A stretch of 64,000 nucleotides of DNA from Octopus vulgaris (taxonomy: Eukaryota). Positions 1-64,000 of this stretch are shown one piece after another. How positions within the stretch are numbered: position 1 is the first letter of the stretch; each line of letters begins with the position of its first letter. The stretch covers positions 48,918,001-48,982,000 of the forward strand of contig OX597822.1 in NCBI GenBank assembly GCA_951406725.2. The letters run 5' to 3'. A program made the translations under genes and the position numbers. Under the pieces are notes generated by a model. That model did no database searches, was not told where the DNA came from, and saw nothing but the letters and a program-made list of their open reading frames with translations.

Positions 1-522
1 GGAAATCACTGTCCTGGACCAGCAAAATTGGATTGGCCAAGGAGTTGAAATCATTGCTCAAACTGATCCAATCAACTTCGATAAAATTCCACATCAAATC
101 AAACTGACAGACGATTTGAATTTGCACTCATGTGTTTTCCCCTCCCTGCCTGAGGTTATCATGGTCGTTTCCATAGGCTTTTCTTTCCACAGATAAACCT
201 AGTCTATTTTTTACATTTATGATATTTTCTGTGATACATGATCCCTTTTGATTTTCTTTTTTTTTTTTTTTACACAATCCTTTTTGATTGGAAATTTATT
301 TTCTTTTTTGTCTATTTTCAAAAAGAAAAGCTCTACATTGTATTTTGACCCTTCTGTGTTCGGCCCTGAGTGGCTAATAAAGAAACTTATTTTATATTTC
401 ATCTGAAAGGACAAAAAGTTAAGTCAGCTAAGGATTGCCAATAACACAGACATGAGATTGACAAAGATTCTACAATTCCTGCAGTTAGAAGTAACTCCAA
501 GCAAAAAAATATATATATAATT

Positions 523-934
523 GTTTCTACTATAGGTAGAGGGCCAGAAATTTTGGGGGAGGGACTGGTTGATTACATTGACCCCCAATGCTAAAGTGGT
601 ATTTATTTTGACCCTGAAAGGATGAAAGGCAAAGTCGACATTGGTGGAATTTGAACTCAGAATGAAAAGATGGGTGAAATGCCAAGTATTTTGCCCAGCA
701 TGCCATTATTATTATTATTCATATCATTATTAATAAAACCTTTCTACTGGAGGCACAAGGCCTCAAATTTTGGTGGGCGGGGACTAGTGTTTTCATTGGT
801 ACTTAATTTATCAACCCAGAAAGGATGAAAGACAAAGTCAACCTCAGCGAAATTTGAACTCAGAATGTAGTGGCTGATGAAATACAGCTAAGCATTTCAC
901 CCAGTGTGCTAACGATTCTGCCAGCTCACCGCCT
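523..934 (-). mobile_element. Two tandem copies of a SINE with central TTTCATCCTTTCGGGGTCGATAAA..GTACCAG domain (Meta-domain-like)
   Basis: Reverse-complement matches the copies at 26893-27293 and 60988-61170; (ATT)n tails. Confidence 0.7.
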
Positions 935-1099
935 TAAATCATTAATAATAACAATAATGCTTTTAAATTCACAACTAAGAGTTCACAAAAAACATTTGGG
1001 GCAGAACAGGACAACAAAATGTAGGATTACATAGAATAATATAAAAAGAAAAAAAAAATATATGTATAAATTTTAATAATGATTAATTCCCCCAAAATG

Positions 1100-4040
1100 G
1101 GAGACTTCTTACAGATACCATAACCACCAAGGCAAGCGCCCTCTCCACAACATCTTCTTTCAATTCACAGGCACATGCTTAGAGTAGGCCCATTCATGCC
1201 ACAACCATTCTTCAACAAAATAGTTGGGAGGGAACATTTCCCTCTGAACCTCACTTTTCTTTTCAAGTGAAACTTGAAAAAGTTGATGAGGACTTGACAA
1301 AGAGGAAATTATCATCTTCACCCTTTTCAATCTGGTCCACCATACAACCTCTTTTGCTAAGGCCACCAGACAAAGGGAACACTTCCTGCCCTTCTTGGCC
1401 AAAGGAAGGCAGTGTCTCCACAATGGACTCGACTGATAGTCGGATCTGTTCTACATGTGATAGCACGTTCAACATAAACACACAAGTCAGCAATACTAAA
1501 GCACTGGATGAGAGCATACACAACAGTTCTCTTGCTCTGCGCACATCTCAGGCAAGCCCAGCTGATGGCACTTCCATGCCTGTAGAGTTTATCCTGAACT
1601 GGCAATACCTGCAGTAGCACTACCAAGCCAAGAATTTCTAGAAATTTTCCATAGGCCCCAGCCTGAAAGTTCTCTGGAACAGACCAACCAGTTGATACTT
1701 GACACCTACAGTACCCTAGAGAACATCATCACACTTTCCCACCACCAAACATCTACAGAACTTTCACCAACCACATTGCCCAATTGACAGAGAATTGTTA
1801 GTGCTTGGCAACACTCCTGGCGCCAGGCACCCTACCTTTGCCTATGCTTGACCCACGACTGCAGCTCAAAGAAACAAGCTGCAGAAGAGTGAGTCCGATA
1901 AATGGCAACCACGCCTGCTCACCCTCAAGAAAGCGCTGGAGATGTCATAGGCTCAGCACACATCTGTGCAAGAGCAGCCACAGTCTTACCTAGTCATTTC
2001 GTGAATGACACATTCAAGAAATTCAGTCACCTGTCAGGCAGTTGGAAACGTCTGAGCAAGATTGCGAAACTTTTGCAACTGCCACCTCTAACACCACATA
2101 ATCTAAATATATATCCAAGATGACATTCCAATGACCCATTAGCACTAAAGGTCAAGACGTTTCCAGCAAAATATCCAAACATCTGAAGAAATCTGGTTGT
2201 CCTGCTCCTATCAAAGATTAAACAGCTATCAGTCTGAAGGCTCCCTATCGCTACTGTTCACATCCAGGACTACCAATTTAACTTCTGGGTCCAGGAAAAT
2301 GGCCCTTATTTTGAGATGCAGACCTCTCTGGAAGAACACTGCAGTTCCACCCTCATTCCCAGTTGACAAGAAAGTAAATCGCATATCCACTGCAAATGGA
2401 TACAAAAGCTCTGAGTGACCTGAGGTTGTAGAGTAGGCGGCTATTCCTAAAGGAATGCCAGACCATGCGCATTTATACTACCTCTCCTAAGCAAAGCCAT
2501 GTTTGTTAGAGAGAAGAAGAGCGAGGAGAATTACTTACCCTATTTCTGTTGAGAGACAAGTGTTGTCCTAGACATTTGTGGGGCTCTCCACAAGCATTTC
2601 TTTGTTGTTCAGTCTTATTTATGGCCACACAGAAATCTCCCATGCCTTTGGGATATTTTGTTTTCAGTTTATTACAGTGTTCTTATAATTTTCAAGGAGT
2701 GTTGAAAATGTGATGGACTGGTTTAGAGTAATGTCTGTATATTTTTGAATGTGTTTTATCAAGTCTGTGTAGTTGATGATGCCTTGAGAGTGCTGCTTGT
2801 GTTGTTGGTGTGAATTGCTAGGCGTTTTCATTTGCTTGGGTGTTTCTACTTATGTTGGTGTAGAGCATGTAGATATGTGATGGTTTGTTGTTTTCTGTGT
2901 CTTCTCTAATTTTTTTCATTTTTCTTTTTTTTCCCTCCCACTTTCACCAGGATCAATTCCTTGCTAGACAAGTTTTCACAGCGAGGTACCCTTGCACATT
3001 TCTAAGCTTGTGGATTCGTCAACTGGTCTAGGTGAGGCTTCATTTGGTTGCAATGGTTGATTTTTCTTGGATGTGGTATATCAATAGATCTCTGCTGTTG
3101 CTGCTGCTTTTAATGCTGAAGATGTCGGCAGCAGCTGGGATTTTCCTTTCCTTTGCTTAGGGCAGAATGCCTTTAAGTGGTTTGTCTCGCCACAAATGTA
3201 CCATCTCGGCTTTCTGTCCTCAACTGTTATGAACAGCTGTGCACCATTAGGGACATTGATCAGATCATCAATAGTTCTTGGTCGGTCTCTATTGATAATT
3301 CCTTTCCCATTTTATGCACTTAGAGAATCATTATTTTATTCTCTAATACCGTATAATATGGCTGCCACAAGCAAAGATGTTCGCTTCTGGTGGTACCGCT
3401 ACTATTTTTTCACCATCCTCTGACTGAGGTATGTTGGAATTAGTAGCAATTCTTCAGTTGGGAATTTCAGTGCCAAAGCATCGCCCATAGACATGTTTTC
3501 ATCTCCCATACTGATCTCAGGAATATTTCAATCTGGGCCTGCATCGAAAGCTCTGGTCTTCTGGTTTTTGATGAAATACATTTTTTTTAAAATCTTGTAT
3601 TTCCTTTGGTGGATTCAGAAACATTGTTCTCCCTTTGATATCACTTAACGTTTTTCCTGAAGCGTGAACTTTCTCCAGACGAAACACGCTTACGTGAAAT
3701 CGTTCCCATTTTGTTTAGAAATAAGAACAGCTGTTTCAGTTCTCTACGTTGGTCATAACGGTGGTAATAATGTTGATTTGGGTTTCGTTGGTCGATGAGT
3801 TCGGTGCCGATGTTCGCATTAAGTCAATTTCGTAGTTCGAACAACGTGTTGCTATGTCGTCGTGTCACTGCCGCTCTGCTGCTGTTTGTTGTTGTAATTT
3901 ACTCGATTTGAATTTGAACTTTTGTGAAAGTTCACCTCCCACTTTCAGGACAACAACCAACGACTATGTAGCCTGCAACTCTCTATTAATGTTACCTCTC
4001 ACTTCTTTTCCGTCTTCCAGGGCACCGAGAAATGGCAGGT
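1100..4040 (-). mobile_element. Decayed, internally deleted Tx1/L1-like LINE (ORF1 zinc knuckle, AP endonuclease, zf-RVT remnants)
   Basis: Minus-strand translation gives an ORF1-like knuckle WYICGETNHLKAFCP (~3160-3205), endonuclease-like GGTAVFF...LVVLDV...LVLMGHWNVILD (~2100-2350) and a zf-RVT-like LPVQDKLYRHG..ACLRCAQSKRTVVYALIQC (~1500-1610). Order is colinear; many stops. Boundaries approximate. Confidence 0.7.
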
Positions 4041-4434
4041 AGCACCGTGTTGGATGTGAAAGAATTGTTTTTTCTCAAAATAAAACATTTTTTCTTTTCA
4101 AATTAAAGCCCGCAAAGGAGCACAAACAAATAAACAAACAGATTTATGCAATGCTGGTGGCTTTCACAAGTATTGTTTTAAAACAAAGTTTAAATAACTA
4201 ACAACTTTTGAAGACACAAACAGAAACTTTTAAGCAGGGCGACCAAAGCCCAACCGGTGCAAATATTATCTTGTCTAGGCACAAGGCCTGAAATTTCGAT
4301 TTAGGGACTGGCGGATTATCAAGCTGGTACTTGTTTAACAACCCCCGAAAGAATTTGAATAAATAATAATCAGCGGAGTTTTGAAATAGCTATCCTTCGA
4401 ACTCCCATTCCTCACGGAGAACAAAATTTAGAAG

Positions 4435-4471
<37 letters not shown>

Positions 4472-5494
4472 AAAAAAATAAATTTTCACAATTTTTTTCT
4501 CAATTAGACGAAAACAAAATCTTTTCCTTTCTCAGTTAGGGTTGGGGCTTCAAGGGACAACTTTCCAAAAAAAAACAAAAAAAAAACACCAGTTGCTGCT
4601 AAATAATTTCTCTCCCTGGCCATCCTCCGGTGCAACGCCTTTTTCATTTTTGTCTACTGGGACAATGAAGCAATCAGAATTACAAGAAATTGTACATTCC
4701 ACTCTTTAATATAAATTTACTCCATATAGACTGCTCTTAAATTCACATTCACTCGCTCGTCATTGCCTTCGCGGTTGAGGACGAGACCTTTAACCTTCGA
4801 TTAAACACTTCGTTATCAAAATTGTTGAGCTGGCTTAGAGGGAATAAATCTATAAAGAAATACGAAAAAAAAAAAAAAAGACAAATCACCACGAAGGTTC
4901 TTTTTTTTTTTGTTTTCCTTTGTATCTTGCACCACGCCCACAGCAGACTATACTCTCGATAACAATATGCAGAAATTTTTTTTTTATACTAGGCACAAGG
5001 CCGTTTGTTGTTTTTACTTCCTTTACAAAACATGGTAATACAGTAATAAGACTACTATGTTGCCGTAAAGTTTAGAACTGAAAACAGGCAGAGAACTAAC
5101 ATTTTAAAAATTAGTCCAGCACTCAACTGTATCAGGAATGGATACGAAAGTATTCTCTCAAGTTTTTAGACAGACAAATAATATGAATAAGAGATAAAAA
5201 GAAAATTGGCAAGCTTATAACAGCTGCCCTCAAAGTATACACAATCCACGGACAAATTATAAATGGGGTTAAAAGAAAATGTTCAAGTCAGGTCGTATAA
5301 TTCATCCATGAGTCCGTTGTTCGGTAGCTGTTGGCTTTACTTACCAATCGAACATTGTTCATTATTTAATCGCACCTGTCACTGCACAACATCTTTTTTC
5401 GTGTTTTTCTTTCACTGTCTTTTTCTTTTCTTTTCCTTTTTTTTAAAAATAAATTTGGTTTCTGAAATCTCATCGTGTCAGTTTGTTTTGTTCT

Positions 5495-5800
5495 TTAATC
5501 TCGTTTGAAAGTATAAACAGTCTTGGCTCCTTCTTTCCAGGCCGAATAGACAAACAACGCTAGGATAATGTGAACGGTGAAAATGGAAACGATGGCTGCA
5601 TAGAAATAGGAATCGCTGTTGGACATTTTGAAGATATTCTCGAAGATAAGCCATTTACTGAGGAAATAGCTGAGAATCGGCAATGTAAGCATTGCCGTAC
5701 TGAAAAACATCATTGTTTTAACAACGGTACCAGAATCGCTGCTATCATCGTCTTCACGGATTCCTTGGAGTCCAGAGTCGGGAGGAAGCATATTTTTCAT
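5495..5800 (-). CDS. VMA21: Vacuolar ATPase assembly integral membrane protein VMA21 (101 aa, single coding exon)
   Basis: ORF contains KTMMFFSTAMLTLPILSYF...IFE..F.MSNSDSYFYAAIVSIFTVHIILALFVYSAWKEG...KRD. This matches human VMA21 as recalled (KTLLFFTALMITVPIGLYF..MSNRDSYFYAAIVAVVAVHVVLALFVYVAWNEG..KQD), with two TM helices and the same length. Confidence 0.95.
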   Translation of the reverse strand: MKNMLPPDSGLQGIREDDDSSDSGTVVKTMMFFSTAMLTLPILSYFLSKWLIFENIFKMSNSDSYFYAAIVSIFTVHIILALFVYSAWKEGAKTVYTFKRD

Positions 5801-6017
5801 TTTACAAATAAACCAGTAAATATAAATATGCGTATATATTATACTGTATGTATTATACTGTATGTATATACACTTCTATTAGTAATGCGTGCAAATAAGG
5901 CAAAGTGCGCGCTATAAATGTCCTTTTTCAGGTGGTTAGGCGGAAATGAATTTTCCTGTTTTATTCGTCAGAGAGTTCGTATAATTAAGAGTTAATTCCC
6001 CTCTCAAGATTTATTTA

Positions 6018-6285
<268 letters not shown>

Positions 6286-6349
6286 TGTCAGTTATTAGAA
6301 TGCGGTACTTCTTTCGGTCAAAGATTTGACACAAGGACATTGTCAAGGG

Positions 6350-7870
6350 TAGTGGCGGACTAGCCAGGTTGGCAGCTTGCCCGACGGCAAGTAGTTACCT
6401 GCGCCATTAGAATCCATATATGGGGGCCCATTCCCTCTAGTTTGAGATTTTTAAAATTCACTCCTGGAAGAATGCATGAATCATTTCAGCCTGGCTGTGT
6501 TTGTAGACAGTTGAAAAGAATACTTTAAAAAAAAAAAAAAAAAAAGATAGCATTGTAGTTGTCTCATGGCAACCAATATATTTAGAACCAGTCTGCCACT
6601 AGCCAAGGGATTCTCTGGACTCTTGTGCACCTTGTACAATTTGTAACACCCTCTATAGGAACACTCATCTGTATACCCATGCTTGTATATCCTATTTTTC
6701 TGAAATTTTTCTCCCCACCCCATCAGAAAAAAAATTCCTACAAATTTCTTTATAATTGTAATCTATGTCGTTTGAAAAGTATTTGTATAAACTTTCATGA
6801 AAGAATATCCATTTTATTGAAAGTTATGAGAGAAAAAATCAGATCGTGTGAATTTCCCCCAAATCCTCTCTCCACCCCTTCGGAAAAATAATTTCTCCAA
6901 AAATTTCTCTATAATCGTAATCTATGCCATTTGAAAGGTATTTATATAAAATTTCATTGAAAGATATGCATTTTCCTGAAAGTTATTAGGGAAAAATCGG
7001 ATCATGTGAATTTTCCGAGAGGCTTCTCCCCACCCCTGGTTCGTTTGCGCAAATTTTAGTTTTCAGATTCGTTTACTACACATTTTTTTTATACCTATTA
7101 CACTTGTTAGTTTTTTTTTTTTTTTTTTTGGTGGCTGGGTGTTAAACTAGATATTAATCTTTTTTAATCCTCATAGAAAATAGAGATTACGAATCTTTAA
7201 GAAATAAAAAAAGAAAAAAAGCTTTTCTTAAAGAAATACTCAAATCCCCTTCCCCAACCTCTTTTAGCTTTTTTGAAAGCGGGGAAGTTTTTTTCCAGAA
7301 ATAATGTCGTTTAGCTGTTGTTTCTCGCATGTTGGGTTTTCTGGTGGTGGTCTTATATATTTGACGTCTGCTATTTCAGTAGAATTCTACGCATGCGTGA
7401 AACATCAGGCGAAAGTGAAACATTCGGAGTTTTTAGCTTTTTGAAAGCGGGGAGGTGATGGGTGTTTCTCTAAGAAAAATTAAAATAAAAAAAAAAAAAT
7501 TCCCAGATTCATAATCTCTGTATATTTTTACGTGGCTTGGATCTTTTCACTTAAAGTGAAAAGATCCGATCCCGTGGCTTGATTAAAAAATTCGAAAAAA
7601 AGTTTAAAATTAAGAAATTGAAGTGGGATGCGGGAAATTAAAATTTTGAAAACGTGATTTTGGTGGAAAAACTGTATTTTCCTAAACACCGGAAATGGGC
7701 GATGTACACGCGCTTTACCTTCGCCAATGTTTTTCTCGGAAATTTTTTGTCTTTTTTATCTCCATGTCAATCGTCAAATTATAATTTATATCAATAAAAG
7801 GAATCCAGAAAATTTCATCGAAAAATATTTATTTTAAAGGAAGTTATGGGGGAAACAAACTCGGCTTTAG
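6350..7870. mobile_element. Cluster of non-autonomous DNA-transposon remnants with ~160-bp internal tandem repeats
   Basis: Diverged duplicate units at ~6742-6880 and ~6902-7037; TTTTAGCTTTTTGAAAGCGGGGA at ~7262 and ~7432; TIR-like end CTTTACCTTCGCC at ~7713 shared with the 9234 MITE. Confidence 0.5.
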
Positions 7871-8221
7871 TAGTCATTGTTAGAAGTAAATAATATTTTT
7901 TTTTTTATTTTGCATCAGAAACTTAGTACTTTGACCCAACTTAATCGAGATTACACTCTATATTCATTCAAACCACACCACACAAAGCTAACAAAAAGAA
8001 AAAAACAACAACACTTTAGGCAAATATCTAAACTACATAAATTACAGAACAAAGAGATGATTGCATTATGACTTATCCGCTGACGAAAATAAAGAAGTTA
8101 GATTAAACGTTTCTGCATTAACTTTTAGTAACGTTGGCAGAGATTAGAAATTTCATTTCTGATAAGCATTAGAAGAAAAACGATAATCGCCGGAAACATT
8201 TGGACTAACGTATATTTTTAA

Positions 8222-8228
8222 TCACGTG
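8222..8228 (+). promoter_or_regulatory. E-box TCACGTG (CLEAR/MiT-TFE-like core) ~35 nt upstream of the NAGLU ATG
   Basis: Sequence atcacgtgta at 8221. CLEAR elements (GTCACGTGAC consensus) typically lie near lysosomal gene starts. Function is inferred. Confidence 0.4.
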
Positions 8229-8263
8229 TATATGAGGAAATTAGATCACATTTCATTACAAGC

Positions 8264-8284
8264 ATGACTTCCCAACTGGCTCTG
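8264..8284 (+). CDS. NAGLU: NAGLU coding exon 1 (MTSQLAL), phase-0 donor GTAAGG
   Basis: agcATG start; splicing to 19687 yields the signal peptide MTSQLALLIFLLTFGINSSTR. Short exon, so inferred from phase and hydrophobicity. Confidence 0.65.
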
Positions 8285-8660
8285 GTAAGGCGCTTTCGTT
8301 TTATTATTTAAAATTGTTCAACATTTGGTAGTTCCAGGCAAATTTTATATAGCATCACCTGCTACACTTCCGTGTTGCTGAGATGTGTGCAACATTGTCA
8401 CTTCTTTCTGTTGTTGGGAGTGTGCGAACTCTTCCCGGTATTGAAATAAGTCAGTTTTTCTCTCCTGGGGTGTGGCGCAGTCTTTTGTTGTATTATTATT
8501 ACTATTATTATTATTCTTATTATTATCTTTCATCCTTTCGGGGTTGATAAAACAAGTACCAGTGAAACACTGGGGTCAATATAATCGACTAGTCCCCACC
8601 CCAGAAATTTGAGGCCTTGTGTCTCCAGTAGAAAGGATTATTATTATTATTATTATTATT

Positions 8661-8818
8661 GGCGATGCTTCGGTATAGGTACACACGTGACTTCGTTTAC
8701 ATTTCTGAAGACAACAGAAACCCTTTTCTCTCACCTCTAACCCTAAACCTAACCCCTCCATATATATAAAAAAAACACTTTCTTGAAATGTATCCGGTAC
8801 ATATACCGAAGGTTCGCC
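8661..8818. mobile_element. MITE with GG-terminal TIRs and internal CCCTAA-like repeats
   Basis: TIRs GGCGATGCTTCGGTATAGGTAC / GTACATATACCGAAGGTTCGCC; flanked by ttattatt on both sides (within a microsatellite, so TSD ambiguous). Confidence 0.75.
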
Positions 8819-9233
8819 TTATTATTATTATTATTATACATTATTATTACCTTTCGGGGTCGATAAAATAAGTACCAGTTGAACACTGGCGTCGATGTAA
8901 TCGACTCATTCTTTCCCACAAATTGCTTCCCTTATTGTCTCTTACTGTTATTACAATAACAAAGAAAACCAAATAGATATTTTTAAAAAAATAGTAAGAC
9001 AACAATTATTACTACAAGGGAACTTTTACGTCGTTGTTTGATCTACAAGAAATATATTTAATCTGCTCTTTCAATGTTCAGCAGAAACCGAAAACAACAA
9101 CCAAAACTGTAGGAACCCGTCACTCGATCTGCTAAAAATAGCAGCCGAATATCACTTAAATCACATTCCACCAAATGAAATCAAAGCAAGAATACATTGG
9201 ATAATATAGTGAAAAGTCTTGGATGGAAAGTTT

Positions 9234-9356
9234 GGCAGGGGTAAAGAATATGCACACCACTCGTTTTCGGCGTAACAAAACCCTAACCCTTAACCTTAAC
9301 CCCTAACCCTAACCCCTAACTCTAAATACCTAGTATGCGTATTCTTTACCTTCGCC
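9234..9356. mobile_element. MITE with GG-terminal TIRs, 9-bp TSD and internal telomere-like repeats (Merlin-like)
   Basis: TIRs GGCAGGGGTAAAGAATATGCACAC / GTATGCGTATTCTTTACCTTCGCC; TSD ggaaagttt/agaaagttt; (CCCTAA)n-like core ~9279-9325. Confidence 0.8.
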
Positions 9357-9486
9357 AGAAAGTTTTTGGTGAAAGGTCTGCTCAGTTAGGTTTGACTTAG
9401 GGCGAAACAACAACAAAAGGGCAAATTTTTATTTTCATATATAACATATAAACATGTACATTACAATTAAATTTAGTTGACTATTT

Positions 9487-9745
9487 GGATATTTTCGCTT
9501 TGACCGGCAGATTTTAAAAATAATTTCTTTGTAACTAAACACTTTTAAACTTCGTATACTGGTAGAATGTGTTTATAAAACATCTTTTTCTCTTGGCTTT
9601 CTTGAGAAAATTCTGTAGTTTGTAAGCTATTTGTTCTTTAATTTCTTGCATTTCGGCAATTTCAACCAATCAATGACGTCTATTGAGGTGAATTCAATAT
9701 CTCTGAATCGTTGTCAACAACAGTAATTTGCGGTGCCATATGAAA
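9487..9745 (+). mobile_element. Truncated copy of the 50987-51423 MITE family
   Basis: Starts GGATATTTTCGCTTTGACCGGCAG and shares TTTTAAACTTCGTATACTGGTAGAATGTGTTTATAAAACATCTTTTTCTCTTGGCTTT with the copy at ~51040-51100. Confidence 0.8.
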
Positions 9746-9749
9746 TTTT

Positions 9750-11856
9750 AGACCAGTAGGTCTAAAATCACCAGATTTCTTTTTCACTAAATGAAGTAGT
9801 GAAGACCAGTTACTCTTTGAAGGACGAATTATTCCAAGCTGGAGCATGTGGCTGAACTCAGCTTTAGCAGCTTTGAGTTCCTCAGGTGGTAAACGTCTAG
9901 GACGCGAGAAAACGTGATATCCATTGGTGGTTATATGATGAGTAGTTGTATGTGCTGAAGCATTGACATTAAAAGTTAAATTAGTTAACTCAGGAAAGGA
10001 TTGAAGCAAGGCTTGATATTTATCTGGTTGATTTGCAACAAAAAATAGCGGGCTGACAGAAGTGGAATTGAAATATCTTCTTAAAGCATATAACTGTGTA
10101 CTGCTATCGATAAGTCTCTTTCTTTTGACATCCACTAATAGTGAAAAATAATGGAGAAAAATCAGCTCTTAAAATTGGATGAGGAAGGTCAGCAATGATG
10201 AAAACCCACTGGAAACTTCGTCTAAGATTTAGGTCCAGTGTGAGTGAAATCTCACTGAAAGTTTTAATAGGAGAGCAGTTGAGTGCTTGAAGAAATATAT
10301 CAGAAAGGAAAAGTTTTTCTTTGACAAATTTAGACTGTCATATACTGCAGGACACTCTGGAATCTACTAGAAATTCCTTCTTAGACTTGAAATCAAGTAT
10401 GAAAAATGTGCAACTAGGAGAAAATGTGCCAGGAACTGTGGTCATGCTTGGAGTTTGGCATTTTAGTTTTGCTGAGTTTTAAATGTACAAGGTGAAATGC
10501 ACTTCTTAGCTGCAGAACCAAACTTATGATGATACCAGCAAAAAGGTTTTGATCTGCTGGGAGAACGGGAACTAGAACGACAATAGCAACCAGGTGAAGA
10601 ACTTCTATTGCAACGCAAGAAAGGAATTTCTACAACTAGCTTATCCATAGTCCTCTGTGTAGATTCACAAAATTATTTGAATTCAGAAGAAACTGTTGCA
10701 ACGGACAAAGGAGAGTTGTTCTGTTCTGGAGTAGATTTTGTATACACCAAAATTTTATCTGCCGATGCTGCAAGTTGGTCAAATGGGCGAGCATACCTTG
10801 AACATACTGTGGAAATTTGGAGAAAAAGAGTTGTTTAAGCAACTTACTTTCAGCAGGGTTGTCCTCTGTGAGCTGGTGCATTTTTCAGAGCATTTGCAAT
10901 GGTGTTCTGTTTCCTAAATGCTTGTTGTTGAGAAGTTTTTGAAACTTCTTTTTGGGAAAGAGTGAAGTTCATCGTAAAATTTCATTTTTGATTGATGAAT
11001 ATGTTACATCTGCTGGTGGAGCTGTAATAATATCACACAGTTCTCCAGTTAATGATGGTGGTATAGAACTAAATAAAATGTAGAGCTGCTGTTGGTCTGT
11101 ATTGTGTGTGTTTGCCGAGAAAAATGCTTCTAACTGGGCAAACCAGACAGCGATATCTCCTGCAAAAATTGGTATTACTGGATAATTCATAGCAGATATC
11201 ATCGTCGTATGAGTTGAAGAAAATTGTGACATGGAAAGTATTAGAATATAACTAAATATATTTAGTTATAACTAAATTATTCTCTCGTTGGTTGGTTACT
11301 AATTTATGTGGTGACCTTTTATTTTCCAGGGTAGAATTCAGGATCCACGTTGGTTCGTCACTAATTTATGTAGTGTGGTTCAGTATCAAGTATTGAAATG
11401 GCTGCATGTATATTATTAGAAGGATTTTTACAAAAAAGAAGAATAAATTTAAAAACTATATATTTAATACATAAAAATATATTTTATTCATTGGTTGTTG
11501 ATGAAATATAATCAAAATGTAGAATCTAATTGAATGAAGTAATCTATGCAAGAAAGTTCAGAAATGTAGAAATAACAGCTAAGTGATGGTTTTCAGTCAC
11601 GTGGCATAATGAAAGACAGGCATAGCAATGACATGAATGGCTCAGAGTCTAGTCGACTAAGAAGCAAAGAGCAGGGCAAGCAAGCTGTTTTTATTAATGG
11701 AATTTTAGACATTCTAGAAACTTCCAAGAGAAACGTGAAGCTTCTTGAATAATTAAGAATTACTTCTCATGATGTAGGTGTTTTGAGAAACTTATTAAAG
11801 GGAGATTACTCTATAAAACTTCTTGCAAGATAGATCATTCAACTATTTTAGCTACA
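9750..11856 (-). mobile_element. Decayed Gypsy/Ty3 LTR retrotransposon 5' part (LTR 11369-11856, gag, protease, RT start)
   Basis: LTR with TGTAG..CTACA termini; gag WFAQLEAFF and CWYHHKFGSAAKKCISPC; RT N-terminus RPRRLPPEELKAAKAEFSHMLQLGIIRPSKSNWSSLLHLVKKKSGDFRP; frameshifts and stops. Confidence 0.9.
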
Positions 11857-12029
11857 GACCACATACTACTATAGACACTACTGCTATCAAAGAAATGGCC
11901 ATGCCAGATTTGTAGAAAAGTATATATAGGAATTCTATGTAGTGTACCCAGTGGCTGGTGTTAAGAAGAACATCCAGCTACAGAAAAATTGTACCTAACA
12001 TGGAGTATATTAGCAAGATGTGGTTACAT

Positions 12030-13412
12030 AAGAATAATTACAGAGGTATCAAATTGTTGGATCAGGTGATGAAAGTCAATAGCAGAGGAATTCAAGACAG
12101 GCTGCTCCTCGGAGCTCCTCTATGCTGATGACCTAATAGCTGAGTCATTATCAGAACTAGAGAAGAAGTTTCAGGCGTGGAAGCAAGGTCTAGAAATCAA
12201 AGGGCCTTAGCATCAATCTAGAAAGAACTAAAGTCTTAGTAAGTAGGAAGGCAGACAAATCACAAATCCCTTCGGGTAGATGGCCCTGCTCAATCTGTAG
12301 AAAAGGGATAGGTAGAAACTCTATAAGAAGTACCTGTTGTATGCTATGGACACATAAGAGGTGCAGCAATATCAAGGGAATGTTAACTGGGAGGATAGTT
12401 TTTGTGTGTGGCAGATGCACAGGGGCAATAAACATCAAAGATGTACAGAAAACAGATTCCATCACATGCTAAGGGAAAAAACTAGAAGTAGTTAATAGCT
12501 TCCATTACCTAGGTGACCAAGTCAGTTGGGGGGGGGGGGGGTGTGTGAATGCTCTGAGAGCACAGCTGCTAGAATAAGAACAGCCTGGACAAAGTTCAGG
12601 GAGCTCTTACCTCTGTTGGTAACAAAGGGCTTTTCACTCAGCATGAAAGGTAGATTATATGATGGGCTGTGACTGCTGAGGACATGCATAGGCTTGAAAG
12701 AAACGAAGCTGGTATGCTCCACTGGATGTGTAATGTCAGTGTGCATACACGACTGAGTGTAAGTGCCCCGAAAGAAAAGTTGGGCATAAGAAGCATCAGA
12801 TGTGGTCATGTGTTGCATATGGATAAGGACAGCTGTGGGAAGAAGTGTCACACTTTAACAATGGAAGGAACCTGTGAAAGAGGTAGACCCAGGAAGACAT
12901 GGGATGAGGTGGTGAAGCATGATCTTCAAACATTGGGCCTCACAGAGGCAATGACAAATGACTGAGACCTTTGGAGATATGGTGTGTTTGAGAAGACTGG
13001 CAAGCCAAGTGAGATCATAGCTGCAGCCAATACCAGTGTCACATAACTGGCCTATTTAAAAGTAGCCTTCAATTGTTGAGCGATATGCTGTGCTTGAGAA
13101 AACCTGTGGAGTCAAGTGAGATTGTAGTTGTGGCTGATGCCAGTGCCGCCTGATTGGCACCCATACTAGTGGCATGTAAAGAGCACCATTCAAGCGTGGA
13201 CAATGCCAGTGCTGTCTGACTGGCCCCTGTGCTGGTGGCACATAAAAAGCATCCACTACACTCTTGAAGTGGTTGGTGTTAGGAAAGGCATCTAGCTGTA
13301 GGAACCTTGCCAGATCGATTGGAGTCTGGAGCAACCTCCTAGTTTGTCAGCACTCAGTGAAACCATCCAACCCATGCCAGCATGGAAAGCAGATGTTAAA
13401 TGATGATGATGA
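12030..13412 (+). mobile_element. RTE-clade LINE 3' fragments with (GAT)n tail
   Basis: ELLYADDL-like motif ~12115; RLERNEAGMLHWMC..GRPRKTWDEVVKHDL; tail CCAACCCATGCCAGCATGGAAAGCAGATGTTAAATGATGATGAT. Confidence 0.85.
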
Positions 13413-14935
13413 TACATGTTTCCTGGAGTATATAATATCAATAATAATAATAATAAGGATTATTATGATGTGGCATAGCATTAAGATACACGCAAATGAG
13501 AAAATTCATTTAAACAACAACAAAATTATATATTGTGTTTTGATAAACCAGATTATTCCTTCAAACCCATTGATATGTTTGCAATATATATTGACTTTAT
13601 TTTTCAATCTTATCTCTACTTTTGTACAGATAAGACCAGTGTCACATCCCCTTTATATTTGTTTCCAAAGCAATCAGATTAATGCTATGTCAATTATATT
13701 TTCACCTACATCTTTGTCAACTTAATAGTATGTCAAGTGTATTTTCAGTATTATTTCTGTTTCTAATCTGATAAAAACCATTGTTTTGCCGATTTTATTT
13801 TCAGTATTTTATCTGCTTTTAAGTAGATAAAGACCAATGTTACATCAGCTATATTTTTAGAATTCTTTGTTAGCAAACAGATGAGACTGATGCTATATAA
13901 ACTTTATTTATGATTTAATTTCTGATATTCAGAGCTTGACCAGCTGAGATTATAAACTGTTGAACAACATTACCAACTTATTGATAGTTAGTTTGTGTCC
14001 TGTTCATGGTGGTGGTGGGAGTAACATAGCAATCCAATACAGCATCTTGACCAAACAGCTGAGTAATGAAGAAACCAGACCACTTACTAGAAATAGAAGC
14101 CAAATCACCCTCAACATATTTGATAATATGGACCTAAAGATATTATCTATGAAAAATAAATCAATAGTATGGGTATGCCTGGAAGCATTTTGTCCTAAAA
14201 ATAACTGATAATATAAATATTCCATCATAGACTATGGGCATTGCCCTTTCTTCTTGCATTAAAGGATTAATATCCTATGCGTTCCTGAGATTAAGGCACT
14301 CACTTTCATTCTTTGGCTGAGTTTGACTAATTCTAAGTTGTTATTGTTGTTATGTAGCCCCAGAGTCAGCCCTGACCAACTAAGCTTTTTATCAAAGGGA
14401 TTCCAATCAGACCAACTAACCAAATCCTATAGCCTAAGGAGGCTGTTGGTGCTTAGAAAGAGACCAGTGTCCTCTGCCCATCTTTCCCAGTCCTCAGTCA
14501 AACCAGGGGCCAACTAATCCAATATAGCATTTGAGTTTAGATGCACTATCATGATATGCTTCAAGAGAGAGAGAGAACACTGGTGGTGCCTGTCTTCTCT
14601 GGTGTATTGCTGATGATAGATGTAACTCATGTGTGGAGGAAATATATCAAATTTTAACTTCAAAAAAGAAACTTCTTAACAACAGACAAGAACATGTTTT
14701 ATCTTGTAAACACTCTTCAAAATATGTGCTTAGAAAATATAATTAAATTGAATTGACTATTTGGAGGATTATTGGGTATTAAAGTATAAACTATTTTAGA
14801 TAAATGTTATATTGTTATATAATCTTTAGAATGTATATATATACATGTAGATATATGTGTATATATATATGTGTGTGTGTGTGTGTATAAATCTTGCTTC
14901 AGATTTGTAATTTAGATAGATGTATATATATATAC

Positions 14936-14972
<37 letters not shown>

Positions 14973-15256
14973 TAATAAATTGATTAGAATTATTTATTTA
15001 TTATCAATATTTTATCAATATAATACTAAAGATTTATTAATCTAAAAGTATATTGTGTGTAAATTATTTTATAATAATGTTTATTTAAATTCCATTATAT
15101 TATAACTTATATAATTCTATATTAGCTATAATTATTTTAAATAGTTAGTAGGTTTTAAATTTGTAAAAATTATAATTATAAATTTATTTTTAATTTATTT
15201 TACTATTATTTAATAGATGTATTTATTTTTTATATATTTATCTGAATATATATGTA

Positions 15257-15945
15257 AGTATTTTCCGGAGACAGCGCAGGTGAAAGATATTTAGGCAACG
15301 TTCCTGGCGTGTGGATGGCGTCCAAGTCTCATTTCCATACAGTGGAGTGCTAAGTACACATGCCTGGTAAATCTTCATTTTTGTGGTTTTGGTCAGCTTA
15401 TTGTTGTCCCATGCCCATTTGGAGAGTTGGGCCATCACAGCAGCTGCCTTGCCAATGCGTATATTGAGCTCAGCATCAAGGGATAGGTTGTAGGTGATGG
15501 TAGAGCCAAGATAGGTAAACCTCTCCACCTCCTGTTGTCTTAGGTCTCCAATATGTATGTCTGGGATGTCCGATGTAGCCTGACCCATGATGTTGGTCTT
15601 CTTGTGGCTGATAACTAAGCCAAAGTTACCTCTACGGAGAGCTTGCTAGGGGCACTAGGTCTGTGAGAAGACCGTTCTCACAATACAAGAATGTTTGCAA
15701 AAGGGACATGAAGGCCTGCAAATTCAATATTAGCAACTGGGAAGCTGTTGTTAGCAACCGTGAAGATTGGCGACGTATCGTAAAAGAAGGAACACAAAGG
15801 AGTGACAGATAGAGAGAGAGGAGAGATGAAAAGACATCAACAAGAAACTATGACATCACAACCAGCCAGGCAAAGTCTTAGCTATATTTGCGGCACCTGC
15901 CAGAGGGAGTGTTTGTCCAGGATAGGACTACACAGCCACAGCTTA
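15257..15945. mobile_element. RTE-like LINE fragment with inverted 5' part
   Basis: Minus 15257-15626: VERFTYLGSTIT..RIGKA..YQACVLSTPLYGNETW..FHLRCLRKIL. Plus 15627-15945: LYGELARGTRSVRRP..YKNVCKRDMK..WEAVVSNREDWRR. Confidence 0.85.
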
Positions 15946-16779
15946 ATGTGACTGAGGACTATTTGCTCATCACTAGAGGCCAGTACACCAAACATCCATG
16001 TGAGATCTTTTCTGAGGGTTTCATCGCAGCATTCAAGAAGCTGGAAGATAACGTCATTACCCATAAGGCGAGTGGCTTGTTTGTAGTCTGACCATCTCTG
16101 CTCAAAGTAAGCCCACTCCTCGCTAGTTCCAGAGATATTTTTTAATATCTTGAAATTATCTCCCCTTTTTCTTTGAGAATTATAACTGCATTTTTTTTTT
16201 GTTTCTTTTTCTAAGAGGGAAATGTTTTTAGAGAATTATAACTAAACACACATATTTTATCATTTATTACATTGCATTTAATTTGCCAGACATTATTCAT
16301 TTCATTATCCATCATCTTTTCCTTCACATTTCAGGTATACTGAAGACCCTTTTTTTCATTGCTTCAGTCTACGTAAATAAAGTGTTGGTGAAAGTAAAGA
16401 GTTGTCAGGCTTATTTATGACAAAAAGCATACCTGACTGTGCCATAAGTTGGCCTGCAAACACTCCCGTAGAGGTACTGACCCACCTCATCGATCTTCAT
16501 TGGGCCATTGCCCATCAGATGGTTGTGCAACTGGCTGCTCCCATGAAAGTCTCACCTGAGAAGGTCTGCCACTCTGTTATCTCCACAGCTGGAACTAGCG
16601 AGGAGTGGGCTTACTTTGAGCAGAGATGGTGAGACTACAAACAAACCACTCGCCTTATGAGTAATGATGTTATCTTCCAGCTTCTTGAATGCTGTGATGA
16701 AACCCTCAGAAAAGATCTCACATGGCTGTTTGGTGTACTGGCCTCCAGTGATGAGCAAACAGTCCTCAGTCACATTAAG
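15942..16779. repeat. 191-bp inverted repeat (arms 15942-16132 and 16589-16779)
   Basis: Manual alignment shows 8 mismatches in 191 nt, no gaps. Confidence 0.95.
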
Positions 16780-18213
16780 TCCCTGTCTGTCTGCCAAGAA
16801 AATGTCATGGTTGCTCGTGTGCAGCTACAACAGTTGTGCCAGGACTGGGATGAACACGTCAGGTGCTTCGCTGCGTGTTTTTGAGGGCAGGCAGGTGTCT
16901 ACAACTTCAAGGTGGAATGCCCTTCATAGGCCTGCAATGCCATGATTGATTACAGCGACATCGTAGTCTGTGATGCTCTCATACATGGTTTGGAGGACGA
17001 GGAGATCCACCTCGACATCCTGGGTGACTCCAAGCAAGACATGACTCTGAAAGCCCTGAGGTACGTTGAAGCAAAAGAAAGCAGAAAATGCTCAGCCAGC
17101 CAGCTCATCCACCTCGACATCCTGGGTGACTCCAAGCAAGACATGACTCTGGAAAAAGCCCTGAGGTACGTTGAAGCAAAAGAAAGCAGAAAATGCTCAG
17201 CCAGCCAGCTCATGGGCCACAGCACTACCTCAGCCACCATGGCCTCCAGCTTATATAGGCACCAGGAGTGGCACCACCTAGTCAATAAATCCGGTGAACC
17301 CTGTGACACACCCATCTCTACCCCCTGCAGTCACTGTGGAAAGCGCATGACCATGGATGTCATGTACAAGAACACATGAGCAAAGGCCCTGCCTACAACC
17401 ACAAGTGCACCTACATGTGGCATCCTGCATCACTATGAGAGTGTCTGCTGCTAACAATGCCATCCCCAGTGACAGGCTCAAACTAACGCAGCTGACATGG
17501 AAACCCACACATTTGCAATATTCAACAGTCTGTGCCTTGTGGTTGATCTCTCTGATAAATCCTCTACCCAAGCAATAATTCTTCACCACCATGTGTATAA
17601 TGAGCTCTGTGATGCCTAGGTGAAAGGCTCTTCTGACTCCCATCCCTTTGTCACTATCTTCATAGAAGCTGACGCAGCTGACACAAAGGCATTGGGCTTC
17701 CCCACTTCTCTTTTATGACTGACTGCAGTTAACCTTCACAATGCTATGGCAGACACTGGATGCTAGCCATGCCTGGCTGGGACAAGCCTCCTATCCAAAC
17801 TGGGCCTGGACCAGTGCCACCTTATACCAGTCAATATGAAAATGACTGCCGTTAACAGCAGCCCCATAGATATCATCAGTGCCCTAATCCTACACATATC
17901 TGGGAATGCCCCATCCTTTGTGAAGTGCATGACCTGTCAAATCGTCTACACCACTCCTTCAACTGATAAACTTTTCCTCTCCAAGCAAGCCTGTGTTGCC
18001 TCTGTGATGATTCCTCCCCACTTTACCATGATTGGAGAAAGCTGTGGGAATGTTGGCACCCCACTGGTAACAACAATAATGTGGCTGCTTCCGATGACTG
18101 ACACCACCCCTTTCTCTCACTTCACTATTATTCCTGGCTACTTAGGAGAACTGTTGTCGCCTGAAGAGGTGGCTGCTAGAATACTGCAGCTTCAGCACAT
18201 ACAACGTCTGTGA
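16400..18213 (+). mobile_element. Decayed Gypsy-like gag-protease region
   Basis: SEEWAYFEQRW, QLLECCDETLRKDL, aspartic-protease-like MADTGC*..LAG at ~17746; stops and frameshifts. Confidence 0.8.
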
Positions 18214-18246
18214 TCACTCACACACACATACTTACATTGTCATCAT

Positions 18247-18303
18247 TTAATGTCTGGACTGACTTTAATGTCTGGACTGACTTTAATGTCTGGACTGACT
18301 TTA
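18247..18303. repeat. 18-bp tandem repeat (TTTAATGTCTGGACTGAC) x3
   Basis: Directly visible. Confidence 0.9.
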
Positions 18304-19686
18304 TTGAGACAGATTTTCTATAGCTGGATGTCTTTCCTGTTACCAAACCCTCACCTACTTCCTAGCAAGTGGCCAGACATGTTTTTCATATCGTCATCAT
18401 CGTTTAACATCCGCTTTCCATGCTAGCATGAGTTGGATGAATGACTGAGGACTGGCAAACCAGATGGCTGCACCAGGCTCCAATCTTGATCTGGCAGAGT
18501 TTCTACAGCTGGATGCCCTTCCTAATGCCAACCACTCCGAGAGTATAGTGGGTGCTTTTACATGCTACTGGCATGGGGCCAGTCAGGCGGTACTGGCAAT
18601 GACCTCACTCGAATATTTTACACATGCCACTGGCACAGGTGCCAGTAAGGTGATGGAAATTAATAACCTTGCTTGTATGACAGTGATGCTTATTTACAAC
18701 CATCAAGTGATACACAAATGCAAGCACACACACATGCACACAAACATGTACATAAATACAATGAATCTCTTTCACTTTTGTTTATCAAATCCATGCACAA
18801 GGCTTTGGTTGGTCTGGCACTAAAGTAGAAGACATGCCCAAAGTACTGCACAGTGGAACTGAACCCAAGACCACATAGTTAGGAGAGCAAGCTTTTTAAC
18901 AACACAACTATGTCTGTGGCTACACACACACGGTTGTGTGGTAAGAAGTTTGCTTCTCAACCACATCGTTCTGGAATCAATCCTATTGTAAGTGTTTTCT
19001 ATTACATCCCTGGGCCGTCTGACTGACCAAATTATGATGCAACGTTTGGCCAAAAATATTCGTAACTTTTTTCTACATATAGCTTGTTTACCAACCACAT
19101 GGTTCCAGGTTCAGTCCCAAAAGAAACTGATAGAATAAGTACTGGGCTTACAAAAGATTAAGTCCCAGGGTTGAGTTGCTCGATTAAAGGCGGTGCTCCA
19201 GCATGGCCGCAGTCAAATGACTGAAATAAGTAAAAGAGTATATAAATTAGTCCACTGATTTCCGGGCTTGGTTAGACTACATTATGCTGACAATGGTTTC
19301 CTAGACTGGATCATATTCATAGTTGTCCCTTGCCTGAAAACTAATATTAGTCTATTCTTTCCTTAAGCATGTAAATTAATTTGGGAAATCAATTCTTAAT
19401 TTTCTGAAAATATCCTCCCTTTTCATTTGAGAGTTGTTAACTATTGCTTGTAGGGCTTTTGTTTTTTTTTCCTCCAACTAAGAGGAGATTTTCAAATAAT
19501 TACAAATTATTTTGTGTATCATCATTTAACTTAATTATTTAAGTCCACGTCATTAACCCATTTGTGTTAGTTCCTGTTGCTCATTTTTATTTTTTTATTT
19601 TTAACTGATATAGTAGCTACTTACTTTACTTGATATATATATATATAGCTACATGTCTTAAAGTGATATTTATATTTCTCTTTCAG

Positions 19687-19726
19687 TTGATATTCCTCCT
19701 GACCTTTGGGATTAATTCTTCTACAA
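19687..19726 (+). CDS. NAGLU: NAGLU exon 2 (LIFLLTFGINSST), phase 0/1
   Basis: ctctttcAG acceptor, GTAAGT donor, 40 nt; hydrophobic signal-peptide core; phase fits exon 3. Confidence 0.8.
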
Positions 19727-19815
19727 GTAAGTCTGTATCTCACATTATTGTTGTTGTTGTCGTTACTGCTGCTTGTTTGTTTATTTGTTTAGCAAAGCGG
19801 TCTTCGTCACAGTTG

Positions 19816-20151
19816 TAGTGGGAGAAGTCCGAAACGTGGTCCTTTTCTATTCGTAAGACCCGCAGAAGAGAAAGCAGGTCAACCCCCGACACCAAGAGCA
19901 TCGATGGATGGATGAATGCGTATCCAGGCTCAGTGGTTGCGTAGGAAGTCGGGGACAAGAAACAGGAAGAAAGAGTGAGAGAAAGTTGGAGTGAAAGAGT
20001 GCAACAGGGGTCACTACAACCCCCTGCCGGAGCCTCGTGGAGCTTTAGGTGTTTTCACTCAATAAACACACACAACGCCCGGTCTGGGAATCGAAACCAT
20101 GATCCTCTGACTGCGAGTCTGCTGCCCTAACCACTGGGCCATTGCGCCTTC
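19816..20151 (-). mobile_element. tRNA-derived SINE
   Basis: Minus-strand head GGCGCAATGGCCCAGTGGTTAGGGCAGCAGACTCGCAG..GGTTTCGATTCCCAGACC (A/B boxes); head shared with 36490-36876. Confidence 0.8.
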
Positions 20152-20189
20152 ACTGCTGCTACTATTGCTGCAACTACTACTACTTAATT

Positions 20190-20596
20190 GGTGAGCTGGC
20201 AGAACCATTAGCACACTGGGCTTAGTGCATTTCATCTGTCTTATGTTCTGAATTCAAACTCTGCCATGGTTGACATTGTTTTTTATCCTTTCAGGGTTGA
20301 TAAAATAAATACCAGTCAGATACTGGTGTTAATACAATCGACTTCCCTGTCCTCTCAAAAGCCACTGGTCTTGTGCCAAAATTATTATTGTTATTATAAT
20401 AACAATAATAATAATGATGATTTCAAATTTTGGCACAAGGCCAGCAAGTTCAGCGAAGGGGATAAGTTGATTATGTTGATCCCAGTGTTCAACTGGTACT
20501 TACTTTATTGACCCCATAAGAATTTGAACTCAGAAGGTAAAGGCAGATGAAATGCGGCTAAGCATTTTGCCTGGCATGGTAAGGATTCTGCCAACT
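20190..20596. mobile_element. Two tail-to-tail copies of the Meta-domain-like SINE sharing an (AAT)n tract
   Basis: Plus copy ~20190-20380 and minus copy ~20422-20596 match the 26893 family. Confidence 0.7.
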
Positions 20597-21184
20597 TGTT
20601 GCCTCGATAATAATAATAATAACAACAACAACAACAACAGCCACCACCGCTGCCACCGCCGCCACCACCACCACCAAAGCACTCAGAGAGCGCAGACCTC
20701 CGCCAGGCAGCTCATTCCCACCCATATACACGCATGCTGAAAATTGCCCAATTTCCCAAACCAACGCCGGCAAAAACTTAACCTCCTCCCATACTTATCT
20801 TGACCATTGCCATCATCAAGACTGTTTCTGCTTTCACCACAATCACCATCAAAACTACAATCACCACAATCAGTTTCTTTACACAGCTGAAAATCCATTA
20901 TCCGATACTCATGGGACCGAGATTGTTGCAGATTTTTGATTTTTCTAATTTCGGAGTGCTTTATTAAAAAGAAAAAAATTCATCTTCAAAACGGAACAGT
21001 TTGAGGATAGAAACCAGGTCTAAACACAATAACTTATAGATATACTCTGAATGTAGTTCTATATAAACTTTAATAATTGTTTTTATACTTAAGACCATCA
21101 GAAATGTTAAGATATCAGCCTCTACTCACGTTGTCATGCTTTGATTAAAAGGTTACAGCATAAATTAGATTAATTAGATAAGTT

Positions 21185-21650
21185 TCTGCCGAAGTTGATT
21201 CAGGCCATGTCTACTGTAATAGCACCACTTGGAAGAGATACACAATCAGCTCTGGTGAACCGTTGCCCATTCAAGCAGAGAGTTATTGTTTTCAGAGTCA
21301 TATCTGGGTGTGGGTGGTTTATCTGGTATTTGTTGGGGGTAATCATCTAGGGATCGTTTGAATGCCGTGAAGTCACTTTCCTCCTTTATGTGTGTCTGGT
21401 ACGATGTTGAAGAGAGCAGGGCCAATTGAGGTGAAATAGTTCTGTCATAGTGTTGTGATACGACATGAACATTTCTGTAGTGGACGGATGGCATGGGAGC
21501 CAAGCCTCGGACAAATTTTAAAGATGGGCAATATTGATGGAAGATTTTCCACATGATACAGATGATATAGAGCTCACAGCGGTGGTGGAGGGAGCAGAGC
21601 CTGAGCTTTTTGAGTCAATCCCAATAGTCAAGGCTTGTCATGTTATTCTC
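21185..21650 (-). mobile_element. CR1-group LINE 3' end
   Basis: LDYWD*LKKLRLCSL...YIICIMWKIF and FKRSLDDYPQQIPDKP..NNNSLLEW, typical of a LINE ORF2 C-terminus. Confidence 0.7.
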
Positions 21651-22272
21651 TGCAGACCTCTGCCAAGCAGCTCATTTTAAGATAGATACACAAGTAAAAT
21701 TACTAATAGAGAAACGTAAATAAACTTTGGAAACAGCAATGCCACCATAGGTTACATGCAAACGATGAATGTGTTTTCAAGGGAGATAATCAAAGAACAT
21801 AACATTATAATACTTCATGTAAAGTAAATATAACAAATGAAAAATCCTTCAAGAATCCATAAAATTCCCAGATCACTACCAAAATTTCATCATCTGATCC
21901 TTGTGTCATTACCAAAATTTGAAATCAGCATTTATACCTGCATTATGTTTCATTGGGGTCTGATATCCAATTATCATCAGGTGCGTTATTTCTGGATATG
22001 TACGTAGTACCTAACTGGATTTGAACTAAAAATCTATATTCCTAAACTAAGTGTAGTGGCAAGCCTCTCCACTTGGCTCCTGATGCATATATAATAAATT
22101 TCCATTTTTAGGTTATTTACGTTTATCTTCATAGTCAGTCATATTGAGCTAATGTTAATAACTGGGTTTTTGGTAAGTGAGCTTGTTTGATTTTCATTAA
22201 AGTTTATATAATTTATTTTTCCTGAGCTGTTTCTTCTCTCATAGGTTGTTTTTAACATTTATATTTACACAG

Positions 22273-22430
22273 GGTTTCCAAGTTTTAAGTATTTGAGCAG
22301 CAAAGTTTCACCCGAGGATCAGGCAGTGACTGCTAAAGGTGTTCTACAGCGCCTCATTCCCAATCGTGCCAATGAATTCAACATACATGTGGATCCTCAG
22401 CTGGAAGAAGATGAGAAAGATGTCTTCACC
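22273..22430 (+). CDS. NAGLU: NAGLU exon 3 (FPSFKYL...KGVLQRLIPNRANEFNIHVDPQLEEDEKDVFT), phase 1/0
   Basis: cAG acceptor, GTAATT donor, 158 nt; GH89 N-terminal domain. Confidence 0.93.
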
Positions 22431-22513
22431 GTAATTGATGTTTTATTTTCTTAATATAGATTGGTTTATCATTTATTATTGGTGTAATTTTTCAGAATTT
22501 TCTTTTATTCCTA

Positions 22514-22815
22514 ACTAGCAGTATCGCCCAGCGTTGCTCGGGTTTGTAAGGGAAATAACTATATAAGCATTTTTAGAGAGTTACTTCCCTTATATAACCC
22601 GAGCAAAAATCATTAAAAATGTGGAAAAATGATGGTAAATTTTTTTTTAAATCGTAGACTCATCGTAGACACGTGCTAATACCCAGAAGGGCTCGATATG
22701 AATGACGACTATAAGATAACCGCTTTTGGTTAAACTGCACCGCAAAATGTGGGAGTAAGGAATCTAAATCGGAGGAGACAGAGTTTCACACACACAACTT
22801 CAATTTTATATATAA
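22514..22815 (+). mobile_element. Non-autonomous Helitron/Helentron-like element (internally deleted copy)
   Basis: ACTAGCAGTATCGCCCAGCGTTGCTCGGG start; homologous to 60170-60612 and 61669-62165. Superfamily assignment is inferred from terminal motifs. Confidence 0.6.
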
Positions 22816-24239
22816 AAATATTGTCAAAAGAAGAAGGGCAAGCACATATTGTAACTCTTTCAGGCCTTCTTAGACTAGATTGGGGATATGAATAAGTGAG
22901 GGGAAATTACAATGATTCATGTTCAATTTGAATTGTAGTTTAAAGTTGTTTTTGTTGTTGTTGGGTATCCCCAGTCAGTGGTGTTAAAATAAGCCTTTTG
23001 GTCACTGAGCAAGACACCCAAATTGTGGTGGAGCCTGACATATTTTTGCAGCACATGAACCCAGTGAATATCAAAGTGTACTGTAACGATTGGTGGGTTC
23101 TGCTCTGTGACTGAATCTTCATTGACATCTGGTTAAACTGAGGGAATTTAGAACGAAGTGTTGTGCATCAGAAGTACACAAAAATACCAGCACCAAATTT
23201 GAACTCCTTGATGAGAATGTAGTTTGATAAGTTGTGCATTTGGTCATCTGGTACTGAGGGAAATTCATAGTATGTGCATCTGTTGCTTAGCTCCAGGTAA
23301 TTTCTTATCAAACGGATATGTAACCAAAAACTTTCCATGCATCCTAGACTGTATCTAGAGAAAGGCCACCAAACTTATTAGCATAAAGTCAATCACAGAC
23401 ATATCCTGCCTCTGGTTCACAGGTATACTGTCTCCTCTCTCTACATTTTCCACTGCTACTATAATGGCCTTTGCTCTTCAGAGATAGCCACATCCACTCA
23501 GTTCCTATCAACTTACCCCTCTCTCTTTTCTCTCATCATCTAAATTTTCTTCAATCTACCAGGTCCTGAACTAACCACTATTCCTAGTCCTTCCTTCCCA
23601 GAACATCAGCTATCAGGAATTTTTTCTGCAAATGTTATTCCTGCAGTCATCCACTTGCAACAGTTGCATCAGTCTCATCCGTCTTGAAGTATCTGTATGT
23701 GCCAGAAGCTAACCTCTCCAATTACTCTGTGTTTTTTCAAGTATTATGTATCTACATTATTCAAAGATTACTTCTTTTTATGACAGTTGAATGTGATTTG
23801 AGAGGAATTTAGCTACTATTTCTGGCAGGTCCTGTGACCTGGTAATAATTCTCTTGTTACTTCAAAAGAGCTGTTTGTTGAGGTTCCAAGAAAGCAAGGT
23901 TTAAAGCAATATGTTGCTGAAGAGATTGTTGTTTAACTTTATGTCATCCCTGGATTAGCAAACCTATGATCAAAGCAAAGAATGCTTTGATCATAGGTCT
24001 GCTAGTCCAAGGATGGTCTAATATTTTCCCAAGACACTGTATCTAAAACTACATTATCTATTGTGCTCTTCCTTGTTTTAAGATGGTTAAATATAAGTTA
24101 AGAGAAATTTGACTGCTATTTCTAGCATGTAAACTGACCATATAAAGACCCCTTCTTTTTTACCTTGAATAGTTTTGTTTATCTGCCCAATGGTTTCATT
24201 TCATTTTATGATAAAGTTTTCTTTTCTTTTTAATTTTAG

Positions 24240-24430
24240 CTTGTAACAGACCCTGCTACTGGAAAGTTGAATATCTCAGGAAATACAGGTGTAGTTGCTG
24301 TCTGGGGTTTCTACCACTACTTAAAGTATCATTGTGGATGCCATGTTGCTTGGGGTGGTTCACAGCTTAAAATACCTAAGCCTTTACCTGTAATTCCAGC
24401 TCCTGCTCACAAGATGAAATCAAATGACAA
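24240..24430 (+). CDS. NAGLU: NAGLU exon 4 (LVTDP..ISGNTGVVAVWGFYHYLKYHCGCHVAWGGSQL..SND), phase 0/2
   Basis: tAG acceptor, GTATGT donor, 191 nt; matches human [21 protein letters not shown] as recalled. Confidence 0.95.
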
Positions 24431-24807
24431 GTATGTGGGATTTGACCTCTCATTTAATTTCTCTGTTAATTAGACTTTAGAATAAATTTGATGAGGAAGA
24501 GATGATCCCTATGAAGGGATCAGTTAGTGCTTGCTGAAGCTGGAGTGCCGTTTGCTAACGGTGAAAAAAAAATATAAAGTATAGTAGAAGAGGATGACCA
24601 TGGAAGACTTGTTGAAGAAATATTCAGGATTGATCTCAAGATATTGATTTTCATTGAAGAGGAAGTGATGATTTTTTTGTATTGCAGAATTGTATGTCTT
24701 TTATTAGTGAGAAAAAAGGAATGTTAAAATGATATTAATGATGATGATAGCAGTGGTAGTGATGAGGATGATAATGGTTGTGGTGATGACAAGGATGATC
24801 ACCATGA

Positions 24808-25130
24808 TCTCCTCCTCCTCTCCTCCACCACACTCCTCCCTTGCCCCTCTTCCTCCTGCCTCTCCTCCTCCTGCCCCTCTTCCTCCTGCCCCTCCTCCTC
24901 CTGCCTCTCCTCCTCCGGCCCCTCCCCCTCCTGCCCCTCCCCCTGTCCCTCCTCTTTCAGCTACTCTTCTTCCTCCCCATTCCCACCCCTCCTTTTCCTC
25001 CTCCTCCACCTCTTCTACTTCCTCATCTTCCTCCTTCCTTTTCTCCTTCTGCCACCTCTTCCTCATCCACCTCTTCCTCACACCACTTCCCATACCACTC
25101 ACCCCTCTTTTCCTTCTGCTGTCTCCACCA
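24808..25130. repeat. (CCT)n-based polypyrimidine low-complexity tract
   Basis: Directly visible. Confidence 0.9.
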
Positions 25131-25268
25131 TCAACTTCTGTGTTTATTATATATATATGGCCATGACCAAAACATTACGATACAGGAGATTTAGAATTAT
25201 CAAATTTTTATAAAAAAGCAATTTCAATCTTGGCTTCAAGTTTCCTTTGTTCAAACTGATTTTTTCAG

Positions 25269-25416
25269 GTTTCGCTATTATCAAAATGTCTGCACAGTCA
25301 GTTACTCTTTTGCTTGGTTCAACTGGACACAATGGGAAACTCACATTGACTGGATGGCTTTGCATGGCATTAACTTCCCTCTTGCTTTCACTGGACAGGA
25401 AGCTATCTTTCAAAGA
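25269..25416 (+). CDS. NAGLU: NAGLU exon 5 ([40 protein letters not shown]), phase 2/0
   Basis: cAG acceptor, GTAAGA donor, 148 nt; strong GH89 motif. Confidence 0.98.
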
Positions 25417-25598
25417 GTAAGACCAATACTGAGCTACTTTATTCTTGTTTTCCTTTTTAACTGTCTTTTCTTCTAAAAGAAAAAAAACAAAACAGACATC
25501 TCATAATCATGGTTAACAACACCAACAGATTTGTTCTCATTGTCTCTACTCACAGATAACATTGAAAACTAAAACTTTCAAGTGTGTGTAAATATTTC

Positions 25599-26008
25599 AC
25601 AGGAGTGGCTGAGTGGTAAGTAGCTTGCTTACCAACCACATGGTTCCGGGTTCAGTCCCACTGTGTGGCACCTTGGGCAAGTGTCTTCTACTATAGCCTC
25701 GGGCCGACCAAAGCCTTGTGAGTGGATTTGGTTGATGGAAACTGAAAGAAGCCCGTCGTATATATGTGTATATATATATGTGTGTGTGTGTGTGTTTGTG
25801 TGTCTGTGTTTGTCCCCCTAGCATTGCTTGACAACCGATGCTGGTGTGTTTATGTCCCCGTTACTTAGCGGTTCGGCAAAAGAGACTGATAGAATAAGTA
25901 CTGGGCTTACAAAAGAATAAGTCCCGGGGTCTAGTTGCTCGATTAAAGGCGGTGCTCCAGCATAACCGCAGTCAAATGACTGGAACAAGTAAAAGAGTAA
26001 AAGAGTAA
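25599..26008 (+). mobile_element. Full-length tRNA-derived SINE (abundant family, GTAAAAGA tail)
   Basis: Head GGAGTGGCTGAGTGGTAAGTAGC..GGTTCAGTCCC, internal (TA)/(TG)n; close copies at 30690-31157(-), 52041-52465(-), 61249-61590(+), 63715-64000(-). Confidence 0.9.
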
Positions 26009-26262
26009 TATCTAATGATCTGTGTGTGTGTGTGTGTGTGTGTCTCTGTCTGTCTGTCTGTCTGTTTCTGTATGTGTGTCTGTGTATGTCTGTCTATCTA
26101 TCTCTGTCTCACTCTTTCCACCTCTGTCTCACCATTCATATAATACTGAAATTGACTGTTCTTTTTCCTAAATATTTGTGTTCTACTTAAGTTAAATACT
26201 CATCTCTGTTTGTGACACACTGACACACTAATAGTAAATCCTTATTTATCTATGTTTTCCAG

Positions 26263-26333
26263 GTGTTGATAAAGTTGGGATTTTCGCAAGCTGATATTGA
26301 TGGTTTCTTTGGAGGCCCAGCTTTCCTTGCCTG
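26263..26333 (+). CDS. NAGLU: NAGLU exon 6 (VLIKLGFSQADIDGFFGGPAFLAW), phase 0/2
   Basis: cAG acceptor, GTGAGT donor, 71 nt. Confidence 0.97.
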
Positions 26334-26892
26334 GTGAGTTCTTGGAGTTAGTTTTGATCCCCAAATTGCCATTATCCTTCACATCCACAAAATAGCCAAA
26401 CCATCCATGCTAAAAATTACTGCCCAGTAACATGGAGAATATCAAATATAAGATGTACATTGGTTCCTTAATCTGTTCATACAGGATTATTGTTAATTAT
26501 AATTATAATTGTAATTATTATCATTGTAAAGAGATTTGTTGTGCAAGGCTGGAACAATGCAAGCAGGTACAATGTAAACTACAAAAGAAAAAGAAAACAA
26601 CAAAGTTGCAGTTATACTTTGTATTTCTATATTTCGTGGTAAGGAGCCCTTCTTCAGGACATTTAGAAAAAGCAGTAGTTAGAAAAAGTCATTGCTCAGA
26701 TGTGTGAGGAAGAAGGGAGGAAGGTGACATGAACAGACTGGTATTCCTATGGAAACTAGTCTGCTTCCTGTAGTTCCTTTCTGTTGTTAATGGTTTGTCA
26801 CAGTTTATTTATAAAGAAGACCTTCATGATTCTGAGACTGCCATTGTTGCATTGACTTGCTCTGATGAAAACTTTAAAATTCTTTAAAGTAA

Positions 26893-27293
26893 GGTGACAA
26901 GCTGGCAGAAATGTTAGCATGCCAGGCGAAATGCTTAGCGGTATTTCGTCTGCTGTTACGTTCTGAGTTCGAATACTGCTGAGGTCGACTTTACCTTTCA
27001 TCCTTTCGGGGTTGATAAATTAAGTACCAGATATGCACTGGGGTCGATGTAATCGACTTAATCCGTTTGTCTGTCCTTGTTTGTCCTCTCTGTGTTTAGC
27101 CCCCTATGGGTAGTAAAGAAATAGGTATTTAGTCTGCTGTTATGTTCTGAGGTCGACTTTACCTTTCATCCTTTCAGGGTCAATAAAATTAAGTACCAGT
27201 TATGCACTGGGGTTGATGTAATCGACTTAATCCCTTTGTCTGTCCTTGTTTGTCCCCTCTCTGTTTATTCCCTTGTGGGCAATAAAGAAATAG
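26893..27293 (+). mobile_element. Meta-domain-like SINE with tandemly duplicated 3' part
   Basis: GTCGACTTTACCTTTCATCCTTTC..GTACCAG..TAAAGAAATAGG occurs twice in tandem. Confidence 0.8.
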
Positions 27294-28648
27294 GAAACTT
27301 TAAAATTCTAGGTTTTGTACTTTCTTAGGTGTTTCTTTATTGAAGTGTCCATGTGCAATTTCCTGGTAGTGCTTCCTATGTAGGATGTCCCACATTTGCT
27401 GCAAACTACTTTGTATACCACATGGCCCCTTGAGCAGTTACTTCTTAACCATTCTCTTTAATGCTTGAAGTTATTATGGTAGATTCTCAGTTTCTGCTAC
27501 AAGAATACTCAAGGAAATTGGATTATAGATAGCAGACATAACAAATTATCCTCTTTGATTTATTTACCAAATTCACAATCCAGGATGTGATCGAGTATAG
27601 GAGTCTGCTGGTTTGTGAGATTAAAGCACTGGAAAATTATTGCCATGTAACACATTTTTGCTGGCCAATCTGTGGAAGGGTGATAATTTAAAGAAATTAG
27701 AAAAGAGAATGGAGAAGGTTATTGGGTGTAAAATAAATGTATGTAAAATTTATCAGGTAATTATTCACCCCTCTAATTCCTTTGATAAGTATTAGGTTTA
27801 CTGCAGTTTCAGTGAATTTAATTGAATAAAATTAAATTGAATAAAGTTAGGTACAATAGTGGTAGGTTAGATTAAAAATTACAAATTAGAAGTGTACTTG
27901 GTATACTACATTATAGATGATCTGTAAGGAATAGAGAGTGCTCTGGTAACTTTAATTTGTGTTTGGTGGAGGCATGGAAATTCACTTGTAAATCCAACTT
28001 AACTAACAAACATAATAAATTATCAATTCACTGTTCTCTCTTACTTAATAAAATATTCTTAAAATTTCCTTGCAAAAATCTCACATAATTAACTTAACTA
28101 GGAATAAATATCATATGGATTCTGCCTCTTCCTTTTTAAATCATCTATAATGCAGTATACCAAGTACACTGCTAATTTGTAATTTTTAATCTAACCTACC
28201 ACTATTTGTAACTCTTCTCTGTTCTGCTTTTGTTTTGGCTCCTTTTTTCATGCTTTGACTTCCCGTCTCCTTGCATAAAGCTACCTCCTATCAGGTTGTT
28301 GTCTTGCAAAAGCTGTGTGGTAACCTCACTAGTGCTGGTAGCATGAAAAAGTTACCCAGTATTGCTGTAAAGCGGGCATTCAAAAGTTCATCCATCTGTA
28401 AAAATATGCCAAAACAAAAACTGGAGCATGATGCCATCCTTGGGTCCATTGGATCCTATCAAACTGTCCAACCCAATTCAGCGTACAATATGAACATTAA
28501 ATGATGAGGGTGATGATATATGTATTACTGCAAATATAAACTCACCATTATTGAAATAGTAAATCATTTCTGAGACATACATCTGTTTTGCTTTCTTTCA
28601 AATTAAATTTAATACTTAATATTTAAAAATTTTTCTTTTGACTTTAAG

Positions 28649-28810
28649 GTCTCGTATGGGGAATATCCAAGGTTGGGGTGGTCCACTGCCACAAACCTGG
28701 ATCAATGACCAACTGGCTCTGCAACACCGCATTCTTGATCGTATGAGAAAGTTAGGTATGGTCCCTATTTTGGCAGGGTTTGGAGGTCATATGCCAGCCA
28801 GCATCACTAA
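28649..28810 (+). CDS. NAGLU: NAGLU exon 7 (SRMGNIQGWGGPLP..QHRILDRMRKLGMVPILAGFGGHMP), phase 2/2
   Basis: aAG acceptor, GTAAGT donor, 162 nt. Confidence 0.97.
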
Positions 28811-29014
28811 GTAAGTCCATATTTTCATCATTTTCATTTATTAAATTAAGTTTCATCTTCAGAAGTTAAATGATCTTCTTGGCTAATATTACCATTAATA
28901 TGTTTGCTATATCAATTAACACTAATTTCCATGGATATAAAACAGAAGTACTTTCAAGCTAATATGAGAATGTAAATAATGTACATAATTCCTCATCTCT
29001 TAAATATAGAACTG

Positions 29015-30268
29015 TATTAAAGTTGTACCTCATTGTAATGGTGTTCATTGTAATGGCACTTAATTTGATGAATAAAATTTCTGCATTGTTGAAATATATT
29101 GTGATGAATTTCCTGCTTCAAAATTTTGCTTATTTTTTACTCAGCCTGATATACTCTCCTTCATTTTCTACAATCAATCTGGTAGATTTGCAAGGCCCCT
29201 CTTCCAAAATTCACTTGTTCATGATGAAAAATACTCCTCTAGTATTGTTCTGACCTTGACTACAGAATTCATATTTTTTTTGTCTAAATGGTTTTGAAAA
29301 CTGCAGAATAAATGATAGTCAGATGGGGCAATATCTGGTGAATATGGTGGGTGAGGCATCATTTCATATTTAAACTGAATGTCACCCTTGCTGTATGTGG
29401 CTGAGCATTATCCTGATGGAAGAGTGCCTTTTGTCTTGAAACCAAAGATGGTCGTTTTTTTCTTCTAGTGCTGAATTAAGTTGCTCAAGCTGCTCACAGT
29501 AGATCTCCTTTGTTATCATTTGGTTTGGGTTTAAAAGATCACAGTGGACTCTCATATCCCACCAAAGACCTTCTTTAGCCTGGGGTGCCAATGTTTCTCC
29601 TTTCCCTACCCACTGTCTTTGGTGCTTGACTTTTCTATAGAGAACCCATTTCTTGTCACCAGTCACTATTCAGTCCAAAAAAAGTTAATTCATGAGATGT
29701 GACAGCAAAAAAAGAACCCCCATTCACTCTCTGTGCGTGACTAGACTTGGAGAGTTTGTGAGAGACCCACTGATCCAATTTGCTGACTTTTCTGATGGCA
29801 TGCAGGTGTCAATGAATGGTTGAATGACCAAATCCAAACGTCTCTGCTAGCTTCAGGGTTTGCAGGACATCCTCGTCAAGCTCTACAGATCTTCTGGGAT
29901 AAGGCTCATCTTCTAGGCTATAGTTTCCAGCTTGGAATTTCTGGAACTACCGTTGACACTAGCTTACACTTATTGTCTGATCCCCATATACTGCATTAAT
30001 ATTCCTTGCACTTACTGTTGTGATGTTGCCTTTATTGAACTCGTAAAGCAAAATATGCTGAATATGCTCCTTTGTCATTTCCATTATAGCTTTGAAAAAC
30101 ATAACTTAAAATCAAACTACACTCTTCAAAACTTGCACTAAGAATAAGTACAAGGTAAAATTACTTCCTGCTTTTATAGCAAGTTGATGCAGGTAGTTTA
30201 TCCTGTCCTCTTCTGACTTTTAGTTCATGCAATTGAAAAAACTGCATTATTTATGGGACAACCCAATA
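29015..30268 (-). mobile_element. Decayed Tc1/mariner transposon
   Basis: VTGDKKWVLY, QDNAQPH and PHPPYSPDIAPSDYHLF motifs on minus strand; TIR-like end TTATGGGACAACCCAATA at ~30250-30268. Confidence 0.9.
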
Positions 30269-30587
30269 CATACAGGCATTTGTACATACATATCAGATGG
30301 CTATTGACTCTACTGAGTTCATCTGCCTTTTAACAGGTTTTAGTTTTCATCCTGCAGTTGGTTAAAAAATCCCCCTCCTCATGCAACAGGGTTGGTGCAG
30401 TTGCTGCTTTGGTTACTGAGGATCTGACTATGCAACTGGTTGTACTGGGTTACATCTTACCAGTAGTGCTCATGTGTAACTTGACATGTGAGTGTGTGTA
30501 TGTGTGTATTGTTGCATGAGTGTGTCTGTATATGTATATGTTATATTTTGGTAACTTCAATTGTAATTCTTTTTGTTTTATTTCTAG

Positions 30588-30653
30588 ACTCTATCCTAAT
30601 ACAACAGTAACAAAATCACCAAACTGGAGTAAATTTAAACAACCTTATACTGG
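30588..30653 (+). CDS. NAGLU: NAGLU exon 8 (LYPNTTVTKSPNWSKFKQPYT), phase 2/2
   Basis: tAG acceptor, GTAAGA donor, 66 nt. Confidence 0.93.
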
Positions 30654-30689
30654 GTAAGAAGATGAAATGGGATTTACTTTTTTTTTTCT

Positions 30690-30939
30690 TACTTTTTTAC
30701 TCTTTTACTTGTTTCAATCATTTGACTGCGGCCATGCTGGAGCACCGCCTTTAGTTGAGCAAATCGACCCCGGGACTTATTCTTTGTAAGCCTAGTACTT
30801 ATTCTATCGATCTCTTTTGCCAAACCGCTAAGTTACAGGGAAGTAAACACACTGGCATTGGTTGTCAAGCGATGTTGGGGTGACAAACACAGACACACAA
30901 ACATATACACACACATATATATATATTTATATATATATA

Positions 30940-30981
<42 letters not shown>

Positions 30982-31157
30982 TACATATATACGATGGGTT
31001 TCTTTCAGTTTCCATCTACCAAATCCACTCCCACAAGGCTTTGGTCGGCCCGAGGCTATAGTAGAAGACACTTGCCCAAGGTACCACACAATGAGAATGA
31101 ACCCAGAATAATGTGGTTGGTAAGCAAAATACTTACCACACAGCCACTCCCGCGCCT
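30690..31157 (-). mobile_element. tRNA-derived SINE (same family as 25599), antisense
   Basis: Reverse complement of the 25599-26008 copy. Confidence 0.9.
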
Positions 31158-31745
31158 ATAATATTTCTTATATTTTTCTTTCTTAGTTCATTAAATTATT
31201 ATAATTCAACAAGATTTTATTATTTCCTATGGTGAAAAGTGAAAGTAGGCATGTCTGCCCCTTCTTAAGAAAATCTCTCTTTAACAACTTTTATGAAGTA
31301 GAAGATTAGAGTGACACCCTGGAGCAGAAGTTATCTCATGTTTTGTAGGTACTTTAATATTTCCTATATTTTGTTGCAGACAGTTTACTACCTGCTAAGG
31401 TGATGTGAAAGGAGGTAGATAGATTAGGCTTACAAGAGACATGTCATTGCTGACCAGCTAGGCATTGGTAGTTAGGGTGAAGGTTGCCAAGCAAAGAGAA
31501 AAGAGAGTAAGAGATGTGTTATATCTCTGACATCTCTGAGAGAATGCATATTGACTCTCTGATGGTGCTGAGTAAAAAAAAAACGGGAAGAATTCTATCT
31601 AGTAATTTGTTTTTTAACAATTCCATAATTAAAATGGATCAAAGTAACAAAGGATATTTCACATCTTGTCTAGGTTGAACTGGACTTGACTCAAGAAGGT
31701 AAAGAAAATGATGGCTGAATCAGCTTTATAATATTTTATTCTATT

Positions 31746-32110
31746 ACTAGCACTATGACCTGGCATTGCCGGGTCATAATGTTAGTGCATGCATATATAG
31801 CTGCATGCGTGCACACATACACGCGAGTACTGTCCAAATCTCCGACCAATCACATGCAGCTAGCTGGCATTCGATTGGTGTATCAAGTTTCGGACATTTT
31901 GATTGGGTTTTGGATAGAAAATTCACAAAAAAGTCACTCCTATTGATTTTTTAATGGTTTTGCGGGGTGACTGGGGAAATGTAAAGATGTGCATGACCAC
32001 CCTTGGACGGTTTTGAATGACCATAGAAAGTGCGAGCCCTCTAACTGAAAAATTGTGAATTTGTATAAAGGACACAAACACAGACATTTTGCCGTTTATA
32101 TATATAGAGA
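31746..32110 (+). mobile_element. Helitron/Helentron-like non-autonomous element (second family)
   Basis: ACTAGCACTATGACCTGGCATTGCCGGGTC start with hairpin; ends TTTATATATATAGAG. Confidence 0.5.
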
Positions 32111-32198
32111 TATATGCTGGTGCAACGTCCCATCCAGACCTCAGGTGACATGGTGATGGAACAGTTTAGTAGTGGGCAGAGCCATTAGAGTAAAGCAG

Positions 32199-33046
32199 TG
32201 TAGATAGATAGTTGAATAGTCTCCCTTGCAAGAGAGATCATAGAATAACCTCCCTTTCTAAGTTTCTTGAAACATCAATATCATGAAACTTAATTCTTAA
32301 TTATTCAAGAAGCTTGGCATTTCTTTCAGAAGTTTCTAGAATGTCTAGTGTTCTATTAATAAAACAGCTTGCTAACCCAGCTTTTTGCTTCTTAGTTAAT
32401 TAGACTTAGAGCCATTCACGTTGTTGCTAGGTCCATCTATTTCTCTATGCTTCATAGCAGATATGACTGAAAGCCACCACCTTACGGCTGTTTTACACTT
32501 CATATCTCTGCACTTTCTTGCATAAGATTACTTTGTTCAACTAGCTACTACAATTTGATTCTATGTATTATCATCAAAAGAAGAATTAAATATATTTTTA
32601 TGTACCATCCGAAGAATTAAATATATTTTTAAGCACCATCTGAACGTGGCCGATGCCAGCGCCACCTCGACTGGCTTCCGTGCCGGTGGCACGTAAAAAG
32701 CACCAATCCGATCGTGGTCGTTGCCAGCCTCGCCTGGCACCTGTGCCGGTGGCACGTAAAAAGCACCCACTACACTCATGGAGTGGTTGGTGTTAAGAAG
32801 GGCATCTAGCTGTAGAAACACTGCCAGATCAGACTGGAGCCTGGTGCAGACTTCTGGCTTCCCAGATCCCCAGTCGAACCGTCCAACCCATGCTAGCATG
32901 GAGAACGGACGTTAAACGATGATGATGATGATGATGTAATAAATGTATAGATCTTGTATTTATTCTTTCATCTCTGTATGAACTCTTGTGATAATATAAC
33001 ACAGAGACACATCAAACATATTGCACTATCTATATATTTCACTACA
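32199..33046 (+). mobile_element. Solo LTR of the 11369-11856 Gypsy family, interrupted by an RTE-tail insertion (~32633-32937)
   Basis: TGTAG start, CACTACA end; body aligns with the reverse complement of 11369-11856 (e.g. ATTCTTAATTATTCAAGAAGCTT..AGTTTCTAGAATGTCTA). Confidence 0.8.
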
Positions 33047-34181
33047 AGAGCAAAGAAATGGGCCTGGAAGGACTGGAAGAGTGGTGGTAGCAGGGAACTA
33101 TATCAGGTAGCTAGAAAGGAAGCTAGGAGACAGATATATTTAGCTAGAGGAGAAGCAGATAGGAAGAAATTTGCCAATGTTCTGTGGCATGAAGGCCAGA
33201 GGTTTGTGGCATTCCAGATTGTAAGACTGTGTGAGAGAGAATTGTAATGTTATAGGAGAGAAGTGCATTTGCATGGATGATAGTTCACTTGCAGTTAGTG
33301 ATTCTGCAAAGAAAGAGGCTTGGAAGTGCTACTATGAAAGATTGTAGTAGCTTGGTAGATAAAGCAATTAAGGATATGAAGACAGGGAATGCCCCTGGCC
33401 TATCAGGCAACACTGCTGAGATCCTTAAAATATCTAGTGGAGTAGGATATGGCCTTGTTACCTGTATAGTTAATTAGGTTGTCCACAAGGGAGTTATACC
33501 TAAGGACTGGTATAGCAGCATTATAGCCAACAGCTACAAAGGTGAAGATGATGCCTTAGATAGAAATAATTACAGAGGTATCAAATTGTTGGACCAGGTG
33601 ACGAAAGTTACAGTGGGGGGTCATACCTCAACTAATTAAGAAGGGAGTTAGCCTAGTTGAAATGCTGTTTGGTTTTGTGCCAAGGAGAAGCACTACTGGT
33701 GCAATCTTCCTGGTAAGGCAACTGAAGGAGAAGAATTTAGCCAAAAATAAACCTTTGTACTTGGCTTTTGTTGATATGGAGAAAGCCTTTGACAGGGTCC
33801 CCTGCTCCCTTATCTAGGGATAGATCAGTGGTTGGTTAGAGTTGAGCTTGAGAAGACCTGTCAAGCTAAGTGAAATCGTGGCCAGTGCCAATGACACATA
33901 AAAGGCATCTATGCCAGTGACATATAAAAGGCACTTGTGTTGGTGATACATAAAAGGGACTGTGCCACTGAGCCATAAAAGCCACTTGTGCTGGTGACAC
34001 ATAAAAGACACCCAATACATTCTGTAAAGTGGTTGGCATTAGGAAGGGTATCCAGCTGTAGAAACCATGCCAAAACATGACTAGAGCCTTGGTGCAGCTT
34101 ACCAACTCCAGTGAAGCCATCTAGCCCATGCTAGGATGGAGAACAGATGTTAAATGATGATGATGATGATGATGATGATGA
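33047..34181 (+). mobile_element. RTE LINE RT fragment and RTE tail
   Basis: KDMKTGNAPGLSG, NNYRGIKLL, FGFVPRRSTTGAIF, YLAFVDMEKAFDRVP; (GAT)n tail. Confidence 0.85.
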
Positions 34182-34225
34182 TATGGTTTTACACTTACTT
34201 ATGCATTTTTCTGTTTATTTTCCAG

Positions 34226-34289
34226 TATCTACATCATAGACTTCCAAGATCCCATGTTTAATACAATTGGGAAGATGTTAATTGAAGAG
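34226..34289 (+). CDS. NAGLU: NAGLU exon 9 (IYIIDFQDPMFNTIGKMLIEE), phase 2/0
   Basis: cAG acceptor, GTAAAG donor, 64 nt. Confidence 0.93.
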
Positions 34290-34779
34290 GTAAAGTTAAT
34301 TTTGCAAATTAAAACGTTATACATTTGTCTGATTTTATAGAAGTAATAGTTAATCTTTCCCTGTGTCTGTCTGTCTGTCTGTTTGTTGATAAATCGATCG
34401 ATCAATAGATATATATATATATATATATATGATCTTTTATGGTATAGATTCATTTTAACAAGTAAAAAACACTCAATTTGTAGAATAGCAGTTGATGTAG
34501 TTGTTAAACAGTATTCAATGAACAAAATTGCAGTTTAAGTTTCTAGCTTGGAAATCACTGTTTATGCTTGGTATAAGTGCAGCTATTATTGCAGTTCCTG
34601 TATTTGTGAGGCTGAAAATTCAAAATGTCTACTGGTTATCTATGAGAAAAGGCAAAGAAATGTAAAAGTAGGGAAAAATTATGGGAACGAACACACACAC
34701 ACACACACGCCTGTATACATACCCAACTTATCCATACACACCTATACATTCACTTATACGCATATGTACACATCCACCC

Positions 34780-34822
<43 letters not shown>

Positions 34823-36489
34823 ATACACATTAAGATAGGAGTTATGAAAGTAACCCACTATGGGATATCGGTTATCCAATATACTGCTGGTAAAGCACCC
34901 AAATACTAAATACATAAATGCTTATAATTGCAATGCAATTAATTCATTTATTGTATTGAATGGGTGTAGGTAAAAAATATTTTACCGTAAATTCATAATA
35001 CAAATAAGAAAATGGAGGAACAAATTCATTCCGATCATCAGCTTACGGATATTACATTTTCACATTATTTATTAATTTTACAAATAGGAACATGGAAACA
35101 AATATATATGTATATGGCAAAAAAGAAAATGAAAGGGATACAAAAATGACATACATCAGCTGGTGGACATTCTATTATGTCTATTTATTCTAAAACATAA
35201 GGAATTATTGTAAGAATACATACACAGGCAAAGACTGTGTGTTACACAAATATGTACTAGTAATACATAAAAGAGTAAAAGATTAAATGATCAATTCCTT
35301 ATGGATAGATAGAATTTGGATGTTTAGTGTGCCTCTAGGCTTCTTCAGAGGGTCTAAATGGTTAGGAGAGCTGATACATACAAGAGTCAGTTACCAATAG
35401 GTAAAGTATATTTTTCTTATTGAAGAAAGTATAAGAAGAATAGGAGCAAAAGTTAGAGTGTAAGAGGAGTCAAATTTAGTAAAATGGATTAGGTATAAGG
35501 AAGGGAAATAAGTCATAGACTTCAAGTGTTGTCTTCCAAGATTTATGTTATTTTGTCCTGTGGTGGATAGGTGGATACAGTTTTTCTGAAGAGGAATGTT
35601 TTAGGAAGAGTGACTTTAGGCAGAGGTTCTTATTTTGTTTACATATAAATACACTTTATGTTTACAGTGGTGGGTTTGAAAGTATGGTCCGTGTTTCAAT
35701 GGTGGAAGTTTATATGTATGAAATTTTAAGGGTCTTCTTCAAAGGATGTTAGGTCTTTAACTGTTGTGGGGTTTTTGTAAGTATTGATATTATAATGATC
35801 CATGGCAGTGGTTGCCACTTTCTCATAAAAAAAATAGGACCTTCCAGCACATATGTGCCACAACGTCCTCCTGTCCTCTTTTTATACTTGGCCACTGTGG
35901 TAAATAAGGGAAAAGAGACAGAAAGAAAGAATAAATGTGTTGAAGAAAGAAAAAAGGAGGGGAAGAAATATGAAGATAGAAAGTAAAACTTGAGAAACAG
36001 GGATTATGTCAGTCTACCATACTATTAGGAAATGATTGAAAATCATTTTGGAAACTGTATTAAGAGGTCAGGGCTTCTTATTAGAATCACAAGACAAGGT
36101 TATACCTTAAACTATATCAGCCCCACAAAAAGAGTAGCACACAAAAGGCATACTTTAAATGCTACCCAATCAGATTTGAGAATCCTGGCAGCATTCACTC
36201 AATATGTTTGGAAATCAGTGTTGTTTATAAACTTAGTTGTACTTGTGAAGTAAGAGAGAATCTGCCAAATTATGACTTCATTCCAGGATCTCAGAACATT
36301 TTGACAAAGCCAAATCACCCAATGAAGATTCTAGTGGGAAAAAAGACACAGTAGCTCTTCAGATGGCAGAAGCACACTACATTAAAAACTAAAACCTACT
36401 TTGAACCACTGGGCACATGGAAACACATATACTGTATCTCCAAACAGTAAGAGTATCTTGTTACCTGGTCAGTGGTGTGATAATAAATG

Positions 36490-36876
36490 GAGGAAGCACT
36501 CCGTCGGTTACGACGATGAGGGTTCCGGTTGATCCGAATCAACGGAACAGCCTGCTCGTGAAATTAACGTGTAAGTAGCTGAGCACTCCACAGACACGTG
36601 CACCCTTAACGTAGTTCTCGGGGATATTCAGCGTGACACAGAGAGTGACAAGGCCGGCCCCTTGAAATACAGGTACAACAGAAACAGGAAGTAAGAGTGA
36701 GAGAAAGTTGTGGTGAAAGAGTACAGCAGGGATCACCACCATCCCCTGCCGGAGCCTCGTGGAGCTTTTAGGTGTTTTTGCTCAATAAACACTCACAACG
36801 CCCGGTCTGGGAATCGAAACCGCGATCCTATGACAGCGAGTCCGCTGCCCTAACCATTGGGCCATTGCACCTCCAC
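36490..36876 (-). mobile_element. tRNA-derived SINE with 11-bp TSD
   Basis: TSD GATAATAAATG at 36479-36489 and 36877-36887; A/B-box head on minus strand. Confidence 0.88.
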
Positions 36877-37137
36877 GATAATAAATGAATGGGATTTTAA
36901 ACAGAAATCCTCAGAACATAGTTTAACAATAATAATTTATCCAACAAGGTTCAGTTCACAGTTGTTTGTTAAGTAAATTTCTGATTTGCCTGCCTGTGTG
37001 TATGCTTGTTGGTCCATTTATCTATTTGTCTACCTGTCCATCCACCCATCCATCCCTCCAAGTTTATCCATCCATCTGTCAATCTATCTACTGGTTTACC
37101 TACCTACTAATGATAATATATATTATACTTTTGCAAG

Positions 37138-37208
37138 ACCATTTCGGAGTTTGGAACCAATCATGTTTATGCTGCTGGAACATTTAATGAAATGAGACCA
37201 AAGTCAAG
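37138..37208 (+). CDS. NAGLU: NAGLU exon 10 (TISEFGTNHVYAAGTFNEMRPKS), phase 0/2; contains first catalytic Glu
   Basis: aAG acceptor, GTTTGA donor, 71 nt; TFNEM motif (human E316 equivalent). Confidence 0.93.
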
Positions 37209-38234
37209 GTTTGACCTATTTTTTGTGATTCAGTTTTTGTAAATGTATTGATTATATATATATAATAATTATTATTTGAGGAAATATAAATCCTAACTTA
37301 CAGGGAAAAAATTCAATTTAGAAATACTAAATCAAATTTCACATAATATAATATATATATATAAAATTAGAAAAAACCCACCTTTTATCAATTCAAAATG
37401 AACAATTAAATTTGAATTTTACCTAGTTTGCTAACAATTCTGTCAGCTTATCACCTAATATATGCCACATATAATAAAATGTTTTTGTTCAGGGTCATGC
37501 TGGTGGAGGGAGACTAAAATGACAGCTGGAGAGGGAGTGAATGGCAGTCAGAGGTGTTAAATATAGTTGAGAGAAAGTGAGAGAATTAGAATTACAATGG
37601 AATCAAGATTTTGCAATGACTGGAATAGCAGGAATAGGAAGATTCAGTTGTTCAGTCAACTAAATTATTTTCTCTTGGATTAAGATGTAAGTGGTTGAAT
37701 ATTTCACAGACACATCAGTATGATAGAGTGTATGTGTGTGTGTGTGAGAGAGAGGGTGTGCATGAGGGACAAAGTTGTCTCTTTGAATTACAGGTACTGT
37801 TCCTCTGACAAACTTCTGTCAGCTACCAAATTTCACCCACTAAGTTTTGAATGATCTGTGGGTACAGATGATGGCATTTGCCCAAGATGCCTACCATGCT
37901 GTTGGATCAAACTGGGACCTTACGATTGAAAAGCCAACTTATGAACCATTCAGACATACAATACCTACAACAAAAGTCAATTACTGTCATGTTCTAAGCT
38001 GAAAATAAATATTCTGAATCCAGCATTAAACAGTAAAATTCAATATCAATACATCGATTGACCTTAAGGGTACTCTAAATTCAACATTCACTGTAGGTAA
38101 TTGTTTTATCATACTCTCCTAAACATTAAATGTGTCACTAAAGGTCATAACAGTCTTCACAATCTTTACACTGTCAACGATGATGTTTAAATTCTAAATA
38201 TGTTTTAAATATTTCATGAATCTTGTATTTCTAG

Positions 38235-38309
38235 TGATCCATCTTACTTGAAAAAGTCTGGTGCTGCTATTTATAATTCCCTGATTGCTGCTGATCCTAA
38301 AGCTATTTG
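38235..38309 (+). CDS. NAGLU: NAGLU exon 11 (DPSYLKKSGAAIYNSLIAADPKAIW), phase 2/2
   Basis: tAG acceptor, GTAAGA donor, 75 nt. Confidence 0.96.
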
Positions 38310-38316
38310 GTAAGAG

Positions 38317-38425
<109 letters not shown>

Positions 38426-39952
38426 CATTTATTGTCTGTTTTCCATGCTGGGATGGGCTGGATGGTTTGACAGAAGCTGACCAGCTGAAGGATTGTTTAG
38501 GCACCAAATCTATTTTGGCATGGTTTCTATGGCTCAGTGTCCTTCCTAATGCCAACCACTTTACAGAATGTACTGAGTGCTTTTATGCATTACTGGCAGA
38601 GGTGCTTTTTACATGTCAGCAGCACTTTTGAGCCTTCAGGATTAGGGATGCTCATTTGGAGAGGGTAGATCCCCTGTCATCCTCCCTGTGAGCCTCAATG
38701 TTTGTGAATCTCTTCTCACCACTTTGTTCCACATCTTGCAGGGTCTACCTCTTCCACATGTTCCCTTCTCTACAGTTAGAGATTGTGTTCCATATATATA
38801 TATATATATATATATAGAGGAGACCAAATTGTGTGTACGGCACTATATGTTTTATATATAAAAACTACAAAATGGGACAAGAATATAAAGCATCCAGATA
38901 AATGATACAAAGAAAACAAAGACGGGTCATTAGGAGTTTTCTTTCCTCAGTTGAGTTCCAGATTATCTTTGCAATTTTGGCTGGTTATACTCGAGATTGT
39001 TCCAATCTGGCCAGCCCCAAGGAAAAACTAAGTTAAGAGCATTAGATTCCTTGGAAAAAAGCAGTGAATGTATACGGAAACAAGGAGGGAATAAAACAGA
39101 ATGTTACACAAATACAAATAACAGGACATAAGGACGAATTAAATTAAGCTGGCATGTGTGAAAGTAAAGCCTTATGGCAGGGATACAAGATTTCACAGGC
39201 ACAGGGAGGAATATAGATATTGGATGGACAGCAGCCGAATCAAGAAAGAAAGGGTAGGCTTGGCAAACACCAGTCACATGGGGAGAGAAGAGAGAGAGAT
39301 AGAGGCAAAAACATATAGTGGCATATGTACACTTTGGTCTCTTATATGTAAGTATATATTTATCTAAATCTTGTACGACTCTATTCTTTCTATTATTCTT
39401 TCCTTCTTTCTATTAGCCCTTTCACACTTACTTTGTTCATTCCACTCTTCGTTCTTTTGTGCTCCCTCTCTCACATTTCCTTGCCTTCTCTTCATGCTCA
39501 CTTACCCTCCTCTTTTCACTTCACTGTGTCTCTGTCATTTTTTCTTGCCCCTCCACCTACTCCACCGCTGTTACCGTTCCAGAAGATTTTGTACCTATGT
39601 GTCTTGCCTGTGAGGAAGAGCTGAAGCTCCTCTCCTCTTTACCTCTTGAATGCAACATACATCAGCATACATCTGTTCAAGCATTTCCACAATCTCGCTA
39701 GACCTACCTTTCAATGAGCTTACATTGACAGTGCCAATTGGGAAAGGGATGTTGGAGGGAACATGGGAAGGAGAAATGGTATTCAGCACCTAAAAAGGTT
39801 TCATTGACCATTTGATAATAGACATGTCACATCAGTTACTCTCGTTTTAACCTACCATCATTCAAACATGTTAAAATTGTTGCCTTTCTCTCTCTCTTTC
39901 TTTCTCTCTCTACCTCTCATACAGCTTGGCTATCCTCAAATTTCTCTTTCAG

Positions 39953-40034
39953 GTTAATGCAAGGATGGCTTTTTCAAGATGCAAGTTTCTGGAAACCTCC
40001 ACAAGCTAAAGCTCTTTTAACATCAGTTCCACAG
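39953..40034 (+). CDS. NAGLU: NAGLU exon 12 (LMQGWLFQDASFWKPPQAKALLTSVPQ), phase 2/0
   Basis: cAG acceptor, GTTTGT donor, 82 nt. Confidence 0.97.
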
Positions 40035-40680
40035 GTTTGTAGACTTATATTTTCCTTTGCTAGGGTATAATAACTTTCACTGTTATATTCTACATGACAA
40101 ACATTTGATATTTGCATTGATGTAACGGCAGTTATATTAAGACACAGGGGATAATTCTTCAAATAAATCTCAATAATCCTGAGTTTTGGTACTTCATTTT
40201 CCCAAGTTTTAATTTCCAAAAGAATGGTTGTGGTTTGAGAGATACAAAGGAGCAAGGTGCAATATTTCACATTATGCTGAACTTGAAGATGAATAGTATT
40301 TTCTTACTCATATCCTGTGACATAAATTGGTTAAGTGTGTGATTCTTCTGTCATTTACCCCATTGGCTTTTTACCATTTATTCCCTTTCTTCTATAAAAG
40401 AAGAAATTAATAATAAATGTATAGCCAGCACAGAGACAGAGAAAATGATGGAATAATATTACTATTTAGTTTTTGCATTACAGAATTAATACTTAATTTT
40501 CAGATAGGATATATTAACCCTCTCTCTCTCTATATCATCCTCTTTCTATATATATTACACTCTGTCTGTATATGTATTATCCACTGTCTACCTATATTAT
40601 CCTCTGTCTGTGTATCTGTCTGTCTGTCTCTCTCTCTATATATATATTACCTCCCTCTGTTTATATTACCCTCTGTTAAT

Positions 40681-40716
<36 letters not shown>

Positions 40717-41989
40717 TACTCTCTGTGTACATATATTATGCCTTTTGTTTGAATATATTACCCTCTGTTTCATCATCATCACTCAATGTCTGTTGTCCAT
40801 GCTGGCATGGGTTGGACAGTTTGACCAGAGCTGGCAAGCTGGGGAGTTGCACCAGCCTTCAGTATGGTTGGGCATGGTTTCTACAGCTGTCTGTATACAT
40901 GCATCATACAATCTTCCTTTCACTCAGAGAGAAACCTTTTGTGGCCAGCAGAGGTCTTTTCACTCTCCATGGAAATTTTTACAACTTCTATTTGTTTTAT
41001 TGGTTAGTCAGTAGAAGGATAGTGCTAATGACCATTTCTAGAGCCCCTGAGACTGGTAAAGGGAGGGAGGAAGGTATCCTTGAACTGAAAACTTACTTCA
41101 AATACTTTGAATGAACTGGGCTCTGCTAAAAGCAGCAATGGTCCTAGTGTTGGTGTTAAGTTAGGCAGTGGATTGAGTCTACCACCTATGAATAATTGTT
41201 GTCAATACAGACCATGTTGATGTGAATACAATATGAATAACTAGCCTCATGATTTTGTTTTATTTTAGACGCTCTTCAGATCTTGGCTAATAATCTGTAA
41301 CATACAAAAAATGCATGATAATTTGCTAAACATTAACAAAATGTATTATGTTTTTGACTACATGGCATATGATATAATACATTGTATTTATTAAGAATGT
41401 TTAGTCATATTTTTAAAATTCTTTAGGTTTTGAAATCCAAAATAATGGGAATATATGATCAACAATTAAATTTTTGTAAAGAATACTTCCTATATATTCC
41501 CTAAATTAGGGAGATGACTGGCACCCGTGCCAGTGGAGCACTAGGAGCACTAGGAGCACCATCTGAGCATGATCACTGCCAGAGCAGCTGACTGGCTTCT
41601 GTGTCAGTGGCATGTAAAAAGCACCATTCAAACGTGATCATTACCAGCGTCGCCTTACTGGCAGTTGTGCTGGTGACACATGAAAAACATTCAAGTGAGG
41701 TCGTTGCCAGTGCCACTGGACTGGCTCCTGTGCAGGTGGTATGTAAAAAAAACACCACCTGAACATGGCTGTCGCCAGTACCGCCTGACTGGCCCTCATG
41801 CTAGTGGCACATAAGAGCACCCACTACACTCTCGGAGTGGTTGGCATTAGGAAGGGCATCCAGCTGTAGAAACTCTGCCTGATCAGATTGGAGCCTGGTG
41901 CAGCCACCTGATTCGCCAGTCCACAGTCAAATCATCCAATCCTTTCTAGCATGGAAAGTGGACGTTAAACGATGGTGAGGAATGATGAT

Positions 41990-42790
41990 CTTACTGGGTA
42001 CTGAGAGAAATGTAATAGTCCTATAATTGTTGCAGTCATGGTGGTCACTTTTACCTTTCTAGAGTGGAATAATTATACCACTCTTCCAATCAGGAAGTAT
42101 AATGCCACTGCTCCAGATTGAGCAGATGATCCACCACATGAGCATGACTGCAGAAGGCCATCTTTCTTGATCATCTCCCCCTGGATGCCATGAATACCAG
42201 CTGCCTTTTTGCATTGCGGCTGATTCACCATCATATGAACTTCGTCTTTGTGTACTCAATGAATGCAAGCAGAGCTTTTGGCAGGAGTTGTTTGCAACCT
42301 ACGTCGACCTCTGCAAAGCATTTGGCTTGATGGACAGAAATGTACTTTGGCAGATTCTGGAGTTGTGAGGTATATAACCTCAACTGATTGGGGTGATGAT
42401 GGCCTTGTATACTGGAACAGTCAGTGCAGTTTGGATTGAGGGCTCAACATCTGACTTTTTCTCAGTTACATCTGGGGTCTGTCAGGGTAGTGTCTTGGCT
42501 CCCATTCATTTCAATACTTGCATGGATTGGATATTTGGACAAATGGTGGCTTGATTGAGTTGTGGTGCACTCATTGGTGCAACTAGGATTAGAGGCCAAG
42601 ATTTTGCTGGTGACGGCATTTATTCTTGCTGAGTCTCTGGGTGTCTTAAGGAGCACCCTCCTTTCACTGAGTGAGGAAGCAGAACCATTTGGCCTAAGAG
42701 GCTTTTGTGTTAAGACAAAGATCCAGTTCTTTGTTGGCTTCTTGGAGGACTCCACATCGTCTGTCTCTGTTGTGGTTGAGAATGCCATTT
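41990..42790. mobile_element. LINE RT fragment with inverted 5' part
   Basis: Minus ~41990-42200: DWKSGIIIPL*KGK..CNNYRTITFLSVPSK. Plus ~42210-42790: YVDLCKAF..LWQIL..SGVCQGSVLAPIHFN. Confidence 0.8.
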
Positions 42791-43033
42791 TGCTCTACTT
42801 ACTGTGTTCTCTTCACTGAGGATCCAGCTGGGTTGATGGCTCTGTTGACCACATGCCACATGGTCATGACAAATGAGGAGGTAGTTCTCAGAGACAGGGA
42901 CTGACTGAGACTCTGCTCAATGGGTTGCCCAGGGGTATCTGGGAATATACATCAGAAAATGCAGCAATGCACTATAACAGAGCATACCCCCCCACCACCT
43001 GATCTGACCAAATTATTTTCAAATTTTTTATAG

Positions 43034-43183
43034 GGTCGTATGATTGTCTTAGACTTGTTTGCTGAAGTTAGTCCAATGTGGAAACGGCTTGATTTCTTTT
43101 ATGGCCAACCGTTTATCTGGTGCATGCTCCATAATTTTGGTGGCACGATGGATTTATATGGTGACTTGGAAAGTGTCAATGTG
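43034..43183 (+). CDS. NAGLU: NAGLU exon 13 ([41 protein letters not shown]), phase 0/0
   Basis: tAG acceptor, GTAAGT donor, 150 nt. Confidence 0.98.
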
Positions 43184-43624
43184 GTAAGTTGAAAATATTT
43201 TCATTTATAGTTTTTGCTTGGAGTAAAATACTACATGTAGTGAGGCTTGTGTGTTGAATGCAAAAGTGCTACAAAAATGGATGTAAAATGATGATGATAA
43301 TGAATAATCCTTTCTATTATAGGCACAAGGCCTGATTTTTTTCAGGAAGGAGTAAGTCAGTTACATCAGCTCCTGTGCACATGTACTTATTTCATTGACC
43401 TCAAAAGGATGAAACCAAAGTCGACCTCAGAATTTGAACTCAGAACAAAAAGTTGGATGAAATACCACTAAGCTTTTTGTTTGACATGTTAATGATTCTA
43501 CCAGCTCACTGCCTTAATAATAATAATAATAATAATAATGATAAGAAGAAGAAGAAGAAGAAGGTGGCGGTGGCGGCGGCGGCGGAGGAGGAGGAGGAGG
43601 AGAAGAAGAAGAAGAAGAAGCAAA

Positions 43625-43975
43625 ATCCTAACAATGGCTGAGAAGCTCAGGACTCAAACCAGAGACTGAAGGATTTTTAGTTGCAGCACAAGACCCACCA
43701 GAGATCACCAAAAACACATGATGAAAAGAAATACAATAAATCATATTGTCTGTGGCTGCCAGTCCTGGCTAAGAAGGAATATCTTCACAGACACGACAAA
43801 GTTGGGACCTATATACACTGGAAGCTATGCCAATACTATGGAATAACAACAGAAAAAAGATGGTACAGGCACATACCAGAAAAGGTTGCAGAAAAGGAGA
43901 AAGCAACCATTCTCTAGAGAAATTAAGGCCAATAGGCTGGATAGTTGTCAGAGATCATGCAAAGAAGTGCAAATG
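43625..43975 (+). mobile_element. R4/Dong-type (restriction-like endonuclease) LINE fragment
   Basis: TEGFLVAAQD and PVLAKKEYLHRHDKVGTYIHWKLC..WYRHIPEKV motifs; immediately follows a compound (AAT)n(AAG)n(GGC)n(GAG)n tract. Confidence 0.75.
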
Positions 43976-44133
43976 GCAACTTCATGCACATACACATCTA
44001 CACACATGTATGTGTGTGTGTTTGTGATATATATATACATGTATATTTGTAAAATAATGCATTTATTACTGTATTTCTTTTGTTTCTCATTCTACATTCT
44101 TGGTAATGTTTTGAAATTGTGTGTGCCATGTAG

Positions 44134-44282
44134 GGTCCAGCAAATGCACGTTCTCCTGCGAACAGTTCAATGATTGGAACAGGACTCAGCCCTGAAGGGA
44201 TATTCCAGAATTATGTAATGTACGAGTTCTTGTTAGATGAATCTATGTCAATGGATTCCTCAGTTCGGAACATTAGTAAATG
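44134..44282 (+). CDS. NAGLU: NAGLU exon 14 (GPANARSPANSSMIGTGLSPEGIFQNYVMYEFL..), phase 0/2; contains second catalytic Glu
   Basis: tAG acceptor, GTAAGT donor, 149 nt; PEG motif (human E446 equivalent). Confidence 0.97.
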
Positions 44283-45359
44283 GTAAGTTTCTTTTTTTGT
44301 GAACTCTTCTAATTTGCTGGTTCCAGCAATACTTGAACACTACCATCATTGTTGCATGCAATAACTTTTATTTATCATCATTGTAAGGGCATTCAGCTGT
44401 AGAAACTCTGCCAGATCAAGACTGGAGCTTGGTGCAGCCATCTGGTTCGCCAGCCCACAGTCAAACCGTCCAACCCATGATAGCATGGAAAGCAGATGTT
44501 AAACGACGACGATGATGATGATGATTGTCATCCTTGTTGGCAGCATTGGCAGCCTCCTCCTCTTTTTTGCATTCACTTTTCCATGCATACTTGTCTCTTT
44601 TGCATGCTACATTTGATTTCTCTTATACCAAGTTTTCCTCTTAGCTCATTTATACTTTGTTGTTCATGCATGCTAACATTTACACACATAGTGGAGCATG
44701 CTTGCTTCATTTCTTTCCATCGTTACACTTCCTATTCATTCAGTATCTATGTCTTGCTACCATGCAACATTGTATAAACGTACAGAAATATAATACAATC
44801 TATCCATAAAACAAAGAAACAATAGAGACAATAACTCCTTGAGCCTTTTCCATCCTGTTTGTTATTTGGTGAATGATGCAGTTTAATTCTTTTATGTCTC
44901 TGTGATGTACATTCATCTCAGATCTTACACAGAAAATTTTTTAAAATATTATCTAAATTTGTTGGCATCTACTATTTTAAGTTGGTCCTTTATGTTTTGC
45001 CAGAGATATTGAAGAACTATAATTCTTTGAGACAAATCTATTGTAATATATAATCCAAACAATAAACTCGAAAAGAGAGGCAGAGATTTTGGTACTGGAT
45101 CTTCCATGATATAAATTACTGCATATCTTTACTTCATTCTAGGTTGTTGACTCATAAAACTTTCAACCTCTTCGAGCAACTTATCTGCTATATTTAAGAA
45201 ATATTCTTTGTGTAGGACTATTAAATTGCTTAAAGCTTAGTAGTAAACTTATCACTAGGGATAGACTACAGATAGGATTAATAATATAGACTATCAAAAA
45301 CAAGGGTCCTTAGCAGGACTAAGGTGACATTTTGATCTCTTATTTTAGTTTCCAAACTG

Positions 45360-46980
45360 ACGTCATGTTCATCCCAGAAGGTTTCCAAAAGCACTTGTAG
45401 CCTTAGATATTCTAATATTAATTTCATCAAGTGTACTCTTAAAATTTACTGTACTACCAAGATATTTCAAAGACCTGACCCATTTGTGCGACTTATTGTC
45501 AATCATCATATTTGAATATTGAGTATGTTCTGTCCCCGGATTTGGTTGGAATAAAACTTCAATCTTCTTAATGTGGATACCCAGCACAAATGCATGACTG
45601 CTGCGGCAAACCTGTCAAATATTTACTGAATTCCTTCAAATGTACGAGAAATGAAAGTGTAATCATCAGTGAATAAAAAATCATGTAGAATCTCTTCCTT
45701 GGTCTTGTTTTTTTGATCTGAGGCATTTAGGTTTACTCTGTGTGAAACTGAAATTTTACACCTTCATGGTAATCCTTAAAGGTATGTTGGAGCATGATCA
45801 AAAAGAATTTAGATCTTCAGTGGTCTCTTTGTATACGGTTTAACAAATACCTTACTGTGAAATATTCTGAGATCTGAGCAACATTTGGGAGTTTTGTGAG
45901 CTCTGGTTAGTCTGACATCACAACAATCTTTGCACTGATGACATAGTCAAGCATGTCCCAGATACCAAATTGAGGATGCTTCCAGGTGTTTTTATATTTA
46001 CCTGCCTGCTGAAACACTATATTTGTAATTGTTAAACCAAACTGTTCCATGTTTTTCTTTTACTTTTGACCACATTTGTATACACTTATTTTAAAAGACT
46101 GAGTCTATAGGAGTTGCATGGGAGCTGCAATGCTATATGGGAGTGAGATATGGTGTCTGAGGGAGAGAGAGATGGAAATTTTGAGAAGGACCGAGAAGGC
46201 AATGGTGAGAAAAATGTGTGGTGTGAAGCTGTTTGATAAAAGGAGGACTGAGGACTTGAAGGGGATGCTGGAGATTGGAGGAATCAGTGATTCAATGGCA
46301 AATCCAGCTCCATGGATTTTTGTCTCACTTGCCAGCTTTCTGCTTCAAAAAAATGTATAATCACTTTCATCTTCTTCTGAGTCACCAGAATCATCAAGCC
46401 TGGTTTCACATAGAGTAGCAATATCAATATTGTATGAGCCAATTACCTTTACAGTTAGTGTTGTTATTGTTCTAGACTGTCTTTACTATCTTGTAAATTT
46501 CTTACATTCCGACAACCAAAGATTAACGTTTCTTTTATTTTTCTTATCTTTAACACAACTGCAATAAACTGGCTGGCTTGTAATCTGCAGTTAATGCCAA
46601 GCTTATTGAAGAGAACACTTTTTTCAGGGTTCCTTTTCTCACCCTCCTCCAAGATCAAAGAAACAGTGTTATACCTAAATAGGACTGCTTGCCACAGAAA
46701 GGAAGACACAAGTCTTACAGGTGCCTTTGTATTCTACAATGGCATAGCTCTCTGCTGCCTGTGTATGAGACTCTGGTTAGAAACTTCCAGTAACACCCTT
46801 TGCTTGTTCCTGTTGCCATAACCCATCACCTTTCCTCTTACCTTCAAACTGCCTCCACAATGAATTTGTTTTAAGTGGTAAGGGCTTGTGTCACTCAAAA
46901 AGCCTAGTTTCTGGTGCATATTAGTTATCACAGGAAGGAAAGGCAGTTTTGATGTAGAGCTAGTGACTCAGGAGTGCCCA
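45360..46980 (-). mobile_element. Fragmented RTE LINE (5' UTR, endonuclease, RT) with a plus-strand RTE piece at ~46100-46300
   Basis: LIFGCRNVRNL..YNIDIATLCETRL endonuclease start; KYLGSTV..DEINIRISKATSAFGNL RT C-terminal motif. Confidence 0.75.
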
Positions 46981-47542
46981 AGGTGGAATTTACTTAGGCT
47001 TCAATAAATGATGAAGCCCTAACACCAACAATAATGATAATGATGATAATGATGATAAAGCAATACCTAAGGAAATTATACGTTATTTTGGAAAACTATA
47101 AAATTATTGGAAATAGCTATTAAGCGCCATGAAATAAGTAACATAATCTCTGAAATGTTTGACTCTTGAGATCTTGTAAAGCGTACATGCTCACGATATT
47201 AGTGGGAGGATTAGTTGATTACTTCAACCTTTGCAGAAAAAGTTGATCTTGATGGGATTTGAACTCTCAATGTTAAGAACCAGAGAAAATTTTGTAACAC
47301 TCAAATGATTCTGTTAATTAACCACTCTACAAATAATAATGCTTTCTAATTTTGGCACTAATTGAAGGAGAGGGTGAACCCAGTACTTAATTGGTACTTT
47401 GTTTTATCAACCCTGAAAGAATGAAAAGAAAGTTGACCGTGGCAGGATTTGAACCCTGAAATGTAAAGAGCTGGAACAAATGCTGCAAAGCAATATTTCT
47501 GATACTGTAACAACAACAATGATAGTATTATTTTTATTGCAG

Positions 47543-47615
47543 GATTTCAGGTTATGTGTCAAGACGTTATGGTACCACAAATCAGTTGATCGACTCTGGC
47601 TGGCAATTGTTGCGA
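47543..47615 (+). CDS. NAGLU: NAGLU exon 15 (ISGYVSRRYGTTNQLIDSGWQLLR), phase 2/0
   Basis: cAG acceptor, GTAAGT donor, 73 nt; RRYG..W.LL motif. Confidence 0.96.
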
Positions 47616-50600
47616 GTAAGTTGATTTTCTATCTTTTCTACAAAAGTTGATTGATTACAAAACAAAATAAAGCAAAATAGATAAAATATCAGACTTATTT
47701 GGAAATCAGTTAATTAATTAATGATTTACTGAGAAAGACATTGAACTGTATCTGGTGGTGAGGTTCTCACTCAGGAGTTAAGCAGTTTTAGAGGAGTATG
47801 GAGTTACTCCTTAGTCACTACTTAGGTCCCCTCTGACCCAGGGCAGTAGTACCTGTCTAGGGCCCCAGTTATGGGTCAAAATAAGCAATCGTCTTATGGC
47901 TAAGGCATAAAGGACTTGGAAGAGTGGTGGCTCCTAGACATGTGTCACACAGGCCTATCATTTCTTCTGCCTAAGGTTTAAAAATGCTGTCTCAAGGGTC
48001 AGCTTGGAAGAGCAAGAGACTAGCAGAGCAAACTACAAATAAACCAGCAGTGGGTAAGAGGAAACCACTGCTTTATATTTCCCCTAAAAATCAGAGATCT
48101 CCAGACTTTGGTATGGAGGTCCATGACCACTGATGGTTATAGGCATGGCACATGAAAAGAAGAGAATTAGATAAATAACATTTAACCCTTTTAATATCAA
48201 CTTGCTAGAGACCACTCCTGGAATTTTGGTATACAAATCTTTCATATTATAGTGCTTATATCCAAATTAAGAATTCTTTGGTAATTTATATTCACAAAAC
48301 AAATTGGTATAAAGAAGTAAAAGTAAAAGTGAATTATTTTATTAATTTCTCCAGAGTCTCAATTAATTTCAAAATTAATTGAAACATACAAAAGACGCTG
48401 TATGTTCCTATTAATTATCAAAAATATTTGATAAGATCCGGAGATTAGAGGGCTTAGTGAATAGGGTATTCAGTGCTATTCTGTGGGACTGAACCTGAAG
48501 CCACATGTTTGGGAAGTCATGTCTAACAATGGTATTTCTCTAATTAGTGATCAACTGATAATAGAATCAAACACAAGTTTTTACAGTTAGACTACTTCAT
48601 TAGTAACACAGTAATTAATGAGAATACAATATGGAGTTGAAAAAAAAATTATTTTTTTCCACAAAATATGTCTATTTCAAATTTTCTTTTCAACTTAAGA
48701 TCTTTTTTAAAACTGGAAAAAAAAAAAGAAAAAGAAAAAATTAGACATTGCTAATTGACAAATTTGCGCCTGAAGACAGGGAGATGGAATTTATCCCAGT
48801 CTGGTGACATCTGAATTATGAGTCTTGAAGAGAATTAAAAGTTGTTATTAACAAAAATGATGCATAAATGCAATCTAGGGACAGTCTTTAGATTTGTCAG
48901 TATTAATCATAAAAATTCCAGTGCTTTTATTTCTTAGATTTTTCAGCATCAATACTAAATTTTGTCTTTATGTCTTATGTCTTAATGTAGACTTAATAAT
49001 GTCCTTTTTATTAAGCAACAAGTTTCTTTCTCAATAATTCTAATAATCTATTAAAGATGACAGTTGTGTTGAAATGAAGCCAAATTTCTTTATGTCTTTT
49101 AATGTTTTTGATTCATGATGTTTTATAATATATTTTTTGTTAAAGTTACAGGTATGATGCAAAAGTGTGATGTGGTCCATTAGTTAAAAATGTATATTTA
49201 CTGAAATAACATTTTAGTGTTGTGTGGTTATCACTCTAGTAGGAGGTTTCTTTTACCACTAATCATAGTGTGTAGTTGCCACTGTTACTAAATGTCAACA
49301 CAATTACAAATTTTGGAATAATGTAAGAGCCATTCTTAAACTTCACAAATAATTTAATGTAATTAAGAACAGATATAAGTTCACCAAGAATATGCTTCAT
49401 GTGAAGCTGTACATGAATGTGAAAAGTTACATACAGTTTAGCCCTGTCACGTTCTGCGTGGAAAGGAATGTAACAGAAAATGTACAAAAGAATTTTGGAC
49501 CACAATTGGCTTGCTAGTAGCATAAGAGTGATTTATACACATGTTGTGAAGCATAAAAGGCTTGCCATGCACGGTTGCTCCAAGAAGCCATTTCTTTAGC
49601 TTAAGCCACATGTAGACAAACTTAGCTGCTCTCCACAATGACGATGTGTCCAGATTGAAGTTCAGCGAGGAAGAGAGGAAGACCAAATCGCACTTGTCCA
49701 ATATATAGCCAGAAAGACTGCTGGCTTTCCCTGGCAAATGAAAAACCTTCCAGAACCTTCTATGACTCAGTGGTATTACTAACAGGGACATGAATCCACT
49801 ATTCTTGGAAGTTTTCTAGAATGTTTGTCAAGGGAGGTCACTGTGGTTAGATCCCTGACTTCTGGCGAACCATAAATAATACGATGACAGAAACTGTTTC
49901 AGTTTACGTCACACCTACAGCATCAATGACCGAATCATAGATGTACAACAGTATTTTTTTGATCCCTAATGCTATATTGTACAAGTCAGCGAGTCTCTTC
50001 ATGGTCTATGTTTCACTTGCAAGAAATGACTGCGATATTCCTTCAGATCATACTCAACTGCAGTATTTCCCAACAAAAGTTATGCCAGAGGTCATAAAGG
50101 GTTCTGTGAGAAATTGTAATCAGTTAATTATATGTAAAAGCACCCACAGTGTATTCCCCGAGGTAGAAAAATTCTGGTATCTATAAGTAGGAAGGAGACC
50201 TTACTGTAAAAATGACCTTTTAACAGGGAATTTGAAGGAGTTTGGTGTAAACAAGGTCTTGGTTAAGATGAAACTTCTTAAACCTTCTTTGTGACATCTA
50301 ATAGATTTAGAACTGCCAAATCATTTAAAGATTTCTTTATGATTTGTTTAATATCTCATGAAATTTCATGCAAGAGAAAGAAAAAGATAAATAAAGATAT
50401 ATAATAATTTTTTTGTAAGGACTTCCTGAGACATGGAATGTATTTCAAGAGCAAAATAATTGGGAAATGCTCTCCTATTGTCTTAAGTAAGGAAGAACAC
50501 ATTGAACAATGAGGTTCTAGATATTAAAAAAGATGAGATGATCATACTGGAATGTCTTTGATTATAGGTATGTTCATTCAGGGTTGACTAGTGAACTAAA

Positions 50601-50986
50601 TTAATCAAATTCTACTATAACTTTAACAGCAAGTGGTTGTTTTAAATACCTGTTATGACTCTACCACAACATAATTGTTCTGGTTTTAACACAGTAACAA
50701 TGACCTGTGGCAGACCTGTGGTTCTTGGCTTTATGTAATTCAATGCCTCCTTTCACTAAATAATGTTTCACAGAGGCTCTTTCCTTGTGTTACGGGGAAA
50801 CAAAAGAAAGAAAAATAAAGAGCAAAATAAGATTATTTCTAATTTTGTACAGTGGTTTATTATCAATATTTCCATACACTATCCCATTCAGTATGTGCCC
50901 TTTTTGCACTGACTTATCTCCCTTATATTATTAAATCATTATGGAATTTCTAAATAAGGCTAGGACTTATTTAGAGTAGAAGACAC

Positions 50987-51423
50987 GGATCTTTTCAGTT
51001 TGAATGGCAGTTTTAACATAATTTCTAGGTAACTAAAAAATTTTAAACTTCGTATACTGGTAGAATGTGTTTATAAAACATCTTTTTCTCTTGGCTTTAT
51101 TGAGAAAATTCTATAGTTTGTAAGATATTTGTTGTTTTTTTTCTTCAATTTCTGCAATTTCAACTAATCACTGATGTCTATTGAGATAAAAAGCATTCTG
51201 TGTTGTATGAATATGTCCCTCGTTTAAGAAACAGATTGGGTTTATTTACATTTGTGAAGAAAAAAAGATACCCTTCCCCCGACCCTTAACCCTAACCCTA
51301 ACCCTAACTAACCCAACCCTAAAACAGATTGAAATGCAATAGATCGATACTAGGATCATAATTATGGGTGACAATTTCATATGACACCACTAGAAAAAAC
51401 TGCTGTTCAAACCGAAAAGATCT
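50987..51423. mobile_element. 437-bp MITE with ~28-bp TIRs, 8-bp TSD and internal (CCCTAA)n, inserted in a SINE (Merlin-like)
   Basis: TIRs GGATCTTTTCAGTTTGAATGGCAGTTTT / AAAACTGCTGTTCAAACCGAAAAGATCT; TSD gaagacac/aaagacac; telomere-like tract ~51283-51321. Confidence 0.85.
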
Positions 51424-51536
51424 AAAGACACTTGCCCAAAGTGCCATGCAGTGGGAGAAAACCAAGAACTATGTGGTTGGGAAGTAAACTTCTTACCACA
51501 CACCCATAGCTATGCCTATAAAGCCATGCTTGAACC

Positions 51537-51569
<33 letters not shown>

Positions 51570-52040
51570 GTACATGATAATGGTACACCAGGCGCATGCA
51601 TCACAACCATGTGCTTGACATGGTGATCTCATTTCAAGATAAACAACACATGACCTTGCAGGGGGAGCCCAGTTACAATTTTCTTCAGGTTGAGTAACCT
51701 ATCCCAGTCAAAAAGTCCTTGAATAAGGTTTATTTAAAAATGATGAAGAAAACATGTATTTTTCCATGAGTGAATTATTCAAACCCCAAAGAATCCCTTT
51801 CAGTACATGGCTGTGATGCTCCCCCACTACTCTTGCTTGTGATCAGATATGTTCTTGGCTTCAGACACTAATGGACATACCCAAGCAACTGACAAACAAA
51901 TCTGTAGTATTGAGCAGAACTTTTGCTGTAGCCCATCTTTTACATCAAGACAAAACATGTACATGATAATGCTTCTAATCAGTTAAGATCAAAAGCCATG
52001 AGAGCCATTGCCTGGTATTGCATTGGGGCATTTATTATTA

Positions 52041-52254
52041 TTACTCTTTTACTCTTTTACTTGTTTCAGTCATTTGACTGTGGCCATGCTGGAGCACCGC
52101 CTTTAGTTGAGCAAATCGACCCCGGGACTTATTCTTTGTAAGCCCAGTACTTATTCTATCGGTTTCTTTTGCCGAACCGTTAAGTGACGGGGACATAAAC
52201 ACACCAGCATCGGTTGTCAAGCAATGCTAGAGGGACAAACACAGACAAACATAT

Positions 52255-52310
<56 letters not shown>

Positions 52311-52465
52311 GACATACATATATACGACAGGCTTCCACTCACAAGGCTTTGGTCGGTCCGAGGCTATAGCAGAAGACATTTGCCCAAGATGCCATGCAGT
52401 GGGACTGAACCCGGAACTATGTGGTTGGTTAGCAAGCTACTTACCACACAGCCACTCCTGCGCCT
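52041..52465 (-). mobile_element. tRNA-derived SINE (25599 family)
   Basis: Reverse-complement match. Confidence 0.9.
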
Positions 52466-52962
52466 ACTTGTTGTTATTTTTGTTGTGGTCGTTGTTGTAA
52501 CTGCTACTGATGCTGTTGTTGTTGTTACTATTATTAAGAGGTCTGTCCTTGTGCAGCTCCTGTGCATGTGAACCTTCTCCAGTCCTCTGTAACCTGTGCT
52601 ATCCCCTTCATTGAGCGATATAACTTCCTCTTCCCAGTATCACCTATGATCATTACTCTCCTTCTCCCTTTAGGTATTTTCCCCTGTATTCTCCTGTCTA
52701 ACACTGTGCAGAAGCCCCCCCCCCCCCCCGGCTTCATAGTATTTGACCACTTATTGAATATTTACAAGTTAATTATGATGAGCTCCATGTCAAAATGTAT
52801 ATGTCAGTCGTATTGCTATAAAAACAAATTAGTTAACACTATTCATTGCTTTTGATTCATCACGTAACTTATAACAACTCATATCACATGTTTTCTTTCT
52901 CATCAATGAAACTAGTATTTCTTTTTTGTTTTATAAAATTCTATTTTTGAATTCACTTCCAG

Positions 52963-53049
52963 AATAGTGTTTATAACTGCACAGATACCCATAGACATCA
53001 CAGGAATTTAGGTATTGTGAGACGCCCAACATTACATAAGAAAGACAGA
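52963..53049 (+). CDS. NAGLU: NAGLU exon 16a (NSVYNCTDTHRHHRNLGIVRRPTLHKKDR), phase 0/0
   Basis: cAG acceptor, GTATGT donor, 87 nt; matches human RSVYNCS..PLVRRPSL as recalled. Confidence 0.93.
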
Positions 53050-53877
53050 GTATGTCCTCCTTCAAGAACTTTGATGATTATCTTGTTGTTGTTGTTAATG
53101 TTGTTGTTGTTAATGTTGTTGTTGTTAATGTTGTTGTTGTTTAACCTTAAGTCAGTACTGATTGAGGAGACTAATAATATCAAAAAGCATTCAAGCTGTA
53201 ATCTTGTTTTTCTTTTCAGGAATTTGCATAATAGTTATCCTGTGTGCTTTTTTTTTTTTCCATAAGATAGTCTGGTGTGATTTCAAGGAGATTTGGTGGC
53301 TATTTCTAGCTAGTTAAGGTACTTCTTTATACACACACATTTCCTTAAATATATGTCAAACATACACAAATACAACATTTTTAAGATATACAAACAGCCA
53401 CACAAATACACATGTAGGCACACTTTTCTCAAAACAAAAAAAAAAACGGAATTCCATAGCCAATGAGACAAACAGACAGTCCTTTTCTTTTTACTCACAA
53501 AACAATAACCCCAAATCACTCTACAATGAAAAGCACAGTTCATTAGGCATATATCACAATATAGATATATCTAATTAGCTTTACAGCTAAACCAAAGCAT
53601 TGCAGCCTCTTGCTATTTTAACTTGTTTTCAATACTGTTCTTGTTAAAGAATAATAAATTTGTACTTTATTAAATGCATTTAGTAATCCTTCAATTTAGA
53701 TAGATTGTTAGCCACTACACACATCTTATTTCTCTCCTTGTGTTCTGTGTCCCTTTCTGTAGAAGAGTCTAGGCTCGAAAGGTAAAAAACTTTTTCTATT
53801 CCTGAGCATTATACTAATACATCTGTTTATTTTGTACACCACCTGTCTTCATCTTTTGTTATTTTTTTCATAAACTC

Positions 53878-53927
<50 letters not shown>

Positions 53928-53931
<4 letters not shown>

Positions 53932-54233
53932 GGCACACGGCTCAGTGGTTAGAGTTCGAATCCTGGACTGAGCTGCGTGTTGTATTCTTGAGCAAGACAC
54001 CTTATTTCATGTTTCTCCTGTTCACTCATCTATAGAAATGAGTTGTGACGTCACTGGTGTCAAGTTGTATTGGCCTTTGTCTTTCACTTGGATAACATCG
54101 GTGGCATGGAGAGGGGAGGCTGGCATGTATGGGCGACTGCTGGTCTTCCATAAACAACCTTGCCCGGACTTGTGCCTCAGAGGGTAACTCTCTAGATGCA
54201 ATCTCATGGTCGTTCGTGACCGAAGGGGGTCTC
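53928..54233 (+). mobile_element. tRNA-derived SINE (deleted head)
   Basis: GGCTCAGTGGTTAGAGTTCGAATCC head followed by TTCTTGAGCAAGACAC core. Confidence 0.65.
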
Positions 54234-54799
54234 TGATATATATATATATCATCATCATCATCATCATTTCATGGCAATGGAGGCAGGACCATCCAACCCT
54301 TGCCAGCACAGTTGCTGGCAAGGGTTGGATGGTCCTGGCTCCATTGCTTGTTTTGGTGTGGATTCTACAGCTTGTTGCCCTTTCTCATACCAGCCTTTTT
54401 ACAGAGTGTACTGGGTGCCTTTTGCATGGCACCAGCACCAATTTATAAATCCTCATCATTTTGTATCTGTATTCCGTACTCATATATATCATCAAGATCA
54501 GGATCATCATCAGTATATGTGTGTGTGTGTTTGTGTGTGGCCAGCAGATTTAGGGTAGGGACTAACTTGGATAAATCAACCCCAGTGTTCAACTGGTACT
54601 TATTTTATAAACCCTGAAAGGGTGAAAGGCAAAGTTGACTCCAGCAGAATTTGAACTCAGAAATTCTGCCATGGTTTAAAGTGTAAGATTCAAAGTATAT
54701 GTTTTTTTTTAATAGATAAAATTTCAGAAATTATTTGCACTGACAGATGAGAATTTTTGATTTTCTTAAGTTGTAGACTGTTATAAAGTGGGTCCTTGT

Positions 54800-55790
54800 T
54801 CACTTGTATGCTGTTGGTGGTGACACTAATATTCTTGTCACCACTATTATGTTGTGGCCGTATTCTGCGTCTTATTATCTTTGACTCGTCTATTGTACTA
54901 TCACTGATAGCTCTGCAAGACGACTTGTAACATCTTTCTTGATGGTAACTCGAATTTGTATGTCACATAACTGACACTGACTCCAACTAAAATCTCATAC
55001 AATGACTCTACTACTACTGACCTTCCTACAATGACTGACTGTCTGACTTTATAGTGGCTTCTGATACCACTTTGTCATGTGGGAAGGAGTGTACCATTTT
55101 CACTACATCTCATCTTTTAGCTTTTTTTTCTTTCGGAAGCAAGCAATTTTATTTTACTTTATTCACCCATCCTCCATTTTTAGCTTTTTTTCCCAATTTA
55201 ATATTTTTTCTTTTTGGCGTCTATTTGTAGGAACTCTGTATGCTTCCTTTTTCTTCCACTTGTACTCATGGGTTCAACCACCTGTAATGGTGTTGGTACC
55301 TGGAATGGGTCATACAACCATTCCATAGGTTCTATCAATCTGTCTGGTTCATTTCCTATGAATCTCTTCTTCAATTGGTTTCTGTGTCATTTTTCAATAC
55401 CATTTTTGTTTTTAATTCTGTACATCATTTTTCCTATGTGCTTTGTAATTTTTCCTTCTTCCTAGTATTGCTTTCTGTTTTTCTACAACCTCATGTATAC
55501 CTTCACCAATTAAAAAAAAATTTTGATTGTCTTTCCTGGTACTTCTTTTTCCACCTGGCAACAAAAACTGATTTCGTCTTCCTTGCGAACATCAGTTCAG
55601 CTGGTGAGCTTCCTTTTGATGTATTAGGGTATGGTGTCACCCTGTATGCCCTTAGAAATTGCTGCAAAGTGACTTCGTCTGTGGTTTCCTTGTTTGCTTT
55701 TCTCAAACAAGTGTCTGCAAAAAGCTCTGCCTTTCCATTTGATCTGGGATGGTAAGGCGCTATCATATCAGTTTGCTGTACTTTCAAGGC
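54800..55790 (-). mobile_element. Gypsy integrase fragment, PPT and LTR (54850-55107)
   Basis: APYHPRSNGKAE..LQQFLRAYRVTP..SSPAELMFARK integrase motif; purine-rich AAAAGATGAGA before TGTAGTG; LTR ends CAACA. Confidence 0.85.
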
Positions 55791-55929
55791 AACAATTATA
55801 AATGTGCCTTTTCATTTGCTGAGTTAACCTGATGTCTGACATTATTTATGTGAAAAGTAAGTTAAAAAGTAAGTTAAAAGTAAGTTAGAGCTCTTAAAAG
55901 AAGTGTCCTTAAAAAAACAAAATTTATGC

Positions 55930-55995
<66 letters not shown>

Positions 55996-55996
<1 letters not shown>

Positions 55997-56138
55997 TTTA
56001 TTTAAAGCAGCAGAAATTCAATAAAACCTGTTACTCTGAGTTTCCCGTTCCCGTTCGTCGGACAGTTTTTGTTCGACGAACGGGAACGTGAAACTCAGAG
56101 TAACAGGTTTTGTTGAATTTCTGCTGCTTTAAATAAAG
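55996..56138. ncRNA. 69-bp hairpin formed by two inverted minimal hammerhead-ribozyme-like motifs (Penelope-type)
   Basis: Arms 55996-56064 and 56070-56138 (66 WC pairs, 2 GU, 1 mismatch; 5-nt loop). Each arm reads (C/T)CGACGA-acg-ggaa-cg(t/g)-GAAAC-tc-a-ga-GTA-aca. The hairpin is certain; ribozyme activity is not. Confidence 0.6.
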
Positions 56139-56207
56139 CATATTACTCTACCCCTAGTATTTGAGTACTCTTTTTTCCACCTTGTTTCACATCTATGTGT
56201 TTACTCC

Positions 56208-56253
<46 letters not shown>

Positions 56254-56556
56254 CAATGGAGAAGTAACTAGTATTTCAGATTTTATTTCTATTTGTCATC
56301 TAACACTTGTTTTCCTTCCAGAGACATTTCTAATTTCAAAACAAAAATCTTTCTTTGTTGCTAATTTATGCAGTCATTATTTTTTCTAGTTTCTACATAA
56401 CTCAACAAGTTTCCAGTAACCCACTGCTAAAAACCCTCGCTCAAAGTACAAAAGCTCATCTATTTCCTCTAGGTGTCTCACTTGATTTAAGTTAGTTTCA
56501 TTGAAGAAAATAGTTTTTCTTAATCTGATTTATTTATTTTCTTTGCATGCTTTAAG

Positions 56557-56649
56557 TCAAGTATTTACAATTGTACCACTGGTATCTCAGATGGTGGATG
56601 GAATGTGGTTTATGTACAAAGACCCAAAGTAATGTTTCGAAAAGAAGTA
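56557..56649 (+). CDS. NAGLU: NAGLU exon 16b, diverged duplicate of exon 16a (SSIYNCTTGISDGGWNVVYVQRPKVMFRKEV), phase 0/0
   Basis: Pyrimidine-rich acceptor ending tttaAG, consensus GTAAGT donor, 93 nt open; retains S[VI]YNCT and V.RP motifs. Confidence 0.8.
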
Positions 56650-58084
56650 GTAAGTTAACTTATATACTTCCCTATCCTTCTCTATCCTTTATACTTTCCC
56701 TATCCTTTATATCAAAGGTGCTTTTTTAAAACCCCTTTTTGAAGTTTTGTTTACTTTTTAAGTTTCTGCATTATTTAAGTTAAGTTTTTAATCACATTAT
56801 TATCTCCATCCTATTTGCCAATTTTAATCTGCTGGTTTCAGTAATATTTCACATTTGTTTCTTTCTTCCTTACCTTTTTGTGCTATTTTTACACATAAAT
56901 GAGTGAATTGATAGAAAAGTAAGTAAAAAAATACCTTAAGTAATTTATTATATCCCTTTACATTCTACGTTCAAACCACCCAATTTCACTTAATTTTTCA
57001 TCCCCCTGTTAATAAAATAAGTACTGATGGTTGATGTAATCAACTATAAAAAATGTAGCATGACATTTGAAGATGAAAAACAAACTCAATTTTCTAATAG
57101 TTAACCAATTTATTATTTTTTAAAATTGAACCATATAGGGTGTACAAACTAACCTCAAAATTAAGCTTTTGACTCAGTGTAAATTGAACAATTTGAAAAA
57201 AAATTGTAAATTTTAAGTGAACATAAAATCTAATAAGTTCTCATTCATGACTTCATTAAAATAGGGAACTTTCTTGCTGACTGCAATCAACAGGTCTGCT
57301 TTGGACTCAGGTAATTCTTAGATTTTGCCTTGATTGACAAAAGAAATCTGAATTTGGACTTATATAAGTTTGTCATTACAAATGGTATAAGGATACAATT
57401 GTTGGGTGTAATCACTAAAGGAGTAAATCTGTTTAGGTAGAAATAATAATAAAAGTTAATTCATCAGAGATGTAATTGCATCATTTTTCTAGAAAAGTCA
57501 ACATAATCCTTGCTGTACTTTAGCAGAGCGACAGAAGAAAAAAAAATGATTTTGTTTTAGGTATTAAGTATAGGTTGTTGGTTTGAAAACAAAATAACTT
57601 AATAACTATAACAATATGCTATTAACTTACCAGTCTATAACAGCCATATTGAGGATTGGTGACTTCAAATATTTATGATCTATCATTGCCCCAACTCGCA
57701 ACTCATCAATTGTCAATTTGAAGAATTTGATCTCCAAATATTGAAATACCCATCCAACACTACCTCATTGTTGAAAATGTTTGAGACAATACAATCTTCT
57801 TTGCACACTCATCCGGAAAACCTTATTTTATCTCAGCTCTGAACAAACCTTTATTGGCTCCAGTTATTGGCGCTACTTGCATCTAGCAACCTTGCCTTTA
57901 TCTTGCTACAAATTTTAAATTTGCTGGTAGTAGAGTATCCTGAAATATCCCGAAAAGGACTCAGCAGGATCTCTGCATAATTGCTCAGAGTCAGATACAA
58001 GTGACTGCATTTCATATGTGACTTCCCACTTCTCTGTATTTGAAGAGGTTGTTTAACCTCTTGGCTTATATTTCCTTTTATTTT

Positions 58085-58800
58085 TTTACTTGTTTCAGTC
58101 ACTGGACTGTGGTCATGCTGGGACACTACCTTGAAGGATTTAGTTGATCAACTCAACACCAGTACTTATTTTTTTAAGTCTGGTATTTATTCTATTGGTA
58201 GCTTTTCCTGAACTGTTAAAGTATGGGGATGTAAACAAATCAATATTGGTTGTCAGGTAGGGTTGGTGGGAGGACAAACACAAAGACACAGACCCCTCCC
58301 CCCAACCTATGTACTTTTATCTTTTACTTGTCTCAGTCATTGGACTGCAGCCATGCTGGACCACTGTCTCGAAGGATTTAGTGAAAGAAATCAACCCCAG
58401 TACTTCCTTTTTTTAAAGCCTGGTATTTATCCTATTGGTCTTGTTTGCCAAGTTATTAAGTTATGAGGACATAAACAAACCAGTACTGGTTGTCAAGCAG
58501 TGGTGGAGGACAAACACAAAGGGTAAAGACACACACATATACAACAGGCTTCTTTCAGTTTCCACTCACAAAACTTTAGTTGGCCCAAGGCTACAATTGA
58601 AAACATTAGCACTTAGATGCCTCACGGTGGCACTGAACCTGAAGCTATGTGGTTGGGTAGGCTTTGTTTTAGCTTCTCTCTACCAAATTCATTCACATTA
58701 ATCTTCTCAGTCTATACTAGAAGATACTTGCTTAAGGTGCTGTGCTGTGAGACTGAACCTGAGATCAGATGGTTGTGAAATGAGCTCTTTAACCATTCAG
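58085..58800 (-). mobile_element. Older, diverged tandem SINE copies (25599 family relatives)
   Basis: TTACTTGTTTCAGTCA..GGACTG..CCATGCTGG motif repeated at ~58087 and ~58324. Confidence 0.65.
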
Positions 58801-58921
58801 GTGTGTTTGCATGTAAGCTGATATTACTGAAGTGGAAAGAAGTCTTTGTACTTTATTCATTTTAAATGTTTAATAGTTTTTCATTTGAAGATTATATATG
58901 AGAGAGTGAGTGAGTGAGTGA

Positions 58922-58973
<52 letters not shown>
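58922..58973. repeat. (GA)n microsatellite
   Basis: Directly visible. Confidence 0.97.
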
Positions 58974-58977
<4 letters not shown>

Positions 58978-60169
58978 TTCAAAACAATGAATGCTGATGG
59001 TGGAGTTACTTTGTTGGTTATCACATGAAGACATCAACTATGGTTATCCTTTTTGCTTCTCTTATTTTTGTTCTCCGGATTTCTATTCGGAAGCTATTTT
59101 TCGTTCCATTCTAGGAAGGAATTTAATCATTTAGTTTCAACATTTAATCATTTATTCTCTACCCTTGAACTGAAGTTCTCTCCCTTGAACTTATGTTCAA
59201 GGGAGGCAATAAATGATTAAATGTAAGAAGAGTTATTTCCCCTGAATTCCTAATTAGTCCCGCTGTGTAAAGTGTCATCATCATTTCTCTTTAAAATATG
59301 TTGTCGTGCCTTTGATCATTCTCATTCATTAATATGTTAGTAAATTCTTGACATTAACTTGGGAACTCTGATTTTTCAACATTTTGTTTTGAAGCTTGCA
59401 TTTTATGAGGGAACCTTTGCTCAGTTTTCTCAAAATAGCAACCAAATCACCCTATGCCATACCCTACTGTCTTAAAAAAAAGGGAAGTTGTAGATGATTT
59501 TTTTTAAAAAAAAAGACTGTATGATCAGAACTGGAATGCTTCATTATAGATCTGCTTGATGAGGGCTTACCTGGAACTAAAACTGGATTTCCACGATCTT
59601 CATCTCTCACCACCATCACTGTCATTTCATTGTCATCATCAGCATCATTCATGTGATACTCAACCCCTTCTTTCCTACTTTCCTCCACCACATACACACA
59701 TACATCTCTACGTTTGTAATTTAAAATAATACATGTTTACCATGGACTTCCGGTAATGCATGTACAATTATATACAATATTCAGCTAGAGTTAGCTGCAC
59801 CATAACTACACATACGAGCCCCATAATTTTCAAAACAAGAAAATTGCAGCAAACCTGTGTGATAGTAGTGTCAGATATAGTATGCAGACCATCATATAAC
59901 TTGTTCAACATATTTCTTATGTGATATCTCAATGGTGCACCTTCCTTTCCTGCTCCTTTTTGCATGGCCTTTAGTAATACATTGTTGCCAGAAAACTGTC
60001 CATGAACTCAATAATGTAGAATTTAAATTTCTAGTGATTTTATTTAAGTCATCTTTGCTGTTCAAGTTCAGCTGTTTTAAGAACTCCAAATTTGATAAAA
60101 ATGTTATTAAATTGCTGTTGGGTTAACAGATTTAACAACTGAATTAAAATTTTTCAATTTATAAACAAT

Positions 60170-60611
60170 ATCCTCGGTTGTGAGGGATGATGAATGGACA
60201 TCTTATAGTCGTGATTCATATCGAGCCCGTCTGAGTATTAGCGTGCATCTACGATGAGTCTACGATTTAAAAAATAATTTAACATCATTTTTTTATTCCA
60301 TTTTAATGCATAATTTTTTGTGTGTCGATGGCGGCGGAGTTGGCGTCCATGGTCACACCTGCACCTGTTTGCTTCTCCCCCTTCTTCCCTCCCTCGTGAA
60401 GCTGTGGGGAAGGGAGTGTAAGGAAATCAACGTCGTAAAGCGTTGTCAAGGAGACCAGCGTTCTTTTAGAACAACGACTTCATGGCTTGAAGACACCAAA
60501 ACAGAAATGGCTAAGAAAGCCCGAATTGGCATCTATAAGGAAAGTAACTCTCTAAAAATGCTTATATAGTTATTTCCCTTACAAACCCGAGCAACGCCGG
60601 GCGATACTAGT

Positions 60612-60612
<1 letters not shown>
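60170..60612 (-). mobile_element. Helitron/Helentron-like element
   Basis: Reverse complement of 61669-62068. Confidence 0.7.
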
Positions 60613-60646
<34 letters not shown>

Positions 60647-60816
60647 ATATATATATATATAATATATATATATATATTATATTTAAATATATAATATATA
60701 TATATATATAATATATATATATATATTATATATATATAATATATATTACATATCATATATATATATAATATATATTACATATCTCTCTGTCTCTGTCTGT
60801 CTGTGTCTCTCTCTCT

Positions 60817-60853
<37 letters not shown>

Positions 60854-61166
60854 ATATATAAATATACAAAGATTCTATAATTATACTGAGGGGCCAGCTA
60901 ATTGCTTTGCCATGCACTGATTTAGAAATAGGAGCTAAATACCTATTCTACTACCATAAAAGGTCTCCGAGACAGTAAACACACAGCTGTATTTCGTCTG
61001 TCGTTACATTCCGACTTCAAATTCCGCCGAAGTTGACTTTGCCTTTCATCCTTTCGGGGTTGATAAATTAAGTACCAGTCACGCACTGAGGTTGATGTAA
61101 TCGACTTAATCCATTTGTCTGTCCTTGTTTGTCCTCTCTGTGTTTAGCCCCTTGTGGGTAGTAAAG

Positions 61167-61213
<47 letters not shown>

Positions 61214-61599
61214 ATATATATATATCTCAGTGAGACATCCAAAGAGATAGGTACAGGAGTGGCTGTGTGGTAAGTAGCTTGCTTACTAACCACATGTTTC
61301 TGGGTTTCAGTCCCGATGTGTGTCACTTTAGAGGGATGGCTTCTACTATAGCCTCAAGCTGACCAAAGTCTTGTGAGTGGAAACTGAAAGCAGCTTGTCA
61401 TATATATGTATATGTTTGTGTGTCTGTGTCACTCCACCATCACTTGACAACTCCCCCTAACTTAGCGGTTCAGCAAAAAAAGACCGATAGAATAAGTACT
61501 AGGCTTACAAAGTCCTGGGGTCGATTTCTTCAACTGAAGGGTGCTGCTCCAGCATGACTGCAGTCAAATGACTGAAACAAATAAAAGAATATATATATG

Positions 61600-61646
<47 letters not shown>

Positions 61647-61668
61647 AGTAACATGTATATATATATAT

Positions 61669-62165
61669 ACTAGCAGTATCGCCCGGCATTGCTCGGGTTT
61701 GTAAGGGAAATAACTATATAAGCATTTTTAGAGAGTTACTTCCCTTATAGATGCCAATTCGGGCTTTCTTAGCCATTTCTGTTTTAGTGTCTTCAAGCCA
61801 TAACGTCGTTGTTCTAAAAGAACGCTGGTCTCCTTGACAACGCTTTACGACGTTGATTTCCCCACAGCTTCACGAGGGAGGGAAGAAGGGGAGAAGCAAA
61901 CAGGTGCAGGTGTGACCATGGACGCCAACTCCGCCGCCATCGACACACGAAAAATTATGCATTAAAATGGAATAAAAAATGATGTGAAATTATTTTAAAA
62001 ATCGTAGACTCATCGTAGACGCGCGCTAATACTCAAACGGGTTCGATATGAATCACGACTATAAGATACCCGAATTTGGTTAAACTGCACCGCAAAATGT
62101 GGGAGTAGTTAGGAATCTAAATCGATGGGGACAGACACTCACACAACTACAGTTTTATATATATA
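61669..62165 (+). mobile_element. Helitron/Helentron-like element
   Basis: ACTAGCAGTATCGCCCGGCATTGCTCGGG start; homologous to the 22514 and 60170 copies. Confidence 0.7.
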
Positions 62166-62565
62166 TATGTATGTATCTGTGATACATATATATATATATA
62201 CACATTAGTAAAATATATATATATATCTGAATATATATGTGTAATATACATATATATACATGTAATATATATAGCTGAGAAATATCGTTATAGGTATTAA
62301 TATACCATAAATGATTATATAAAAATAGAGGACAAAAAGATGTTGCATCAAAATTAGATTTGTATTAAATCTAATTTTGATGCAACTTCTTATTCTCCTC
62401 CAATTTTATATAATTATTTATTGTATATTTATACGTATAATGAGATTTTTTAACTACTATTTTCGTATTCTTATTACTTGCTCTGGCTGTTTTTATGAAT
62501 ATGATGAATCTATATTAGAATTCATTCTTTCTCTCTATTTGGACACACAGTCAGTACTGCGCCTA

Positions 62566-62568
62566 TAA

Positions 62569-62601
<33 letters not shown>

Positions 62602-63297
62602 CATATATATATATAAATATAAATACATAAATATATAAATATATATATATATATGTATATATATATACATATATATATATAAATATAAATACATAAATAT
62701 ATAAATATATATATATATATGTATATATATATACATATATATATATAAATATAAATACATAAATATATAAATATATATATATATATGTATATATATATAC
62801 ATATATATATATAATATAAATACATAAATATATAAATATTTATATATATATGTATATATATATACATATATATATATAAATATAAATACATAAATATATA
62901 ATATATTTATATATATATGTATATATATATACATATATATATAAATATAAATACATAAATATATAAATATTTATATATATATGTATATATATATACATAT
63001 ATATATATAAATATAAATACATAAATATATAAATATTTATATATATATGTATATATATATACATATATATATAAATATAAATACATAAATATATAAATAT
63101 TTATATATATATGTATATATATATACATATATATATATAAATATAGATACATAAATATATAAATATTTATATATTTATGTATATATATATACATATATAT
63201 ATATAAATATAAATACATAAATATATAAATATTTATATATATATGTATATATATATGTATATATATGTGTATATATATATACATGTATATATATATG

Positions 63298-63330
<33 letters not shown>

Positions 63331-63355
63331 GTGTATATATATATATATATATAAA

Positions 63356-63389
<34 letters not shown>

Positions 63390-63400
63390 GTATATATATG
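62566..63400. repeat. Higher-order AT minisatellite (~60-bp unit built from (TA)n blocks)
   Basis: Unit ..ATATGTATATATATATACATATATATATAAATATAAATACATAAATATATAAATAT.. repeated about 11-12 times. Confidence 0.92.
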
Positions 63401-63660
63401 TATATATTTATTTCTTTACTACCCACAAGGGGCTAAACACAGAGAGGACAAACAAGGACAGACAAACGGGTTAAGTCGATTACATCGACCCCAATACGTA
63501 ACTGGTACTTAATTTATTGACCCCCGAAAGGATGAAAGGCAAAGTCCACCTCGGCGGAATTTATATATATGTATATATATATATATATATATATCATCAT
63601 CATCATCATCGTTTAGCGTCCGCTTGATGATGATGATGATATATATATATATATATATGA

Positions 63661-63713
<53 letters not shown>

Positions 63714-63714
63714 T

Positions 63715-64000
63715 TTACTCTTTTTACTTGTTTCAGTCATTTGACTGCGGCTATGCTGAAGCACCGCCTTTAGTTGAGCAAATTGACCCTGGGACTTATT
63801 CTTTGTAAGCCCAGTACTTATTCTATCGGTCTCTTTTGCTGAACCGCTAAGTGACGGGGATATAAACACACCGGCATCGGTTGTCAAGCCATGCTAGAGG
63901 GACAAACACAGACACACAAACATATACACACACATACATATATATACATATATACGATAGGCTTCTTTCAGTTTCCATCTATCAAATCCACTCACAAGAC
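63715..64000 (-). mobile_element. tRNA-derived SINE (25599 family), truncated by window end
   Basis: Reverse-complement match. Confidence 0.88.

What the first reader, a model, noticed from the sequence alone, without database searches (positions are those of the whole stretch)
52963..56649. Tandemly duplicated NAGLU exon (16a/16b): candidate mutually exclusive splicing of a substrate-contacting loop
Seen: two phase-0/0 exons 3.5 kb apart encode homologous peptides, NSVYNCTDTHRHHRNLGIVRRPTLHKKDR (87 nt) and SSIYNCTTGISDGGWNVVYVQRPKVMFRKEV (93 nt). Both are open, both have GT-AG sites, and both keep the NCT glycosylation sequon and the V.RP motif despite heavy nucleotide divergence. No other NAGLU exon is duplicated in the window. 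Known: this segment corresponds to human NAGLU ~499-529 (YNCS, N503). As I recall from the human structure, it forms a loop at the rim of the active-site cleft with basic residues implicated in heparan-sulfate binding; this needs verifying. Inference: the 16a loop is His/Arg-rich (HRHHR, RR), whereas 16b replaces that part with neutral/aromatic residues (GISDGGW). A splice switch could therefore give two enzymes from one gene, for example one for sulfated glycosaminoglycan and one for neutral alpha-GlcNAc glycans. I know of no such alternative exon in vertebrate NAGLU.
Basis: partly seen in the sequence, partly recalled or inferred. Interest (0 to 1): 0.88.

Follow-up and report, generated by a model that had tools for sequence, protein, structure and literature searches.

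The report
Swappable active-site exon in octopus NAGLU
An octopus gene for a lysosomal sugar-trimming enzyme has two copies of one small exon, spliced in one at a time in the sequencing runs examined, which swaps a loop at the mouth of the active site and likely gives two enzymes with different sugar preferences; the same exon is also swapped in protein records of cuttlefish, clams, snails, locusts and an acorn worm.

Summary
Real. Exons 16a (52963-53049) and 16b (56557-56649) are the only duplicated exon among 21 tested in a single NAGLU gene. In 4 of 4 public runs (RNA by guess, four studies) each copy forms its own exon15-16x-17 contig and no a-to-b joint is listed; a fifth run shows only b. 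The same segment is swapped in 15 of 30 protein clusters checked (clams, snails with up to four forms, locusts, an acorn worm). Some RefSeq models carry both or neither copy, so exclusion may be leaky. Substrate difference is inferred, untested. The scan noted this before in a marine worm (e1-7275099); RefSeq lists the isoforms; I found no paper. A new member of a known kind (tandem-duplicated mutually exclusive exons).

The parts
52963..53049 (+). NAGLU exon 16a, 87 nt, phase 0/0; keeps the human R510/H512/R519/R520 equivalents; net +5, 4 His
56557..56649 (+). NAGLU exon 16b, 93 nt, phase 0/0; D-or-S/G/Q at 510/512/519, adds a Trp; conserved across octopods and decapods
   Evidence: joints 47615->56557 and contigs
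53050..56556 (+). 3,507-nt GT-AG intron between the two copies, with repeats; too long for steric exclusion; no a-to-b joint listed
47543..47615 (+). Constitutive exon 15; its donor joins to either 16a or 16b
56650..64000 (+). Start of the intron to constitutive exon 17, which begins beyond the window at window-equivalent 72559 (L005:8559)
   Evidence: loose ends match the exon 17 start
37138..37208 (+). Exon 10, with the Glu that aligns to human catalytic E316
   Evidence: E316/E446 named in a passage of PMC13207710
44134..44282 (+). Exon 14, with the Glu that aligns to human catalytic E446

Best explanation
A single octopus NAGLU gene splices either exon 16a or exon 16b between exons 15 and 17, giving two full-length proteins that differ only in a 29-31 residue loop at the active-site cleft, which likely changes which sugar chains the enzyme accepts. 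Shown: one gene, two copies, separate one-copy contigs, conservation of b. From alignment plus literature: the loop carries human R510, H512, R519 and the point where C. perfringens GH89 has its aglycone-selecting Trp loop; the catalytic Glu residues are in constitutive exons, so both forms should still remove terminal alpha-GlcNAc. Inferred: form a (R/H/R, basic) is the human-like heparan-sulfate-trimming form; form b (no His512, acidic or polar 510, added Trp) prefers a less anionic aglycone such as GlcNAc-alpha-1,4-Gal or a dietary glycan. Inferred by elimination: exclusion is set by regulated splice-site choice (trans-acting factors or distant RNA pairing) and may be leaky, because spacing, intron type and frame cannot enforce it.
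For: One NAGLU locus in G000. Joints 47615->52963 in 2 of 4 and 47615->56557 in 3 of 4 runs. Two single-exon contigs (146/140 and 152/146 nt) in 4 of 4 runs, depth a:b 284:215, 232:449, 33:47, 29:15; 0 of 3 listed joints is a->b. Run X2 shows only the b joint, with a contig running through exon 15 unbranched and depth 1.9 over a, a hint of sample-specific choice. 11 of 11 full-length decapod-like Logan proteins carry one copy: 5 of one form, 6 of b. b forms a starred clade of 5 (97/93), 55-68% identical between octopods and decapods, as conserved as its neighbours exon 15 (58-71%) and 17 (50-57%). Residue map and PMC6789092 passage. PMC8225759 passages: the CpGH89 loop 680-686 with W685 is proposed to select GlcNAc-alpha-1,4-Gal; by my count it is inserted about 5 residues after the RP motif, inside this segment. 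Position 512 differs between copies in 13 of 15 gene sets (not independent). Both forms fold on the same scaffold, mean pLDDT 91.3 and 91.5; b model matches 4XWH at TM 0.92.
Against: No assay. RefSeq models with both copies (O. sinensis X1, Mercenaria X1/X2, Ruditapes X1/X2, several Schistocerca) or neither (O. sinensis X4) exist, and Logan contigs drop rare variants, so strict exclusion is not shown; the 15->17 skip could not be seen on the stretches laid. The runs are RNA by guess only and contig depth is a poor measure of expression. The decapod partner of b is not basic and only 38-41% like octopod a. Deleting the CpGH89 loop raised activity on GlcNAc-GlcA only twofold. The active-site role of R510/H512/R519 comes from one secondary passage; the primary structure papers were not held. 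The loop is the low-confidence part of both models (pLDDT 59-78 in a, 75-83 in b) and I had no coordinates to measure distances. The segment is also variable among single-copy genes (mean conservation 0.52).
Confidence: 0.6

Rival explanations
1. The exons are mutually exclusive and both useful, but the swap tunes something other than aglycone choice: pH optimum (four His versus none), stability to proteases, oligomer contacts, or lysosomal versus secreted/digestive routing.
For: a has 4 His, b none; the loop is an irregular surface segment with a glycosylation sequon in both models; the CpGH89 loop deletion had only a twofold effect.
Against: The changes fall on the three positions listed as active-site residues; both copies keep the sequon; position 512 is what differs most often between copies in other species.
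Confidence: 0.24
2. The duplication recurs simply because this is a short symmetric (phase 0/0) exon in a tolerant loop; the two forms are near-equivalent and kept by drift or weak selection.
For: Phase 0/0 and multiple of three; low family-wide conservation of the segment; copy number varies from one to four among molluscs.
Against: b is kept open and 55-68% identical across a split dated to the Late Carboniferous or Permian (PMC5360930 passage), while a and b within one genome share 10 residues; both forms are at similar depth in 4 of 4 runs; other phase 0/0 exons of this gene (exons 10, 12 and 13 by the splice sites, in part) are not duplicated.
Confidence: 0.1
3. These are two independent cassette exons: both-copy and no-copy transcripts are a normal part of the output, for example to down-tune activity.
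For: RefSeq models with both or neither copy; all four combinations keep the frame.
Against: Unbranched one-copy contigs in 4 of 4 runs and no a->b joint; 0 of 11 decapod-like full-length proteins has both or neither.
Confidence: 0.05
4. 16b is a pseudo-exon or belongs to a separate paralogue.
For: A lone stray copy of exon 14 exists elsewhere in the genome, so fragments of this gene do get copied.
Against: b is joined to the same exons 15 and 17 in contigs; one NAGLU locus; b is open and conserved.
Confidence: 0.01

Closest known systems
Tandem duplicated exon substitutions / homologous mutually exclusive exons (PMC9741552, passages seen; PKM and PFKP named there)
   Same: Two homologous internal exons, one used per transcript, swapping a surface or ligand-binding segment; convergent origin in orthologous genes is described for this class.
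   Different: NAGLU does not occur in that paper's main text (0 hits); its examples are enriched in ion channels and come from human, fly and nematode; convergent events there mostly hit different exons, whereas here the same segment recurs.
RefSeq (Gnomon) NAGLU isoform sets, e.g. XP_029641944-7 (O. sinensis), XP_052826471-2 (O. bimaculoides), XP_070194727-30 (Littorina)
   Same: List the same alternative segments.
   Different: Automatic models without interpretation; include both-copy and no-copy forms that the contigs here do not show.
Human NAGLU (GH89, PDB 4XWH)
   Same: Same fold (TM 0.92, 43% identity), catalytic Glu pair, YNC..RP loop with N503 sequon; form a keeps R510/H512/R519.
   Different: Human has six exons with residues 341-743 in the last, so the loop cannot be swapped by this splicing; form b has no counterpart.
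Clostridium perfringens CpGH89 W685 loop (PDB 4A4A; PMC8225759 passages)
   Same: The same segment is proposed to set preference for the sugar next to GlcNAc.
   Different: A 7-residue insertion in a bacterial enzyme, not a splice switch; the Trp of b lies at a different position (human 513 region).

Membership tests
GH89 / NAGLU | NAGLU TIM-barrel and C-terminal domains | tested here: met
   PF05089 and PF12972 over cut-off at this locus; Foldseek 4XWH E 6.6e-68
GH89 / NAGLU | Two catalytic Glu (human E316, E446) | tested here: met
   Aligned; both in constitutive exons
GH89 / NAGLU | Exo-alpha-N-acetylglucosaminidase activity | not testable with these tools
   No assay
Tandem duplicated mutually exclusive exons | Adjacent homologous exons, same phase, similar length, in one gene | tested here: met
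Tandem duplicated mutually exclusive exons | Each copy joined to the same upstream and downstream exons | tested here: met
   Joints and loose ends, (contigs, RNA by guess)
Tandem duplicated mutually exclusive exons | Copies never together and never both skipped (strict definition) | tested here: inconclusive
   No a->b joint in 4 of 4 runs, 0 of 11 decapod proteins; but RefSeq both/neither models exist, contigs drop rare forms, and the skip joint was not observable
Tandem duplicated mutually exclusive exons | Both copies conserved across species | tested here: met
   b across octopods and decapods, a across three octopods; orthology of a to the decapod partner unresolved
Dscam-type docking/selector exclusion | Competing intronic RNA duplexes near the exons | tested here: inconclusive
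   0 of 10 pairs of 300-nt flanks beat all 20 shuffles (best 2 of 20); no second genome for covariation; distant elements not tested

The most novel reading that the evidence does not exclude
The active-site-rim loop of NAGLU has been made into a swappable specificity module several times independently across bilaterians (molluscs with 2-4 copies, locusts, an acorn worm with a longer 54-residue unit), so invertebrates make a family of alpha-GlcNAcases from one gene; the His-to-Gly form shared by coleoids and clams acts on an alpha-GlcNAc glycan other than heparan sulfate. These natural loops would be a ready-made map of what sets aglycone specificity in the Sanfilippo B enzyme.
Probability: 0.4. 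Interest if true: 0.72.

Novelty: new member of a known kind. Interest (0 to 1): 0.5.

Why it matters
GH89 has few characterised members (human and a few bacterial enzymes per PMC8225759), and what makes one cut heparan sulfate and another mucin glycan is argued from one bacterial loop. Here nature swaps that segment on an otherwise identical protein, a clean controlled comparison that needs only two constructs. It bears on human NAGLU (Sanfilippo B) and on which alpha-GlcNAc glycans invertebrates make or eat. The recurrence of exon duplication at one segment in three phyla, if the origins are independent, is a strong case of convergent alternative splicing outside ion channels.

Tried and rejected
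Third copy in the 25-kb cluster: none. Other duplicated exons: none of 20 others. Second NAGLU gene: the weak C11 hit is a lone exon-14 fragment. Docking/selector pairing: nothing above shuffles; inverted-repeat scan was dominated by simple repeats. Single versus repeated origin: the 30-column exon tree leaves 26 of 67 inner branches open; cephalopod b groups with clam Gly forms at 91/87 (not starred), and an AU test does not reject a cephalopod-only duplication (p 0.284), so unresolved within molluscs. No RNA holder on record was listed; run X11 did not cover the exons, which is no evidence. I laid 6 of the 24 listed runs. A further homologue search with the decapod b region gave nothing new. 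Literature: five searches aimed at prior description and two wider ones listed no paper on this; I saw listings and abstract starts only, the library lacks most subscription journals, and I did not search supplements, where genome-wide exon catalogues could list this gene. Birrane 2019 and the two Ficko-Blean papers were not held. No vertebrate cluster was looked up for isoforms. dN/dS could not be computed (no orthologous DNA).

Full report
Observation. They share 10 identical residues, a score reached by 0 of 5000 shuffles, and 45 of 93 DNA columns. The window lies at G000:C9:48918001-48982000 of a 2.8-Gb genome; a NAGLU exon of the window is 100% identical over 50 residues to Octopus proteins. 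Family searches found one NAGLU locus; exon b matched only itself. Mapping three homologues on 184 kb gave the exon series, with exon 15 ending at 47615 and exon 17 starting beyond the window at window-equivalent 72559. A profile from 60 non-cephalopod exons found only these two copies among 309 open candidates (E about 1e-10; best elsewhere 0.2), and per-exon profiles showed a second copy for 1 of 21 exons.

Splicing. No listed run was on record as RNA; 24 were listed, most guessed RNA, and I laid 6. In one search, joints 47615->52963 appear in X1 and X9, and 47615->56557 in X1, X2 and X9 (in X9 read three letters on); X2 shows only b, with depth 1.9 over a; X11 does not cover the exons; 193 further joints were not shown. 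On a narrower stretch, 4 of 4 runs from four studies hold one contig for a (146 or 140 nt) and one for b (152 or 146 nt), the size of exon plus short flanks. The flank letters were printed for X1 and X9 (both sides of both exons) and X12 (5' of b) and match the end of exon 15 and the start of exon 17. The three joints listed are all at repeats; none is a->b. This is the two-armed bubble expected of mutually exclusive exons. Contigs drop rare forms, the 15->17 skip could not be seen, and depth (a:b 284:215, 232:449, 33:47, 29:15) is only a rough guide. Against strictness, RefSeq lists O. sinensis X1 with both copies and X4 with neither, beside X2 (b) and X3 (a).

Conservation. O. bimaculoides has a and b forms, Argonauta an a form. 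Eleven full-length unnamed proteins that group with Sepia each carry one copy: 6 b and 5 of another form. The b copies form a starred clade (97/93), 55-68% identical between octopods and decapods, no less than the neighbouring exons; the coleoid crown is dated to the Late Carboniferous or Permian (PMC5360930, passage). The decapod partner is 38-41% like octopod a and is not basic; whether it is the orthologue of a is open.

Wider spread. Of 30 protein clusters looked up (chosen partly for isoform labels, so no frequency estimate), 15 show alternative versions of this same segment: four cephalopod, Mercenaria, Ruditapes, Mya (3 forms), Patella, Physella, Pomacea, Littorina (4 forms), two Babylonia paralogues, Schistocerca and Ptychodera. 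These are gene models and protein records; I saw no genomic DNA or reads for them. Termite, tick, crinoid and jellyfish clusters showed one form. In Ptychodera the swapped unit is 54 residues (exons 15+16 here), and one locust copy groups with single-form insect exons (99/89), which points to separate origins (inference). Within molluscs the origin is unresolved.

Position in the protein. By count on the 4XWH alignment the exon is human R499-S528. A passage of PMC6789092 lists R510, H512 and R519 among active-site residues in the cleft between domains II and III; the primary paper was not held. Form a has R, H, R there; b has D (pairwise) or S (multiple alignment), G and Q, with a Trp next to the Gly. 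Position 512 is His in 22 of 35 single-form rows and differs between copies in 13 of 15 gene sets; clams show the same His/Gly pair as coleoids. In C. perfringens GH89 an extra loop 680-686 with W685 is proposed to select GlcNAc-alpha-1,4-Gal over uronic acid, and deleting it doubled activity on GlcNAc-GlcA (PMC8225759, passages); my count places it about five residues after the RP motif, inside this segment. AlphaFold models of the a form (P0127) and the O. sinensis b form (P0006, one residue different from the window's b exon) fold alike, pLDDT 91.3 and 91.5, with the exon as an irregular loop at 59-78 and 75-83; the b model matches 4XWH at TM 0.92. No coordinates were available to measure contacts.

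How it most likely works. Shown: one gene, two mRNA forms. Established knowledge plus alignment: catalysis sits in constitutive exons; the swapped loop lines the cleft. Inferred: a is the human-like heparan-sulfate form and b prefers a less anionic aglycone (about 0.6). For exclusion, the copies are 3,507 nt apart, both introns are ordinary GT-AG, and all four combinations keep the frame, so steric clash, spliceosome mismatch and nonsense-mediated decay (the standard routes, recalled) do not apply; near-exon RNA pairing was not above shuffles in 10 tests. Regulated site choice, possibly leaky, remains.

Comparison and verdict. This is a GH89/NAGLU gene with a tandem-duplicated exon substitution, a known class in which convergence is documented (PMC9741552, passages; NAGLU absent from its main text). 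Human NAGLU cannot do this because its last exon encodes 341-743. Searches listed no paper describing it (listings only; supplements and most subscription journals not seen). Real, conserved, apparently undescribed, directly testable, but a known kind of device with an untested function: interest 0.5.

Noticed in passing
L017:4364-4616 (G000:C11, about 73715864-73716116, minus strand): A lone 94%-identical copy of NAGLU exon 14 with flanking intron on another chromosome; the catalytic Glu reads Gly; no other NAGLU exon within 9 kb. Orphan fragment among repeats.
   Followed up: partly
window 37138-37208 (exon 10): Octopod NAGLU has Gly where human has Asp four residues before the catalytic E316 equivalent; cuttlefish-like proteins keep Asp.
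   Followed up: no
P0217 (Mya arenaria isoform X1): A third, 39-residue version of the exon with a Gly-rich insertion, the longest branch in the exon tree.
   Followed up: no
P0039, P0180, P0020: A strongly basic exon class shared by limpet, periwinkle and an unnamed mollusc protein (99/98), suggesting that part of the cluster is old within molluscs.
   Followed up: partly
P0013/P0146, P0015/P0145, P0183/P0185: Unionid mussels, Pomacea and Babylonia have two NAGLU paralogues whose loops also differ: gene duplication as a second route to the same diversity.
   Followed up: no
window 60417-60646 and 61637-61866: 230-nt inverted repeat, 93% complementary, 990 nt apart, in the intron after 16b; a possible RNA-editing substrate or mobile element, not examined.
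   Followed up: no
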